A stretch of 64,000 nt of DNA from an uncultured Bacillota bacterium (GTDB lineage: Bacteria > Bacillota > DTU084): positions 26,643 through 90,642 of the forward strand of contig CALASN010000164.1 of assembly GCA_937888735.1 (NCBI GenBank), written 5' to 3'. A program made the translations under genes and the position numbers. Positions 1 to 64,000 of the stretch are shown one piece after another (positions within the stretch are counted from its first letter, which is position 1; each line of letters begins with the position of its first letter). The notes beneath the pieces are model-generated. The model had not been told where the DNA came from, searched no databases, and saw only the letters and a list, made by a program, of their open reading frames with translations.

Positions 1-1190
1 GGACTAGCCGTTGCCTGAGGCCAGTCGCAGTACGGCTGCCGGATGTGCTGACAACAGCTAAAGTGGGTGATGTTTTAGGAATTAACGCGTTTCCCTATTT
101 TGCCTCCGGCGCCGCTCACAATCCTCGACCCGAGGAAGAAGAAAAAATCATGTTTCAGCGGCAGCTTGCTTGGGTCAAAGAGGCGAAGATCAAGTATAAC
201 CGCTGGTGGTTTTTCATCAGCGCAGGGGTTAAACCTTATCTTGACATCGGCGCTACCTTTATAACCTGGATGCAAACGGATCCTGAAAAAATCAAACAAG
301 CTAATAACCTTGGGATTTGGTTGTTTGCCAGCAGCAACGAACCTAATTTTTCCGGAATCTCCCCGCAGCAGTGCGTGGCCAAGCTGCAGGAATGTTATCA
401 GGCGATGAAGGCAGTAAATCCTAAAAACATCATGGCAGCTCCGGTTGTGGGCATCGATGCGGAAGACTGGCTGCGGCAATTCTATGAGGCCGGAGGGAAA
501 GAATACTTTGATGTTTGCGATTTTCACGTTTATCAACAGAAGAGTTTACCTGTGCCCCAGGGGTTGGCGCCCGGTTCTCCTGAAGGGGTTTTGCTGCAGT
601 TAGCCCGTCTTAAACAAATCATGGCAGAGTATGGAGATGAAGCCAAACCGATTATCATCACCGAGACGGGTTGTCCCACTTACAGCGGCTATGACTGGGC
701 TGTGGGAAGCACCCTCGAGATGCAGGCCAACTTTGTGGTTCGCGCTCATGTGCTCATGCTTGCCTCCGGCGTGCAGAGAATTTTTTGGTATGCGCTGCAG
801 GACGAAGGGACGGATCCGGACGAAATGGAAGAGAACTTTGGTTTGGTGGATTATGAAGGAAACCCTAAACCAGCATACTTTGCTTATCAAACCATGAGCC
901 GGCAGCTGGGCGAGACCATCTACCGCAGTCCCATAGCCGGCCTCGCCAATCCCAGCTATGGCTACAGTTTTGAAAAGCTCGGCGGCGGGTTTGTCAGCTG
1001 TCTATGGGACGCCCGAGGGCAGAGCACAGTAACGCTTCAGTTGGCAGACGGTCAGGTGGCGCTTGTGAGGCAGAACGGCGAGCGTCAAGTCTTGCCTAAT
1101 CCCACAGGGATCTTGACGCTCACTGTTTCCGAAGCTCCGCTTTATCTTCACTCCGCTCAACCGCTGAAGGTAATCAGCGTACGGCGGTAA
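1..1190 (+). CDS. 5'-truncated (window edge) clan GH-A TIM-barrel glycoside hydrolase (GH5-like). Third paralog of the 4101/7356 family, ending right after the catalytic region and lacking their ~370-aa C-terminal domain
   Basis: Reading frame is open from nt 3. The translation ...RPVAVRLPDVLTTAKVGDVLGINAFPY aligns with ...EPAAVRLPGVLAVEKVGDVFGVNAFPY of both paralogs. NEPNF and ITETGCPTY motifs are present. Confidence 0.75.
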   Translation, partial: TSRCLRPVAVRLPDVLTTAKVGDVLGINAFPYFASGAAHNPRPEEEEKIMFQRQLAWVKEAKIKYNRWWFFISAGVKPYLDIGATFITWMQTDPEKIKQANNLGIWLFASSNEPNFSGISPQQCVAKLQECYQAMKAVNPKNIMAAPVVGIDAEDWLRQFYEAGGKEYFDVCDFHVYQQKSLPVPQGLAPGSPEGVLLQLARLKQIMAEYGDEAKPIIITETGCPTYSGYDWAVGSTLEMQANFVVRAHVLMLASGVQRIFWYALQDEGTDPDEMEENFGLVDYEGNPKPAYFAYQTMSRQLGETIYRSPIAGLANPSYGYSFEKLGGGFVSCLWDARGQSTVTLQLADGQVALVRQNGERQVLPNPTGILTLTVSEAPLYLHSAQPLKVISVRR

Positions 1191-1224
1191 ATTGGCACTT
1201 TATCCAAAAGGGGGAGTTTGCGAA

Positions 1225-3999
1225 ATGAAGAAATTTGCGATTGCCTTTTTCCTTTGTCTTCTGGCCTTCAGCCTGGGTGCGGCGGCCGCAATTCAAATCA
1301 TTGATTTAACTTATAGTCTGCCGGATATTCCGGAACAAGATTCGGATATTATCTCTCAGGATCCAAATTTTAAAAAAATCAATGACGGAAAGATGCTCAC
1401 CGGCGGAGATACGGCTCTTTTCGGAGGCTGGAATTCCAGCAAAGCGATAATCATCGATGTGGATCTGCAAAGGCCGGTTGAGATTGCAAAAATCCAGATT
1501 TGGACCAGTGAATCCGAAACTAATCATCACATGAAAAGCTATAAAGTCTATACCAGCGCGGATCAGGTCTCTTACTCTTTAGTCCGCGAAGTGATCAATC
1601 CCGAACCAAAATTGACGGAAAAACCGGCAACGACGAAGTGTTATCCAAGCAGCGCGGAAAACTTGGGGGTTCGCTCCCGCTATCTGAGGATAGAAGCTTA
1701 TGGTGATCCTACCGCTTATCAGCAAATTATCCAGGAATTGGAGGTTTTCGGGCAAGAATTGCCATACTTGTCCGCAGCAGCGCAGGTAGCTTTGCCCAGA
1801 GCGGGTCAGGAGCTGGCAATCACAGCCAAGGCGATGCCCGGCGCCGCGCTCTCTTTGGCGATCGTGAATTCAGCCTCGGAAGTCGTGAAAAACCTGGGCG
1901 CCAGCTCGCTTGAGACCGTAAGCGTATCTTGGAACGGTAAGGATGAGGAGGGGAACTATGTTCCATCCGGCATGTACTATGCCCGCGGCACGTTCTCTCA
2001 GGGAAGCGACGTCACGGAGAAAAAGCTGCCGCTCTTCATTGATCTCACAGGGCCGCGCGATAGCGCAATAACGAACGTCGGCTATGTTTATCCCGAGGAT
2101 CCCCAGCAGGATAGCGAAGTCTTCTCTTCAGATCCGCAGTGTAATCAGCTTACAGACGGCGGCATCGGCTGGGGCGGTAATACTTCCATTAACAGCACTT
2201 GGAATGCCAAAGACAAGCGAATCATCATCGTCTTTGATCTGCAGCGGCTGCGCGAACTGCATGAAGTAAAGCTTTGGACCAACGAGTTTAACGCGGGAAC
2301 CAGGATCGGCGGCTATGAGCTGCTCGTCAGCGACGACGGCACAGATTTCGCGCCCGTGACAACTGTGTACAATCACGTACCTTATCGACTTGTTACACCC
2401 GTCAACACAGAGATTTTCTCCCTCGACGCCAAGCTGAGTGTAAGGGCTCGTTACGTGAAGATCGTCGCTTTTCCCAGCGGGCGGATCGGTAATTTTTTCA
2501 TTGACGAGGTGCAATTTTGGGGAGAGGCCCTGCCGCAGCTGGAACTTTTGCCAGACGCGATTTCTCCGGCTTTGGGACAAAAAGTGGCGATTGCCTATGA
2601 AGCGGCCGGCGCTGCCCAAATAGAAATTCTCAACGCGCAAGGAGAGATGGTCCGCTCGTTCAGTCCGGCTGCGGCCGGCGGGCTTATAAACTGGGATGGG
2701 AAAACAGAGGAAGGAACAATTCTCGCCGATGGCGCCTATACCGTACGGCTGGAGTCCTGCGAGCGGACAGTGACCTTGAAAAGTCAGGGCCCTGCCGCGC
2801 CAAATATTTCCTCGCCGGCGCTTCCCCTGGAAGGCATTTTGGAGCACAATCAGGACTTGCTGCTGCTCACAGGAAAAGCGGAGGAAGCGGCAACCATCAA
2901 AGTCTTCTCCGGAGCTGAGCAGAGCGAAATCGCTCAGGGACCCTGCCAGCTTTCAGGAGCTTTCAGCGTCAATGTTCCTTTGACAGAAGGCGATAATGAG
3001 CTCGAGGTTTGGGCCTTTGACGAGTTTGGCAACCCCAGCGCCGCAGGCTTGAGCTTCATCGTAAATTATGATCCCCGGCGTCCGTTTGGCATTCCCACCA
3101 TCGTCAATGGGGATTTGCTTTCGCCGGCAAATGCCGACGGTTACCTGGACCAGCTGGCAGTCTCTTTTTACCTGAGGCCTGCCGGTACCGCCTACCTGAA
3201 GGTTCGGGACCATGCCGGCAGTGAAGTGGCTCTGAAAGAGAAAGAGACGGCAGGCGAAGAAGAGATCGCTTTGCTTTGGGATGGCAGGCAAACTGAGTTT
3301 GTGGCGGATGGGATTTACACAGTTGAGGTTGGAGCGAGAGTCGGGGGAGAAGAGATTCGCTTTTTCACGCGAACTGTGAGGGTGGATAACGAGCCGCCGC
3401 AGGATCCAATTTTGCTATATCCGGCTGCAAATGCCGCACTCACCAAGCAAGGCTTGAAATTCAGCTGGGAAAAAGTGGCTGATGCGGCATATTATTTGTT
3501 TTACCTGGGGACGGAAGAGGATCTCCGCCCGCAGACTCCCATGGAGAGCAAGGCGGCTGAACTTGCGGTTAATCTGGAAGCTAAGGGAACTTATTATTGG
3601 CAGGTCAAGGCAGTGGATGAAGCGGGCAATATTTCGGCAGGAAGCGATGCTTCTTTTGTAGTTACAGATCTTGATACCAGCGCTTTCAACCTCAGCAATT
3701 TTGCCATGACTCCCAACCCGTTTACCCCTGGCACTGGCAGGAGAGAAAAGCTTGCCATCAGCTTCAGCCTGCAGCAGGAAGGAGAGGTAACGGTAACTAT
3801 TTATAACTTGGCAGGAAAGCTTGTGAAAAAGCTGCCCGCCGGATGGCTCCAAGCTGGAGATTATCTTTTCACTTGGGACGGCGCCGATGAGCGGGGCAAA
3901 GCGGCGCAAAAGGGCCCGTATCTTGTGAGAGTCACGGCGGCGAATCCTCTTTCCGGCCCTGTGGCTGCCATAACAAGGCCGGTGTTGCTGCTAAAGTAG
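1225..3999 (+). CDS. Secreted multidomain binding/scaffold protein with no catalytic domain. It has a signal peptide, two copies of the ~130-aa beta-sandwich module found at the N-terminus of the GH paralogs, and at least four FlgD-Ig-like modules (WDG...G.Y motif).
   Basis: Hydrophobic N-terminus (MKKFAIAFFLCLLAFSLGAAAA) with a GGGGGAG RBS 7 nt upstream of ATG 1225. The module recurs at aa ~25-160 and ~300-440 and is homologous to GH residues 30-170. FlgD-Ig-like motifs are VSWNGKDEEGNYVPSGMYY, INWDGKTEEGTILADGAYTV, LLWDGRQTEFVADGIYTV and FTWDGADERGKAAQKGPYLV. Confidence 0.7.
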   Translation: MKKFAIAFFLCLLAFSLGAAAAIQIIDLTYSLPDIPEQDSDIISQDPNFKKINDGKMLTGGDTALFGGWNSSKAIIIDVDLQRPVEIAKIQIWTSESETNHHMKSYKVYTSADQVSYSLVREVINPEPKLTEKPATTKCYPSSAENLGVRSRYLRIEAYGDPTAYQQIIQELEVFGQELPYLSAAAQVALPRAGQELAITAKAMPGAALSLAIVNSASEVVKNLGASSLETVSVSWNGKDEEGNYVPSGMYYARGTFSQGSDVTEKKLPLFIDLTGPRDSAITNVGYVYPEDPQQDSEVFSSDPQCNQLTDGGIGWGGNTSINSTWNAKDKRIIIVFDLQRLRELHEVKLWTNEFNAGTRIGGYELLVSDDGTDFAPVTTVYNHVPYRLVTPVNTEIFSLDAKLSVRARYVKIVAFPSGRIGNFFIDEVQFWGEALPQLELLPDAISPALGQKVAIAYEAAGAAQIEILNAQGEMVRSFSPAAAGGLINWDGKTEEGTILADGAYTVRLESCERTVTLKSQGPAAPNISSPALPLEGILEHNQDLLLLTGKAEEAATIKVFSGAEQSEIAQGPCQLSGAFSVNVPLTEGDNELEVWAFDEFGNPSAAGLSFIVNYDPRRPFGIPTIVNGDLLSPANADGYLDQLAVSFYLRPAGTAYLKVRDHAGSEVALKEKETAGEEEIALLWDGRQTEFVADGIYTVEVGARVGGEEIRFFTRTVRVDNEPPQDPILLYPAANAALTKQGLKFSWEKVADAAYYLFYLGTEEDLRPQTPMESKAAELAVNLEAKGTYYWQVKAVDEAGNISAGSDASFVVTDLDTSAFNLSNFAMTPNPFTPGTGRREKLAISFSLQQEGEVTVTIYNLAGKLVKKLPAGWLQAGDYLFTWDGADERGKAAQKGPYLVRVTAANPLSGPVAAITRPVLLLK

Positions 4000-4011
4000 A
4001 TTTATTGAGGC

Positions 4012-4040
4012 GCTGAGAGGGAGCCTTTTGCCTCTCAGCC
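4012..4040 (+). terminator. 9-bp perfect inverted repeat hairpin (GCTGAGAGG...CCTCTCAGC) after the 1225..3999 gene. There is no U-tract, so it may be an attenuator or processing hairpin.
   Basis: Inverted repeat read directly from the sequence. Confidence 0.3.
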
Positions 4041-4100
4041 CCCGCAACGGACAATGGCAGATTTGAAGCTGGGAATGTGAACGCGATGGGAGGTTGAAGG

Positions 4101-7100
4101 TTGGTGAAGCTAAAGAAAGTTTGTCTCTGGCTTTTGATTATAGCGGCGCTGTTTGCTTCCGCCGCCTTGGCGGAGAAAATCCAGGGAATCACTTACACTT
4201 ATCCTGACGAGCCGGGTCAAGATCGGGATATTCCAAACCAGGATCCGCTCCAGACAAAACTGGTCGACGGAATCATAGGCGGCGGAGGTGCCGGCGCAGT
4301 TTGGGGACAGTGGCAGGGGAATAAAGCCATTGTGCGCTTCGATTTGAAACGGAGATATAAGCTCTCTGCCATTGAGATCTGGACCAGTGAAGGGCTGGTA
4401 AACCAGCATCTAGGGCGGGTGGAAATCCTCTCCAGCACTGATGGCAGCGATTATCGCAGAGTCGGTACGCTCAGGAATCCTCAGGAACCGTTAAAGGAAA
4501 AACCTTTGCAGGATAATATTTATTCGTTCTGTGATAAAGATTTGAATTTTGAAGCCAGATACGTCAAACTTACGTTTTATCAGGATAACCTCACTGCCGG
4601 CATTTACCAGCAGGTAATCGAGGAAGTTTGCCTCTGGGGGGAGCCGCTTCCCTTCAGTTACGATTCCCAAATGCCGCCTGTCGAGTTTACTGCTGAGGTC
4701 AATACTTACTCTTCCGTGCGTTTGGAAATTGGCGATTATCTGCAGCGCAATCCCCAGGCTGCTGATTTGCGCGTTTTCGTTGCGGAAGAAGATTTTCGCG
4801 ATGTGGAAGGCAAGGAAGAGTACCGTCAGTGGTGGTATTTGAATGCTCAGAAGCAGACTGTGATCGTAAACGGCTTGACGCCCAATCACACGTATTATAT
4901 AGCGGCAGCTGGGGTGAGCGCGGGTGACAAGCAGCTGCGCTACCTGGAGCCTGCGGCCGTGAGGCTGCCCGGAGTGTTGGCTGTGGAGAAGGTAGGCGAT
5001 GTGTTCGGAGTCAACGCCTTTCCGTATATAGAAACAGGCGCCTCTCACCAGAGGCGAAGCCCTGAGGAAGAGCGAGAGATGTTTCAGCGGCAAATTAAAC
5101 TGGCGCAGGAAGCGGGAATCAAATATAACCGCTGGTGGCGCAATTACTCGTCGGGATTGCTCCCGTATGTCAACGCTGGGATCACCTTTTTGACCGGGCT
5201 GCAGGCTGACGAACAATATATCAGTCAGAGCAACAGCTACGGAACCTGGTTTTTTGAAGGAGGCAACGAGCCTAATTTTGCCGGCACTAAACCCGAGGAG
5301 TATGTGGCCATAATCAAAGAAGGATATAAGGCCATAAAAGCTGTCAACGCAGAAAACATCCTGGCAGCGCCGGTGGTCGGTCCTTCAGACTGGCTGCGGG
5401 AGTTTTATGAAGCCGGCGGAAAAGACTACTTCGATGTGATGGATACGCATCTCTACCCGGCAACGGCATCCCCCGTGCCTGAAGGCCTGCCCAAGGGCGC
5501 GCCGGAGGCGATCTTATTAGCTGTGCAAGAACTGAAAGAGATAATGGCTGATTATCATGATGCGGACAAACCCTTGATCATAACGGAAACGGGCTCTCCA
5601 ACATATACAGGCCGCAGCTGGGCAGTGAGAGGCCTGTCTCAGGAAGAACAGGCCCAAAATATCGTCCGGATTTATTTGCACCTAATCGCCGGTGGCTTCA
5701 AAAGAATATTTTTATATGCGCTGCAGGACGAGGGAACAGATCTCAACAATATGGAGCATAACTTTGGGATCGTAGATTACGAGGGAAAGCCAAAGCTGGC
5801 TTATTACGCATACCAGACCATGACCGGCCAGCTGGGAGAAACTCTCTTTGACGGCCCCTTGAATGGGACGGAAAATCCTTATTACGGCTATCAATTTAAA
5901 AAGTTAGCGCAAACCGGATATATTAGCTGCCTGTGGGATGCGGCCGGCAAAAGCGAGGCGCTCTTAAAGCTCGCCGCAGGAGAGGATGAGGTTATCGTCT
6001 ATGATTTGTTCGGGCACGGACGGGAACTGACGGCCGGCGAGCAACTGACGCTCACGATCTCGGAGAGCCCAATCTACATCCATACTAAAGCGCCGCTTGT
6101 GGTCCAGAGCGCCAAACGGCTGCCACCGCCGCCGACATTAAAGGTGGCGGCCTCCTTACCCAGCGATGTGTTGCTGGCAGGAGATAACTCAAGTTTAAAC
6201 GTGAGCTTGAACAGTACTTTACCCGGAACAGTTCGGGGCACGGTGTCGGTTGAAGGAGAGTTTCAAGCAAGCCCGAGAGATTTTGAAATTACGGACGAAG
6301 CTATCTTAGAGCTGCCGCTTATTTTGCCAAGAAACGCCGCGCCGGGTGTATACATGCTCACAATTAAAGTAGAACTGCCTAAACAAAAAGTTGGCAGCAC
6401 GAATGTGTCGGGAGTACAGGAATTAAAACTTAATTTTTGGCTAGCGTCTCCGTTAGGAGCTAAACCTACCATCTACAAACAGGATTTTACTGGGGACGGC
6501 AGCGAACAGATTCTGCTGACGAACGAAAAGTTGGAAGCCCTGATTGCGCCCGAATTCGGCGGCAGGCTGATTCTGCTGATCGATAAAGAATCCAAAACGA
6601 ATCAGCTCAATGCCGATCTGAAGGAATTCAGCACATCTTGTTCCGGGTCCGGCCTGGGTTTTTGGGATGCGCTTGGCACCTGGACTGCAGATTTGTGGCG
6701 GGCGAAATATGATTATCAGTTGGTAGACTCAGAACAGAACATTGGGGTGAGCATGCAGGCGACGGGACAATCAGGTGTGGTGGTGAGCAAACAGATCTTA
6801 TTGCCTGATTCCAGTGGATGCCTGAATTATAAACTCAAGTTTTTTAATCCCACAAATAGCGAGCTAACGATAAATTACACTACTCATCCGGAATTCACCC
6901 CCGGCGGCGTAGCTGATAGTTACTCGGATGTAATCTATTTACCCTCTAAAGCGGAAATCAGAAAATATCCGTATGTTTCCACCTTGGGAGATCGGGGTTC
7001 TGCAGAGGTAGACCAAGGCTGGTGGGCGATCACAGATCCCAAGGAAAAAGTAATGCTGGGGGCGGTCTTCGATGAGAAGAAGGTCGAAAGCATTAGACAA

Positions 7101-7250
7101 TGGTGGGGAGATGAGGCTTTTAATCTTGAACTGAGCCTCAAACCATTCCAGTTGGCGCCTAAAGAGGAATACGCGTTTGATACGCTATATTTCATAAAGC
7201 AAAGCGACGACTTTCAAGCCATTAAGGAAGAATGGCTCAAACGCAGATGA
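4101..7250 (+). CDS. Giant secreted multidomain glycoside hydrolase. Domain order: signal peptide, beta-sandwich (CBM-like) module, Fn3-like domain, clan GH-A TIM barrel (GH5-like, NEP acid/base and ITETG nucleophile motifs), and a ~370-aa C-terminal domain of unknown function.
   Basis: 1049-aa ORF with a TTG/GTG start and GGGAGG RBS. Motifs GGNEPNF and ITETGSPTY. Fn3-like GLTPNHTYYIA. About 70% identical to ORF 7356..10514. Confidence 0.85.
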   Translation: MVKLKKVCLWLLIIAALFASAALAEKIQGITYTYPDEPGQDRDIPNQDPLQTKLVDGIIGGGGAGAVWGQWQGNKAIVRFDLKRRYKLSAIEIWTSEGLVNQHLGRVEILSSTDGSDYRRVGTLRNPQEPLKEKPLQDNIYSFCDKDLNFEARYVKLTFYQDNLTAGIYQQVIEEVCLWGEPLPFSYDSQMPPVEFTAEVNTYSSVRLEIGDYLQRNPQAADLRVFVAEEDFRDVEGKEEYRQWWYLNAQKQTVIVNGLTPNHTYYIAAAGVSAGDKQLRYLEPAAVRLPGVLAVEKVGDVFGVNAFPYIETGASHQRRSPEEEREMFQRQIKLAQEAGIKYNRWWRNYSSGLLPYVNAGITFLTGLQADEQYISQSNSYGTWFFEGGNEPNFAGTKPEEYVAIIKEGYKAIKAVNAENILAAPVVGPSDWLREFYEAGGKDYFDVMDTHLYPATASPVPEGLPKGAPEAILLAVQELKEIMADYHDADKPLIITETGSPTYTGRSWAVRGLSQEEQAQNIVRIYLHLIAGGFKRIFLYALQDEGTDLNNMEHNFGIVDYEGKPKLAYYAYQTMTGQLGETLFDGPLNGTENPYYGYQFKKLAQTGYISCLWDAAGKSEALLKLAAGEDEVIVYDLFGHGRELTAGEQLTLTISESPIYIHTKAPLVVQSAKRLPPPPTLKVAASLPSDVLLAGDNSSLNVSLNSTLPGTVRGTVSVEGEFQASPRDFEITDEAILELPLILPRNAAPGVYMLTIKVELPKQKVGSTNVSGVQELKLNFWLASPLGAKPTIYKQDFTGDGSEQILLTNEKLEALIAPEFGGRLILLIDKESKTNQLNADLKEFSTSCSGSGLGFWDALGTWTADLWRAKYDYQLVDSEQNIGVSMQATGQSGVVVSKQILLPDSSGCLNYKLKFFNPTNSELTINYTTHPEFTPGGVADSYSDVIYLPSKAEIRKYPYVSTLGDRGSAEVDQGWWAITDPKEKVMLGAVFDEKKVESIRQWWGDEAFNLELSLKPFQLAPKEEYAFDTLYFIKQSDDFQAIKEEWLKRR

Positions 7251-7338
7251 TTCCCACTGGAGGAAAATTACGGCCTGCAAATCCGCCGCGTTCCGTGGGG
7301 ACTATTTGAAGTTGTTGCTCATTTTAACTTTACGAACG

Positions 7339-7368
7339 CGATGGGAGGTTGAAGGTTGGTGAAGCAAA
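7339..7368 (+). repeat. 30/30-nt direct duplicate of 4081..4110 (RBS plus start codon region of the tandem GH paralogs). Similarity extends about 40 nt upstream and into the signal-peptide codons.
   Basis: acgcgatgggaggttgaaggttggtgaagc occurs at both sites. Confidence 0.8.
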
Positions 7369-10300
7369 AGAAAGTTTGTTTTTGGTTTTTGATTATAATA
7401 GCAATGTTTGCTTCCGCCGCCTTGGCGGAGAAAATTCAGGGTATCTCCTACACTTATCCTGACGAGCCAGGCCAAGATTCGGATATTCCACACCAGGATC
7501 CTCTCCGGACAAAATTAACAGATGGAAACATCGGCGCAGGCGGCGGCAGCGCAGTTTGGGGACAGTGGCAGGGGAATAAAGCCATTGTGCGCTTTGATCT
7601 GAAACGGAAATACAATCTCTCTGCCATTGAGATTTGGACCCGCGAAGATTCAAAAGACCAACATCTCGGACGGGTGGAAATCCTCTCCAGCACAAATGGC
7701 AGCGATTATCGCAGGGTCCGTACGCTCAGGAATCCCCGGGAACCGTTAAAGGAAAAACCCTTGAAGCCTAATATTTATTCGTTCGGGGCTCAGGACTTGA
7801 ATGTTGAGGCCAGATACCTAAAACTTACGTTTTATCAGGATAACCTCACTGCCGGCATTTATCAGCAGGTGATTGAGGAAGTTTACCTCTGGGGGGAACC
7901 GCTTCCTTTCGGTTACGATCAAAAAATGCCGCCGGTTGAGTTTACAGCCAAAGTAAATACTTACTCTTCCGTGCGTTTGGAAATTGGCGATTACCTGCAG
8001 CGTAATCCCCGGGCAGCTGATTTGCGCGTTTTCGTTGCGGAAGAAGATTTTCGCGATGCGGAAGGCAAGGAAGAGTACCGTCAGTGGTGGTATTTGGACG
8101 ATCGGAAGCAGACTGTAATCGTAAACGGCTTGACGCCCAATCACACGTATTACATAGCTGCGGCCGGTTTGAGCGCGGATGACAAGCAGCTGCGCTACCT
8201 GGAGCCTGCGGCCGTGAGGCTGCCCGGAGTATTGGCTGTGGAGAAGGTAGGCGATGTGTTCGGAGTCAACGCCTTTCCGTATATAGAAACAGGCTCCTCT
8301 CACCAGATGCGAAGCCCTGAGGCGGAGCGGGAAATGTTTCAACTGCAAGTTGAATTGGCTCAGGAAGCGGGGATCAAATATAACCGCTGGTGGCGTAATT
8401 ACCCGTCAGGCCTTATCCCTTACGTCAATGCGGGCGTCACTTACCAAGTCTTTCTGCCCCAAGACGCGAAGTCAGTCAAAGATACTAACGACTATGGTTC
8501 CTGGCTCTTTGGCGCTGGCAATGAAACAAATCTCAGCGGCACGCAGCCGACAGACTATGTGAAAAGCCTCAAGGAAGGCTATCAGATGATGAAAGCTGTG
8601 AGCCCAGAGAATATGCTGGCGGCGCCGGTGATTCATAGCATTCAGGCCGCGGATTGGCTGCGAGGCTTTTACCAGGCCGGAGGTAAGGACTATTTCGACG
8701 TGATGGATATTCACATTTACCAACAATCCGCCTTACCTGTACCCGAAGGGCTGCCGCAAGGCTCGCCTGAAGGAATGCTGCTGCAAGTGGCGGAGCTGAA
8801 GAAAATTATGAAAGAGTACGGCGACCAGGCGAAGCCGCTCATTACCACAGAGACCGGTTGTCCCACTTATACGGGACGCAGTTGGGCAGTCCGGGGTACC
8901 ACCCAAGAGCAGCAGGCGAACAATATCGTCAGGATGCATTTGCATCTCATCGCCAGCGGCTTCCGCAGGATTTTCTGGTATGCGTTTCAAGATGAAGGAA
9001 CAGATTTGAACAATATGGAGCATAACTTCGGCGTCATTGATTATCACGGCAAGCCAAAGCTAGCTTATTATGCGTACAAAACCATGCTCCGCCAACTGGG
9101 GGAAACGCTCTACCACAGCAGCCTGAAAGGCGCGGAGAATCCCTATTACGGTTATTCGTTCAAGAAGCTGAATGGCGAGGGATATATCTCTTGCCTGTGG
9201 GACGCGGCAGGCAAAAGCGAAGCGATCCTGAAGCTCGCCGCAGAAGAGGGTAAGGTTATCGTCTCTGATCTGTTCGGGAGCGGGAGGGAGCTGACAGCCG
9301 GCGAGCAACTGACGCTTACGATCTCTGAAAGTCCTATTTACATCCATACCAAAGCGCCCATTGTTGTCCTGAGCGCCAAGAGGCTGCCGCCGCCGCCTTC
9401 TTTGAATGTTTCGGCTTCCTTGCCCGATGATATTATGCTGGCCGGAGAAGACAGCGGCTTGAGCGTGAGATTCAACAGCACTTTACCTGGGACTGTTTCT
9501 GGCAATGTATCTGTTGAAGGCCCGTTCCCAGTAGAACAGCGGAAATTTGCCGTGACAGACGAAACGATCTTGGCGCTGCCGCTTGTTTTGCCTAAGAGCG
9601 CCGCGCCGGGCCTATACGCGCTCAAAATCAAAGTGGAGCTTCCCAAACAGAAAGTGGGCGGCATGAATGTGTCGGGGGTACAGGAGCTAAAGCTCAATTT
9701 TTGGTTGGCCGCTCCGGCAGACGCTAAACCTGCCGTTTACAAACGGGATTTCACAGGAGACGGCAGCGAACAGATCCTGCTGACAAACGAAAAGTGGGAA
9801 ATTTTGCTCGCGCCGGAATTCGGAGGCAGACTTATTTTATTAATTGATAAAGCCTCCAAAACCAATCAGTTAAATGCGGACTTCGCTGATTTCAGCAAAG
9901 CGTGCACAGGCGCAGGTTTGGGACTGTGGGATGCGCTCGGCTCTTTTACCGCAGATTTATGGAATGGGAAATACGAATATAACGTTATCGAATCTGAACG
10001 GCAAATAGGCATTAACCTGCAGGCAACGGGCAAATCTGGAGTCCGCGTGAATAAACAGCTTATTTTGCCAAGCTCAGAGGATTATTTCGCTTATAAGGTG
10101 AATTTTACTAATCCCACGGGCCGGCAGCTGACGGTGAATTATAGCACCCATCCCGAATTTACGCCCGGCGGAACTGCGGACAGCACCAGGGATTCTCTTC
10201 AGCTTCCGACGCAGGGAGGAATTAAGAACTTCCCTTACGTTTCCGCGCTGGGAGAGAGAGGCTCTTTGGAACTGACTGAAGGATGGTATGCAATTGCGGA

Positions 10301-10514
10301 CTCAAAGCAGAAGGTTATGTTGGGCGCCGTCTTTGAGGGGAACAAAGTTAAGAGCGCTCGTCAGTGGTGGGGAGATGAGGCTTTCAATCTTGAGCTCACT
10401 CTCAAACCGTTCCAGTTGGCCCCGGGTGAAGCATACGAGTTTGATACTTTATATTTCATCAAGAGAAGCGATGACTTTCAGACGATCAGAGACGAATGGT
10501 TAAAACGTAAGTGA
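7356..10514 (+). CDS. Giant secreted multidomain glycoside hydrolase, tandem paralog of 4101..7250 with the same domain order.
   Basis: 1052-aa ORF. GAGNETNLSG replaces GGNEPNF (the E is retained). ITETGCPTY nucleophile motif. Same C-terminal domain beginning LPPPPSL. Confidence 0.85.
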   Translation: MVKQKKVCFWFLIIIAMFASAALAEKIQGISYTYPDEPGQDSDIPHQDPLRTKLTDGNIGAGGGSAVWGQWQGNKAIVRFDLKRKYNLSAIEIWTREDSKDQHLGRVEILSSTNGSDYRRVRTLRNPREPLKEKPLKPNIYSFGAQDLNVEARYLKLTFYQDNLTAGIYQQVIEEVYLWGEPLPFGYDQKMPPVEFTAKVNTYSSVRLEIGDYLQRNPRAADLRVFVAEEDFRDAEGKEEYRQWWYLDDRKQTVIVNGLTPNHTYYIAAAGLSADDKQLRYLEPAAVRLPGVLAVEKVGDVFGVNAFPYIETGSSHQMRSPEAEREMFQLQVELAQEAGIKYNRWWRNYPSGLIPYVNAGVTYQVFLPQDAKSVKDTNDYGSWLFGAGNETNLSGTQPTDYVKSLKEGYQMMKAVSPENMLAAPVIHSIQAADWLRGFYQAGGKDYFDVMDIHIYQQSALPVPEGLPQGSPEGMLLQVAELKKIMKEYGDQAKPLITTETGCPTYTGRSWAVRGTTQEQQANNIVRMHLHLIASGFRRIFWYAFQDEGTDLNNMEHNFGVIDYHGKPKLAYYAYKTMLRQLGETLYHSSLKGAENPYYGYSFKKLNGEGYISCLWDAAGKSEAILKLAAEEGKVIVSDLFGSGRELTAGEQLTLTISESPIYIHTKAPIVVLSAKRLPPPPSLNVSASLPDDIMLAGEDSGLSVRFNSTLPGTVSGNVSVEGPFPVEQRKFAVTDETILALPLVLPKSAAPGLYALKIKVELPKQKVGGMNVSGVQELKLNFWLAAPADAKPAVYKRDFTGDGSEQILLTNEKWEILLAPEFGGRLILLIDKASKTNQLNADFADFSKACTGAGLGLWDALGSFTADLWNGKYEYNVIESERQIGINLQATGKSGVRVNKQLILPSSEDYFAYKVNFTNPTGRQLTVNYSTHPEFTPGGTADSTRDSLQLPTQGGIKNFPYVSALGERGSLELTEGWYAIADSKQKVMLGAVFEGNKVKSARQWWGDEAFNLELTLKPFQLAPGEAYEFDTLYFIKRSDDFQTIRDEWLKRK

Positions 10515-10568
10515 GCGCTGTGGAGGATTTTGATTGGAGAGAGAAAAATAACAACGAGGTGAGGAAGC

Positions 10569-11933
10569 ATGAAAAAAGTTGTCTGGATAGCGTTGGCGGT
10601 GATCGCTGCAGCGGGGATCTATTTTGGCGCCAGAAAACAGGTGGCTGAAGAGGAACCCAGCAAAGCTGGCAAGAAGGTAGTGGTGGTAATAAATAACGGC
10701 CCCAAAGAGACTAACAAAGCGGAGGTCAAAAAACTGAAGGATACCATCGCTCGCTTCAATAAGGTTTATCCTGAGATTGAAATCCGCTGGACTGATCGCA
10801 GCTATTCCCCGGATAGCTTCGCCACCAGCATGGCCGGAGGCACGGCCGAGGACGTATCCAGCGTTTTTGCCACGGAAAGCTATATAGCCGATCGCGGTTA
10901 CGCTCTGGATCTGACGGAACTGATCAATAACTGGGAGTACAAAGAGCAACTGAATCCCAGGATGCTGCAGCCTTTTACCAAACAAGGCCGTTATTATGGC
11001 TTTCCCGAAACAGGCTATATTATGGCGCTGGCGTACAACAAAAGATTGTTTCGCGAAGCCGGGATTGAAAATCCGCCGCAGACTTGGGAGGAATTTGTTG
11101 CAGCAGCCAAAAAGCTCACCGACCGCAAAACCGGCTGCTCCGGCTTCGGAATCATGGGACGAAGCAACTTTGCGGGTTGGGGTTTGCTGAATTGGGTCTG
11201 GCAAGCAGGAGGCGATTTTGAAAAAGAGCGCAACGGCAAGTGGAAGGCGGTTTTCGCAGAACCGGAAGCGGTGCGCGCGGTGGACTTCGTGAGGTCTTTG
11301 CGCTGGGAGCACGATGTTCTGCAGAGAAACTTGCTGGTTGGCGTGGAAGAGTTGATGCAGAGCTTCGCCGCAGGCCAGCTGGGCATGATGCTCGTCACCA
11401 GCACGACCTATAATATTCCCCTAATGGTCAATCAATATAAAATGAAGCTTGAGGACGTCGGGCTTGCCATGCTGCCCGCCGGGCCAGCGGGCAGAGCAAA
11501 TCAGCTGGGCGGCAGCTTTGCCGTGATCAATCCCACCAGCCCGAAAGAAGTCCAGGAAGCGGCATTTAAATGGATCGCCTGGCGGGCGCTGCAAGGATAT
11601 GATCCCCGGCAGATTCAGAATCTGGCGGACTTGAATCGTAAACAGGGCTTGGTCACAGGCACTTCCTCTGTTCCCATCATGGTAGGCGAAATCGCGAAAA
11701 AAGCAGACGAGGTAATCGATAAAAATCGCGATGTGTTCGTGGTCTTCGATGATGCGGTGGAAGCTTCCAAGTATATTCACCTTGAGCCGCCGTTTTTCTG
11801 CCAGCAGCTGTACTCAGAGTACCTTGGCCCTGTGATTGAGGCTGTCTTAACTAATAAAAACGCCGCTCCCAAACAGAGCTTGGCTAAAGCGGCAGCTAAT
11901 TTTGAAAGCAGATTTTTGGCGCAAGTTAAATGA
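10569..11933 (+). CDS. Extracellular solute-binding protein (ABC transporter family-1 sugar-binding protein). It is membrane-anchored by an N-terminal TM helix and has no lipobox Cys.
   Basis: 454 aa. N-terminus MKKVVWIALAVIAAAGIYFG. Length and composition are typical of a sugar-binding protein. AGGAGG-like RBS (gaggtgagga). Confidence 0.75.
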   Translation: MKKVVWIALAVIAAAGIYFGARKQVAEEEPSKAGKKVVVVINNGPKETNKAEVKKLKDTIARFNKVYPEIEIRWTDRSYSPDSFATSMAGGTAEDVSSVFATESYIADRGYALDLTELINNWEYKEQLNPRMLQPFTKQGRYYGFPETGYIMALAYNKRLFREAGIENPPQTWEEFVAAAKKLTDRKTGCSGFGIMGRSNFAGWGLLNWVWQAGGDFEKERNGKWKAVFAEPEAVRAVDFVRSLRWEHDVLQRNLLVGVEELMQSFAAGQLGMMLVTSTTYNIPLMVNQYKMKLEDVGLAMLPAGPAGRANQLGGSFAVINPTSPKEVQEAAFKWIAWRALQGYDPRQIQNLADLNRKQGLVTGTSSVPIMVGEIAKKADEVIDKNRDVFVVFDDAVEASKYIHLEPPFFCQQLYSEYLGPVIEAVLTNKNAAPKQSLAKAAANFESRFLAQVK

Positions 11934-11991
11934 GATGCGTAGAGGCAGGTTGAGAGCAGCATAAAGATAAAAAGCAAGGAGAGAATCTTAG

Positions 11992-12969
11992 ATGAATAAG
12001 AACATTTTAGTTGGAGACGCGATTCCTAACATGCCGTGGGAAGACAGACCCAAGGATTCCCAGGAGATTATCTGGCGTTCCCGCAGGAACCCAATTATCC
12101 CCAGAGATCTTATTCTCTCGGCCAACAGCATTTTCAACAGCGCGGTTGTGCCTTTCCAAGGCCGGTTTGCCGGCGTCTTTCGCTGCGATGACAAAGCGCG
12201 GGACATGAACCTGCACAAAGGCTTCAGCGAAGACGGCGTCAAGTGGAGGCTGTCCGAAGAGGCCATCTCCTTCAACTGCGAAGCTCCGGAGATCAAATAT
12301 ACCCACGGCTATGATCCCAGGGCTGTTTTCATTGAAGACCGGTATTATATTACCTGGTGCAACGTTTACTGCGGCCAGCCCACCGTCGGCGTGGGCTATA
12401 CTTTCGACTTTGAAGAGTTCCATCAGCTGGAGAACGCCTTTTTGCCGTTTAACCGCAACGGGGTCTTGTTCCCCCGCAGGATCAACGGCGCCTACGCGAT
12501 GCTCAGCCGCCCCAGCGACAGCGGGCATACGCCTTTCGGAGATATTTTTTATAGCCAAAGCCCGGACATGATCCACTGGGGGCATCACAGATTGGTGATG
12601 CGTCCCACAGAAGGCTGGCAGAGCACCAAGATCGGGGCGGGCCCGATTCCAATCGAAACCGCCGAAGGTTGGCTTTTGCTCTACCACGGAGTGCTGACCT
12701 CCTGCAATGGTTTCGTCTACAGCTTTGGCGTAGCCCTTTTAGATTTGGAAGAACCTTGGCGGGTGCTGCACAGGTCCAAGCAATACCTGCTTTCACCGCA
12801 AGCGCTCTACGAGTGCGTGGGCGACGTGCCGAATGTTGTTTTTCCGTGCGCCGCGCTGTGCGACGCGGACAGCGGCAGGATCGCGATTTACTATGGCGCT
12901 GCGGACACGGTGACAGCGCTGGCTTTCACCACGGCTGATGCGCTTTTAGACTTTGCAAAGAGCAAATAG
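11992..12969 (+). CDS. GH130-family glycoside phosphorylase/glycosidase (DUF377 5-bladed beta-propeller), cytoplasmic.
   Basis: 325 aa with no signal peptide. The N-terminal pattern [37 protein letters not shown] matches the GH130 hallmark NPI...FN.AVV...G.F.GVFR. Confidence 0.65.
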
Positions 12970-13019
12970 CCGAGGGCGCAGAAAGCGCTATTAAAGTGAG
13001 ATTTGCAGAGAGCTTCCGA

Positions 13020-14213
13020 CTAAAAAGCCGCGGAAGCTCTCTTCTTTTTTGCGGTGGAGCTCCAAAGCCATAAGAGAAAAGTCAGCGTCAAGACAGCTAA
13101 AGAGCTGCTCCAAAAGGTAGCGCTCAAGCCCCACCGGTCCGCAGCCGCGCCTGCCAGGAGAGGCGCCACAAGCCCTCCCAGGTTGATTACCGCCTGCTCG
13201 ATGCCATAGGCCCGGCCGCGAAACTCCTCGGGCACGTCCCGGGCGATCATGGAGGCGGCGGAGGGAGTGACTGCTGCCAGGAAAAAGCCGTAGCTGAGAT
13301 ACATCACGGAGAATTTCCCAATTGTGTTCATGAACGCTGAGAACAGCAAAAAAAGCGAGGAGCCGCAAAGCCCCCAAAAGGCAACCCCGGCGTATGATTT
13401 TCGCTCGGCCAGCCTGTTCCAGGGATAAGCGCTGAGCACAAAGGCCAGCCCGGGCAGGGAGAAGACTACCCCCGCCAGCCACGGCGGGCCCTGGGGACTC
13501 AGTTTGGCAAGGTGCAGGGTGAGCAGAGGCTGCACTGCCAAAGAAATTGCGGTGCCCAAGAACACCAGCCCTAAGGCTAAGAGCAAGACAGGTTGTTTTC
13601 CAGCCAGGCAGAGATCTTCCCAGAGGCTGGTTTCTTTGCCGGCCACAGGTTTTTGGCGCTCTTCCACCAGAAAAATCACCAAGATAGTTGACAGCAGTAC
13701 GGAAAGGCCGGAGACGCGCATGGCGCCGCGATAACCGAACTGCGCGGCTAATAAGCCTCCCATGGCCGGGCCGGCGATGGTGCCTGCGGCGTTGGCGGTC
13801 TGGACGATGGAGACAAATCTCCCTGCCAAAACCGGAGGGGTGTTGGTTGCCACCAGCGCGATCGCTCCAGGCACAAAGCCGGTGAGGACTCCATTGAGGA
13901 AGCGGGTCACAGCGACCTGCCAGGGTGCCTGACACAGGCTCATGGCAAAATAAATAGCAGTAAGGCAGAAGCCGGCTCGCACAACCATCGGTTTGCGGCC
14001 TTTGCTGTCGCCGATTTTCCCCCAAAACGGCTGCATGATAATGGCGGCGCCATAGTTCAGCGCAAAGACAAAGCTGGACCACGCGGCCACCTGAGCGCCG
14101 ACCCCAAGTTCCCGCAAAAACTGGGGCATGAAGGGAATTACTTGGTTCCAACTGCTTGACGCCAAAAAGTTGGTCAAAGACAGGACAAACAGATTTTTTT
14201 GGTAATAATTCAT
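13020..14213 (-). CDS. MFS transporter (12-TM, YttB/multidrug-like fold), possibly an oligosaccharide or sugar permease for this locus.
   Basis: 397-aa hydrophobic protein starting MNYYQKNLFVLSLTNFLASSSWNQVIPFMPQF. The MFS loop motif G.IGDSKGRKP is present. Confidence 0.8.
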   Translation of the reverse strand: MNYYQKNLFVLSLTNFLASSSWNQVIPFMPQFLRELGVGAQVAAWSSFVFALNYGAAIIMQPFWGKIGDSKGRKPMVVRAGFCLTAIYFAMSLCQAPWQVAVTRFLNGVLTGFVPGAIALVATNTPPVLAGRFVSIVQTANAAGTIAGPAMGGLLAAQFGYRGAMRVSGLSVLLSTILVIFLVEERQKPVAGKETSLWEDLCLAGKQPVLLLALGLVFLGTAISLAVQPLLTLHLAKLSPQGPPWLAGVVFSLPGLAFVLSAYPWNRLAERKSYAGVAFWGLCGSSLFLLFSAFMNTIGKFSVMYLSYGFFLAAVTPSAASMIARDVPEEFRGRAYGIEQAVINLGGLVAPLLAGAAADRWGLSATFWSSSLAVLTLTFLLWLWSSTAKKKRASAAF

Positions 14214-14262
14214 TTTTTCACCTTAATTGCTAAATCTCCTTCCAGAGCAAAAGGGGAAGAGC

Positions 14263-15249
14263 TCAGCCTCCCGAAGATTCTCTGATGATCAATTTGGTGG
14301 GAGCGAGAATCTTTAAGGGTTCGGAGTCGCTTTGTAAAAGCGCCAGGAGCCTTTGCGCGCCGAGGGCGCCGATCAGCCGTTTGGGAACGCAGACTGTGGA
14401 CAGCGGCGGCTGGCTGTGCGCGGAAAAAGGGCTCTCTCCGAACCCGATGATCGCCAGATCCGCGGGGATCCTTTTGCCCATGGCCTGGGCTTGGCGCATG
14501 GCGCCTAGAGCCATTATGTCGTCGCCGACGAAAACCGCGCTGAGAGCAGGATTTCGTTCTAAAAGTTTCGCTATTTGCGAGGCGCCGCCTTCGGTTGTGA
14601 AATCTCCCTCTGCGCAGAGCGAAGGCTCAAACGCCAGTCCGCCTTCCGATAAAGCTTGGCGATACCCGGCCAGTTTTGCCGCGCTGGTATGGGTACGGGA
14701 CCAACCGTTGACGAACCCTATTTTCCTGTGACCCAGCTCTAAAAGATGCCGGGAGGCCCAATAGGCGCCTTTCTGATTATCTGCCAACACGCAGTTCAAA
14801 TCTAAGGTGGGGTGTTCGGTATAAAGGAGGACTAAAGGAAGCTTCTGGCAGACTAGTTTCTCCACCAGCCGGTCCGAGATGGAGCCGCCGATGACCAGGA
14901 GTCTCTCGATGTTGCCCTCTTCCACCATGGGAGGCGCCTGCGCGTTCAGCCCATCGATGATGTGGAAGTTCAGCTGGTAATTCTGCTTTGAGACAACCTC
15001 CTGAATGGCTGAGATTGCTTCCGCAGTGTAATAGCTGCCGCCCCGTTCTTGGGGAGGGGCGTAATAGATTACGCCCAGCTGTCCCGAAACCAAACTGCGC
15101 TGCTTCTGAAAGTATCCCAGCTCTTTGGCGGCGGCTAAGATTCGTTTCCGGGTAGAGGCGCTCACTCTCCCTTTTTTGTGCAGCACGTTAGAGACCGTGG
15201 TGATGGAAACGCCGGTCGCTTTGCTGATCTCCCGCATTCCTACAGGCAT
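14263..15249 (-). CDS. LacI-family transcriptional regulator.
   Basis: N-terminal HTH MREISKATGVSITTVSNVLH plus a periplasmic-binding-fold sugar-binding domain. 328 aa. Confidence 0.85.
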   Translation of the reverse strand: MPVGMREISKATGVSITTVSNVLHKKGRVSASTRKRILAAAKELGYFQKQRSLVSGQLGVIYYAPPQERGGSYYTAEAISAIQEVVSKQNYQLNFHIIDGLNAQAPPMVEEGNIERLLVIGGSISDRLVEKLVCQKLPLVLLYTEHPTLDLNCVLADNQKGAYWASRHLLELGHRKIGFVNGWSRTHTSAAKLAGYRQALSEGGLAFEPSLCAEGDFTTEGGASQIAKLLERNPALSAVFVGDDIMALGAMRQAQAMGKRIPADLAIIGFGESPFSAHSQPPLSTVCVPKRLIGALGAQRLLALLQSDSEPLKILAPTKLIIRESSGG

Positions 15250-15421
15250 TTTTCTCGCTCCTCAAATAGACTGCTTCCATAATAAACCTTTTCGCCGCTT
15301 TTTGTCAACCAGATTTAAGCGAAGGAAACAAGGGGAAGCAGCTTTAATTTTGCTTAAATGTGATTGACTATTAAATCATATCGTGCTATATTTAAAGCAA
15401 ATCGCTGGCAAAGGGAGGATG

Positions 15422-17829
15422 AATGTGAAAGAATTGGATCGGGTTGTGCTAGAGATGAGCTTGAAACCTTTCCGCAGAACTGAACCGGCTTGGCTGCGGA
15501 AGACTTGTCAGGAGGCATTCCGGCAGTGGGGACCGCTGCTTGCCAAAAGCAAAAGAGCCTCTGTGCTGCTGTGGGTATCCGATGGCAGCGAGCTGCTCAC
15601 CTGGCAGGGAGATTTGGCCGCCAGCTTCGAATGGGCAAAATATCTTGGCTTTTGCAATACCATTACCATGCCTACACCGGAAATGAATTCTCGCCGGAGC
15701 GAGTGGCGCGACCATATGCGCCGGCTCCTCCGGTCATGACCTATGAGATTCTCAAGACCATCATCGAGCTTTTGAAACAGACGGCCGAAGCGGAACTGGG
15801 CTTGGAGCTGACAGTTGGCGCCACTTTCGATCCTGGGCCTGAATTTGCTTATTCGCAGTTTAAATATAAAAACCACCCTGAGATCATAGTGGACAGATAC
15901 AACAGTTCCATCGGCGAGACCATAGCTGAGGTGAATCACGCCGCCAAACTGCGCGGCGATTCCGCGCGTTATGCCGCCTTCCCACAGGGAATCCAAGAGG
16001 GAACCGCCTTCGGCACTTTCTTAGGCAAACAGGCGCAAAGCTACTTGACTGCCCTGGGTTTTGACTATCTGTGGCTTTCCAATGGTTTTGGCTTCACCCC
16101 TTATCCGTGGACCATGCTGGGAGACAACTTTGACGGCAGTCAATTCGGCAAGGCTGATTTTGAGAAAGCAAGGCAAACGCTCCTGGCTTTCTGGGAAGAC
16201 TTCACTGCTGCCTGTCATTATCCATTGGAGGCGCGAGGAACTAATTTCACCACTGGGATCGATCTGGCAAAAGATTGCATCCCCTTGGCCGACTTATATA
16301 AATATCTCCCCTTGCCGCCGCCTAATTCCCCCTGGGGAGCTTTGAATTTCGACTTTGGGCTGGAGCTGGCGGGATTCATGTCCAGGATCGCCGAGACCCC
16401 AAAAGGAGATTTCATGTTTCGCTATTACATCAACGATCCTTGGTTTTGGCAAAATCCCTGGTTTGATCTGTACGAAGGCCAGCCTTTTGATCTCTATTGC
16501 CCTTTGGTCACGGCCGGCGTGGACGCTGCGGGCCAGGTGAGAAGCGCGAAGACAATCCAGTTTCTGGCCATAGATACGGCCCGGGGGAAGCTGCCGGAGA
16601 GATGTCCGCGGGAGGTGATTCCGCATCTTCTGCGAGCTGTGGAAGAAGCGCCGGACAACTTTGGGCCTGTGAGCTGGCTTTATCCCTTCGCGGAATATCA
16701 CCGGCTCCCAGGAGATTCTCAGCTGGCGTTTTTCGGAGACTTTTTCGTCCGCAGCGCCATCAACAGCGGCTTGCCTCTCAACACGGTGCTTTCTACTGAC
16801 ACTTTCCGCAAACTCCTGGCGGAGAAAAATGAGCGGCTGTTTGAGACCGTCCTGCTGGCGCCAGTGCCCTGGGACGGCGCTTATGAACGCGAGCTCTGTC
16901 AGTTCATCTCCTCTGGCGGCAAAGTCCTGCTCTACGGGCCGTTCAACGGGGCTGCGGAATTGCGCAGGCTGCTGAACATCTCCCTCAAAGAGCCCTTGGC
17001 AGGGGAAATGGAGCTGGAGCTTTCCCTTGAGACAGACACCTTCCGCGGTCGGGGACCTGACAAATTTAAGCATGATCCTGCAATTTCCGCAGGCGGCGTC
17101 CGCGAGCTTCTGACCGCAGCCGATGGATACACACATGTGGACGCTGTGGCGAGACAAGGAGCGGAGGAGCGGATTTACGCGCTCACGTGCAGCCGGCCGG
17201 ACTGGAGAGGCGGCCGAGTAGGCTGGGTGCGGGGCTCCCTGCCGTTTTCGACCAAACGGGAGAGCGGACAAGAGCTGAGAATGCCGAAGAATTATCCGCC
17301 GGCGTATTTTGACGCCTCTGTGCTGCCCAGATATCAGCTGAGCGCGTTTGGTTACAGATTGCGCCAGGTGCGGGAAGACGCTGCGACTCCCGCCAGCTTA
17401 CTTTTGGTTTCCAGACACAACAACAGCTTTGTTTTCTCCGGCTGTCAGACCAACCAGACCACAGAACTGCTTTTGGAATTTCCCGACGGCGCGCCTGTGA
17501 TCTCGGGCAGGGAGACGCCGGTTGCCGGCAGGCAGGCGGGTTATGTCTTCTCTCGGACCATCAGGGAAAACTGCCGCCTGTTTGTGGAGCAAAAGGAGCG
17601 GTCCGTGCTCGCCTGTCGGGAGCGGCGGCCTTTCCCGGCAGACAAAGTGCGACGTTTGCTGGTTACAAATTTGCAAGCAGCTACGGTCACGGTTTTTCCC
17701 CCCGGGGACAGAATGGCGGAATTTCTGGCAGAGGAAAATGGAATCCGGCTTGGAGAAGAGAGGCTCCGGCGCCGGAAAGAGAAAATCATCCTGTACGATA
17801 TCAACGGCACACTTGAGCTAGCCTGGTGA
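15422..17829 (+). pseudogene. Frameshifted gene for a ~800-aa cytoplasmic protein of unknown function (possible glycoside hydrolase or phosphorylase). The N-terminal ~85 codons are in frame 2 and the rest in frame 1 (ORFs 15383..15739 and 15490..17829), joined by a single-nt indel near 15670-15700.
   Basis: Frame 2 starts MNVKELDRVVLEMSLKPFRR with a GGGAGG RBS and reads protein-like until about 15690. Frame 1 reads protein-like from ...GNEFSPERVARPYAPAPPVMTYEILKTII onward. No X XXY YYZ slippery heptamer is present. Confidence 0.55.
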
Positions 17830-17841
17830 GGAGCGAAAAAA

Positions 17842-19284
17842 ATGTTAGAACGAATTGAGATTTCTAAAGGCAGAATCGGCTATTTTCACCTGGGCCACCA
17901 GCCATACTGGCAGCAATTTCCGGAACTGAAAGCGCAGCTCGAGCTGTACGCCTCTCAGTTTAAAGAGAAGCTCATGGCCTTCGGCCAAGCTGAAATCATC
18001 GACGGCGGGCTTGTGGATACAGCCCAAAGAGCCCGGGAGGTGGGAGATTATTTCCGGGCCCAGGGCGTTGATCTGCTTCTGTGTTACGTGACCACCTACG
18101 CTACCTCCGCCGTGCTGCTTCCTGTGGTGCAACGCTCTGGCGCCGATGTGGTGCTCCTGGGACTGCAGCCGAACTCCCGCATGGATTGTACGGTCTCCAC
18201 CACGTTCGATCAACTCTGCCACGATAACGTCACCAGCCTCCCGGAACTGTGCTGCGCGCTTCTGCGAGCCGGGATCAAACCTTTGGACGTCTTGGTGGGC
18301 GCGGCCCAGGGAGACGCCAGAGTGGAGCGGGAGCTATCCCAGTGGCTGGACGCGGCAACAGTGAAGAGAAACGTGACAGACGCCAGGCTCGGCCTTTTGG
18401 GTCACGTTTATGAGGGAATGCTTGATATGCACTCCGATCCCACCATGTTTCACGGCGCCTGGGGCGCGCACATTCAAATGCTGGAGATGTGCGATCTCGA
18501 GGAAGCGGTCTGTGGCGTCGCAGCCTCCGAGGTCGCAGCAAAGCTCGCTGAAATAAAAGAGGAGTTTGTGTTGGCCCAGCCCAGCCACGACCCAATCGCG
18601 GGGCTCATCTCGCCGGAGGATTTGGACTGGTCCGCGCGGGTAGCTTGCGCTTTAGAAAAATTAATCGGCGCCTACAAGCTGGATGGGATGGCCTATTATT
18701 ATAAAGGAAAGGGAGAGTATGAAAAGCTGATTTCCGGGATGATCATCGGCAGCTCGCTGCTCACAGGCAGGGGAATACCCATGGCCGGGGAACTGGATCT
18801 GAAGACATGCCTCGCCATGCTGATCATGGATCGGCTTGGGTGCGGCGGCTCTTTCTGCGAATTGCATCCTGTGGATTTCGACGACGATATAGTGCTGGTA
18901 GGGCACGACGGACCTGCCCATATCAGGATCAGCGACGCCAAACCTGTGATCCGAAAACTGAAACTCTTCCACGGTAAGCGAGGCTCGGGTCTCTCAGTGG
19001 AATTCAAAGTCCGCACCGGCCCTGTGACCCTTCTGGGACTCACCCAGACCGCCGGCGGCGACTTCAAATTTGTGGCTGCAAAAGGCGAATCGCTCAAAGG
19101 AGAAATTCCTCGCTCCGGCAATACCAACACCCGGGTGCGTTTTGCCACGGGCGTGGCAGAGTTTATCGAAAAATGGTCGCTGGCAGGTCCAACCCACCAT
19201 TTCGCGCTGGGAGCGGGGGATAAGCTCTCCGCTTTGCAAAAGGCGGCGCAAGTTTTGAAAACTGAGTTGGTTGTTGTCTCCTAG
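17842..19284 (+). CDS. L-arabinose isomerase / L-fucose isomerase family protein (AraA-like sugar isomerase).
   Basis: 480 aa. The C-terminal WSLAGPTHHFALGAG resembles AraA WILAGGAHHTCFS. GHDGPAHIRI resembles the AraA metal-binding His region. Confidence 0.6.
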   Translation: MLERIEISKGRIGYFHLGHQPYWQQFPELKAQLELYASQFKEKLMAFGQAEIIDGGLVDTAQRAREVGDYFRAQGVDLLLCYVTTYATSAVLLPVVQRSGADVVLLGLQPNSRMDCTVSTTFDQLCHDNVTSLPELCCALLRAGIKPLDVLVGAAQGDARVERELSQWLDAATVKRNVTDARLGLLGHVYEGMLDMHSDPTMFHGAWGAHIQMLEMCDLEEAVCGVAASEVAAKLAEIKEEFVLAQPSHDPIAGLISPEDLDWSARVACALEKLIGAYKLDGMAYYYKGKGEYEKLISGMIIGSSLLTGRGIPMAGELDLKTCLAMLIMDRLGCGGSFCELHPVDFDDDIVLVGHDGPAHIRISDAKPVIRKLKLFHGKRGSGLSVEFKVRTGPVTLLGLTQTAGGDFKFVAAKGESLKGEIPRSGNTNTRVRFATGVAEFIEKWSLAGPTHHFALGAGDKLSALQKAAQVLKTELVVVS

Positions 19285-19356
19285 CAACCTCCCAAGCCTA
19301 AGCCGGTGGCAAGCTGGCCGCTTTTATGCTAAGATAAGCGGAGAGGTGATTTTGCT

Positions 19357-21822
19357 TTGCGGATAACTTTTTGCGGCGGCGCCGGTGAGGTAGGCGCCAG
19401 CTGCTATTTGGTGGAGGCGGAAGGAAAGCGGATCCTTCTGGACTGCGGCGTCAGAATGGGCAATGCCAAAGACCCCTTGCCGGACTTCAGACTGATCCAA
19501 GAGCATGGCGGGGTAGACGCCGTCGTGCTCAGTCACGCGCATTTGGACCACAGCGGCGCTCTGCCCATTATCAGTCGGGAATATCCCCAGGCTCCAATCT
19601 TCATGACCCACGCCACTAAGGATTTGGTGCGGGCGCTGCTCTACGACAGCCTCAAGATCATGGCTCAGGAAGAGGAGATTCCCATCTATGCGGAAAAACA
19701 CGTAGAGCTGATGCTCAAACGCATAGTCTGTTATTCTCCGCAGACGTACTTCACGGTGCCGGACAGCGGGATTCAGCTGTCTTTTTATCAGGCGGGCCAT
19801 ATTTTGGGCGCAGCTGCCGTGGAGCTTAAAAGCGCCGAGGGAACGCTTTTTTTCTCCGGCGATATTTCTTTTGCCAGGCAACATACTGTGGGAGGCGCCG
19901 CCATAGGGAAACTGAGGCCGGATGTGGCCGTCTTTGAATCCACCTACGGCGACAAGCTTCACGCTAACAGACAAGGAGAAGAGTTGCGCCTGGTGGAAAC
20001 AGTGAAAGAGGCGATAGCCTCCGGAGGAAAAGTGCTGATCCCGGCCTTCGCCCTGGGACGGGCTCAGGAAGTGATCATGATCCTTCAGCGAGCGATGAAT
20101 AAGGGAATTTTCCCCGAGTGTCAGGTATGGGTTGACGGCATGGTGCGGGAGATTTGCAGAGTTTACCGGCTCAACCCCAACTACCTGCCGGAGCGGTTGG
20201 CCAAGCGGGTGTGGAGAGAGGGAGAGATTTTTTTCAGCGAGCGGATCCAGCCTGTGACCAACCCGGAAATGCGGCGGGAGATCGCAGAGGGGAAGGACCC
20301 TTGCGTGATCATCTCCTCCAGCGGCATGCTCAGCGGCGGGCCCAGCCAGTATTACGCCCAGAAGTTGGCGCCGGGGGAAGACAACCTCATCGCCATTACC
20401 GGCTATCAAGATGAGGAGGCGCCCGGCAGAGGACTTTTAGACTTAATGAACTCCCCGGGCGAGAGGCGGCTGTCCATCGGCCAGCTCAGCTTGCCCGTGG
20501 CCTCGCGAATCGAAAAATATAATCTTTCGGCCCATGCGGACAGGGGAGAACTGATAAATCTCGCTCACGCCCTCTCACCGAGAAGGATTTTCTTAGTGCA
20601 TGGTGAAAGAGAGATCACCGAAACCTTTGGCAGGCTCCTGCAATCCGAAATTTGGGGGCAGGTGGAACTGCCGGCGAACGGTCAGAGCGTAGAGCTTGAT
20701 GTGCGCAATCCCAGAAAACAGCGGCAACGGCTCCAGATTCCCTGCTTGCTGCGAGACGAGCTTCCGGAGGAAGACGATTTGCAACTTCTCTGGGAGCATC
20801 TTTTGGCGCACGATTATCTTTTTCCCAGCAGTCCGGAGCAGCTCTTGGGGATCTGGCAGGAGCGAGCCGCCGGCGAAGAGCAGGTTAAGGCCATGTTCTC
20901 ATTGCTTTCCGGCTCTCCCTACTTTCAGCAAGACCCCAGGCGTCCGTTTTTGTTTAGGCCTCTTTCTCCCGCGGAGCTCGAGCCTCAAGAAGCGGGGCCC
21001 ATGGAGGTGAACAGGATGCTGGCTCTGGCGGACGAGTATTTCCCCGCAGACAGCGGCCTTTATAAGAAAGGCGCCCGCCTGGAGGAAGGAAAAGTTCTCC
21101 TCACCTTTAAATTTCCCCGTCTGGCCAGGGAGAAATATCAAAGGCAGCTGGCAGAGTTCCAAGAGGCCACGGGCTGGGAAGTCCAGCTCAATGAGAATTG
21201 CAACCTGCAGGCCGCGCAAGAAGTTTTGCGAAGCCTTTTGCCCCAGTCCGCGCAGCTTTTGAAATTTTCCTACTATCCGGAAGAGGAGGCTTTCCGCGCC
21301 ACCTTGACGGAGGAGCTTCCGGCAGAGCCGGCAGCCGAGTTTTACCGGCAAACAGGCCACAGGCTGGCTGGTCAGGTCCGGGCGCCGCAAAAGCTGGAAC
21401 TGACCGGCGCCGGCCCCACCGAGCCGTTGGAGCAGAACCAGGCTTTCGCGCTGCTCGATCAAGCCTTCCTGGGCCAACCGGATCAGCCCCACAAGAAGAG
21501 CCTGAAGCATGATCAAAACGGACGTTATATCGAACTGGCCTTCCTCACGCCCCAGGTGGGAGAAAAGTACAGGGAACTTTTGGACCGGCTGGAATGCAGG
21601 ACTCTCTGGCAGCTGAAGATTAGTCCCGCCGTGAATCAAGCGGCGCTTCTGAGCCTGGCCAGAGAGACGGTGGAACAGGCGGGCGGCGTGTTGAAGAAAA
21701 ACCCTTCCTACATTGCGGCGCAAAAGAAGATTAGAATCTCGCTGGAGGCGCCTTTGCCCCGAGCGGAGCAAACCGCCGCGGAATTTTGGCGTCTGACCGG
21801 AATCACCCTTGAACTTAATTGA
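19357..21822 (+). CDS. MBL-fold metallo-hydrolase of the beta-CASP (RNA-metabolising) family with a ~390-aa uncharacterised C-terminal extension.
   Basis: TTG start with GGAGAGGTGA RBS. MBL motifs HAHLDHSGALP. beta-CASP motifs AHADRGEL and LVHGE near aa 400-430. Residues 430-821 have no recognisable motif. Confidence 0.75.
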   Translation: MRITFCGGAGEVGASCYLVEAEGKRILLDCGVRMGNAKDPLPDFRLIQEHGGVDAVVLSHAHLDHSGALPIISREYPQAPIFMTHATKDLVRALLYDSLKIMAQEEEIPIYAEKHVELMLKRIVCYSPQTYFTVPDSGIQLSFYQAGHILGAAAVELKSAEGTLFFSGDISFARQHTVGGAAIGKLRPDVAVFESTYGDKLHANRQGEELRLVETVKEAIASGGKVLIPAFALGRAQEVIMILQRAMNKGIFPECQVWVDGMVREICRVYRLNPNYLPERLAKRVWREGEIFFSERIQPVTNPEMRREIAEGKDPCVIISSSGMLSGGPSQYYAQKLAPGEDNLIAITGYQDEEAPGRGLLDLMNSPGERRLSIGQLSLPVASRIEKYNLSAHADRGELINLAHALSPRRIFLVHGEREITETFGRLLQSEIWGQVELPANGQSVELDVRNPRKQRQRLQIPCLLRDELPEEDDLQLLWEHLLAHDYLFPSSPEQLLGIWQERAAGEEQVKAMFSLLSGSPYFQQDPRRPFLFRPLSPAELEPQEAGPMEVNRMLALADEYFPADSGLYKKGARLEEGKVLLTFKFPRLAREKYQRQLAEFQEATGWEVQLNENCNLQAAQEVLRSLLPQSAQLLKFSYYPEEEAFRATLTEELPAEPAAEFYRQTGHRLAGQVRAPQKLELTGAGPTEPLEQNQAFALLDQAFLGQPDQPHKKSLKHDQNGRYIELAFLTPQVGEKYRELLDRLECRTLWQLKISPAVNQAALLSLARETVEQAGGVLKKNPSYIAAQKKIRISLEAPLPRAEQTAAEFWRLTGITLELN

Positions 21823-21841
21823 GAAAAAGGAGCTGAGCAGG

Positions 21842-23902
21842 ATGAAAAGATATCCGCCAATCAATCCGAAATTCGGACATCTGATTCACGGCGCGGATTA
21901 CAACCCGGATCAGTGGCTTGCTTTCCCTGAGATTTTGCAGCAGGATTTGCGGCTGATGAAGCTGGCCCATATGAACAGCATGTCCGTGGGGATCTTCGCT
22001 TGGGCGGCGCTGGAGCCCGAGGAGGGGCGCTTTGAGTTTGGTTGGTTAGACAAGATTATGGACGACCTGGCGGATAACGGCGTCAGCGTTGTCCTGGCCA
22101 CCCCCTCCGGTGCGCGGCCCGCCTGGCTGTCCGCCAAATACCCCGAGGTGCTGCGGGTACAGCCCAACGGGCAGCGCAATCTGCACGGCGGCAGGCACAA
22201 TCACTGCTATACATCCCCCGTTTACAGGGAAAAAGTTAGGCTGATCAATACCAAACTGGCAGAGCGCTATGGGGAGCATCCGGCTTTGCTTATTTGGCAC
22301 GTTTCCAATGAATACAGCGGCGAATGCCACTGCGAGCTTTGTCAGGCGGCATTCAGGGAGTGGCTCAAGGCCAAATATCAAGGCTCTTTGGACAAACTAA
22401 ACCGCGCGTGGTGGACGGCGTTTTGGAGCCATACATATACTGATTGGTCCCAGATCCATTCTCCGGTTCCCAACGGTGAGTTTCTGGTCCATGGGCAGAA
22501 TTTGGATTGGAAGAGGTTTGTCACCTCTCAGACCGTGGATTTCTTCAAGAGCGAGATCGCTCCCTTGAAAGAGCTCGCGCCCGAGATTCCGGTCACCACT
22601 AACTTGATGGGAACCTATCCGGGACTGGATTATTGGCAGCTGGCCCGGGAAATGGATGTGGCCTCTTGGGATAGTTATCCGTCCTGGCATGGCGAAGAGG
22701 AGGATTGGCGCGTTGGCTGCCGTACGGCTTTTCTGCACGATCTCAACCGCTCTCTGAAAGGCGGCAAGCCTTTCCTTTTGATGGAAAGCACCCCCAGCGT
22801 GACCAACGGGCAGGCGGTGGCTAAGCTGAAAAGGCCCGGGATGCACGTTTTAGCTTCCCTCCAGGCCGTGGCTCACGGCGCGGACTCGGTACAGTATTTT
22901 CAGTGGCGCAAGAGCAGGGGCTCATGCGAAAAATTCCACGGCGCGGTTGTGGATCACTGCGGCCATGAAAACACTAGGGTATTTCGTGATGTGACGGCCG
23001 TAGGCCGGACGCTGGAGAAATTGGATGATGTTGTGGGCGCCTCCGTGTCAAGCCAGGTGGCGATCATCTACGACTGGGAGAATCGTTGGGCCATAGAAGA
23101 CGCCAAGGGCCCCCGCGTGGAGAAAAAAGCTTATCAGCCCACTTGCGAAACGCATTATCAGGCTCTTTGGCGCCGGGGCGTATCTGTGGATGTCATCAAT
23201 ATGGACGCGGATTTTTCCGGCTACAAATTGTTAATCGCGCCTATGCTTTACATGGTGCGGCCCGGAGTGGCCCGGCGTCTGGAGGAATTTGTCTCCTCCG
23301 GCGGCACGCTGGTTGCCACGTACTGGAGCGGGATCGTGGATGAGAACGACCTCTGTTTTCTGGGAGGCTTTCCCGGTCCCCTGCGTAAGGTCTTGGGCGT
23401 CTGGAGCGAGGAGATCGACGCTCTCTACGACGAAGACGTCAATCATGTGGTGATGAAGCAATCCGGGAAAGAATATGCTGCTGTGGAGCTGTGCGATCTC
23501 ATTGCCGCGGAGACGGCCGAAGTTTTGGCAGTCTACAAAGAAGATTTCTATGCGGGGCGGCCTGCTCTGACCCGCAATAAATTTGGCGCGGGCCGGGCTT
23601 ATTATCTCGCCTTTCGCAGCCGGGAAGACTTCCTCCTGGATTTTTACGGCCGGCTGATTTCGGATCTGAACATAGAGCAGCCTTTGCCGGGAGAGCTTCC
23701 CCAAGGGATCTCTGTCCACAAGCGCACGGACGGAGAGCACGATTTCATCTTTATTATGAATTTTAACCCTTCCCAACAGACAGTTGCGCTGGGGGACGCT
23801 GATTTTGAAGAGCTGATTTCCGGCGGCAAAGAGCAAGGGACAGTCCGGCTGCCGGGATATGGCGCGAAAATCCTGAAACGCAGGATAAAGCCCGGGCTTT
23901 AG
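21842..23902 (+). CDS. GH42-family beta-galactosidase.
   Basis: MKRYPPINPKFGHLIHGADYNPDQWLAFPE...WHVSNEYSGECHC is the GH42 signature, including the Cys/His zinc site. AAAAAGGAG RBS. Start chosen at ATG 21842 rather than track start 21809, which overlaps the upstream gene. Confidence 0.85.
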   Translation: MKRYPPINPKFGHLIHGADYNPDQWLAFPEILQQDLRLMKLAHMNSMSVGIFAWAALEPEEGRFEFGWLDKIMDDLADNGVSVVLATPSGARPAWLSAKYPEVLRVQPNGQRNLHGGRHNHCYTSPVYREKVRLINTKLAERYGEHPALLIWHVSNEYSGECHCELCQAAFREWLKAKYQGSLDKLNRAWWTAFWSHTYTDWSQIHSPVPNGEFLVHGQNLDWKRFVTSQTVDFFKSEIAPLKELAPEIPVTTNLMGTYPGLDYWQLAREMDVASWDSYPSWHGEEEDWRVGCRTAFLHDLNRSLKGGKPFLLMESTPSVTNGQAVAKLKRPGMHVLASLQAVAHGADSVQYFQWRKSRGSCEKFHGAVVDHCGHENTRVFRDVTAVGRTLEKLDDVVGASVSSQVAIIYDWENRWAIEDAKGPRVEKKAYQPTCETHYQALWRRGVSVDVINMDADFSGYKLLIAPMLYMVRPGVARRLEEFVSSGGTLVATYWSGIVDENDLCFLGGFPGPLRKVLGVWSEEIDALYDEDVNHVVMKQSGKEYAAVELCDLIAAETAEVLAVYKEDFYAGRPALTRNKFGAGRAYYLAFRSREDFLLDFYGRLISDLNIEQPLPGELPQGISVHKRTDGEHDFIFIMNFNPSQQTVALGDADFEELISGGKEQGTVRLPGYGAKILKRRIKPGL

Positions 23903-23912
23903 GCCCGGGCCA
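23888..23912. terminator. Palindromic GC-rich element (AAAGCCCGGGCTTT then AGGCCCGGGCC) between convergent genes, a candidate bidirectional terminator.
   Basis: AAAGCCCGGGCTTT is a perfect self-complementary 14-mer. It lies between the GH42 stop (23902) and the minus-strand small gene stop (23919). Confidence 0.35.
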
Positions 23913-23918
23913 GGAGGC

Positions 23919-24086
23919 TTATTGTCTCACTTGAGGCCGCAGACGGTCTGCCAGTCCCAATGCCACTTGGGCCAAGCCAAACCCTAGGATCCCGGCGCCT
24001 GTTTTCTTTGGAAGCATGCGCCAGCCAAGAGCGGATACCAACGCTCCGGTGCCAGCCACTAACCAGCTAGTACTAGTTGATTTCAT
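23919..24086 (-). CDS. Small (55-aa) predicted membrane protein, below the ORF-track length cutoff.
   Basis: Minus-strand ATG at 24086 is preceded by a GGAGGTG RBS. Translation MKSTSTSWLVAGTGALVSALGWRMLPKKTGAGILGFGLAQVALGLADRLRPQVRQ has two Gly/Ala-rich hydrophobic segments. Confidence 0.4.
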   Translation of the reverse strand: MKSTSTSWLVAGTGALVSALGWRMLPKKTGAGILGFGLAQVALGLADRLRPQVRQ

Positions 24087-24195
24087 TGACAACACCTCCC
24101 GCAGCTAGTGTGTCCGAGAGGTAATGATTTTATTGCTGCAGGCTTTGTTTTTGTTGCTGGCGAAGTGATAAGAATGTTTAAAAGAGGCGGAGGCA

Positions 24196-25134
24196 ATGAA
24201 AGCTAAACTCGCTTTGGTTATCTTATTGCTGGCGGCAGCGGCCTGCGCCCAGAACAGATGGCTTGCGATCGACTCGTCCCTCACCGGCGAGAAGCTTGAG
24301 GCTTTGGTTGTGCTGCCGCCCGGTTATGAGGAAGACGGACGGCGCTATCCGGTGCTGTATTTTCTCCACGGCTGGCAATCGAGTCCCTTGAATTTAAGCC
24401 TGCTGTTGGATTGGGATCAGCTGCTGGCCGGATTATGCCATGAAGGAACGATGAGGCCGTTCATTCTGGTGCTCCCCAGTTCCGGAGATGGTGGAGAAAG
24501 TTGGTATTCAGACTATCAGGATGGGAGAGCGTATGAGAGGTATTTTCTGGAAGAGCTCATTCCGGCTGTAGATCGCAGCTTTCGCACCATCGCTTCCTGC
24601 CAGGGCAGGGGGATCGGCGGCTTTTCCATGGGCGGTTTCGGCGCCTTTAAATTGCTGGCCAAGCATCCGTACGCCTTTGGTTCCGCCAGTTCCGTCTCCG
24701 GGATGCTGAGCCTGGAAACTTTCACTTTGGGCTGGAGTTTGCTTCCCCTGCGCGTTTTCAGCTATACTTTCCGGCATCTATATGAGGATGTGTTCGGACC
24801 CAGCGTCGCCGATTGGCGGCGCCATGATCCGAAAACTCTTTTGGCGGGTTTAGAGAGAACATTGCCTGAAGTGTTCGCCCAGCGCTCTTTTTTCATGGCC
24901 GTAGGCAGCAAAGACGAGTTTTTAGCCGCTGACCAGGCTGACGAGGTGGCGGAATTTTTCAGCGCTGTGGGCGCGGATTATACGTATCAAAAGGTGCCTG
25001 GAGGCAGGCACAATTTCTTCTTTTTAAGCTCTCGCCTGGAAGCTGTTTTTCGTTTCCACAGCGAAATTTTCGCAAGGTCTTCCCGGCATTTACTAAGTTA
25101 TAACGCTAACGGGAAAAGCCGCATCGCGCGATAA
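24196..25134 (+). CDS. Secreted alpha/beta-hydrolase esterase (putative carbohydrate esterase / esterase family).
   Basis: Signal peptide MKAKLALVILLLAAAACA. GFSMGGFGAF serine nucleophile motif (G-x-S-x-G). 312 aa. Confidence 0.75.
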   Translation: MKAKLALVILLLAAAACAQNRWLAIDSSLTGEKLEALVVLPPGYEEDGRRYPVLYFLHGWQSSPLNLSLLLDWDQLLAGLCHEGTMRPFILVLPSSGDGGESWYSDYQDGRAYERYFLEELIPAVDRSFRTIASCQGRGIGGFSMGGFGAFKLLAKHPYAFGSASSVSGMLSLETFTLGWSLLPLRVFSYTFRHLYEDVFGPSVADWRRHDPKTLLAGLERTLPEVFAQRSFFMAVGSKDEFLAADQADEVAEFFSAVGADYTYQKVPGGRHNFFFLSSRLEAVFRFHSEIFARSSRHLLSYNANGKSRIAR

Positions 25135-26096
25135 TAGCTTGCTGTTTTTTTGAGCTTTAATATTGGTGTGGCTCTATTTTGGTTTGGAGGAGTTAACCGA
25201 GCGGGGAAGGAGTATTTTGCTCAACTCGCAGCTGAAAAGGGTTAGGTTTTAAAGTTGAAGCTCATTTGCAGGTTAGGCCCACAAGATGGAGCTTTGTAGT
25301 AGTGCCAAGGAAAAAATAGAGGTTTCTTTCCAGAAACGCGGCAAAAAATTTTCCCGATCTTGGCGAGTGCCTCGTGTTCGTCGCCGTCTGCTTTGAAATT
25401 AAGCATCCCGATTTCCCAATCTTCAATCATCATTTTGGATCGCTGCCGGCGTCCTCAAACCTATAGGAAAAAGATGACACTTGTTGTAAGAGCTTAAACT
25501 CTGATTCAAGCTCAGGATTGGGCTGAAACAGATTCAGCTGTTGCGGCTGGGCCTGTATGCCTGCGAGGTTCTTGGAGTTCCCGCCGCTGTCATCAGGTTC
25601 AACAATAAAATTAAGGATCTTTGTGGTTTGAACACGGCAAGCAATGTAAAGTCAGCTTTTGCTTTATTAGTCAGTTCCTTTGGGTCCGCGGATATTTGTT
25701 GCTTTTGAAGATATCCTGCGCCGTTCATCCAGCCCGGTCTGCCAGATTTGGCTTTAACTTTCAATGTGTCTCGACGATAGGATTCTGGGCGCAAGTCTGA
25801 CTTGTTGCGCTCCGCCTCACCTTTCACTCGGATATTTCAGGTCTTTCGGCGACCTAAATGGCATCGGACAGATGCGAAGCCAAGAGCCTTCGCAAGCACT
25901 TCCGCCGAACGAGCAAGCTTCGCAGATTTCTCGGAGATTGGCTGGTAAGTTTCGCCAAGATGTAGTCAGTGTAAAATTTCCGTTGTTGTTACACAATTAG
26001 CAAGAGGAACCATAAGCGGTAGAGAGCGTTCCTGGAGTGAGGTTTGGTGCAAAAGAGCGGCTTGCTTGCGTTACGCTTAGGCCTGGGCTTCAGGCT

Positions 26097-26876
26097 CTAA
26101 TTGTTGGCAGTCTTGTAGCGGGAAGGGCTTTTCCCCATGATCTTTTTGAAGGCGCGGCTGAAATAAGCCGGGTCTTCATAGCCGCAGACTTCGGCAACCT
26201 CTGTGACAGTATACATGCCGCTGAGCAACATGTCGCAGGCCTTGCCGATCCGAAGCCGCGAGCGGTACGACGAGGCCGATTCTTTATACACCCTTTTGAA
26301 TAAGCGGCGAAAATATGTTTCGGACATACCGCACAGCTGCGGCAGCGCGGATTCGGGAAACGGTTCGCAGCAATGGGCCTCAAGATACTCCACAGCCGGG
26401 TTCAGTTTTTTTCGGTAGCTGTCATGCTCGCAGTCCGTCTCCCGCAGCAGCGCGCCGATCAGCTCGTACAACAAACTCATGCTCAGCACCCGATAATGCG
26501 CCGAGCGTTTTCCCCAGACGTTGACCAATCTCATAAAAATCTGACAAATTTTCTGCCCATTGACTGGCGTCAGACAAAGGGGGAGCGCGGAAAGAGCGGC
26601 CGGGAATGTCAGCTGAAAATTCACCGTCATGTGGACGAAAGGGGAGTCGTCGTAGCAGCTGGTCACATAAGAAGTATCGGGCGAGAGATACAGGACCTCG
26701 CCGGCTTTAGTGGTAAAAGAATGTGTGCCGTTCATCTGATAATGTGCGCGTCCCTCAAGCACATATACGATCCCGTGCCTCTGACGGGAATTTTTATATT
26801 CTTCGCTGATCCAGCCCGGCGGAGAAACAAACTTGTGGCACAAGATGATTTCGCTCACGACGATTTCCTTCACCAC
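26097..26876 (-). CDS. AraC-family transcriptional regulator (N-terminal cupin sensor plus C-terminal double HTH).
   Basis: C-terminal YFRRLFKRVYKESASSYRSRLRIGKACDMLL...YFSRAFKKIMGKSPSRYK is a canonical AraC HTH. Confidence 0.85.
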   Translation of the reverse strand: MVKEIVVSEIILCHKFVSPPGWISEEYKNSRQRHGIVYVLEGRAHYQMNGTHSFTTKAGEVLYLSPDTSYVTSCYDDSPFVHMTVNFQLTFPAALSALPLCLTPVNGQKICQIFMRLVNVWGKRSAHYRVLSMSLLYELIGALLRETDCEHDSYRKKLNPAVEYLEAHCCEPFPESALPQLCGMSETYFRRLFKRVYKESASSYRSRLRIGKACDMLLSGMYTVTEVAEVCGYEDPAYFSRAFKKIMGKSPSRYKTANN

Positions 26877-26960
26877 GGCTAGAGCCTCCTTTGCGGCAAT
26901 AAAGATGTGTGCCGTTTAATCCAAGTGTACTGCTTGTTATATGGAAAAGCAAGTGCCGAT

Positions 26961-27013
26961 TTGTGATAATAGATTCACAGTCTAGGCGATCTGTCGCCGG
27001 GCCTGTGAATCTA
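26961..27013. promoter_or_regulatory. Composite operator-like element in the araC/27041 divergent intergenic region: TGTGA-N8-TCACA overlapping a perfect 11-bp inverted repeat (TAGATTCACAG ... CTGTGAATCTA, 22-nt spacer).
   Basis: Read directly from the sequence. It lies 28 nt upstream of ATG 27041. Confidence 0.3.
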
Positions 27014-27040
27014 GCCAGCGGCTATGCGAAGGAGGAAATT

Positions 27041-30000
27041 ATGAGCGTTTCCTGTAAAAAAGAGAGAAGGCCCATCCTTACCTATGTGCCGGGCCAGCCC
27101 AATAAAATGCCGTATTTTATCGAGGGAAAGGCCTATCAGGGAGCATGCGGCCGGGTATATCCCATCCCGGTCCGCGATCAGCTGAGCGATGCGCCTGTGG
27201 AAGTGGAGTATGACGTGATCACGCTTGCCAACGAGCACATCGAGGTGAATTTGCTGCCGGAGCTTGGCGGGAAAGTGTATGGCGCCAAGAGCAAACACAA
27301 CGGCTATGAGTTCGTCTACCAAAACCCGGTGGTTAAGCCAGCGCTGGTGGGACTGGCCGGACCTTGGGTTTCCGGCGGCATTGAATTCAACTGGGCGCAG
27401 CATCACAGGCCCACCACCTTTGCTCCCGTGGAAGCCACGGTTCAAAACAATCCTGATGGTTCCGTAACTTGTTGGCTGGGAGAGGCGGAACCGTTCCATC
27501 GGCTGCGGGGCGCGGTGGGGATTACCCTTTACCCGGGGAAATCCTATCTGGAAGCGAAGGCGCTCCTTTATAACAGAACAGACCTGCCGCTGCCGTTTAT
27601 GTGGTGGAACAATCTGGCCGTGCGGGTCAATCCCCAATATAAAGCCGTCTTTCCGCCGGACGTGGAATATGTCAGCGACCATGACCGGAGGGCGGTTATT
27701 TCTTTTCCCGTCATGCGAGGGATCTTCGAGACGGCGCGGCCTTACGACTATGGCGACGGTGTGGACGGCACGTGGTATCCCAACATCAAAATTCCCACTT
27801 CGGTGATGGTCATGCGCGGACAATCAGAGATGAATTTTCTGGGCGGTTATGATTTTGCAAAAAACGCCGGCACTGTCACCGTGGCCGACCATTACGTGTC
27901 TGTGGGGAAAAAAATGTGGACCTGGGGCGACTGTGAATTTGGGAGGGCCTGGTGCAAAAACCTGACTGATAACGACGACCGTTATATCGAGCTGATGACG
28001 GGAGTCTATACCGATAATCAGCCGGATTTCACCTATCTGATGCCGGGAGAAACCAAGGAGTTTACGCAGGTTTGGTATCCGATCCAGGAGATCGGGGAAG
28101 TGGCAAACGCCACAATCGACGGGGCGCTTTCCTGCAGACAGGAGGGCAGGAAGCTGTTCCTTGGCGCCATTGCCACAGCGCTTTTCCCCAACGCCCGCTT
28201 GTCGGTCGCCCTTGACGGCAAGACCATTTTCGAAAAAACAGCGTCTGTGGCGCCGGACCGGAGTTGCCTTGCCGAGACAGTGCTGCCTGACGGAGCGGAG
28301 ATCAACAGCGTGCGCGTGGCTCTGGAGAGCGCGGAGGGAAAAGAATTGGTCTCCTATGTCCCCGTGCGGCGCGGAGTCAAGAAAAAGCCCCAAGCGCGCA
28401 GCATTCCGCCCAGGCCGGAGGAAGTTAAGAGCGTAGAAGAGCTTTACCTGCACGGCGCGCATCTGGAGCAATACAAACATCACACTTACAAACCTGAGGC
28501 TTATTATCTGGAAGCTTTGCGCCGCGACCCTTCAGATTACCGCTCAAACTTGGCTTTGGGCCGGCTCTGCACCGAAAAGGCGCAATTCGAAACAGCCCGT
28601 GTCTATTTGAACAGGGCCGTTGCCAAGCTCACCTGCCGCAACGATAACCCCGCGGATACGGAAGCCGTTTATCTGCTGGGACGTCTGGAAAAGCTCTGCG
28701 GAAACCCTGACGCTGCGTACGAACTCTTTCAGCGGGCTGCCTGGCAATATCCCTGGCGCAGCCAGGCGTATCTTGAAATTGCCAGGATCGACTGCGCCCG
28801 GGGAGAAAAGCAGCGGGCAATTCATTATCTGCGGCTTTCCCTGGAAACCAACGCCAAGCTCTTTGCTGCCCGCACCCTGCTGGGCTATTTGCTGCAGGAT
28901 AAAAAGCTGCTGGGGCGCGTCCTTACAGACGCGCCCCAGGATACGTTTGCGCGGTTTGCCCTCTATCTGTTGGGCGGGGAAGAGGTTGCCGCTTTCATTT
29001 TGCACCGTCCGGAAGACGTTCTGGATGTGGCATTGGAGTTTAAGCAGGCGGGCCTGTATCAGGAGGCGGTCCGCGTCTTGGATCTGTGCCAAAGGCCAAA
29101 TCTGCTGCTGAAATTTCATAAGGCCGCCCTCTTGGGGCAGCCGCCGGAAGACGCCACGCTGGATTACTGCTTTCCCAACCGTCTGGAAGATCTTGCGGTT
29201 TTAGCCGGACGTAACGACTGGCGAGCGGCATATCTGCTGGGCTGCCTATATTACGACAGGCTGAATTATGCCTCGGCAGCCGACGCCTGGGAGACGTCCG
29301 TGCGTCTGCACGAAAACAATCCGTATGCGCTGCGTAATCTTGCCTTTGCCTATTACGACCACCTGGGCCGCAAGCAAGAAGCATTGGGGTTGTTGCAGGA
29401 AGCCCTGGCGCGGGATCCCCAAAACGCCCGCCTGCTGTACGAACTGCTGCAGTTGAAGAAAAACCTGGGATCCACGGCTGAAGAAAGGCTGGCGCTGCTG
29501 GAGTCCCACGCCGCGCTCGTTTGCCAGAGGGATGACTGTTACTTGAGCTGGGCCATGCTCTATACCCAAACCGGACAGTACGAAAAGGCGGAGCAGCTTT
29601 TAAAAACCCGCAGCTTCCATATTTACGAGGGCGGAGAAGGTATGCTGACCCGGCATCATAGTTGGCTCTACACCCTTATGGGAGCCGAAGCCATGCGGGA
29701 AGGAAACTATGAAAAAGCAGCGAAATGTTTCCCAAATGCGCTCGCCTTTCCGGCTAACTACGGTGAAGGGAAACATTACAGCGCCCAGGAAAGCAACGTC
29801 TGGTATTATGCGGGGCTGCTGAACGAACAGCGGCATCTTCCCCGGCAGGCGAAAGAATGCTATGAGCAAGCGGTGCAACAACCCCCGCGGCTTACGGAAA
29901 TCTCCTATTTTACCGCCCGGGCGGGGGAGAAACTGGGACAGCCGGAGCAGGCAGCGGAGCTGTTTCGTCAAATGTGCGCCCAGGCCGGGGAACGTCTCAC

Positions 30001-30223
30001 AACAGCTGATCTTCCCGGTTACTTCGGCGTGGGCAGCCCGGTGCCGCAGCCTTTTGAGCTGGATCTGGAAAAGGTAAACCGCGTCAACGCTTATCTGCTC
30101 TTGGCGTTGGGGCAAAAAGGCTTGGGCAATCTTAAAGCAGCGGAAGCCTGCGTTCAGGAATTAGTCCGGTTGGATCCTTATAACGCGACGCTTGAGATCT
30201 ATAGGAAGTTGGACGTACTATAA
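27041..30223 (+). CDS. Large (~1060-aa) cytoplasmic protein with an N-terminal beta-rich domain (DUF5107-like) followed by multiple TPR repeats.
   Basis: GAAGGAGG RBS 4 nt before ATG 27041. The C-terminal half is rich in A/L/Y TPR-like repeats (AYYLEALRRDP, AYLLGCLYYD, ALRNLAFAYY). Confidence 0.65.
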   Translation: MSVSCKKERRPILTYVPGQPNKMPYFIEGKAYQGACGRVYPIPVRDQLSDAPVEVEYDVITLANEHIEVNLLPELGGKVYGAKSKHNGYEFVYQNPVVKPALVGLAGPWVSGGIEFNWAQHHRPTTFAPVEATVQNNPDGSVTCWLGEAEPFHRLRGAVGITLYPGKSYLEAKALLYNRTDLPLPFMWWNNLAVRVNPQYKAVFPPDVEYVSDHDRRAVISFPVMRGIFETARPYDYGDGVDGTWYPNIKIPTSVMVMRGQSEMNFLGGYDFAKNAGTVTVADHYVSVGKKMWTWGDCEFGRAWCKNLTDNDDRYIELMTGVYTDNQPDFTYLMPGETKEFTQVWYPIQEIGEVANATIDGALSCRQEGRKLFLGAIATALFPNARLSVALDGKTIFEKTASVAPDRSCLAETVLPDGAEINSVRVALESAEGKELVSYVPVRRGVKKKPQARSIPPRPEEVKSVEELYLHGAHLEQYKHHTYKPEAYYLEALRRDPSDYRSNLALGRLCTEKAQFETARVYLNRAVAKLTCRNDNPADTEAVYLLGRLEKLCGNPDAAYELFQRAAWQYPWRSQAYLEIARIDCARGEKQRAIHYLRLSLETNAKLFAARTLLGYLLQDKKLLGRVLTDAPQDTFARFALYLLGGEEVAAFILHRPEDVLDVALEFKQAGLYQEAVRVLDLCQRPNLLLKFHKAALLGQPPEDATLDYCFPNRLEDLAVLAGRNDWRAAYLLGCLYYDRLNYASAADAWETSVRLHENNPYALRNLAFAYYDHLGRKQEALGLLQEALARDPQNARLLYELLQLKKNLGSTAEERLALLESHAALVCQRDDCYLSWAMLYTQTGQYEKAEQLLKTRSFHIYEGGEGMLTRHHSWLYTLMGAEAMREGNYEKAAKCFPNALAFPANYGEGKHYSAQESNVWYYAGLLNEQRHLPRQAKECYEQAVQQPPRLTEISYFTARAGEKLGQPEQAAELFRQMCAQAGERLTTADLPGYFGVGSPVPQPFELDLEKVNRVNAYLLLALGQKGLGNLKAAEACVQELVRLDPYNATLEIYRKLDVL

Positions 30224-30333
30224 CAAAGAGAGCCGTCAGCTAAAAGTTGAGCCGCGCCTTTTTCCCGGTCCGGTATTGAGGCTGCCTTTGAATGTTCCGC
30301 GGTGATTTTGCGCTCAGAAAGGAGTTAGTGAAG

Positions 30334-31449
30334 ATGGGAACGATTTGGACAAAAGAAAGGGCCTGGCAATGGTATGATAGCCGTCCCTGGCTGCGGGGAT
30401 GCAATTTTATGGGGAGCGACTGTGCCAACAGGATCGATCAATGGCAGGAGTTGGGTTTTGAGGAACGGCTGAGAACAGCCGATGCCGAGCTGGCGCTGGC
30501 TCAAAAAACGGGCTTCAATTCCATTCGGATTATTTTGGAGTTCGTCGTCTGGCAGCAGCAGCACGACGGTTTTCTGCAACGGCTGGACAGATATCTGGAA
30601 ACCGCGTGGAAACACGGCATCTCCTGTATGGTGGTGTTGGGGAACGACTGTATGCCGCCCAAAGACGAGTTTTACAAGCCCCCTCAGGTGGGAGTTCAGA
30701 CATATGATTGGGGCTACCATGGCGGGCGGAAGCATTCCCAGCATGCTCATTTTTCCGGCATGGGCTATCATCTGCTGGACGAGCCGGAACTTGCGCAGCT
30801 CCATTATGAATGGGTGCGGGAAATCATCAGTACCTTTCGGAACGACCGGCGCATCGTCATGTGGGATCTTTATAATGAGGCTGGCAATTCTAAACGCGAG
30901 GCGGCGACGCTGCCGCATTTGAAGAAATTTTTTGAAATCGCCAGGGAAGTGGATCCCATTCAGCCGCTGACCTGCTGTACGTTTCGTTGCCCCGGAGATC
31001 CCCGGCGAGAGATTCCGGCCCTCGAGCGCTTTGCGCTGGAAAACTCTGATCTCATTTCTTACCACAGCTATGCGGATTATCAGGAAAACGTCCGCGTTAT
31101 CAAACGCCTAAAGCGATTCGGCAGACCCATCGTCTGCACCGAGTGGCTGGGACGGTGCATACATAACACTGTGCAGGAGATGTTCCCGCTGTTTTATTTG
31201 GAAAAGATCGGCTGCTATAACTGGGGCTTGGTGGCGGGCAAATACCAGACTTACGAACCCTGGGAAGGTCTCTGGCAGGAGTATGAAAAGCAGCCGCAGG
31301 CGGATGTGGATTTCACCAAGTGGTTTCACGACCTGTACCGGCCGAACCTGCGACCGTACGATCCCCGGGAAATTGAACTGATCAAGCGCTTCTGCGGATA
31401 CGCGGATTACGATTTTTCATTGGAAACGGCTGGGAACAGCGACGGCTAA
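30334..31449 (+). CDS. Cytoplasmic clan GH-A TIM-barrel glycoside hydrolase (cellulase/GH5-like family).
   Basis: AAAGGAG RBS. No signal peptide. The WDLYNEAGNS region looks like an acid/base motif and the VCTEWLG region like a nucleophile motif. Confidence 0.6.
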   Translation: MGTIWTKERAWQWYDSRPWLRGCNFMGSDCANRIDQWQELGFEERLRTADAELALAQKTGFNSIRIILEFVVWQQQHDGFLQRLDRYLETAWKHGISCMVVLGNDCMPPKDEFYKPPQVGVQTYDWGYHGGRKHSQHAHFSGMGYHLLDEPELAQLHYEWVREIISTFRNDRRIVMWDLYNEAGNSKREAATLPHLKKFFEIAREVDPIQPLTCCTFRCPGDPRREIPALERFALENSDLISYHSYADYQENVRVIKRLKRFGRPIVCTEWLGRCIHNTVQEMFPLFYLEKIGCYNWGLVAGKYQTYEPWEGLWQEYEKQPQADVDFTKWFHDLYRPNLRPYDPREIELIKRFCGYADYDFSLETAGNSDG

Positions 31450-31532
31450 CTGTGAGCGTACCGACGCGGAGCTTGGTCATAGACGAGCATACAGACATCG
31501 CCAAAGAAAAAGTGATGGAAGGGGAGATGAAA

Positions 31533-32771
31533 ATGGCTGGTGAAATTATATATAAATCAGGCGACAGACAAAGGCTCAGTTATGACGTAGTGGTTGCCGG
31601 AGGAGGCCCCGCGGGAATCGCGGCCGCTTTGGAAAGCGCCCGTTCCGGCGCCAGAACCGCTTTAATCGAACGGTATGGGATTTTGGGGGGAAACCTTACT
31701 TCAGGCTTTGTCGGCCCGATTATGGGTTTGGTATCAGAGGGGACGATCGCGGATGAAATCGAACGGGCTCTGGACTTGAGGCTGGTGAAAGTCCAGAATA
31801 TGGAGCGCGCAAAATATGTTTTTGTCAGGATGTTGACGGAAGCCGGAGTGGATATTTATTATCAGACGCTGCTCGCGGGCGTCGCCGTCCGAGGCGAAAG
31901 AATTGATGCTGCCGTGGCCGTAGGAAAATGCGGGATCTTTGATTTCCATGCGGAAATGTATATCGACGCCACTGGCGATGGCGACATGGCTTACTACGCA
32001 GGCTGTCCCTATCAAATGGGGCGGGAGGGTGATAACCTCGTGCAGCCTGTTTCCCTGATGTTTACGATCTGCGGCGTAGACCCCAGCCAGACTCAGGACT
32101 TGACCTGCTGGGATGATACGGTATTGACCAGCGGAAAGAAATATCTGCAGCTGTGTAAGGACGCCTGTGCTGGCGGAGAACTACCGCCGACGGTAAATAA
32201 GGTGCGTCTTTATCTGACGCAGCTTCCGGGGGAGCGGATGGTGAACGCGACGCAGGCCAACGGGATCGATCCGTTTTCCGCGGCGGATTTGCAGAGAGCC
32301 GAGCTGGATCTGCGGACGCAAATTGAAATGGTTGTAGCATTTCTTCGCGCTCACGTTCCGGGGTTTGAAAACATATGGGTAAAGGCCGGCGCGAGCACTC
32401 TGGGCGTCCGGGAATCAAGACGCATAACTGGAGATTACATACTTCAGGATCTGGATGTGGTCACCGGTCGGAAATTCGAGGATGTGGCCGTCCACAATGT
32501 AAATTTCCCGATTGACATCCATAATCCGTCTGGCGCCGGCCAGGCGGAAACGGAGGGACTACGTCCGCATATGGCGCAGCCGTATGATATTCCGTTCTCC
32601 TGTATGCGGCCGCTGGGGATCGATAATCTTTGCACTGCCGGAAGATGCATCTCCGGTACGCATCGCGCCCACGCTTCCTACCGGGTCATGCGTGTTTGTA
32701 TGGCGATGGGACAGGCGGCCGGAGCCGTCGCCGCTGTGGCGGCCGCTCGAAAAGTCGGCGCCGTGAAGTGA
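31533..32771 (+). CDS. FAD-dependent oxidoreductase (glycan-locus-associated FAD-binding protein family).
   Basis: Rossmann motif VVVAGGGPAGIAAALESARSGARTALIERYGILGGN. Start chosen at ATG 31533 behind a GGAAGGGGAG RBS. Confidence 0.7.
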   Translation: MAGEIIYKSGDRQRLSYDVVVAGGGPAGIAAALESARSGARTALIERYGILGGNLTSGFVGPIMGLVSEGTIADEIERALDLRLVKVQNMERAKYVFVRMLTEAGVDIYYQTLLAGVAVRGERIDAAVAVGKCGIFDFHAEMYIDATGDGDMAYYAGCPYQMGREGDNLVQPVSLMFTICGVDPSQTQDLTCWDDTVLTSGKKYLQLCKDACAGGELPPTVNKVRLYLTQLPGERMVNATQANGIDPFSAADLQRAELDLRTQIEMVVAFLRAHVPGFENIWVKAGASTLGVRESRRITGDYILQDLDVVTGRKFEDVAVHNVNFPIDIHNPSGAGQAETEGLRPHMAQPYDIPFSCMRPLGIDNLCTAGRCISGTHRAHASYRVMRVCMAMGQAAGAVAAVAAARKVGAVK

Positions 32772-32869
32772 ATTACAGGGAAGTCCAGCAGCGCCTGATT
32801 CGAAATGGCGTAAAGCTTTTTGATTAATTACACTTTCGCGGTAAGGAACAGCCAGTCGGTCCTTGTAAA

Positions 32870-34383
32870 ATGCGGGTAATTTGCCAATTAAATATTCAAT
32901 CAGCTTACGTATTACGACCTAGTGAGGTATGGGCAGAGACGCTGATGTTTTTCGCTCAAGTCTGCAAAAAAGAAAGTAATTATCATGCTGTGACTGGGGC
33001 ATTCTGGGGATACCTACAAAACCAAGATCTTTTATGGAGCGGCCAGACACGGTACAAGCAGGTGATGGATTGTCCAGATCTAGATTTTTGGGCTTCACCC
33101 TATACGTATGAGAATAGGTCCTGGACAGTTCGCTTCAATGCGTTATACTGTCAAATCTCTTCAAAAGCATGGTAAGTTATGGTTTACAGAAGCAGATACA
33201 TTTATAAGCGATTCAAGTATCGGTTCCCATATACAGCATGGTTTTCCAATGACAACTAAAGAGCAGGACAAGGAACTTTTAAAACGTGATTTCATTTATC
33301 CTCTTTGCGAAGCAACACAAGCATGGTGGATCGATTGGTCATCTGGGATTTCACAGTATGAAGAAAACGCGTTTAAACCTTTAATGAGGCGTATGCAACA
33401 AATTGGGAGAGCTTCCTTAAATATGCCGCTGGGAAGTGTTTTTGAAATTGCCGCTGTAGTAGACCAAGAAAGCCTTCATACAACGCCAAATTCTCAACTT
33501 ATGGTAAACGCAATCGATCGTTTTCGGATTCATGAATTACCTTTTATCGGGACCCCAATAGATTATTATGAGACTGACGATGTTATTGACGGCTCTGAGC
33601 AAAAATATAAAATGTATATATTTTTAAATAATTATTCGATGGACGATGAAGAACGTGAAAAAATTGAAAATAACCTTTAAAAATGGCAACATACTCGTTT
33701 GGATGTACGGCGCAGGATTAATTAATCCGGATGCCAAGAAAACGGTCGGTGAAAGTAATGTTTCAGATCTTACAGGCATTAATATGAGAATAGAAATGGT
33801 TGAACAGCGTTCCCGAATAAAGGTAATGGATGGTGCGCATAACTTTTTATTGGGGATAAGAGATGGCGATGAAAGCGGCGACTTCGAAAAGATAATAAGC
33901 TGTGGATATATTAATTTCGAGTTTATTAAAGGTTTTGGCAGTTATGTGAAAACATATAAAGCCGCACCTTGTATGATAAATCCGGTAATTCATATAGATG
34001 ATCCTGACACTACAGTTTTGGGCAAATATATATCTGGCGGGCAAGCAGGCTTTGCAATCAAAGAATTTGATGCTTGGACATCAGTTTATATAGGTTCTCC
34101 CGCTGCCCAAGCAGATGTTCTTCGTGCAATTGCGAAAAAAGCCGGCGTTCATTTATTTGCCGATAAGGATGTAATCGTCTATGCGAATGAAAGCTATGGT
34201 GGACTACATACTGTAACTGATGGGCATTACATTGTTAATCTAAAGGATAATTCCGATGTTATCGAGGTATTTGACGAGCGTGACATTGCGAAAAACGTTA
34301 AAGAATTCGAAGAGTACATACCCAAAGAAACTTCCCGACTATATTGCCTACAACCTAATAAAATAAAGAATTGCCTGACTTGA
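32870..34383 (+). pseudogene. Decayed GH42-like glycoside hydrolase gene: 5'-truncated and split across three reading frames (32870..33175, 33108..33680, 33646..34383), in an AT-rich segment.
   Basis: Three overlapping ORFs in frames 2, 0 and 1 read as one protein. QKYKMYIFLNNYSM resembles the GH42 trimerisation-domain motif YKLLIAPMLYM of the intact paralog. Local GC is about 30% against about 55% in the flanks. Confidence 0.5.
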
Positions 34384-34682
34384 GAAAGTAAATGCACATC
34401 CTGGAGCGCAATAACCCTTGCAAAGGTAAGGACGCTGGCTGAACGCGACTGCCTGAGAACTTGACTTAAACAAATAGAGCCAGAACGCCTTGCGCGCTCA
34501 CAGAAGCGCGTCTCCGTATTTTTTTTTATGAAAAGGAGGTTGGGCAAGCTGCGGTCGCTTGGCAGTGTGTCCCGAGATTTAAATCTCCAAGTTGGAGTCT
34601 CTCCCCAGTTTTATCACAAAGCCTACCGCTCGCTCATAGAATAAGGATATAGTTTACGCCAAAATTTTCATCAGGAGGCGAT

Positions 34683-35204
34683 ATGATGAGCGGTTCGAGT
34701 AATATCTGCGATGTTAAAGTCAACCTGCCGTACCCTCCCGTACAGGCGGAAAGCCGCCGGGTCGAAGATGCCTATGCCATGTTGAGCAATGTGGGCAGTG
34801 GCAATTCCGAGATGACTGCGGTTAGTCTATACTTTTACAACAGCGTAATCCTGACGCCGAATTATGCTTTCTTCGCCAGGTGCTTTCATGAAATCAGCAT
34901 CGTCGAAATGCATCATCTGGATATGTTTGCCAATCTCGCTTTTCAAATGGGATTAGATCCGCGGCTATGGAGCATGGAAGGATCGAAATTATGCTACTGG
35001 ACTCCAGCGTACAATCGTTATCCCTGGATGATACGGGAAGTCATTGAAAATGCGATTAAAGGTGAAAGAGCCGCCATAGCGAAATATAGCGCACAGGCTG
35101 AAACGATTCCTGACCGGAATATTGGGGCGCTCTTAAATCGTATCATTCTCGATGAGCGACGTCACATTGAGATTTTTCATAAAATGTTGGAACAGCTGCC
35201 TTGA
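34683..35204 (+). CDS. Ferritin-like di-metal carboxylate protein (CotJC / Mn-catalase-like).
   Basis: E, ExxH, E, ExxH ligand pattern (EMTAVSLYFY, EMHHLDMF, ERAAIAKY, ERRHIEIF) in a 173-aa protein. AGGAGG RBS. Confidence 0.6.
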   Translation: MMSGSSNICDVKVNLPYPPVQAESRRVEDAYAMLSNVGSGNSEMTAVSLYFYNSVILTPNYAFFARCFHEISIVEMHHLDMFANLAFQMGLDPRLWSMEGSKLCYWTPAYNRYPWMIREVIENAIKGERAAIAKYSAQAETIPDRNIGALLNRIILDERRHIEIFHKMLEQLP

Positions 35205-35401
35205 GAGCAGGATGCCTACGGAGATCATCGTCCGAGTGAAACAGGCTAACTTTGAGCTCATCCAAGATCTGGAAATGTGAGAACCGAAACCTGAGCTTGT
35301 AATGAAGAATGTCCAACCGTAAAAGGAAAAGAGGCGCCGAGTACGATATCAAGATCTGGGATCTGGATAACTTCACCAGCTGGTTGGGAGTTGAAGAACC
35401 A

Positions 35402-35620
35402 TTACGGTGCTTGAAAATAGAAGAGACCTAAAAATACATGAAAAATGGCAGACGCATGTCCAAAACGTACGTAACCTTTGCGATATGCCCGGCGCTTAGG
35501 GTTATGTCTACCCTTTAGTCCGATCTTAGCAGTCAGTTCTTGATTCATCATCTTTTCCACCACCACGGTGATTCCAATCTCTGTGCAGAGATTAAGAAGT
35601 CCCTCCTCAGCTGAAGCCAT
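35402..35620 (-). mobile_element. IS256-family (mutator-type) transposase N-terminal fragment, a remnant.
   Basis: The translation QELTAKIGLKGRHNPKRRAYRKGY matches the IS256 ELT..LG.....R....RNGY block. The ORF is truncated after about 70 aa. Confidence 0.4.
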
Positions 35621-35761
35621 AATTGAGGGAGATTATCTGTTGCAATGGCGTATCGAGGGCGCTTCTAATTATGTCTTCTTGAGTCTGCATCAGCGCGTTG
35701 AGTTTGAGATAACTGCATTGCGGTTCATCCGTAAATTATTGTTTTCTGCACCAATAATTTT

Positions 35762-36025
35762 TACATTTAAAGTGAGGAGCTGCTATGCCCAAATTTCACG
35801 GAGAATGGGACAACTTCAGAAACGGTCCCAGCGCTACTAATTTGTGAAATTGGTCACAGACGGTTGGATATTGAAGATTCAGGGTTTAATGATCTGAAAA
35901 ACCATTGGAAGCTGGATCATGTTTACACTCATGATCTAAATGCTCTGGAACCTGAATTCCCGGTTATAACTGTTCCGGGAACGCAGGCCGCAAATAATCT
36001 GGCTAATGTACGCCATAACATATGA
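35762..36025 (+). mobile_element. IS4/Tn5-like DDE transposase C-terminal fragment, a remnant.
   Basis: RRLDIEDSGFNDLKNHWKLDH fits the YREK-region signature R(W).IE..F..LK......L(E/D). There is no start codon and no upstream catalytic region. Confidence 0.3.
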
Positions 36026-36342
36026 TATTTTCATGCTCATGGTGAAGCGAAATCCGAGAAGTAAGGAACTTAAAGAACAGCCGCTAAAGGAATTGGCAGC
36101 GATAATGTCAGTGGTCCTAACGCGCCAGAGAAAAATGAAAAAGAGAAAGGCCATTGCATAAAATTGGTAACTCTGGAGAGAACCAGTCAGTAAAAAAATC
36201 AATTTGGGAAAAGGGGGAGTTCCGTCTAAAAAATGGCTTTTATGGGCTTTTAAGCGGTTATCTCTCGTTGCTGGCGGCTCAACGTGGTCCCCCGACCTTT
36301 TGAAGAATACATTTGCGGAATCCTCGGTCAATTTTACCACTC

Positions 36343-36371
36343 TTGACCAGCTTTTTGTTGTATGGTATGAT
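36343..36371 (+). promoter_or_regulatory. SigA-type promoter for the lysA operon (TTGACC, 17-nt spacer, TATGAT).
   Basis: Read directly from the sequence. The leader is only about 35 nt, so there is no room for an L-box. Confidence 0.35.
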
Positions 36372-36404
36372 AATTATTAGCATTTTTCACGAGGGGGAAC
36401 TAAC

Positions 36405-37742
36405 GTGAGGCTATACGGGACCATGGAGGTCGGAGCTAATGGCCACCTTTACATAGGCGGCTGCGATGCTTTGGAACTGGCTGAAAACTGGGGTACGCCT
36501 CTGTATGTGATGGACGAAGCGGAGATTCGCCGCCGCGCCAGAGCGTACAAACAAGTGCTGGCTGAAAACTATCCAGAGAGCAAAGTGATTTACGCGGGAA
36601 AAACCTTTATGACCATGGCCATGTGTAGGCTCATGGAAGAGGAAGGCTTAGGTCTCGATCTGGTTTCAGACGGGGAACTGTATACGGCCCTCTCCGCCGG
36701 GTTCCCAACCGAAGACGTTTACCTGCACGGCAATAATAAATCTCCGGCCGAATTGGAATTGGCCGTCACGCGCGGCGTGGGCAGAATTGTGGTGGATAAT
36801 CTCTATGAGCTGGAATTATTGGATAAAATAGCGCAAAAACATAAGAAGAAAGTCAAGATCATCCTGCGGGTAACGCCTGGAGTGGAAGCGCATACCCATT
36901 CGTACATTCAAACCGGACAAGTAGATTCCAAGTTCGGGCTGGGAATTCACAATGGACTGGCCCAAGAAGGCGTCCGGCAGGCGCTTGAGTTGGAAGGCGT
37001 GGAGCTCGTTGGATTGCATTGCCATATTGGCTCTCAGATCTTCGAACTGGACTCTTTTGATGTGACGATTGAAGTCATGTTGGATTTTATGGCCAAACTA
37101 AAGACACAGCTGCAATGGGAGTGTCAAGAGCTCAGTTTAGGCGGCGGCCTTGGCATTCGCTACACAGATCGCGATCCAGACGTCTCAATTGAAGATTTCG
37201 GCAAGAGAATTGCCGGCAAACTGAAAACTGAGGCGCAAAAGCATGGCTTACAACTGCCGGCTTTAGTTGTGGAACCGGGTCGTTCCATTGCCGGGGAGGC
37301 GGGGACAACCCTTTACACAATTGGCTCCATCAAGGAAATCCCGGGCATCCGCAAGTATGCGGCTGTAGACGGCGGCATGGGCGATAACCCCAGGGTCGCG
37401 CTTTATCAGGCTGAATATCAGGCCTTGCTGGCCAACAGAGCAAACGAGCCGGCAACAGATACGGTCTCCATCGCCGGCAAGTGCTGTGAATCCGGAGACA
37501 TGCTGATTTGGGATTTGGCGGTTCCAGAGCCCAGAAGCGGAGATCTCTTGGCGGTATTCTGCACGGGAGCATATAATTATTCCATGTCCAGCAATTACAA
37601 CCGCCTGCCAAGGCCTGCGGTGATTTTGGTGCTGAATGGCAAAGCGGATTTGATCGTCCAGAGGGAAAGCTATGAAGATTTGATCCGCTTGGATAATGTG
37701 CCCGCGCGTCTTGCCAAGGAGAAGATGAGAATTGCCCTATAA
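36405..37742 (+). CDS. lysA: Diaminopimelate decarboxylase.
   Basis: 445-aa PLP fold-III decarboxylase. Motifs YAGKTF and the EPGR.I.G block. GTG start after GAGGGGGAA. Confidence 0.9.
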   Translation: MRLYGTMEVGANGHLYIGGCDALELAENWGTPLYVMDEAEIRRRARAYKQVLAENYPESKVIYAGKTFMTMAMCRLMEEEGLGLDLVSDGELYTALSAGFPTEDVYLHGNNKSPAELELAVTRGVGRIVVDNLYELELLDKIAQKHKKKVKIILRVTPGVEAHTHSYIQTGQVDSKFGLGIHNGLAQEGVRQALELEGVELVGLHCHIGSQIFELDSFDVTIEVMLDFMAKLKTQLQWECQELSLGGGLGIRYTDRDPDVSIEDFGKRIAGKLKTEAQKHGLQLPALVVEPGRSIAGEAGTTLYTIGSIKEIPGIRKYAAVDGGMGDNPRVALYQAEYQALLANRANEPATDTVSIAGKCCESGDMLIWDLAVPEPRSGDLLAVFCTGAYNYSMSSNYNRLPRPAVILVLNGKADLIVQRESYEDLIRLDNVPARLAKEKMRIAL

Positions 37743-37754
37743 GGGAGGCTGCTG

Positions 37755-38378
37755 ATGCTGGACTATAGTGTTCTGCGGATTTGCTTTCAGATCATGGCTT
37801 TTCTGTTTGCGATTTCCCTTCATGAATACGCTCACGGAGCCATGGCAAACCGCCTGGGTGATCCCACGGCCAGATACATGGGCAGATTGACGCTGAATCC
37901 ATTGCGGCACATCGATTTGTTCGGCGCGCTGACTTTGATCCTGACCAACTTTCGCTTTGGCTGGGCAAAACCTGTGCCCATTAATCCCAACAACTTCAAG
38001 AATCCCAGACAGGGAATGATGTATACGGGTCTGGCAGGTCCCCTGGCCAATTTGGCGGCAGCGCTTTGTTTTGCTCTGACCGTGAGGATTTTGGGGCTTG
38101 CTCCCTTGTCGGGGACTCTGCCCGGGGAGATCTTTGGCTATTTTTTATATTATAACGTTCTTTTGAACGTTGGTCTCGCCATTTTTAACTTGCTTCCCCT
38201 GCCGCCCCTGGATGGTTCCAAGATTTTGCTGGGCCTATTGCCGGCACGCTACGGGTGGCGTTTCGAACAATTTGATCAGTATGGACCGCTGATTTTATTG
38301 TTTTTGGTCTGGACGGGAGTTTTGGTCAGGATAATTAACCCACTCTATCAGGTGGTGATCCGAGTTTTACTGGGGTAG
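37755..38378 (+). CDS. Site-2 protease family (M50-like) membrane zinc metalloprotease.
   Basis: HEYAHGAMANRLGD contains the HExxH motif. NPLRHIDLFGAL is present. The 207-aa protein is multi-TM. Confidence 0.75.
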   Translation: MLDYSVLRICFQIMAFLFAISLHEYAHGAMANRLGDPTARYMGRLTLNPLRHIDLFGALTLILTNFRFGWAKPVPINPNNFKNPRQGMMYTGLAGPLANLAAALCFALTVRILGLAPLSGTLPGEIFGYFLYYNVLLNVGLAIFNLLPLPPLDGSKILLGLLPARYGWRFEQFDQYGPLILLFLVWTGVLVRIINPLYQVVIRVLLG

Positions 38379-38383
38379 GAGGA

Positions 38384-39370
38384 ATGACGGAATTGACGGT
38401 AATCGTGAGCGGAATGAGACCGACGGGCCCACTGCAGCTTGGCAACTATCTTGGAGCTTTAGATAATTGGGTCAAGCTCCAAGCTGAGAATCAGTGTTTC
38501 TTTTTCGTGGCAGATTGGCATGCCCTGACCACAGGTTATGAAAATACCGACGATCTCAGGGAAAATACCAAGATGATGATTATAGACTGGCTCAGCGCGG
38601 GCATTGATCCGGAGCGAAGCGTAATCTTCCGGCAGTCAGATTTGAAGGAACACGCGGAGCTGCACCTGCTTTTTTCCATGATCACGCCCTTGGCGTGGCT
38701 GGAGCGCTGCCCTACGTACAAAGATCAGCTGCAGCAGCTTTCGGATCGCAACATCACCACTTACGGCTTTTTAGGTTATCCGAGCCTCATGGCTGCGGAT
38801 ATCCTGATGTACAAACCGCAGTTCGTGCCCGTAGGCGAAGATCAGCTGCCCCATTTGGAATTGGCCCGCGAGATCGCCAGACGCTTCAACTTCCTGTATG
38901 GTCCCGTTTTTCCCGAACCCCAGGCTAAGATGACTCGGGTCACGCTCTTGCCAGGTTTGGACGGACGAAAGATGAGCAAAAGCTACGGCAACACGATTTC
39001 CATGAGCGGAGACCCCGCTGAGATCAAGGAAAAAGTTGCCGTCATGATCACAGATCCAGCCCGGGCGCGGCGCAGCGATCCGGGAGATCCGGAAAAATGC
39101 ACGGTTTTCACTTTTCAGAAGATCTTTGCCCGCCCTGAGGAGCTGCCACCCATTGTGGAAGGCTGCAAGACCGCCGGCATCGGCTGCGTGGATTGCAAAA
39201 AGCAGCTGATGGCTAGAATGATCGACAGGCTGGCGCCCATCTATAGCCGCAGACAGGAATTGTTAGCGCAGCCTGATTTAGTTGAGGAAATTTTAGCCAA
39301 GGGCGCGGGAGAGGCCAGGAAAGTAGCCGGCAAAACCATGGCGCAAGTACGGGAAGCGATGAAGCTATAA
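38384..39370 (+). CDS. trpS: Tryptophan--tRNA ligase.
   Basis: Class I synthetase with a degenerate HIGH region (TGPLQLGNYLGAL) and a KMSKS motif. 328 aa. Confidence 0.9.
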   Translation: MTELTVIVSGMRPTGPLQLGNYLGALDNWVKLQAENQCFFFVADWHALTTGYENTDDLRENTKMMIIDWLSAGIDPERSVIFRQSDLKEHAELHLLFSMITPLAWLERCPTYKDQLQQLSDRNITTYGFLGYPSLMAADILMYKPQFVPVGEDQLPHLELAREIARRFNFLYGPVFPEPQAKMTRVTLLPGLDGRKMSKSYGNTISMSGDPAEIKEKVAVMITDPARARRSDPGDPEKCTVFTFQKIFARPEELPPIVEGCKTAGIGCVDCKKQLMARMIDRLAPIYSRRQELLAQPDLVEEILAKGAGEARKVAGKTMAQVREAMKL

Positions 39371-39371
39371 A

Positions 39372-40121
39372 ATGGCATATCAGGTGCAGCTGCCCACCTT
39401 TACAGGTCCTTTGGACCTGCTTTTGCATCTCATCAGGCGCCACGAAATTGATATTTACGATATACCCATCAGCTTAATTACGGAGCAATATCTGAAGTCT
39501 TTAAGGGAAATGCGCCGGCTGGATCTGGAGCTGGCTGCTGATTTTTTGGTGATGGCTGCCACTTTAATGCAGATCAAAGCCAGGATGCTGCTGCCAAAGC
39601 CTGACCCGCCATTGCCGGATGAGGATGAAGCGGATCCCAGAGCTGAATTGGCAAGACAACTGGCGGAATACAGTCAATTCAAAGCCGCCTCTGAAATTTT
39701 GGCGGAGCGAGAGGCGCAGTGGCAGCAGGTTTTCTGCAGGCCTTTGGACGCCATCATGCAGGATCGGGCGGCGCTCCCAGCGGAGCCTGAATTGCCGCTG
39801 AACGTTTCCCCCCAATTCCGGCTGGAAGTGAAGGAATTGTGGAAAGCGCTGGCCAGGATTTTAGAGCGCCAGAAGCGCTCTGAAAGCGAGGTCATGGCCA
39901 GAGAGAAGGTAACCTTACCGGGGCAGCTGGAGAATATTCGCAGCCTGCTGCGGCAAGGCGAGATTAGCTTTCAGGCGATCTTTGCCGAAAAACCTAGCCG
40001 CCTGGTGATTGTAGTGACTTTTCTGGCTTTATTAGAGTTGATCCGCTTAGGCGAGGTGGAAATTCGGCAAACTGAGAATTTTGGAGATATTTTGATCGAA
40101 GGACATAAGCATGAAGCATAG
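39372..40121 (+). CDS. scpA: Segregation and condensation protein A.
   Basis: The N-terminus FTGPLDLLLHLIRRHEIDIYDIPISLITEQYL is the ScpA signature. Confidence 0.85.
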   Translation: MAYQVQLPTFTGPLDLLLHLIRRHEIDIYDIPISLITEQYLKSLREMRRLDLELAADFLVMAATLMQIKARMLLPKPDPPLPDEDEADPRAELARQLAEYSQFKAASEILAEREAQWQQVFCRPLDAIMQDRAALPAEPELPLNVSPQFRLEVKELWKALARILERQKRSESEVMAREKVTLPGQLENIRSLLRQGEISFQAIFAEKPSRLVIVVTFLALLELIRLGEVEIRQTENFGDILIEGHKHEA

Positions 40122-40632
40122 AGAGCGTGCCGCCTTGGAGGCAATGCTTTTTTTAGCCACCCAGCCCCTTCCCCTGGCAGAGTTGGCCAAACGTCTTAAT
40201 GTCGATGAGGAGACAGTCGGCAGGCTAGTGGCACAGTTAGAACAGGAATATGCGGCCAGGGAAAGCGGCCTTGAGATCGTGCCCTTGGGAGGCGGCTTGC
40301 GGCTTTGCACCAGGCCGGAATTGGCCCGCTATCTGCTTCCCCCAGAACAGCCGCCTCATCTTTCCGCGGCAAGCCTTGAGGTGCTGGTGATTGTGGCCTA
40401 CAGGCAACCTGTGACCCGCAGCCAGATTGAACAAATCAGAGGCGTGCGGTCTGAGCGGGCATTGGCAAGCTTGGTGGAGCGCGATTTGATCACCGAAGCC
40501 GGCAGGGCAGAAGGCCCCGGCAGGCCGATTCTCTATGGCACAACCGCGACTTTCCTGGAAACATTTGGTTTCAATACGCTGCAGGAATTGCCCAGTCTGC
40601 CCGCTCAGCTGACTAGCAAACAGGATTCTTAG
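40111..40632 (+). CDS. scpB: Segregation and condensation protein B.
   Basis: 173 aa. Winged-helix repeats ALEAMLFLATQPL and VIVAYRQPVTRSQIEQIRGV. The gene overlaps the scpA stop. Confidence 0.85.
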   Translation: MKHRERAALEAMLFLATQPLPLAELAKRLNVDEETVGRLVAQLEQEYAARESGLEIVPLGGGLRLCTRPELARYLLPPEQPPHLSAASLEVLVIVAYRQPVTRSQIEQIRGVRSERALASLVERDLITEAGRAEGPGRPILYGTTATFLETFGFNTLQELPSLPAQLTSKQDS

Positions 40633-41023
40633 GGCCATGTTCCGTTTTCCTGCCGAAGCCCAGTTGCGCCAGTAATTGGGGCGCCATATCCAAGATGCGA
40701 TCGTAAATTGCGTTTTGGTTAACGGACAGGAGCCTTACGTTACCCTGGCCTACAACTAGAAAGCCAACGGGCTGCAAGGAAATGCCGGCGCCTGATCCTC
40801 CTCCGAAAGGCGCTTTCTGCTGCGCTTCCGTTTCGAATTCCGTTCCGCCGGCTGCAAACCCAAAGGAAACCTTAGAGAACGGCAAGATTACATTTCCATC
40901 CGGCGCTTCCACAGCTTCACCCAAAATGGTATTCACATCCACCATTTCATTGATCTTTTCCATGGCGGTCTTCAGTAAACCTTCAATCGGATGCTGCTTT
41001 TTTTCCGTTCCTTCTTCCGGCAT
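40613..41023 (-). CDS. ytfJ: Sporulation protein YtfJ (GerW family).
   Basis: HPIEGLLKTAMEKINEMVDVNTILGEAV...GAGISLQPVGFLVV matches the YtfJ/GerW family. Its 3' end overlaps the scpB 3' end by 20 nt (convergent genes). Confidence 0.8.
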   Translation of the reverse strand: MPEEGTEKKQHPIEGLLKTAMEKINEMVDVNTILGEAVEAPDGNVILPFSKVSFGFAAGGTEFETEAQQKAPFGGGSGAGISLQPVGFLVVGQGNVRLLSVNQNAIYDRILDMAPQLLAQLGFGRKTEHGPKNPVC

Positions 41024-41498
41024 TTCTCACCACATCCTTCCAGTAATTGACAAAGACGTACTTAGCGCTGACAATGATAATATAGCCTGGAACAAGCCGA
41101 AATATGCAAAAGCCGCGTCCAGTTAAAGCCGGCTCCGGGCCAAAGACTGGTCTGACCGCGAAAGCCGCTTTCCTCGGGAAAAGCGGCTTTATTGCTCCCC
41201 ACAGCAGCCACAGCAGTCCCGCGAGCCTGGCTGTCTGGGCAGCGTCGCCCGTCCCCACGGCAAGCTGCAGCGAGAAGGCGGTCATTTTGATTTTGCTCTC
41301 CAGGTAGATTTTTCGGAATAATTTGAGCTTCCGCCAGTTCGGTTGGCTGGTGGGCTCTTCGCCTTGGCTTTTTTTGCCAGCTGGAAGAGGAAATGAGATC
41401 CCCAGCCAGCGCAGTTTGATTTTTAGCTCCGGCTCCAAACTGAGGCACAGATGCAGCGGGATAATGCAGAGCAGCAGGATGATGGCAAAGACTATCAT
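40983..41498 (-). CDS. ytfI: DUF2953 (YtfI-like) sporulation-associated membrane protein.
   Basis: Start chosen at minus-strand ATG 41498 behind a GGGAGGA RBS. The N-terminal TM segment is MIVFAIILLLCIIPL. It sits beside ytfJ as in Bacillus subtilis. Confidence 0.6.
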   Translation of the reverse strand: MIVFAIILLLCIIPLHLCLSLEPELKIKLRWLGISFPLPAGKKSQGEEPTSQPNWRKLKLFRKIYLESKIKMTAFSLQLAVGTGDAAQTARLAGLLWLLWGAIKPLFPRKAAFAVRPVFGPEPALTGRGFCIFRLVPGYIIIVSAKYVFVNYWKDVVRNAGRRNGKKAASD

Positions 41499-41596
41499 AG
41501 CTATATCCTCCCAATTTTGCCCGGGCAATATGTAAATCTTTCGCGCCTGTGAAGTCTTTTCATCCTGTTGCATACAATAAAACAGGAGGTGAGGCT

Positions 41597-42883
41597 GTGA
41601 GCAAAATCGTAGTGATTGGCGGGGGATGGGCAGGCTGCGCTGCTGCTGTGGCCGCCAGACAAGCCGGCGCCGAGGTGACGCTTCTGGAGCGCACAGATAT
41701 GCTTTTGGGCACAGGCCTGGTGGGAGGAATCATGAACAACAACGGCAGGCTCAGCGCTGCCTGGGAAGCGCGAGCCATGGGCGCAGGCGCGCTCTTCGCC
41801 TTAATTGACGCCACAGTGCTTCATACTCAGGTGGAGTTTCCCGGCCATCACCATGCCTCCCTGTATGATGTGAATAGAATAGAGCCCCTGGTTGCAGCCT
41901 ACCTCGCCCAGCTGGGAATCAAAGTCCAGCTCTGCCAGAGAGCGGTCGACGTGGTCATGTCCGGAAAGACCATAGAAGCCGTGCTCACAGCGCAGAAACA
42001 AAAATATGAGGCTGACGCCTTTGTGGAAGCCACAGGCACGGCGGGACCTGTGGGCAATTGCCTTCGGTTCGATTCCAGCTGTGTAATGTGCATTCTTCGC
42101 TGCCCGACTTTCGGTCCCCGGGTGAGCATCGCGGCTAAAGCCGGCGTGGCTGAGAATACGGATCATCTCTTCGAAGCCCTGAGCGGTTCCTGCAAATTGA
42201 GGAAGGCGTCGCTGGCCAATTGGGTCGTAGAGAAGCTGGAGCGGGACGGAGTGCTGTTAATTCCCATTCCAAAATTTTTAGCGGAGGAAGATTTGCTGCA
42301 GAAGAAAGCCTGCCAGCAATACGCGCTGAAAGAGTTTGCAACCAATCTGGTGCTGCTGCACACGGGATCTGTGAAGCTGATGGCGCCTTTCTTCCCTCTG
42401 GAGAAGCTGCGCACGATTCGCGGCTTTGAACAAGCTAAATTTGAAGATCCCTATTCGGGAGGCAGAGGCAACTCTGTCCGTTATTGCCTGATCACTCCCC
42501 GGGATAATCAAATGCAAGTTGAAGGAGTGGAAAACTTATTTTGTGCCGGCGAAAAAGGAGGCCTGATGGTGGGCCATACGGAGGCCATCATCACAGGAAG
42601 CCTAGCGGGATGCAATGCGGTGCGCGAAGCCAACGGACTGCCGCTGCTTCAGCTGCCAAGGGCATTAGCCTCTGGAGACTTCATCGCCTTTGTCCGGGAA
42701 GAACTGAGCCTGGGCGCTCACCAAATGGGCAAATACACCTTTGCGGGCTCGGTTTATTTTCAGCGCATGCGCGAGCAGGGGCTTTATACCACGGATTTGG
42801 GGAAAATAGAGAGGCGCGTCAAGCAGTGCGGCCTGGAAGGCGTTTTTTCTCAGCCTTTGGAAGGACGAAAAAAACGCGGTTGA
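41597..42883 (+). CDS. FAD/NAD(P)-binding oxidoreductase with an internal Cys cluster (C-x7-C-x2-C-x4-C).
   Basis: Rossmann motif KIVVIGGGWAGCAAAVAARQAGAEVTLLER. Cys cluster NCLRFDSSCVMCILRCP. GTG start after AGGAGGTGA. Confidence 0.6.
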   Translation: MSKIVVIGGGWAGCAAAVAARQAGAEVTLLERTDMLLGTGLVGGIMNNNGRLSAAWEARAMGAGALFALIDATVLHTQVEFPGHHHASLYDVNRIEPLVAAYLAQLGIKVQLCQRAVDVVMSGKTIEAVLTAQKQKYEADAFVEATGTAGPVGNCLRFDSSCVMCILRCPTFGPRVSIAAKAGVAENTDHLFEALSGSCKLRKASLANWVVEKLERDGVLLIPIPKFLAEEDLLQKKACQQYALKEFATNLVLLHTGSVKLMAPFFPLEKLRTIRGFEQAKFEDPYSGGRGNSVRYCLITPRDNQMQVEGVENLFCAGEKGGLMVGHTEAIITGSLAGCNAVREANGLPLLQLPRALASGDFIAFVREELSLGAHQMGKYTFAGSVYFQRMREQGLYTTDLGKIERRVKQCGLEGVFSQPLEGRKKRG

Positions 42884-42908
42884 CAGGAATTGCGGCCGGT
42901 GATATTAT
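42880..42908 (+). promoter_or_regulatory. Near-consensus SigA promoter (TTGACA, 17-nt spacer, TATTAT) overlapping the stop codon of the upstream gene.
   Basis: Read directly from the sequence. Confidence 0.45.
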
Positions 42909-42942
42909 CCAGGTTGAAGAACAAACTGGAAGGAAGAGACAA

Positions 42943-43080
42943 GTGAAAAGATTCATCGGCCCAGGCCGCTTGGGTTCTAACGTTGCCGTTACATTTGAGC
43001 GTGATGTTCCGCTTGTGGACAAGAAGGAAGAGCGGGTTCGGGGACTAGCCAACCTAAATCGTTGGGAAGCGCTGTCTTAG
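42943..43080 (+). CDS. Candidate 45-aa small protein (no family recognised) immediately downstream of the strong promoter and overlapping the rluB start region.
   Basis: GTG start 5 nt after GGAAGGAAGAG. Translation VKRFIGPGRLGSNVAVTFERDVPLVDKKEERVRGLANLNRWEALS. Confidence 0.3.
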   Translation: MKRFIGPGRLGSNVAVTFERDVPLVDKKEERVRGLANLNRWEALS

Positions 43081-43868
43081 TGGAGCGTCTGCAAAAGGTC
43101 TTAGCCGCGCACGGCGTCGCTTCCAGACGTAAGGCGGAGGAGCTCATTTTAGCGGGTAGGGTTCAGGTTGATGGCAAAATCGTCAAGGAACTGGGAGTGC
43201 GGGTAAGCGCAAATTCTCAAATCGAAGTGGACGGGAAGGGCCTTTCGGACGAGCCCTTGACTTATCTCTTGCTGCATAAGCCGCCTGGGTACGTCACCAC
43301 AGTCCATGATCCCCAAGGCAGACCAACCGTGCTGGAGCTTGTGCGCAGCCCCTTCCGTCTCTACCCGGTGGGAAGACTGGATTATGACAGCGAAGGCCTT
43401 TTGCTGCTCACCAATGACGGGGAACTGGCCAATATGCTCACCCACCCCAGATTCGGGATAGAAAAAACATATCGCGCCACAGTCCAGGGAATTCCGAGCG
43501 CAGCAAGCATAGAACGGCTTGCGCGGGGAGTGCGTTTGGAAGACGGCCTCACGCAGCCCGCGGATGTGAGGCTGGTTGCCGAGAGGGGAGAGCACGCGGT
43601 TTTAGAGCTTACCATCCATGAGGGCCGCAAAAGGCAAGTGCGGAGAATGTGTCAGGCCGTCGGCCACAAGGTAATCAAGCTGGTACGGATTCGCTTTGGA
43701 CCTCTAGTTCTCGGCGCTCTGCCGCCCGGAGCCACCAGATCCCTCTTCTCCCAGGAAAAAAAATCTTTGGAAAAGTTAAGGGAGGTAGGACGCAAAAAGC
43801 GACAGTCTAAGGGACATACTACAGACGGGGGTGGTGGCAGAAATGATTATGGTCAAAAACGGCGATAA
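43062..43868 (+). CDS. rluB: 23S rRNA pseudouridine synthase (RluB/RsuA family) with an N-terminal S4 domain.
   Basis: S4 domain ERLQKVLAAHGVASRRKAEELILAGRVQVDGKIV. Catalytic motif YPVGRLDYDSEGLLLLTNDGELA. The start is ambiguous (TTG 43062 or GTG 43080). Confidence 0.85.
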   Translation: MGSAVLVERLQKVLAAHGVASRRKAEELILAGRVQVDGKIVKELGVRVSANSQIEVDGKGLSDEPLTYLLLHKPPGYVTTVHDPQGRPTVLELVRSPFRLYPVGRLDYDSEGLLLLTNDGELANMLTHPRFGIEKTYRATVQGIPSAASIERLARGVRLEDGLTQPADVRLVAERGEHAVLELTIHEGRKRQVRRMCQAVGHKVIKLVRIRFGPLVLGALPPGATRSLFSQEKKSLEKLREVGRKKRQSKGHTTDGGGGRNDYGQKRR

Positions 43869-44319
43869 ATTTGAACGAGGAATCATGCGCGCGCGTTTGC
43901 GTTTTGATTTTAAAGGCATCAGTCGGCCGACCAGATTTTTCTTCGGCGCCAAAAGTCCGGTGGAGGTGGCGGAAGAAATCCGGGAAAAGCAGTTGGTGGC
44001 GTTTCAGCATGTGCCCATCCAGGGCATCGCCATTACGGAACTGGATGGGCAAGGCGAGATTTATACCATCTCAGACCCGCTCACAGCCGAAGACGTGGCT
44101 TTTGCGCCGGTTGAGTTGGTGGTGGAGGCCAGCTCCCTGGAAGAATTGATTCGCTTTTCCCTCAGGGAAGAGTTTCGGAAAATCGATATTCTGGAGCCAA
44201 AGGAAATGTTTCTCACCCATTATGATGCTGAGAAAATGCTTTATCAAGTGGGAGAGGAGATGCGTCAGGCACGCTTCTTAGCCGCCCGCATAGAGGGTAA
44301 GGGCAGATGGGACGGGTAA
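43840..44319 (+). CDS. Hypothetical cytoplasmic protein (~160 aa).
   Basis: ATG 43840 follows a GGGGGTGGTGG RBS. No recognisable motif. It is coding-like and overlaps the start of the downstream gene. Confidence 0.5.
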   Translation, partial: EMIMVKNGDKFERGIMRARLRFDFKGISRPTRFFFGAKSPVEVAEEIREKQLVAFQHVPIQGIAITELDGQGEIYTISDPLTAEDVAFAPVELVVEASSLEELIRFSLREEFRKIDILEPKEMFLTHYDAEKMLYQVGEEMRQARFLAARIEGKGRWDG

Positions 44320-45485
44320 TCGTCACAGGCGCGGGCCCGGCCGGGATGACGGCTGCCATTCATGCGGCCCGCGCAGGCGCGCGGGTTTTGCTATTGGAAA
44401 AGAATCACGAGGCCGGCAAAAAGCTGCTGCTGACCGGCGGCGGCCGGTGTAATCTCACGAATACCCTGGCCGGAGAGCAGCTCGAAATTCAATATCCGGG
44501 CGCAGGCGGGTTTCTCTACAGCGCCTTTGCGCAATTCGGGCCGGCGGCCATTTGCGCTTTCTTTCGGGAGTTAGGAATGAATTTGCGCGTTGAAGAAGAG
44601 GGCAGAGTATTCCCTCGCTCAGGCGGTGCGGCAAGCGTAAGAGAAGTCTTGCTGGAGGAGCTGAGAAGGCGCGGGGTGGAGATTCTATATGACCGAGAGG
44701 TGAGAAAAATCCTGCTCTCCCAGGGGCGAATCCGGGGCGTAGAGGCCGGGGAGGAATACGCGGCCAGTCAAGTTATTTTGGCTACAGGCGGCGCCTCTTA
44801 TCCTGCCACCGGCGCGACCGGCGCCGGCTACGCGCTGGCCAAGAGCGTAGGCCACAAAGTGTCACCCTTGAAGCCTGCCTTGGCGTCGCTGTTGGTGAAC
44901 GAACAATGGCTGCATTCCCTCTCCGGGGTGTCGCTTTCCGCAAGCTGCCGGCTAAGGCTGGGTAAAAAGACCGTCACGGGCACCGGAGAGCTGCTTTTCA
45001 CCCACTTTGGCCTCTCCGGACCGTTGGCGCTGAATCTCAGCCGCTATCTGGAACCTGGCATGCAGCTGCAGCTGAATTTATTGCCTCAGCAAAACAAAGA
45101 GGAACTGTTTTCCCCGCGAGAGTCCACAATCGGACAAAGACTGAGCGCGCTTTTGCCCCATAGGTTAAGCAAAAAGCTTTTAGAACTGGCGGGCATCGAG
45201 CCCGGCTTGCGGGCCTTGTCCCGGGCTCAGAGAACGGGACTGGCGGAGCTGGTGTTTGCCCTTCCGGTAAAGATCGCGGGCATAAAGCCGCTGGGAGAGG
45301 CTATGGTTACCTGCGGCGGAGTGGAACTGCGCGAAGTTGCTCCCCAAACTATGGCTTCCAAGCTGATCCCCGGTCTGTTCTTTGCCGGGGAGCTTTTGGA
45401 TTTGGACGGAATCAGCGGCGGTTATAATTTGACGGTTGCTTTTGCCACAGGCGCTGTGGCCGGCGCCGCCGCAGGAGGCTTGTAA
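44307..45485 (+). CDS. ytfP: HI0933/BaiN-like flavoprotein (YtfP family, aminoacetone-oxidase-like FAD enzyme).
   Basis: The N-terminus MGRVIVTGAGPAGMTAAIHAARAGARVLLLEKNHEAGKKLLLTGGGRCNLTN is the HI0933 signature. Confidence 0.8.
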   Translation: MGRVIVTGAGPAGMTAAIHAARAGARVLLLEKNHEAGKKLLLTGGGRCNLTNTLAGEQLEIQYPGAGGFLYSAFAQFGPAAICAFFRELGMNLRVEEEGRVFPRSGGAASVREVLLEELRRRGVEILYDREVRKILLSQGRIRGVEAGEEYAASQVILATGGASYPATGATGAGYALAKSVGHKVSPLKPALASLLVNEQWLHSLSGVSLSASCRLRLGKKTVTGTGELLFTHFGLSGPLALNLSRYLEPGMQLQLNLLPQQNKEELFSPRESTIGQRLSALLPHRLSKKLLELAGIEPGLRALSRAQRTGLAELVFALPVKIAGIKPLGEAMVTCGGVELREVAPQTMASKLIPGLFFAGELLDLDGISGGYNLTVAFATGAVAGAAAGGL

Positions 45486-45486
45486 T

Positions 45487-45675
45487 GTGGCTAACTTTCA
45501 GGACAAGCTTTTAAAATTAGTCTTTAGCTTGCTGCTTTTGCTGATCCTCGCGCAGGCCTTGCTCCTTTTTGATAAACCGAGGCGTTTTCTTTCCCGGGTC
45601 GATCGCCTGGAGGGAAAACCGTGGCGGAATCAGCTTGCGCCAGCCGCGACTGATGTGGTAAACTATAGGAAATAA
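45487..45675 (+). CDS. Possible 62-aa single-TM small protein. It could instead be an untranslated leader of the HutP-aro operon.
   Basis: GTG start right after the ytfP stop. It has a hydrophobic core LLKLVFSLLLLLILAQALLLF. No RBS is evident. Confidence 0.2.
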   Translation: MANFQDKLLKLVFSLLLLLILAQALLLFDKPRRFLSRVDRLEGKPWRNQLAPAATDVVNYRK

Positions 45676-45679
45676 TTGG

Positions 45680-46114
45680 GTGGTGGTATTAGTGTTGGCG
45701 CATGAAAGCAGAGCAGTGGCTAAAGCCGCATTGGGCATCGCATTGACTTTTACCCATGAAGAGGAAGCCAAGCTGAAAGAAATGCTGGCCAAAGCGGAGA
45801 TCCTGGCGGTGGGCGTAGACTATGGAGGAGAGTTTTCCACTTCCATAGGCAAGATTGTGGAGCGCGCAGTGGTGGCTGCCAAACGCGAGGGCGTGATCAG
45901 CTCCGCTCACGCGGAAGAAGGGGCAGTTGCCGGAGCCACCCATGAGGCTTTGATGCAGATTTCTTCCCGAGCCATGGGACTGAATGTGGGAGGCAAGATT
46001 GGCGTAGCGCGGCGAGGAGAGCACATCAGCGCCGCGATTTTCGTCAGCATCGGGCTGCTCCATTTGGACGATGTGGCCATTGGTCTGGGCCACAGGGCGC
46101 TGAACCTATGCTGA
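45680..46114 (+). CDS. HutP-family protein, a homolog of the Bacillus hut operon RNA-binding antiterminator.
   Basis: SAHAEEGAVAGATHEALMQIS...GEHISAAIFVSIGLLHLDDVAIGLGHRAL aligns with the B. subtilis HutP C-terminal half (SEGYRESHALYHATMEALHG...GDWIAVSLYGTIGAPIKGLEHETFGVGINHI). Confidence 0.65.
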   Translation: MVVLVLAHESRAVAKAALGIALTFTHEEEAKLKEMLAKAEILAVGVDYGGEFSTSIGKIVERAVVAAKREGVISSAHAEEGAVAGATHEALMQISSRAMGLNVGGKIGVARRGEHISAAIFVSIGLLHLDDVAIGLGHRALNLC

Positions 46115-46473
46115 GGCTATGGGGGATCAGAGGGGCCGTCACTCTGCCCGCAGATACCAAAGAGGAGATGCACAGAGCCGTCTTTGAGCTTGTGGGGCAG
46201 CTTGAACGCCGCAATAATCTGGAACAGCAGAATATTGTGAGCGCAATTTTCACCACCACCCCGGATTTAAACTGCGCGTTTCCTGCTACCTGCGCCCGAG
46301 AGGCAGGCTGGAGCGACGTGCCCATGCTCTGCATGCACGAGCTGGCGCCTGAAGGAAGCCTGCCTCTGTGCCTGCGGGTGCTGGTGCACGCTTATCTCCG
46401 GCAGGCGCCGACGCATGTGTATTTGCGCCGGGCCAAAGAATTGCGCCCGGATTTAGCCAGAGAGGAGAGCTGA
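46108..46473 (+). CDS. aroH: Chorismate mutase, AroH class.
   Basis: MLRLWGIRGAVTLPADTKEEM...TTTPDLNCAFPA closely parallels B. subtilis AroH (MMIRGIRGATTVERDTEEEI...SATPDLHAVFPA). Confidence 0.85.
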   Translation: MLRLWGIRGAVTLPADTKEEMHRAVFELVGQLERRNNLEQQNIVSAIFTTTPDLNCAFPATCAREAGWSDVPMLCMHELAPEGSLPLCLRVLVHAYLRQAPTHVYLRRAKELRPDLAREES

Positions 46474-46474
46474 G

Positions 46475-47557
46475 ATGAAATTCAGGGAAGAGTTGCTGAA
46501 CATTAAACCGTATGTGCCGGGAAAGCCAATTGAAGAGGTTAAACGGGAATTGGGGCTTTCTGATGTGATCAAACTGGCCTCCAATGAGAATCCCTTGGGG
46601 CCTTCGCCCTTAGGCGTGGCCGCAGCCGTGGAGGCGACGTCCAAGCTTAATTATTATCCTGACGGCGCTTGCTTTGAGTTGAAAGAGGAGCTGAGCAAAC
46701 GCCTGGAAGTGGATAGCTCGCAAGTGATTTTAGGCAATGGCTCCGACGAGATCATCAAGCTATTGGCGGAGACTTTTCTCTATCCAGGCGACGAGGTGAT
46801 CGTAGGCAAGCATACTTTCGGCGAATACGAGTTTGCTGCCAAGTTAATGGGCGGCAAGTTGATTGTAATTGAGCCTAAGGATTGGCGCGAGGATCTGGCG
46901 GCCATGAGCGACGCAGTTACCTCCCGCACGCGCCTGGTGTTCGTGGGCAATCCCAATAATCCTTTGGGAACCGCGGTAAAGCGCCGAGAGGTAGACGCGT
47001 TTTTGGCCAAGTTGCCTGAGGATGCTATTTTAGTTTTAGATGAGGCTTATCGCGAATATGTCACGGATCCGGATTATCCCGAGAGCATAGAGTATATCAA
47101 AGCGGGCAAAAACGTAGTGGCGCTGCGCACGTTCTCAAAAATTTACGGTCTTGCCGGCCTGCGGGTGGGCTATGGGATCGCCAAAGCCGAGCTCATCTCC
47201 GCCCTCAGCCGCGCCAGGGAGCCTTTTAATGTCAACTCTCTGGCCCAGGCCGCAGCCCGAGCCGCTCTTGCCGATAGCGGGCACATAGCGGAGAGCAAAC
47301 GGATAAACGAAGAAGGTAAGGCCTATTTATACCGGGAATTTGAACGTTTAGGTCTCGCTTATCTGCCCACGGAAGCCAATTTTATTCTGGTGCAGGTGGG
47401 CAGATCAAGCGCGGAAGTGTTCCGCAAACTCATGGCTCTTGGCGTGATCGTCCGTACAGGCGATATTTTTGGACTTCCGGACTTCATTCGCGTCAGCATA
47501 GGTTTGCCGGCGGAGAACAGAAGATTCATTTCAGCGCTCTGTGAGATTTTAAACTGA
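46475..47557 (+). CDS. hisC: Histidinol-phosphate aminotransferase (also acts as aromatic aminotransferase in Firmicutes).
   Basis: 360-aa class-II aminotransferase. Motifs LASNENPLGPSP and the FSKIYGLAGLRVGY lysine region. Confidence 0.85.
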   Translation: MKFREELLNIKPYVPGKPIEEVKRELGLSDVIKLASNENPLGPSPLGVAAAVEATSKLNYYPDGACFELKEELSKRLEVDSSQVILGNGSDEIIKLLAETFLYPGDEVIVGKHTFGEYEFAAKLMGGKLIVIEPKDWREDLAAMSDAVTSRTRLVFVGNPNNPLGTAVKRREVDAFLAKLPEDAILVLDEAYREYVTDPDYPESIEYIKAGKNVVALRTFSKIYGLAGLRVGYGIAKAELISALSRAREPFNVNSLAQAAARAALADSGHIAESKRINEEGKAYLYREFERLGLAYLPTEANFILVQVGRSSAEVFRKLMALGVIVRTGDIFGLPDFIRVSIGLPAENRRFISALCEILN

Positions 47558-47593
47558 GCAGGAAAGTAGAACGGTAGGACGGAGGGATTTATC

Positions 47594-48622
47594 ATGATTG
47601 TTGTGATGAAAGAAGGGGCAGGAAAGCAGGAAATCGCCAATGTAGTAGCGCGGCTTGAAGAGTATGGTTTCGCCATTCATCTTTCCCAGGGCGTAACCCG
47701 CACCATCATCGGTGCCATCGGAGATAAAAAGCCAGTCTACCTGCAGTCCATCGAGGCCATGAGCGGAGTAGAGAAATTGGTGCCCATCATGGAGCCTTAT
47801 AAACTCGTGAGCCGCAGCTTTCAAAAAGAAACCACTGTGGTAAAAGTGGGGACAGTCAAAATCGGCGGGCCGGAGATAGTGGTGATGGCCGGGCCCTGCG
47901 CCGTGGAAAACAAAGAGCAGCTTTTCGCCGCAGCCGGAGCTGTGAAAGCTTCCGGAGCCAGCATTCTCCGCGGCGGCGCGTTCAAACCCAGAACCTCGCC
48001 TTACTCTTTTCAAGGTTTGGAGGAAGAGGGACTGAAGATCCTCGCCGGCGCCCGGGAAGAGTTCGGTTTGCCTGTGGTGACGGAAGTGGTGGATCCCAAA
48101 GACGTGGAATTGGTCGCCCGGTATGCGGACATGCTGCAGGTTGGCGCCCGCAATATGCAAAATTTTTCCTTGCTGCGGGAGGTGGGGCGCAGCGGGCTGC
48201 CCGTGCTGCTGAAACGCGGCCTGGCCGCCACTGTGGAAGAATGGCTGATGGCTGCCGAATATATCCTCTCCGAGGGGAACAGGCAGGTTGTGCTCTGCGA
48301 GCGGGGAATCCGCACTTATGAGACTCAAACCCGCAACACCTTGGATCTGAGCGCCGTGCCGCTGGCAAAGGAGCTTGGCCACTTGCCCATCATCGTGGAT
48401 CCCAGTCACGCTTCAGGACGCTGGCGCCTGGTGCCGCCTCTGGCCAGGGCCGCCATCGCCGCAGGTGCGGACGGAATCATGGTGGAAGTGCATCCCAATC
48501 CCGAACAGGCTTTTTCCGACGGGCCGCAATCGCTCAAGCCTGAGAATTTTCAGGAATTAATGACGCAGCTTGCCGCGTTGTGCCCGGCGTTGGGCAGAAA
48601 GCTGGCCGGCTGTCATGGCTAA
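47594..48622 (+). CDS. aroF: 3-deoxy-7-phosphoheptulonate (DAHP) synthase, type I-beta, with an N-terminal ferredoxin-like regulatory domain.
   Basis: Regulatory domain MIVVMKEGAGKQEIANVVARLEEYGF is followed by IVVMAGPCAVENKEQL and the KPRTSPYSFQGL catalytic core. Confidence 0.85.
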   Translation: MIVVMKEGAGKQEIANVVARLEEYGFAIHLSQGVTRTIIGAIGDKKPVYLQSIEAMSGVEKLVPIMEPYKLVSRSFQKETTVVKVGTVKIGGPEIVVMAGPCAVENKEQLFAAAGAVKASGASILRGGAFKPRTSPYSFQGLEEEGLKILAGAREEFGLPVVTEVVDPKDVELVARYADMLQVGARNMQNFSLLREVGRSGLPVLLKRGLAATVEEWLMAAEYILSEGNRQVVLCERGIRTYETQTRNTLDLSAVPLAKELGHLPIIVDPSHASGRWRLVPPLARAAIAAGADGIMVEVHPNPEQAFSDGPQSLKPENFQELMTQLAALCPALGRKLAGCHG

Positions 48623-49697
48623 AACTTGTCTCATTGCGGGCGTTGGCCTCATCGGAGGCTCCTTTGGCCTTGCGCTGCGGCAGAGCGGCTGGGGAAGGGT
48701 TTTGGGCGCGGATTCCAGTCAGGAAGCTTTAGCCGAGGCTCTGCGCGTCGGGGCAATCGACGCGGCCGTCCGGCTGGAAGAAACGGCAGATGTGGAGTGC
48801 GCCATTGTGGCCACGCCGGTCTTGGAAGTGATCCCCACTTGCCAGAAGCTGTTTTCCATCTTGCCGCCGCAAGCCATTGTGCTGGATACGGCCAGCACCA
48901 AAGGGGCGATTGTGCAGAAAGCTCAGGAATTGTTTCCGGGACGCTTCATTGGGGGACATCCCATGGCGGGCTCCGAGCGGGGTGGCATTACCGCGGCGGA
49001 TCCCTATTTGTTTCAAAACGCTCCGTTTATCCTCACGCCTGGCTCGGACGTTTCTTCTCAAACCATAGCTTATGTCCAGCAGCTGGTAAGCAAGACCGGA
49101 GCGGTTCCCATTAGCCTTTCCGCCCAGCGGCACGATCAGATCGTGGGGATGGTCAGTCACCTGCCGCACTTGTGCGCAGTGGCGCTGCTGAACACCATTG
49201 CTGGCTTTGAAGATAAGGATCTAGCCTTGACGCTTGCGGCAGGTGGCTTTTGTGATCTCACCCGGGTAGCCAGCGGCAGCCCCAAGCTGTGGCGGGAGAT
49301 TTTGGGCAGCAATCGCTGGGTGGCAGCCTCCCTCGTCGGCCGGCTGCAAAAGTCTTTACAGGCTCTAAAAGAGCTTTTGGAACAGGGAGAACTCTCCGGA
49401 CTGGAAGCGCTCCTGGCTGACGCGCAAAAAACCCGCAGTTTGCTGCCTCTGCGCAGAAAGGGCCTCCTGGGCTCAAGTTTTCAGTTGGTATTGTCGCTGC
49501 CGGACGAACCCGGTTCTTTGGCTGCTGTCACCGGGCTTCTGGCGGAAAAAGAGATCAATATTCAGGATTTGGAGATCTTGCGGATTCGAGAAGGGGAAGG
49601 GGGAACTGTGAGAGTGAGCTTTCGCGATCAGAACGCCCAAGAGGCTGCCCGCGGTATTCTGGCGGCTGCCGGCTTTCAGCCTCTCCGCCAGGAATGA
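48615..49697 (+). CDS. tyrA: Prephenate dehydrogenase with a C-terminal ACT domain.
   Basis: ATG 48615 overlaps the aroF stop. Rossmann motif LIAGVGLIGGSFGLAL. C-terminal ACT domain (FQLVLSLPDEPGSLAAVTGLLAE). Confidence 0.85.
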   Translation: MAKTCLIAGVGLIGGSFGLALRQSGWGRVLGADSSQEALAEALRVGAIDAAVRLEETADVECAIVATPVLEVIPTCQKLFSILPPQAIVLDTASTKGAIVQKAQELFPGRFIGGHPMAGSERGGITAADPYLFQNAPFILTPGSDVSSQTIAYVQQLVSKTGAVPISLSAQRHDQIVGMVSHLPHLCAVALLNTIAGFEDKDLALTLAAGGFCDLTRVASGSPKLWREILGSNRWVAASLVGRLQKSLQALKELLEQGELSGLEALLADAQKTRSLLPLRRKGLLGSSFQLVLSLPDEPGSLAAVTGLLAEKEINIQDLEILRIREGEGGTVRVSFRDQNAQEAARGILAAAGFQPLRQE

Positions 49698-50995
49698 ACG
49701 CGCAAGTTACGCCAAGCCGGCCTTGGCGCTTTGAAGCCCACGTTCCCGCAGATAAATCAATTACGCACAGGGCCTTAATTTTAGGCGCCGTCAGCCAGGG
49801 ACAGACAGTGGTGAGGGGAGCTCTCCCCAGCCGCGATTGCCTGGCCACAGCTAAGATTCTCCGGCAATTGGGGATTGATCTCGACTGGAGAAGCGACAAT
49901 ACCGTGCTCGTGCGCGGAGGTAAACTTCAGGAGAGCGGAGACGTTTTGGATTGCCAAAACAGCGGCACCACCATGCGCCTTTTCAGCGGCCTACTGGCAG
50001 GACAGAGCTTCTTCAGCGTGCTCTCCGGCGACAACTCATTGCGCCAAAGGCCTATGGCGCGTGTGCTTCGGCCCTTGAAAGCCATGGGAGGACAGCTTTT
50101 CGGCAGGCGCGGCAATCAATATCCTCCCCTGGCCATCGTGGGCAGGCAGCTGGCTGGCATCTCCTACCAGCTCCCTGTGGCAAGCGCCCAGCTGAAAAGC
50201 GCGCTGCTTCTGGCCGGGCTATTTGCCAAAGGAAAAACCGTCGTCACGGAACCGATCCCCAGCAGGGATCACACAGAGCGGATGCTCAAGGATTTCGGCG
50301 CAGCCATCAGCAGAGAGGGGAAAAACATTGCCATAGAGGCAGCCGGCGCTCTTCGGGGCAGGGAGATTGCAGTGCCTGGAGATTTTTCTTCAGCAGCCTT
50401 TCTCATAGCCGGCGCTTTACTCATCCCAGGCTCTAGGATTCTCTTGCGCGATGTGGGCGTCAACCCCACAAGATCTGCCTTCCTGACGGTTCTGCAGCGG
50501 ATGGGAGCTAAAATCAGAGTCCAAAACCAACGCTCTTTCGGCTCCGAGGAGGTGGCAGATCTGGAGGTGGAAACAAGCGAACTGCGCGGCACGGAAGTGC
50601 GGGGGGAAAGCGTTCCCCTGTTCATAGACGAACTTCCGGTTTTAGCAGCAGTCGCCACAGCTGCCGCAGGCACCACCGCCATCCGGGATGCTGCCGAATT
50701 GCGGGTGAAAGAGTCTGATCGCATCGGAGCCATGGTCTTGGGGCTCAGGCGCTTGGGCGTCGAGACAGAAGAATTGCCCGATGGACTTGTGATTGAAGGC
50801 GGTAAGCCTTTGCACGGCGCCCAGGTTGATTCCTTCGGCGATCACAGGATCGCGATGGCCATGGCCGTGGCTGCGCAGCGGGCTGAAGGGGTTACCACTA
50901 TTCAAGATGCGGAATGCGTGGAGATTTCCTTTCCCAACTTTTGGCAGTTATTTGCCAATAAAAATGAAATAAAGCAGGAAAAGCTGAAATTATGA
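49694..50995 (+). CDS. aroA: 3-phosphoshikimate 1-carboxyvinyltransferase (EPSP synthase).
   Basis: 433 aa. Motifs PADKSITHRALILGA and LDCQNSGTTMRLFSG. The start overlaps the tyrA stop. Confidence 0.9.
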   Translation: MNAQVTPSRPWRFEAHVPADKSITHRALILGAVSQGQTVVRGALPSRDCLATAKILRQLGIDLDWRSDNTVLVRGGKLQESGDVLDCQNSGTTMRLFSGLLAGQSFFSVLSGDNSLRQRPMARVLRPLKAMGGQLFGRRGNQYPPLAIVGRQLAGISYQLPVASAQLKSALLLAGLFAKGKTVVTEPIPSRDHTERMLKDFGAAISREGKNIAIEAAGALRGREIAVPGDFSSAAFLIAGALLIPGSRILLRDVGVNPTRSAFLTVLQRMGAKIRVQNQRSFGSEEVADLEVETSELRGTEVRGESVPLFIDELPVLAAVATAAAGTTAIRDAAELRVKESDRIGAMVLGLRRLGVETEELPDGLVIEGGKPLHGAQVDSFGDHRIAMAMAVAAQRAEGVTTIQDAECVEISFPNFWQLFANKNEIKQEKLKL

Positions 50996-51030
50996 CGAAG
51001 TATTGAAAACGTGAGGGGAAATTATTCGGT

Positions 51031-51696
51031 ATGCAGATTGCAATTGATGGCCCTGCAGGTTCCGGGAAGAGCACGGTGGCCCGTCAGGTGGCGCAAGAGT
51101 TGGGTTTTTTATATATCGACACTGGCGCCATGTACCGGGCTTTGACGCTGAAAGCGTTGCGGGAGGGCATTTCCCTTGCCGATGAAGCGGCGATAGCTGC
51201 GCTTTTGTCCCGCAGCCGGCTGGAACTGCTTCCAGGTGAAGCCACAACCGTTCTGCTGGATGGAGAGGATGTAAGCGCGCAGATCCGGCTGCCTGACGTC
51301 AACCGCGGAGTTTCAGACGTGGCTGCTTTGCCAGCGGTGCGGCGGCAGTTGGTGAGCCTGCAACAGCGGTTGGCAAAAGGCGATGTGGTGATGGATGGCA
51401 GGGATATCGGCACTGTGGTCTTGCCGCAAGCTGAAGTCAAAGTGTTCTTGACCGCCAGCTTGCAAGAGCGGGCCGCGCGGCGGGCAAAGGAACTGTGGGC
51501 ACGGGGAATAGACCTTTCCCTGCGGGAGCTTGAAGCGCAATTGGCTTTGCGCGATCAATTGGATGAAAACCGTGAGGTTGGACCGCTTCGCAGGGCTTCG
51601 GACGCGTACCTTCTGGACACTACTGAGCTCACCATAGAGCAAGCGGTGGTTGAAATCATCTCATTATACCGGAAGGCAATTGTCCAAAAGGTCTAA
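51031..51696 (+). CDS. cmk: Cytidylate kinase.
   Basis: P-loop MQIAIDGPAGSGKSTVAR. Motifs YIDTGAMYRA and VMDGRDIGTVV. Confidence 0.9.
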   Translation: MQIAIDGPAGSGKSTVARQVAQELGFLYIDTGAMYRALTLKALREGISLADEAAIAALLSRSRLELLPGEATTVLLDGEDVSAQIRLPDVNRGVSDVAALPAVRRQLVSLQQRLAKGDVVMDGRDIGTVVLPQAEVKVFLTASLQERAARRAKELWARGIDLSLRELEAQLALRDQLDENREVGPLRRASDAYLLDTTELTIEQAVVEIISLYRKAIVQKV

Positions 51697-51708
51697 GGTG
51701 GGGGACAG

Positions 51709-52323
51709 ATGTTTTATCGGATAGCGCTTTGGTTTGCAAAAATGTTGTTCCTAGTTTATTTCAGGCTTCAAGTGGAAGGCAAAGAAAACATTCCCCAACA
51801 CGGCGGCGCAGTGATCGCGGCAAATCATGCCAGCTACCTGGATCCGCCTGCCGTGGGCGTTGCTATGCCTCGCAAACTGAATTTTATGGCCAAAGAAGAG
51901 TTATTCCGAATTCCTGTGCTGGCACCTCTCATTAGGCTTTTGGGAGCATTTCCGGTTCGCCGCCTGTCGGGAGATCGCACAGCGATAACTCATGCCTTAA
52001 CGCTCCTCAGTCTTGGCCAACTGATGGGCATTTTCCCCCAGGGAAGGCGAGCTAGCAATGACGATCTCTCCTTCCGTGGGGGCGCAGTTTTTTTGGCCTT
52101 AAAAGCTCGGGTACCGCTCATTCCAGTGGCTATACTGGGAAGCGATCGGGCGTGGGGGAGTGACAGAAAATTTCCCAGGCCCAAAAAGCTCAGAGTAAAA
52201 ATAGGCAAGCCCATTTATCTGCCGCTGCTTGATCCCCCAAACCGTCAAAGACAGATGGCAGAAGCCAATGACAAGCTGCGGGCGGCCATGAGAGAGCTTT
52301 TAAAAGAGGATCTTCCAGGATGA
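51709..52323 (+). CDS. plsC: 1-acyl-sn-glycerol-3-phosphate acyltransferase.
   Basis: HxxxxD motif (ANHASYLDP). FPQG(R) block. N-terminal membrane anchor. Confidence 0.8.
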   Translation: MFYRIALWFAKMLFLVYFRLQVEGKENIPQHGGAVIAANHASYLDPPAVGVAMPRKLNFMAKEELFRIPVLAPLIRLLGAFPVRRLSGDRTAITHALTLLSLGQLMGIFPQGRRASNDDLSFRGGAVFLALKARVPLIPVAILGSDRAWGSDRKFPRPKKLRVKIGKPIYLPLLDPPNRQRQMAEANDKLRAAMRELLKEDLPG

Positions 52324-52391
52324 GTTTCTAATAATTAGTTTGAAACCCTCATATTTCGGACAAGTTAGCAAAAACTAAACAAGGAGGTGGG

Positions 52392-54527
52392 TTGTTGCGC
52401 GTCACGGTAGCTCAGCACGCAGGGTTCTGCTTTGGGGTAGAGCGGGCGATGAAGATGGCGATGGAGGAACTGGACGGTCATCCCCTGTACTGCCTTGGCC
52501 AATTGATACATAATCCTCAGATTGTGAAGTTGCTTGCTGATAAAGGGTTACAAGTAATCGAGAATCTGGAGGAAACCTCTGGCGGTACCTTAATCGTTCG
52601 TTCCCACGGTTTGTCGAAAGATGTGATCAGAGCGGCTGAGGATCGTGGCTTGCGAGTGGTAGACGCGACTTGTCCTTTTGTGAGCAGAGCGCAGAAACTG
52701 GCATCCCAGCTGGTTTCCCAAGGATATCAGGTGATTTTGGTAGGAGACCCTGATCATCCGGAGGTTTGCGCCATAGTTGGCTCAGCGGGCGGGGAGGTAA
52801 TAGTGGCAAGCTCTCCTGACATGCTGAGACAGCTGAAGGTGAAGCCTGTAGTTGGGCTTTTAGCACAAACAACTCAGGACTTAGCCAATTTCAAAGCCTG
52901 TGCCGACGTCTTAATAGACGAAGCGCGAGAGCTGCGAGTTTATAACACGATTTGTACAGCCACAGAAAAAAGAATGGCAGCCGCGGTTGAGTTGGCTGGG
53001 AAAGTTCAGCTGATGATCGTCATCGGCGGAAAGAACAGCGCCAATACAAAGCGGCTAGCCCAGGTTTGTCGAGCTGCGGGAGTGACCACATATCACATTG
53101 AAACCGAGGCCGAATTGAAGCCAGAATGGTTCACGGGTCTCAGTCAGGTTGGGGTTACAGCCGGAGCATCGACGCCCAAATGGATGATCGAGGGGGTAGT
53201 GAGGAAAATGATTGAAATTGACGAACAGAAAGATCAGCAGGAAACTGTTGCGGCTGAGCCTCAGCCGCAAGGTGAAGCCACCGATAAGGAGGTGGCTTCT
53301 GTCGGGGAGGCCCCTGCTGAAACAACCCAAACCCAGTCGGCGGAACCCGAGGAATCACACATGGAGTCTCAGGCCTTCCCTACAATCAATCAGGGTGACA
53401 TCATCAAAGGAAAGGTGATTCAGGTTACCGACAATGAGGCCATGGTGGACATCGGGTATAAATCCGAAGGGATAATCCATAAGGGCGAGCTGGCATACCG
53501 GCCTGTGGCATCGGCAGAAGAGCTGCTGAAAGTTGGCGACGAGATCGATGTGTACGTGGAGAAAGTAGACGACGGAGAAGGGAACCCTGTTTTATCCAAG
53601 CGCAAGGCTGACGCAGCTCGCTCTTGGGTAGTGCTGGAAGAAGCATACCACAAAAATGAAGCCATTGAGGCGCCGGTAATTGAGCGGGTTAAAGGCGGAT
53701 TGCTAGTGGATGTCGGCGTGCGCGGCTTCGTGCCGGCATCTCAGGTTGATCGCCGCTTTGTGGATAATCTGGAACAGTTTATCGGGCAGGTCTGGAAGTT
53801 GAAAATACTCGAGATGGATCGGGAACGGAATAATGTGGTGCTCTCCCACAAAGCCGTACTGGACGAGGAGTTTCAGTCCCACAAACAAGACGTCTACGAT
53901 TCCCTGAAGCCCGGCGAGATCGTAGACGGAGAGGTCAAAAGGCTTACGGACTTCGGCGCTTTCATAGATATCGGCGACGGTGTGGAAGGCCTTTTGCACG
54001 TCTCGGAGATGGCCTTCAGCCGCGTGAAACATCCTTCAGATGTGGTCTGCGAAGGCCAGAAGATTAAAGTGATGATTTTGGGAGTGGATAAAGAACGGGA
54101 GCGCATCTCCTTAGGCCTTAAACAGACCTTGCCGGATCCATGGGATCACGTTGCGGAAAAATATCCTGAAGGTTCGCTGGTTGAAGGCGAGGTAACCAGA
54201 CTGGTGGACTTTGGCGCTTTTGTGAAACTGGAAGACGGCGTGGAAGGGCTGGTGCATATTTCACAGTTGGCCAATCGTCATGTGGCAAAACCGGATGAAG
54301 TTGTGCACTCCGGAGAACGCGTAAAGGTCAAGGTGCTCTCGGTGGATCCTGAACGTCACCGCATCGGGTTGAGCGTCCGGGAAGCGGAACAGCCTGCGAA
54401 ACAACAGACCAAGCCTGAGAACCATAATCATGCAGACAGCGATTATCAGCAGTCTGCACCGGAGGTGACCTTAGGAGATCTGTTCGGGGATCTGTTTAAG
54501 GACCAGAAGGAAGACAAAGATAACTAA
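52392..54527 (+). CDS. ispH-rpsA: Bifunctional 4-hydroxy-3-methylbut-2-enyl diphosphate reductase (IspH/LytB) fused to ribosomal protein S1 (four S1 domains).
   Basis: The N-terminal ~280 aa are IspH (VAQHAGFCFGVERA, conserved Cys ligands). The C-terminal ~400 aa hold repeated S1 motifs (G.V....D.GAF...G..GL.H.S). Confidence 0.85.
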   Translation: MLRVTVAQHAGFCFGVERAMKMAMEELDGHPLYCLGQLIHNPQIVKLLADKGLQVIENLEETSGGTLIVRSHGLSKDVIRAAEDRGLRVVDATCPFVSRAQKLASQLVSQGYQVILVGDPDHPEVCAIVGSAGGEVIVASSPDMLRQLKVKPVVGLLAQTTQDLANFKACADVLIDEARELRVYNTICTATEKRMAAAVELAGKVQLMIVIGGKNSANTKRLAQVCRAAGVTTYHIETEAELKPEWFTGLSQVGVTAGASTPKWMIEGVVRKMIEIDEQKDQQETVAAEPQPQGEATDKEVASVGEAPAETTQTQSAEPEESHMESQAFPTINQGDIIKGKVIQVTDNEAMVDIGYKSEGIIHKGELAYRPVASAEELLKVGDEIDVYVEKVDDGEGNPVLSKRKADAARSWVVLEEAYHKNEAIEAPVIERVKGGLLVDVGVRGFVPASQVDRRFVDNLEQFIGQVWKLKILEMDRERNNVVLSHKAVLDEEFQSHKQDVYDSLKPGEIVDGEVKRLTDFGAFIDIGDGVEGLLHVSEMAFSRVKHPSDVVCEGQKIKVMILGVDKERERISLGLKQTLPDPWDHVAEKYPEGSLVEGEVTRLVDFGAFVKLEDGVEGLVHISQLANRHVAKPDEVVHSGERVKVKVLSVDPERHRIGLSVREAEQPAKQQTKPENHNHADSDYQQSAPEVTLGDLFGDLFKDQKEDKDN

Positions 54528-54529
54528 AA

Positions 54530-54596
54530 ATAGAGGCCAGGCAAAAGCCTGGCCTCCGTCGCAAAGGGGACTGCCACTGGCAGTCCCCTTTTTTCA
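54530..54596. terminator. Two consecutive hairpins between convergent ispH-rpsA and aconitase. The second (AAAAGGGGACTGCCACTGGCAGTCCCCTTTTTT) is a bidirectional rho-independent terminator.
   Basis: GAGGCCAGGCaaaagCCTGGCCTC, then a GGGGACTGCCA/TGGCAGTCCCC stem flanked by A-run and T-run. Confidence 0.65.
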
Positions 54597-56516
54597 AGCC
54601 TTGTTTTTGGTATAATTCAAAAGTCCTCCGGCCAGAATAATGGCCACTTGTCGCTCCGACAGTTCATAGCTGAGGTCAATAGTTGTCTTTTGAGATGATA
54701 TAGCTTGAAGCCTTCCTGTTCTCTCCGCCAGTGCCTGCCGCAGATCTGGAAACTCAAGTTCGTCTTTCTGGCTCAACTTTTGATAATCCTCTTGGCTGAT
54801 CACTAACGGGAGAATGCCAAAGTTAACCAGATTCGCCTTGTGAATCCTGGCAAAGCTCTGGGCCAAGACCGCTTTGATTCCAAGGTACATCGGGCACAGC
54901 GCGGCGTGTTCGCGGCTGGAGCCCTGGCCGTAGTTTTGTCCTCCCAGGATAATCCCGCCGCCGGCCTCTTGCGCCCGCTGGGCAAAGGACGGATCCACCT
55001 GCTGGAACACATGTTGGCTTAAAGCTGGCACATTGGATCGCAAAGGCAAGATTTTAGCGCCGGCAGGCATGATGTGGTCCGTAGTGATGTTGTCCCCGAC
55101 TTTTAAGAGCACTTTGCCCCGATAAGTTTCCGGCAAAGCTTTTTGGAGTGGCAGCGCCTTAATGTTGGGACCGCGGCGGATTTCAACGTCGGCCTCTTGC
55201 GGCGGGATGATCATGCCGTCGTCAATGAGAAAGCTTTCGGGCTCTTCAATGGCCGGATACGCTCCCAAATCCCTGGGATCTGTGAATTTACCGGCCAGGG
55301 CGCTCGCCACGCCCACTTCGGGACTGACTAAATAGACTTGCGCAGATTTAGTGCCGCTTCTGCCTTCGAAATTCCTGTTGAAGGTGCGCAGGCTAACGCC
55401 ACCAGTTGGCGGCGCTTGTCCCATGCCGATGCAAGGTCCGCACGTACATTCCAGAATTCTGGCTCCGGCCTGCACCATGTCCGCTAAGGCTCCGTTTTGG
55501 GACAACATGGTGAGCACCTGCTTGGAACCGGGGCTAATGACTAGCGAGACATTGGGGTGAACGCGTCTGCCTTTTAAAATTTTCGCTACCCGCATCAGAT
55601 CCACATACGATGAATTAGTGCAGCTGCCTATGGCAACTTGGTTTACAGCCACATTCTCAGCGGCTAGTTTACTGACTTTGCTCACATTATCCGGACTATG
55701 GGGCATAGCCGCCAGGGGCTCAAGCTTCTCAAGGTTGATTTCAACCACTTCGTCGTAGGTGGCGTCGCTGTCCGCCCCTAATTCTCGCCAGCTATCTTCT
55801 CTGCCTTGGGCAGCCAAAAACTCTCTTGTCACCTGGTCGCTGGGGAAAATTGAGGTTGTGGCGCCCAGTTCCGCCCCCATGTTGGTGATGGTAGCCCGCT
55901 GGGGGACGCGCAGAGAGGCCACGCCAGGGCCGGTATATTCGAAGATCTTCCCCACGCCGCCTTTCACTGTGAGCAGCCGCAGAAGCTCTAGAATTATGTC
56001 TTTGGCCGTAACCCAAGCTGGCAGCTGTCCTGTGAGATGAACGTTAACGATTTTGGGCATGGGCGTATAGAAAGCGCCTCCGCCCATGGCCACTGCCACA
56101 TCCAAACCGCCGGCTCCAATTGCCAGCATGCCGATGCCTCCGCCTGTGGGCGTGTGACTGTCCGAACCGAGCAATGTTTTGCCCGGCTGTCCGAAACGTT
56201 CCAAATGTACCTGATGGCAAATGCCATTGCCCGGGCGGGAAAAGTAGATGCCGTATTTTTGGGCGATGGATTGTAAAAAGAGGTGATCGTCGGCATTTTC
56301 AAAGCCTGTTTGCAAAGTGTTGTGATCAACGTAGCTAACTGAAAGTTCTGTGCGCACTTGGGGCAGATCCATGGCTTCAAATTGCAGATAAGCCATGGTG
56401 CCGGTTGCATCTTGGGTGAGGGTTTGATCGATCTTCAGGGCTATTTCGCTGCCAGGTTCCAGTTTTCCCTCCACAAGGTGCGCTTTGATGATTTTTTGTG
56501 CTAAATTCAGGCCCAA
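54594..56516 (-). CDS. Aconitate hydratase (short ~640-aa aconitase-family enzyme).
   Basis: Aconitase signatures IDQTLTQDATG, GSDSHTPTGGG and the Fe-S Cys region SCTNSSYVDL...CGPCIGMG. Confidence 0.85.
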   Translation of the reverse strand: MGLNLAQKIIKAHLVEGKLEPGSEIALKIDQTLTQDATGTMAYLQFEAMDLPQVRTELSVSYVDHNTLQTGFENADDHLFLQSIAQKYGIYFSRPGNGICHQVHLERFGQPGKTLLGSDSHTPTGGGIGMLAIGAGGLDVAVAMGGGAFYTPMPKIVNVHLTGQLPAWVTAKDIILELLRLLTVKGGVGKIFEYTGPGVASLRVPQRATITNMGAELGATTSIFPSDQVTREFLAAQGREDSWRELGADSDATYDEVVEINLEKLEPLAAMPHSPDNVSKVSKLAAENVAVNQVAIGSCTNSSYVDLMRVAKILKGRRVHPNVSLVISPGSKQVLTMLSQNGALADMVQAGARILECTCGPCIGMGQAPPTGGVSLRTFNRNFEGRSGTKSAQVYLVSPEVGVASALAGKFTDPRDLGAYPAIEEPESFLIDDGMIIPPQEADVEIRRGPNIKALPLQKALPETYRGKVLLKVGDNITTDHIMPAGAKILPLRSNVPALSQHVFQQVDPSFAQRAQEAGGGIILGGQNYGQGSSREHAALCPMYLGIKAVLAQSFARIHKANLVNFGILPLVISQEDYQKLSQKDELEFPDLRQALAERTGRLQAISSQKTTIDLSYELSERQVAIILAGGLLNYTKNKA

Positions 56517-56658
56517 GTTATAACCTCCCTGTGTAAAAATGAATCATGACAAAACTCCTCTTGAAATGTTAGCATATCCGGCTTGGACTGTCAATTTAAA
56601 CGTAACTCCGGGATAATCGGCAGGACATTTACGGATGATGCCTTCTTGCTGATTACCT

Positions 56659-57228
56659 ATGAGCTTGTTCGCGGCGACGAGCGGACAGATCGCAGCATTA
56701 GGCCGTAGCAAAAAGCTAGCTGATCTTGTGGAAAAGGTGGGCCGGCCAAGAACAGCCCTGCGCAAAGAGTTTAATAATTGGCCAAAGCAATGATAGACCC
56801 GAGGAAAGAAAAATTATACGCCGGTCTGCGTCGATAAGCTCCCGCACCTGCTTCGCCTTCTCGGTTCCAGTGCCGCAGCCATTGAACATATCGGAAGCAC
56901 CGCATATAACAACGGAACGCACAACCTCCACATCCTGCCGTACAACGACGGGTTTTATCAGCGCAATGAATTCCTTCAGCGGGATTATTTGCGGGAACAC
57001 CACAAATTAGCTGATGAATGCGGAGCGGTAAAAGAGAGAGCCGCCAGGGAAAACGGCAGTACCATGGAGGTATATTCGTACGCAAAGACAGAATTCAGAG
57101 GTAATCGATGCGACAGGGGAGGAAAAAGGATTTCCTCCGCAAAGCGTTTGGGAAAGTTAGAGGTGATTGATTTGCAGATGAATATACAGATCAGGCAGGA
57201 AACCCAAAAAGATTATGGGCTTACATAA
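56659..57228 (+). pseudogene. Decayed GrpB-family (UPF0157) paralog. Tandem in-frame stops (TGA TAG at 56791-56796) follow codon 44, and the gene carries an internal deletion relative to the intact copy at 62133.
   Basis: A single frame reads MSLF...ALRKEFNNWPKQ, then TGA TAG, then ...AAIEHIGSTAYNNG...DGFYQRNEFLQRDYLREHHKLADECGAVKE...YAKTEFR. The HIGSTA and REHH..A blocks mark the GrpB family. Confidence 0.5.
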
Positions 57229-57504
57229 ACAGTGGAGGAAAAAGCATTTGAAAATGAGGAGCACAGCGACCATAAGGAACACCGTCTGGTGGTCCGGGTT
57301 AAGAAGCAATGCATTTGTGCCCGGACTTTTCCCTTGTTGCGGAAATGAACAGGAAATTATAGGGCACATTCTGCCTTGCGGAACCTGTTAAAGAAAGATG
57401 CGGTCAGGCAGCCGTCTGACCAGCTGCTCGACGTATTCGGCAATGGCGCGAGAGCCGTGACGTTTTCAAATCGTAACGTCGCTTTATTTTGTCAGCCGCG
57501 CTGA

Positions 57505-58794
57505 TCAATTGCTTGAAGCACAAGCGCTGATATATTTTGGGGCGTGTAATTCGTGGTAATTCTCGACAGCTCTTTCAGCCGATTCCCTGCGCATACAGGA
57601 GACGGACTCATAGTTGTCAACGAGCAGAGAACAGATTGATGGGGAAATCGCACCGCTTTCCACCATGCCTTTGAGCGTGGCAATAGCTTGTTCTTTGGAC
57701 ATGCCTTTGCGATAAGGCCTGTCTTCGGTTATTGCGGTAAAAATATCTGCCACGGCCATAATGCGGGATCCCAGAGGGAGACTGTTCGCCTTAAGATGAA
57801 AGGGATAACCGCGGCCGTTTAGTTTTTCATGATGGTAAGCGGCCCATTGGGTAATATCTTCAAAGCCGCTGATTGGCTTCAAAAGCCGATATGTATAAAA
57901 ACTGTGCGAGCGAATAATATCATATTCCAGAGGCTCCAGCTTATCCTGCTTTTCAAGGATTTTTTTCGGAACCGCAAGTTTTCCGATGTCATGAAGGTTT
58001 GCGGCTATACGCATCATCTTGCATTCAGCTTCAGACATTCCGTTCAGTTCGGCTAGTTTCACCGCCGACGCGGCGACTCCGGCGGAATGCATGGCTGTAA
58101 ACGTACTGCGAAAGTCGATAATCCGGGAGAAGATTTGGGTCAACTCAACTACTTCATCCAATGCCAGCTTTATTGCTTCAAGGGATAAGTCTGCGGGGAC
58201 TTCAGGCTTATGAACAAAATCCAACCAGAGAGCCTCCTGATCACAGATCTCCGAGAATGCGTCTACAATATCCGGGACAAACGTTGAATTCCGCTTACTT
58301 ATGATCTCGGCTTTGATGAGGTTGATTTGGCTTATCACGCACTCATTTCTGTTTACCCGAACCGCAATTTTATCCGCCAAATGAATAATGTGTGACAGCA
58401 AGGGAATAGCTTCCCCGCGATGAGAATTTCCTTGTCCGTTATGCCATGGAATGTGGTGGTATCTGATGACAGTTGCGGCGTCGGAAAGAAGGGAAAAGTC
58501 AGAAAGAAGGTTTGCCCCTAGGAAAGCATGGTAATTTATTGCAGGATCTTCCTCTTCAAGAAAAACAAAATTATCGAGCGACGTGATAATAGCGCCGACA
58601 TCGTGCAAAAGCGCGGCAATAACCAAAGTTCGTTTTTGCTCCACGGGAAGCCGGAGCGTATCGGCTATATGGTCTGACAGATATGCAACCTGCCAATGGT
58701 GATTGGGAACTTCGGGGCTGACTAGATCAACTGCTTTTGTTATGCAGACTAATAAATCATATAAATTTGAAAAATACTGATTGCAGCGCGACAT
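57505..58794 (-). CDS. HD-GYP-type c-di-GMP phosphodiesterase with an additional N-terminal HD-like domain.
   Basis: The C-terminal domain has HDIGK...HHEKLNGRGYP (HD-GYP). The N-terminal domain has LHDVGAI...HHIPWHNG (HD-like). Confidence 0.8.
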   Translation of the reverse strand: MSRCNQYFSNLYDLLVCITKAVDLVSPEVPNHHWQVAYLSDHIADTLRLPVEQKRTLVIAALLHDVGAIITSLDNFVFLEEEDPAINYHAFLGANLLSDFSLLSDAATVIRYHHIPWHNGQGNSHRGEAIPLLSHIIHLADKIAVRVNRNECVISQINLIKAEIISKRNSTFVPDIVDAFSEICDQEALWLDFVHKPEVPADLSLEAIKLALDEVVELTQIFSRIIDFRSTFTAMHSAGVAASAVKLAELNGMSEAECKMMRIAANLHDIGKLAVPKKILEKQDKLEPLEYDIIRSHSFYTYRLLKPISGFEDITQWAAYHHEKLNGRGYPFHLKANSLPLGSRIMAVADIFTAITEDRPYRKGMSKEQAIATLKGMVESGAISPSICSLLVDNYESVSCMRRESAERAVENYHELHAPKYISACASSN

Positions 58795-58834
58795 AAATTA
58801 CCTCCGCGGGGCGACCCCAGCTTTTTCGAAGAGC

Positions 58835-59719
58835 TTATTTTTCTGTTTTACGACGTTTTTTCGCTTCATACATTTTTTCGTCAGCGAATCTGATGATTTC
58901 TTCTGCGCTCAGACCTGAGACTGGCATAGTGACTACACCTTGGGACACCACAATTGTTATCTGGTTGTCTTGGATAGAAACCTTTGTTTCATCAAAACGA
59001 CGATAGATTCGTTCCGAAATCCTAAGAGCTCCTTGACTGTCGGTGCCGTTCAGGCAGACAACGAATTCATCTCCACCATAACGGGCTACCCAATCCGTAT
59101 CGTTTCTAAGACAGTCACGAATCGTATTGGCCGCCTGCTTTAAAATCTTATCTCCGGCAGCATGTCCAAACGTATCATTGACCGTTTTCAGGTTATCGAT
59201 ATCGATAAAAATCACAGACAGCGGTTTTTTGCTCATTTTAGCGCTAACGATATTGACGGGTAAACGATCGACTAAAAAGCGGCGATTGTAAAGCGACGTC
59301 AGTTCATCTCTGATTATCATATCATTGATATCTTTAACGACATCGCTCATTAACTTACCGTTTTGATAGTCTCCCGAACCGATCATCATGGTATCGGTCA
59401 CATTTTTTAAAAGCTCCAGCACCATTGGCTTTTCGGCGGAGTCTATAGGCAATGCGGTAACCAGCATTATTTCTTCAGGGCTATGTTCTAGCTTCATAAA
59501 GCTTCTTTGTTCACGATGAGCCCGCACGGAGATGCAGTTGTCGCAGATCTGTCCGCTTCCCCAATAAGCGTAACATATTTCACGCGTTTCGCTCGCGCTG
59601 CAATCGCGATATTCCATAACTCGTTTCCGGAGAGGATCCACAATCCGAACTGAATCATACATTTTATGAAAGAAATTCAAGTTTGCTTCTAACTTATTTA
59701 AGGTCATTTTTTCTGGCAT
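58835..59719 (-). CDS. GGDEF diguanylate cyclase with an N-terminal Cys-rich sensor domain.
   Basis: RYGGDEF active-site motif. D.D.LK.VND region. N-terminal CSASETREICYAYWGSGQICDNCIS. Start at minus-strand ATG 59719 behind an AAGGAG RBS. Confidence 0.85.
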   Translation of the reverse strand: MPEKMTLNKLEANLNFFHKMYDSVRIVDPLRKRVMEYRDCSASETREICYAYWGSGQICDNCISVRAHREQRSFMKLEHSPEEIMLVTALPIDSAEKPMVLELLKNVTDTMMIGSGDYQNGKLMSDVVKDINDMIIRDELTSLYNRRFLVDRLPVNIVSAKMSKKPLSVIFIDIDNLKTVNDTFGHAAGDKILKQAANTIRDCLRNDTDWVARYGGDEFVVCLNGTDSQGALRISERIYRRFDETKVSIQDNQITIVVSQGVVTMPVSGLSAEEIIRFADEKMYEAKKRRKTEK

Positions 59720-60196
59720 ATGTATTCTCCTTAACCAAATAAAGTACCAGTGGAAAAAGAGCATTTTTTTCTGGCTCGCAATTCTGTTTCCGGTTCGCGT
59801 AAAGTATGTCCATTAGCGAATAATCAGTTTATCCAGCCGTAGGCGCAATGGTTCGAGAAGCATTGTTTTTTTCATAAGGGAGCTTTTTCTGTGACGTTCT
59901 CACATTTCATCGAGAAAAGGAAGAAAGGTTATGGATTGCGCGACGCAAACGCCTTCTGCTGGATGATGCCATTCTTAATGGTCTGCATACGACGCCTTAT
60001 TGAAACAGTGCTTTGTCACGAATTATTCTGACTAGCCGACGCGTTAATGATGTTATTATAGCGTAAGATCCAGAAAATGGCAAACTGTACGCTAATATTG
60101 GTAGCTTAGCGATATGAAATCTCTGTTTTCCGCTGTAATTATGGCGTCAGGGTAACACGCTCATGAGTCGCTATCACAGATATAATCCGCTGACTG

Positions 60197-60224
60197 TTGA
60201 TCTTTTCACACATTATGCTATGAT
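60197..60224 (+). promoter_or_regulatory. Extended -10 SigA promoter (TTGATC, 16-nt spacer, TGcTATGAT). The predicted transcription start coincides with ATG 60231.
   Basis: Read directly from the sequence. Confidence 0.4.
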
Positions 60225-60230
60225 CTGCTT

Positions 60231-61610
60231 ATGAAGAAACGAAGAGGTGCGTCCATGAGTTTTCAAAGAGGACAAATTATCCAAGCGGCGATTTCGGATC
60301 TCAGCCACGACGGAAGAGGAGTTGCGCATGTGGATGATTTCGCCGTTTTTGTCGCTGGCGCTCTTCCCGGCGAAGAAGTTCAGTTCCAAATCACTGAAGT
60401 GAAAAAAAGTTATGCCCGGGGCGCTTTGAAAAAGATCGTTTCCGCCTCTCCTGCCAGAACAACTCCAGTCTGCGACCTCTATCCCCGTTGCGGCGGCTGT
60501 CAGCTTCAGCACCTCGACTATTCGCAGCAGCTGGCTGCCAAGGAGAAATACGTTTCCCAAACCATCAAGCGCATAGGAAAAATTCAGCCGCCGGTGCTGC
60601 CGATTATCGGCCTGGAAAATCCTTGGCAGTACCGGAATAAGGCTTTGTTTCCTTTCGCCCGGAAGGATGGCACTTTGCTCTTGGGCTGCTTTGAGATGGG
60701 GACTCACAATGTTGTGAATCTGGCCCATTGTCCCATCCAGCATCAAGCCCATCTGGCAGTATTGGCGAAGATCCGGGAATTGGTGGCAGCATACGGTCTT
60801 TCGATTTATGATGAGCGGACCGGCTGCGGCCTGCTCCGGCATCTGCTCATCCGCACGGGATTTAAGACAGGGGAGACGCTTTTGGGCCTTGTCACCACCA
60901 GCGAATGCTTCCCGGACTCCCAAAAATTCGCAGCAGAACTGGCTGGTGGCATAGATGAGAACATAGTTGGCGTAGTGAGAAATATTAATGACCGGCGTGG
61001 AAATGTTATTTTGGGATCGGAAAGCAGGCTGCTGTGGGGAAAACCGGTTCTCTATGAAGAGATCCTAGGCCTACGTTTCGCTATTTCAGCGACCTCTTTT
61101 TTTCAGGTTAATCCGGCTGGGATGGAAAAGCTCTATGGGAAAGTGCTGGAGGCGGCGGGAAATTTTTCCGTGGCTGTGGATGCCTATTGCGGTATAGGAA
61201 GCATCGCGCTTTTGCTGGCCAAAGCCGGGAAAAAAGTATATGGCATTGAAACCGTCTCTTCGGCAATATCAGACGCCAAGGAGAATGCCAGACTTAATGG
61301 AATCGCCAATGCAGTATTTTTGGAAGGAAAGGTAGAAGAGGCGTTACCTCGGCTTTTAGGTACGGGCCTCAAGCCGGATCTTGTGGTCTTGGATCCGCCG
61401 CGCAAGGGCTGCGAGGGAAACGTACTATCCGCAATCGTAGAAGCGCAAATTTCCAAACTAGTCTATGTTTCCTGCAATCCCAGCACCTTGGCCCGCGATC
61501 TGGCTGCCTTGTCTCCGTTTTATGAAACAAAATGGGTTCAACCGGTTGATATGTTCCCGCAAACTTACCACGTTGAGTGCGTGGTATTAATGTCAAGGGT
61601 AAAGAAGTAA
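60231..61610 (+). CDS. rlmD: 23S rRNA (uracil-C5)-methyltransferase RlmD/RumA family, with TRAM domain, [4Fe-4S] Cys cluster and SAM methyltransferase domain.
   Basis: Cys cluster CDLYPRCGGCQLQH. TRAM-like N-terminus. DAYCGIGS SAM motif. LDPPRKG. Alternative start at ATG 60255 behind GAAGAGGTG. Confidence 0.85.
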   Translation: MKKRRGASMSFQRGQIIQAAISDLSHDGRGVAHVDDFAVFVAGALPGEEVQFQITEVKKSYARGALKKIVSASPARTTPVCDLYPRCGGCQLQHLDYSQQLAAKEKYVSQTIKRIGKIQPPVLPIIGLENPWQYRNKALFPFARKDGTLLLGCFEMGTHNVVNLAHCPIQHQAHLAVLAKIRELVAAYGLSIYDERTGCGLLRHLLIRTGFKTGETLLGLVTTSECFPDSQKFAAELAGGIDENIVGVVRNINDRRGNVILGSESRLLWGKPVLYEEILGLRFAISATSFFQVNPAGMEKLYGKVLEAAGNFSVAVDAYCGIGSIALLLAKAGKKVYGIETVSSAISDAKENARLNGIANAVFLEGKVEEALPRLLGTGLKPDLVVLDPPRKGCEGNVLSAIVEAQISKLVYVSCNPSTLARDLAALSPFYETKWVQPVDMFPQTYHVECVVLMSRVKK

Positions 61611-61734
61611 GTGTGTGAAAAACCCAGTAATACCGGTACTTCCGGGGTTTGCTGGCAAAAATCCGGTGCGCCGAAAACGGCGGAATATCGCTTTGAGGGA
61701 ACAAGTCCGGAGGGCGGATTTCAGGCGCGAGTGA

Positions 61735-61858
61735 ACAGGATTGATGTTGGCACTTCACGAGTGTACAGGATAGATGTTTTGGTGTTTTTGGGGGTGGTGA
61801 TAGGACAGAATTGATGTTTTTCAGATTTTTTTGAGGTTGTGTGGTCAGATTGGATGTT
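61735..61858 (+). repeat. Four imperfect ~14-bp direct repeats (consensus ACAGGATTGATGTT, each preceded by GTG/TAG) with 30/40/40-bp spacing. They could be iterons or a multi-site operator array.
   Basis: ACAGGATTGATGTT at 61735, ACAGGATAGATGTT at 61765, ACAGAATTGATGTT at 61805, TCAGATTGGATGTT at 61845. Confidence 0.5.
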
Positions 61859-61902
61859 AGGATAAAAATGTGTATTGTTTCAGGGGAAAGAAGGTAGTTG
61901 AA

Positions 61903-62109
61903 ATGAGCAAATACAGTACCTTGTGGGAATATATTTGACAAAACGGAAGCCAGTCATTTCAATTGACTTTCGATGAGATCAAACGTATTGCAGGAATACC
62001 AATTGACCATTCTTTTTTGAATTATAAAAAAGAGTTAAAGGAATACGGCTATGAAGTCGACAAAATATCACTGAAAAAACAGATCATAACTTTTAACAAA
62101 ATAAATTAG
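61903..62109 (+). pseudogene. 68-codon conserved-looking small ORF interrupted by a single in-frame TGA at codon 12 (nonsense-mutated or recoded).
   Basis: Translation is MSKYSTLWEYI, then TGA, then QNGSQSFQLTFDEIKRIAGIPIDHSFLNYKKELKEYGYEVDKISLKKQIITFNKIN, all in one frame. The ATG follows GAAAGAAGG. Confidence 0.4.
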
Positions 62110-62132
62110 CATTATGGAAAGAGGCCAGAGTA

Positions 62133-62708
62133 ATGCGTAAGCCATTATCTGAAATGACGCTTCAGGAACTGTGGGAACTGTTTCCCATTCAGCTGACGGA
62201 GCACAAAACATACTGGAAAGATTGGTACCGGGAAGAGCAGGCGTTTCTGTCCTCTTTTCTACCGAAGGACGTCTGGATTTATCATATCGGCAGTACCGCC
62301 ATTGATGGCATCTGGGCTAAGCCGATTGTGGACACCTTGGCGGAAGCACCGCTCGCAGAGCATGAGACAATTAAAAAATTCTTGCTGGAAAACGGTTATC
62401 TCTGCATGGCGAAAAGCGAAAAGCGTATGGATTTTAATAAAGGTTATACACCCGAGGGCTTTGCCGAGCGGGTGTTTCACTTACATTTGCGGGATTTCGG
62501 CGACCACGACGAGCTGTATTTTCGGGACTACTTGAACGAGCATCCCGAAACGGCAAAGAAATATGAAAAATTGAAGCTGTCCCTTTGGAAGACTTATGAG
62601 CATGACCGGGACGGCTATACGGAGCAAAAAACCAGTTTTGTCCGAAAGGTTACAGAGCAAGCTTTCGCGCAGTATGGGAAGGAGAAATATTTATTCTATG
62701 TTAAATAG
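62133..62708 (+). CDS. GrpB-family protein (UPF0157, nucleotidyltransferase-like), intact.
   Basis: 191 aa with the IYHIGSTAIDGIWAKPIVD motif. AGAGGCCAGAG-region RBS before the ATG. Confidence 0.8.
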   Translation: MRKPLSEMTLQELWELFPIQLTEHKTYWKDWYREEQAFLSSFLPKDVWIYHIGSTAIDGIWAKPIVDTLAEAPLAEHETIKKFLLENGYLCMAKSEKRMDFNKGYTPEGFAERVFHLHLRDFGDHDELYFRDYLNEHPETAKKYEKLKLSLWKTYEHDRDGYTEQKTSFVRKVTEQAFAQYGKEKYLFYVK

Positions 62709-63579
62709 TCTGAGAATTGCGTTATTGCAGATTTTGACCGAAGGTACTTTAGAAGGCAATCTGCGAAAAGGATTGAGCTATTGTAAAAAAGCAAAAAACA
62801 TGGGCGCGGATATCGCCCTGTTCCCTGAAATGTGGAGTGTGGGTTACCGCATCCCGGAAAACACAGACGAATTGAAAGCCGGCGCTATATCAGCCGACAG
62901 CGATTTTCTCTGTTCTTTCGCCAAATTAGCAAAAGAACTTGATATGGCAATCGGGATCACTTTTCTTGAACAGTATGATCCTCGGCCACGGAACACATTC
63001 TGCCTTTTTGACCGTTTCAGCAATCGTGTGCTCACCTATGCGAAAGTGCATATCTGCGATTTCGGTGATGAATGCAGGCTGACAGCCGGCGATGATTTTT
63101 ATGTCACCGATTTGAACACTGAAAAGGGCAATGTAAAGATTGGCGCAATGATCTGCTACGATCGCGAATTCCCAGAAAGCGCAAGAATTTTGATGTTAAA
63201 AGGTGCTGAAATCATCTTGGTGCCAAATGCATGCCCGATGGAAATTAACCGCATTTCGCAGCTACGCGCACGGGCCTTTGAAAACATGGTTGGTATCGCG
63301 ACTGTAAATTATCCCTTAGGTCAGCCGGATTGCAACGGGCACTCAACTGCCTTTGACGGGATTGCATATAGGGCCTCCAAATCCGGCTTCAGAGATACTT
63401 TAATTGTGGAAGCAGGTGAGCGTGAGGGCATTTATATGGCCGATTTTCCTATTGATGAAATTCGAAAATACAGAAGTCATGAAGTGCATGGAAATGCTTA
63501 CCGTCATCCGCAGAAATACAAGCTACTCGTTTCTGAAAATATTGAAGAACCGTTTCTTCGGAAAGACTACCGAAAATAA
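62698..63579 (+). CDS. Carbon-nitrogen hydrolase (nitrilase-superfamily amidohydrolase).
   Basis: The Glu-Lys-Cys triad context is present: LFPEMW, the KVHI block and GAMICYDREFPE with the catalytic Cys. ATG 62698 follows GGGAAGGAGAAAT and overlaps the GrpB stop. Confidence 0.8.
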   Translation: MLNSLRIALLQILTEGTLEGNLRKGLSYCKKAKNMGADIALFPEMWSVGYRIPENTDELKAGAISADSDFLCSFAKLAKELDMAIGITFLEQYDPRPRNTFCLFDRFSNRVLTYAKVHICDFGDECRLTAGDDFYVTDLNTEKGNVKIGAMICYDREFPESARILMLKGAEIILVPNACPMEINRISQLRARAFENMVGIATVNYPLGQPDCNGHSTAFDGIAYRASKSGFRDTLIVEAGEREGIYMADFPIDEIRKYRSHEVHGNAYRHPQKYKLLVSENIEEPFLRKDYRK

Positions 63580-63644
63580 GAATTACTTGGTGTGAACCAC
63601 GCAAATATCGCACATCTAAAAGCAACAGCAATCAAAAGCCGCTG

Positions 63645-63812
63645 TTGGAAAACGGCTGTTTCTGCATGGCGCAAAGCGAAAAGTGCATGGATATTAATAA
63701 AGGCTACACCACTGACGGCTATACGGAGCAGAAAACCGGCTTTGTCAAAGAAGTTACGCAGTTGCCCATAGCGCAGTACCGCAGTACGGAAAGGACAAAT
63801 ATCAATGAGTGA
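63645..63812 (+). pseudogene. Truncated, internally deleted duplicate of the GrpB gene (a fragment covering GrpB residues ~85-104 fused to ~160-175).
   Basis: LENGCFCMAQSEKCMDINKGYT..DGYTEQKTGFVKEVTQ parallels LENGYLCMAKSEKRMDFNKGYT and DGYTEQKTSFVRKVTE of 62133..62708. The nucleotide identity is visible by eye. Confidence 0.45.
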
Positions 63813-63941
63813 TTGGTTTACAATAGACCGCATTGATGCGGATACATATATCATCAGCGAATACAGGACAGGTATATCCACCAGATTTGAAATACTTTTT
63901 TGAATGCACTTCACTTATATAATTTATATTGAGTATAATAT

Positions 63942-63955
63942 TGTCAATATTGACA
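63942..63955. promoter_or_regulatory. Perfect 14-bp palindrome TGTCAATATTGACA inside an AT-rich promoter (TATAAT at 63959-64) upstream of a gene that starts beyond the window. It is a candidate operator.
   Basis: Read directly from the sequence. AAAGGGGG RBS at 63984-91. Confidence 0.35.
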
Positions 63956-64000
63956 TCATATAATCGGTTGGGTTATAATTAGATAAAGGGGGTATCAGTA

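Follow-up and report, generated by a model that had tools for sequence, protein, structure and literature searches.

TRAP is a ring protein that, once activated by an aromatic amino acid, binds (G/U)AG repeats. It brings about termination in leaders, blocks translation at the Shine–Dalgarno (SD) sequence or start of trpG, trpP and ycbK, and has aromatic amino-acid genes, among them the aro supraoperon region, under its control. In HutP of Bacillus subtilis, each trimeric face takes up UAGNNNNUAGNNNNUAG in single-stranded form, with the A and G being recognised (PMC2425495). The literature, a 2025 review among it (PMC12591593), treats HutP as a Bacillus-specific histidine-utilisation antiterminator, and a search of full texts outside subscription journals returned nothing on HutP-like proteins together with aromatic genes. 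Here we describe a hutP-like gene at the head of an aromatic amino-acid operon in a 64,000-nucleotide stretch of DNA (hereafter the window, whose numbering is used throughout). We interpret its product as a repressor of aromatic biosynthesis that binds RNA once an effector has activated it, descended from HutP but following a TRAP-like logic, and give this reading a probability of roughly 0.65.

The hutP-like gene occupies positions 45692..46114 of the forward strand and encodes 140 residues from a GTG at 45692. The longest open reading frame begins at 45680 (144 residues); the GTG is the probable start, since homologues measure 138–140 residues and span ~92% of that frame, and an SD-like GGTGGTGG can be read just 5' of it. 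The product matches the Pfam HutP family (PF09021) with an E-value of 6.7e-44 and 149.7 bits (cutoff 25) over profile positions 1–128 of 128; B. subtilis HutP reaches 111.3 bits. An AlphaFold2 model of the single chain (pLDDT 92.2, pTM 0.87) has the element order H-H-E-H-H-H-E-E-E, and the ten best Foldseek matches in the PDB are all HutP (1VEA/1WPV/1WMQ), with TM-scores of 0.77–0.79, an rmsd of 2.4 Å and 18–22% identity. The protein thus has the HutP fold of helices on a four-stranded antiparallel sheet, and the family identity that the earlier note had proposed stands. Profile–profile comparison with the Bacillus HutPs (hhalign) gives an E-value of 3.3e-5. Neither phmmer nor a subfamily profile found HutP among PDB sequences, even at E 1–10; hence Pfam, hhalign and fold comparison were needed to reveal the kinship. 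The 140-residue protein is a stand-alone HutP-fold member of a large clostridial HutP branch, for which we propose a role as an RNA-binding regulator.

This branch comprises 5423 clusters (~65% identity, across Clostridia) versus 768 of the Bacillus type, making it ~7 times larger. Conservation is very high, with 28 invariant columns in 64 sequences, ~65% identity across classes and the glycine-rich invariant motifs DYGGEF, EEGAVAGA and GLNVGGKIG, a pattern that could equally be that of an enzyme or of a protein with a fixed protein partner. We surveyed 80 species-level genome loci, all sampled as carriers of a hutP-like gene. In 70 of them aroH lies directly 3' of it, a pairing that recurs in Syntrophomonas, Moorella relatives, Desulfitobacterium, Limnochordia, Pelotomaculum, Clostridiaceae and Caldicoprobacterales, and that persists where other aro genes are absent. 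The remaining 10 loci (one of them cut by a contig end) carry the gene without an adjoining aroH. Linkage to aro genes in relatives is therefore borne out, and the context that the earlier note had called unusual is instead the norm for the clostridial subfamily. Across the 80 genomes the gene has aroH, further aro genes and cmk as its neighbours, within an order that is syntenic across Clostridia: rluB, an unknown 162-residue gene, a HI0933-like flavoprotein gene, a small ORF, hutP, aroH, cmk, plsC and ispH-S1. Longer representatives, inspected as possible HutP–AroH fusions, were chimeric fragments with unrelated domains, and no natural fusion was found among them.

In the window, the operon reads on the forward strand as hutP-like, aroH, hisC, aroF, tyrA and aroA, as had been noted earlier from the sequence. 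The AroH-type chorismate mutase gene (CM_1; PF07736, TIGR01796; 46108..46473) starts with an ATG at 46108, so that the letters ATGCTGA are shared with the end of the hutP-like gene, a 7-nt overlap through which the two are predicted to be translationally coupled. Across the other genomes the interval is ≤30 nt in most cases (median ~24 nt), which, with the overlap here, means that an intercistronic terminator in the Bacillus style would not fit. There follow a hisC-type (histidinol-phosphate/aromatic) aminotransferase gene (46475..47557; TIGR01141, 343 bits) and aroF (47594..48622), encoding DAHP synthase with an N-terminal ferredoxin-like regulatory (FXD) domain (PF00793, PF18152; NF006421, 526 bits), the first committed enzyme of the aromatic pathway. 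The tyrA gene, for prephenate dehydrogenase with an ACT domain (PF02153, PF20463, PF01842), is placed at 48615..49697. Its long reading frame opens at 48570, and residue 16 of that frame is the first that the family alignments cover; the probable start, at 48615, falls within the end of aroF, so that tyrA may share in repression of aroF through translational coupling. The start of the EPSP synthase gene aroA (49694..50995; PF00275, TIGR01356) shares 4 nt with the end of tyrA. No hut enzymes occur among the ORFs scanned over ~30–64 kb (18 of at least 180 residues and six shorter ones), in agreement with the earlier observation that hut genes are missing nearby.

In Bacillus HutP, the metal is reportedly held by His73, His77 and His138 and the ligand by Arg88, Arg98 and Glu81, residues that are invariant in 23 Bacillus-type sequences. 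In profile–profile alignment, His73 and His77 correspond to Gly77 and Gly81 of the HutP-like protein, Arg88 to Ser92 (proline in most homologues) and Arg98 to Leu97, and Glu81, as Glu85, is the sole ligand residue kept. That alignment ends at Bacillus residue 131; His138 was matched to His124 by eye from the C-termini. Two of three metal histidines and both ligand-holding arginines are thus changed, and the replacement of most of the His/Mg-binding residues argues that the effector is not histidine held in the Bacillus manner. Given these losses, neither the chemistry of activation nor, strictly speaking, RNA binding itself can be taken for granted.

The region 5' of the hutP-like gene holds no recognisable HutP target. 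Most of it is a conserved small ORF (45487..45678, forward strand; 63 residues, one transmembrane helix followed by ...FLSRVDRLEGKPW...), for which tblastn finds homologues in at least 30 loci, just 5' of the hutP-like gene. Its alignment with relative L081 has gaps of 2–3 nt, and a by-eye translation of the L081 sequence yields a homologous peptide, suggesting that the protein is conserved; in L207 the position has a called gene of 59 residues, and a long Syntrophomonas form matches DUF5359 weakly (E 1.5e-4, below cutoff). The small ORF is no part of the regulatory element. It is followed by a predicted promoter-like element, TTGCGC-18 nt-TGgTAAACT (45635..45664, forward strand), which was read from the sequence and, together with the following AGGAAATAATTGG, is among the few stretches conserved with relatives L081/L082. 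A consensus promoter and terminator scan of 44.0–52.5 kb, which gave nothing above shuffles, did not list this element. The element would leave a 5' untranslated region of ~20 nt, predicting a lineage without an attenuator leader. The TAG pair reported earlier is indeed present (TAG-N4-TAG, 45518–45527), though inside the small ORF and at chance frequency (9 occurrences in the window, 11.9 ± 3.8 expected), and we rejected it as a HutP site. The region was likewise rejected as an RNA leader: its folding z-score against shuffles is 0.07, it has no Rfam match and the matrix described below never exceeds 8 bits. The full Bacillus-type pattern, UAG-N4-UAG-N4-NAG, is about as frequent in the window as chance predicts and absent near the hutP-like gene, as had been stated for the upstream region.

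A search for NAG-N4 repeats and terminators in the aro leader and intercistronic regions thus yields no Bacillus-type signal, and the overlap of hutP with aroH offers no interval; what emerges instead is a distinct element of 8-nt period at aroF. The candidate site, CAGgaaagTAGaacggTAGgacggAGGg (47559–47586, forward strand), sits in the 36-nt hisC–aroF spacer and reads CAG(47559–61)-gaaag-TAG(47567–69)-aacgg-TAG(47575–77)-gacg-GAG(47582–84). It includes the aroF SD sequence GGAGGG (47581–86), followed by the aroF ATG at 47594. With a matrix trained on other genomes only, and hence independent of the window, it scores 27.6 bits, the best value on both strands of the 64 kb. None of 200 shuffles reached it (maximum 23.2), and the next independent match scores 16.8 bits; this match, at 63772, precedes only a short truncated ORF and was judged to be chance. 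The string AGNAYGGNAGNAYGG occurs once in the window against an expectation of 0.00. In five relatives the site is the sole conserved block of the hisC–aroF spacer; changes are confined to its degenerate positions, and the non-SD positions TAG, A and GG are kept as well. The surrounding RNA is unstructured (z +0.77). No matrix site is found at the window's own hutP-like gene or aroH, and a second cluster inside aroF (47617–47635, GGCAGgaaagCAGgaaat) was dropped as it is not kept in relatives.

Across genomes the repeat unit is an octamer, G-YAG-n-A-Y-GG, in two to four tandem copies with an 8-nt period and 5-nt spacers; an RNA of the (GUAGAACG)3 type is a 24-mer of three such units. The A at position 5 (84–93%) and the G before YAG (81%) were not imposed by the seed, and position 4, after YAG, accepts any base (G in 37–52%, also A, T and C). 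In 47 kb lying 5' of hutP, aroH and aroF, the expression AG-N3-GG-N-AG-N3-GG has 47 sense matches versus 0.76 expected from the antisense density, and at ≥13 bits the matrix gives 48 sense matches and one antisense match in 806 kb. With a leave-one-locus-out matrix, sites of ≥12 bits precede aroF in 15 of 35 cases (scanned within 140 nt upstream, in the other genomes), hutP in 13 of 78 and aroH in 8 of 69. Pooled, 36 of 182 upstream regions of these three genes have a site versus 1 of 171 for controls drawn from nine gene classes of the same loci; under a relaxed pattern, aroH and aroF together have 24 of 104 and control genes 6 of 172. A strong site is present in only 30 of the 80 loci within the 6-kb flanks at hand. 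DctP-type transporters and a 2-oxoacid:ferredoxin oxidoreductase were also noticed as further regulon candidates. In a metagenome scan, GTAGNAYGGTAGGAYGG hit mostly tandem GGTAGGAC arrays in unrelated contigs and, outside arrays, only a few sites before aroF or hutP; the bare pattern is therefore not diagnostic outside the aro context.

The repeats take two kinds of position. In the window and in ~25 other cases they overlap the SD sequence or start codon of aroF or aroH without a terminator; in other lineages they cover the start codon of aroH, or else belong to a 5' leader with an intrinsic terminator before hutP or aroF, where they lie 70–180 nt upstream, away from any SD sequence. Syntrophomonadaceae aroF leaders have a conserved helix with covarying pairs around the terminator, and some terminators carry further NAG triplets in or beside the stem. 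In constrained folding, the repeats pair into the terminator in L018, L027 and L042, and the terminator forms regardless in L022, L050, L078, L014 and L020; with outcomes so mixed, we dropped the claim of a TRAP-style antiterminator. No family of Rfam 15 (T-box, riboswitches, leaders) was matched at its gathering score in the 64-kb window or at the leaders of 12 element-bearing loci. Since the sites are strand-specific, lie within operons (hisC–aroF, hutP–aroH) and fall on SD sequences or start codons, the repeats probably act at the RNA rather than the DNA level.

We infer that the HutP-like protein binds these repeats, and likewise infer its oligomeric state, the direction of control and its effector, along the following lines. 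By analogy with B. subtilis HutP, the protein would form a ring of subunits, each holding one NAG triplet of single-stranded RNA. HutP is a hexamer, a dimer of trimers with two RNA-binding faces; clusters of two to four repeats are compatible, if indirectly, with such a three-fold face. The most plausible effector would be an end product, for instance Tyr or Phe. Charged with it, the protein on 47559–47586 would block ribosome loading at aroF, and translational coupling would pass this repression on to tyrA and aroA. In the window's lineage, hutP-aroH-hisC would be expressed leaderless from the promoter just upstream. The placement of sites on SD sequences and start codons suggests repression; as repressor of a biosynthetic regulon, the protein would be HutP by descent yet TRAP-like. 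The general idea in the earlier note, that a HutP-like RNA-binding protein has control of aromatic amino-acid genes, finds strong comparative support, but the same SD and start-codon sites indicate that "antiterminator" probably names the wrong direction.

Positive control of the classical HutP type, in which the effector-bound protein antiterminates or activates the aro genes, is an unlikely rival, and in essence the assumption of the earlier note; in its variants, a pathway intermediate serves as effector, or it is the apo-protein that binds and the end product that releases it. Bacillus HutP itself is an antiterminator (PMC2425495), many hutP and aroF leaders have a stable intrinsic terminator 3' of the repeats, the five leaders whose terminator forms even with the repeats blocked make termination look like the default, and the extra NAG triplets at some stems could belong to such a mechanism. 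Set against this, a protein bound at the terminator-free SD and start-codon sites should block initiation, the unstructured RNA in the window presents nothing inhibitory to relieve, the hutP–aroH interval is too short for a terminator, and biosynthetic regulons are normally repressed by their end product. We favour repression on these grounds.

The conservation of the hutP–aroH pair invites a different explanation, that the HutP-like protein is a partner or allosteric subunit of AroH, an enzyme or a ligand buffer, and that another factor reads the repeats. The pair is a conserved core, often coupled, even without other aro neighbours; the sequence is unusually conserved, with its glycine-rich motifs; the Bacillus ligand residues are lost; and AroH enzymes are trimers, as are the building blocks of HutP. 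We nonetheless consider this distinctly improbable: no natural fusion turned up among the longer representatives, the gene is kept in the 10 loci lacking an adjoining aroH, no other candidate regulator gene is linked, and the repeats look like the RNA code that HutP is known to read, with NAG triplets evenly spaced and three per cluster. Of alternative readers, CsrA is improbable since the unit does not conserve GGA, and TRAP because there are 2–4 repeats with 5-nt spacers rather than 9–11 with 2–3 nt. It is very improbable indeed that the synteny is a historical accident of an old rluB ... cmk-plsC-ispH/rpsA housekeeping cluster, the gene's own role being an unrelated one, and the purine-rich repeats an extended ribosome-binding site or translation enhancer of highly expressed aro genes. 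The entire neighbourhood is syntenic across Clostridia and the last repeat unit also serves as the SD sequence, as such an accident would have it, but control genes in the same loci rarely carry the element (by either pattern), leader repeats lie far from any SD sequence, and the footprint in relatives preserves positions that serve no SD function.

Taken together, the data indicate that the Bacillus HutPs are a minority branch and that most of the family precedes a clostridial chorismate mutase gene, with a conserved RNA element of its own at DAHP synthase and chorismate mutase genes. They point to a TRAP-like RNA switch for aromatic synthesis, widespread in Clostridia and apparently undescribed. 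We consider it somewhat better than an even bet that the dominant HutP branch, of thousands of clostridial and limnochordial lineages, is the missing regulator of the common and Phe/Tyr pathway: a ring protein with a new effector site and a new 8-nt code at aroF, aroH and its own leader, repressing by SD occlusion and attenuation, and so a second, independent solution to TRAP's task, with HutP's sign inverted. If confirmed, this would tell the function and regulon of thousands of genes annotated as "HutP family protein" and account for control of entry into the shikimate pathway in many anaerobic Firmicutes. It would also define a pair, a 140-residue protein and a ~28-nt RNA, that is directly testable in vitro, supply those who engineer acetogens and syntrophs with a compact translational repressor that responds to a ligand, and provide a clean example of one fold turned to opposite regulatory logic with a different repeat period.

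Set beside the described systems, the HutP-like protein shares with Bacillus HutP (1VEA, 1WPV, 1WMQ, 3BOY) its Pfam family, its fold, its small stand-alone form and its place as the first gene of the operon proposed as its target, as well as a proposed code of NAG triplets at fixed spacing in single-stranded RNA, in clusters of about three. It lacks the 8-residue insertion GNPYESEA, and the hallmarks of a Bacillus-type HutP, namely an intact L-histidine and divalent-metal site, two UAG-N4-UAG-N4-UAG clusters flanking or inside a terminator between hutP and the gene after it, and linkage to hutH/U/I/G, are all missing. Its repeat period is 8 nt, with a conserved A and GG, rather than 7; its proposed targets are biosynthetic aro genes rather than hut genes; its sites lie at ribosome-binding sites or in 5' leaders rather than at an intercistronic terminator after hutP; and its likely effect is repression rather than activation. 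CsrA/RsmA similarly uses purine-rich motifs overlapping SD sequences, but requires GGA, which many octamer units (TAGTATGG, TAGAACGG, TAGCATGG) do not contain, and no csrA gene is linked to the hutP-like locus. With TRAP (MtrB) the protein would share the outline of action, although TRAP has an unrelated fold (an 11-mer β-sandwich, PF02081), to whose family the HutP-like protein does not belong. TRAP needs 9–11 repeats with 2–3-nt spacers, whereas the clusters here have two to four with 5-nt spacers, and it serves the Trp branch, whereas the genes marked here encode DAHP synthase and chorismate mutase, of the common pathway and the Phe/Tyr branch.

The first gene of the aromatic operon belongs to the HutP family, as the earlier note had proposed. 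Its longest ORF (45680-46114, +) matches Pfam PF09021 (HutP) over the whole model (E 6.7e-44, 149.7 bits), while no NCBIfam model names the product. Since homologues are 138-140 aa long and their alignment begins at about residue 12 of this ORF, the likely start is GTG 45692, which is preceded by GGTGGTGG. The end of the gene shares the 7 nt ATGCTGA with the start (ATG 46108, +) of aroH, which encodes an AroH-type chorismate mutase (PF07736, TIGR01796). Downstream lie hisC (46475-47557), aroF (47594-48622; DAHP synthase carrying a ferredoxin-like domain), an ACT-domain tyrA (about 48615-49697) and aroA (49694-50995), so that the coordinates bear out both the overlap and the gene order claimed earlier; the tyrA start overlaps the aroF end and the aroA start the tyrA end. 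The claimed absence of hut genes nearby also held, as a scan over about 30-64 kb, covering 18 ORFs of 180 aa or more and six shorter ones, found no hut enzyme, and Rfam detected neither a T-box nor any other of its elements in the entire window. Further downstream are cmk, plsC and a LytB-S1 fusion, a single 711-aa ORF (52392-54527, +) joining LytB/IspH (PF02401) to four S1 RNA-binding domains, with homologous segments recurring 3' of cmk-plsC in many loci. A W/Y-type class I aminoacyl-tRNA synthetase gene (328 aa, 38384-39367, +) lies 6 kb upstream in a lysA-M50-scpA cluster.

The aromatic context had been called unusual; it is instead the rule for the family's major branch, in which the gene for a HutP-fold protein is linked to aroH. 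A one-genome-per-species scan gave 80 loci (L-numbers below; further ones are metagenome contigs), all chosen for carrying a HutP-like gene, and tblastn with the window proteins placed an AroH homologue directly 3' of it in 70, including Syntrophomonas, Moorella relatives, Desulfitobacterium, Desulfosporosinus, Pelotomaculum, Limnochordia, Clostridiaceae and Caldicoprobacterales. Adjacent aroH is absent from ten, one of which ends at a contig edge, and in several loci hutP-aroH is followed immediately by cmk-plsC-ispH/S1 without other aro genes. Most loci have no more than 30 nt between hutP and aroH, and the two genes overlap in the window, in L016 and in close relatives of L016, so that a terminator of the Bacillus type would not fit between them. 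In L076 (6410-7420; Caldicoprobacterales), the HutP-like gene is followed by an in-frame fusion of AroH and cytidylate kinase (336 aa).

Searches of PDB sequences with phmmer and a subfamily profile did not reach B. subtilis HutP (reference sequence identical to 1VEA_A); the Pfam model is matched by both proteins, and a profile-profile alignment of 64 clostridial versus 23 Bacillus sequences reached E 3.3e-5 over 117 columns. An AlphaFold2 model (pLDDT 92.2, pTM 0.87) was compared with the PDB by Foldseek, where the ten best matches are all HutP crystal structures (TM to 0.79, rmsd 2.4 Å, 18-22% identity). Because the matches that follow drop to TM of about 0.4, the HutP fold predicted by the model can be considered secure. 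Clustering at 90% identity gives 5423 clusters for the clostridial branch, whose members are about 65% identical from class to class, and at 50% identity 212 representatives are left; the Bacillus branch has 768 clusters. Longer clostridial representatives were rejected as true domain fusions, being chimeric fragments.

Kumarevel et al. reportedly found in 2005 that His73, His77, Arg88, Arg98 and Glu81 are among the metal and L-histidine ligands of Bacillus HutP. When these residues were compared, as the earlier note had suggested, only Glu81 proved to be kept: in the profile-profile alignment the His73 and His77 positions are invariant glycines (EEGAVAGA) in the clostridial branch, and those of Arg88 and Arg98 are Ser/Pro and Leu. 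The branch has invariant residues of its own (D43, G45, E57-R58, R65-E66, H73, E76, K102, H111, H134-R135), and the two observations together argue, at the level of sequence, that its effector site is remodelled.

Upstream of the gene, the TAG-N4-TAG pair singled out earlier is present (45518-45527) but does not stand as a HutP signal, with 9 such pairs in the window versus 11.9 expected; a search of the window for the full Bacillus-type site likewise returned matches at chance frequency. The region is occupied by a conserved 63-aa small ORF (45487-45678, +), located between an HI0933-like flavoprotein gene and the HutP-like gene, with homologues in the same position at 30 or more other loci (at L207, a called gene of 59 aa). 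Its product has one transmembrane helix, then FLSRVDRLEGKPW; a longer Syntrophomonas form gives a weak, sub-threshold DUF5359 match, and a conserved promoter-like TTGCGC-18-TGgTAAACT lies 3' of the ORF.

In distant taxa, the hutP upstream regions contain a -10-like box, a (C/U)AG run in a G-rich frame (GGCAGGACGGCAGGACGGCAGG at L060, GUAGGACGGUAGGGUGGCAGG at L050), an intrinsic terminator and then the ribosome-binding site. The 806 kb of loci were searched with a regex kept loose on purpose, AG-N3-GG-N-AG-N3-GG. The upstream regions of hutP, aroH and aroF, 47 kb in total, contained 47 sense-strand matches, where 0.76 were expected; the entire 806-kb antisense strand had 13. Three classes of element were seen: those overlapping the aroF SD or start codon, those at the corresponding place in aroH, and those in terminator-bearing leaders before hutP or, in Syntrophomonadaceae, before aroF. 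An octamer matrix built from 32 sites, none from the window, yields the unit G-YAG-n-A-Y-GG, in which neither the A (84-93%) nor the G before YAG (81%) had been prescribed by the regex; at 13 bits or more it has 48 sense matches versus 1 antisense. When each locus was scored with a matrix rebuilt from the others, sites reaching 12 bits or more were found in 15/35 aroF, 13/78 hutP and 8/69 aroH upstream regions, against 1/171 for nine control gene classes combined, and a strong site was present in only 30 of 80 loci (6-kb flanks searched). NAG repeats of fixed 8-nt period, in clusters of 2-4, thus mark the sense strand at aroF, aroH and hutP; Rfam has no family at these places.

The window has no such site at hutP or aroH. 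Its top match on both strands of the 64 kb, at 27.6 bits, lies at 47565-47592 before aroF, with an overlapping second register at 20.3 bits; the next independent match scores 16.8 bits, and 200 dinucleotide shuffles of the window gave a mean maximum of 11.4 bits, none above 23.2. This candidate site (TGA-g-CAG-gaaag-TAG-aacgg-TAG-gacg-GAG-gg-atttatc-ATG) occupies the 36-nt hisC-aroF spacer and includes the aroF SD GGAGGG. Five relatives with 77-85% identical HutP-like proteins show complete divergence of the spacer's 5' half, while GTAG-n-ACGGTAGGA-y-GGAGG-r-ATT is invariant save at the unit's degenerate positions. The surrounding RNA is less structured than shuffles (z +0.77), as expected of a single-stranded protein-binding site.

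Elsewhere, a weaker site of 15-16 bits, GAGaacagTAGaATGg, overlaps a gene start in three Syntrophomonas genomes (L001 4492, L005 4749, L045 4670). In L001 the gene belongs to a 2-oxoacid:ferredoxin oxidoreductase cluster immediately 5' of the HutP-like gene and encodes its POR gamma subunit. A motif scan of metagenomes returned mostly tandem GGTAGGAC arrays on unrelated contigs. Such GGTAGGAC/GGTAGGAT octamer arrays, with up to dozens of copies on mostly soil contigs (L090, L139, L160, L131, L147, L158 and others), have neither aro nor hutP genes nearby and look like microsatellites matching the motif by coincidence. A few non-array matches lie before aroF (L094, L143, L161) and hutP (L118). 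A non-array element with a hairpin after it also occurs 135-163 nt upstream of a DctP-type (TRAP transporter) solute-binding protein gene on two independent contigs (L096, L152), and on a third contig (L123) the element lies 5' of a GHMP-kinase-like gene; both genes are possible further regulon members.

Eleven hutP leaders from distant taxa (L016, L018, L022, L037, L040, L049, L050, L065, L069, L077, L078) share, roughly 40-120 nt before the HutP-like gene starts, a nearly constant intrinsic terminator stem, GGCACYCC...GGRGUGCC, a constancy unexpected for a generic terminator; the hutP SD region (GGAGGUG) is complementary to the 5' arm of this stem as well. In Syntrophomonadaceae (L014, L020, L029, L033, L036, L042), about 100-110 nt upstream of a second aroF copy, GGUGGGAAUA at the 3' edge of the repeats pairs with UAUUCCCAUC past the U-tract in a covarying helix that encloses the terminator and whose 3' strand has an anti-SD-like CUCC.

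We infer that the HutP-like protein binds the octamer repeats. In the window, bound protein would occlude the aroF SD, and repression could spread to tyrA and aroA by translational coupling, which the successive gene overlaps make possible. A positive, antiterminating role remains a rival: in some terminator-bearing leaders the terminator forms regardless of the repeats, as such a role would allow, but in L018, L027 and L042 the repeats pair with the terminator 5' arm, so that protein binding would favour termination. A role as partner of the chorismate mutase protein would be consistent with the tight hutP-aroH coupling and the extreme sequence conservation too, but no HutP-AroH fusion among the family representatives supports it. 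CsrA and TRAP are unlikely readers of the repeats, as GGA, the CsrA signal, is not conserved in the octamer unit, and repeat number and spacing differ from those of TRAP. For the repressor reading, Tyr or Phe are natural guesses as effector, given DAHP synthase and chorismate mutase as targets.

Searches of open full-text literature yielded no paper linking HutP-like proteins with aromatic genes, and the only HutP targets given in a 2025 review of RNA-binding antiterminators are Bacillus hut operons (PMC12591593). The B. subtilis protein, activated by L-histidine and Mg2+, binds single-stranded UAG-N4-UAG-N4-UAG with three triplets per hexamer face, reading A and G specifically (PMC2425495). 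The fold family, and the use of repeated triplets as a principle, were known before; the novelty lies in the regulon, the period of the repeats, the effector site, remodelled as judged from the alignment, and probably the direction of control. The proposed end-product repression of the first committed enzyme would amount to TRAP-like logic on a HutP scaffold.
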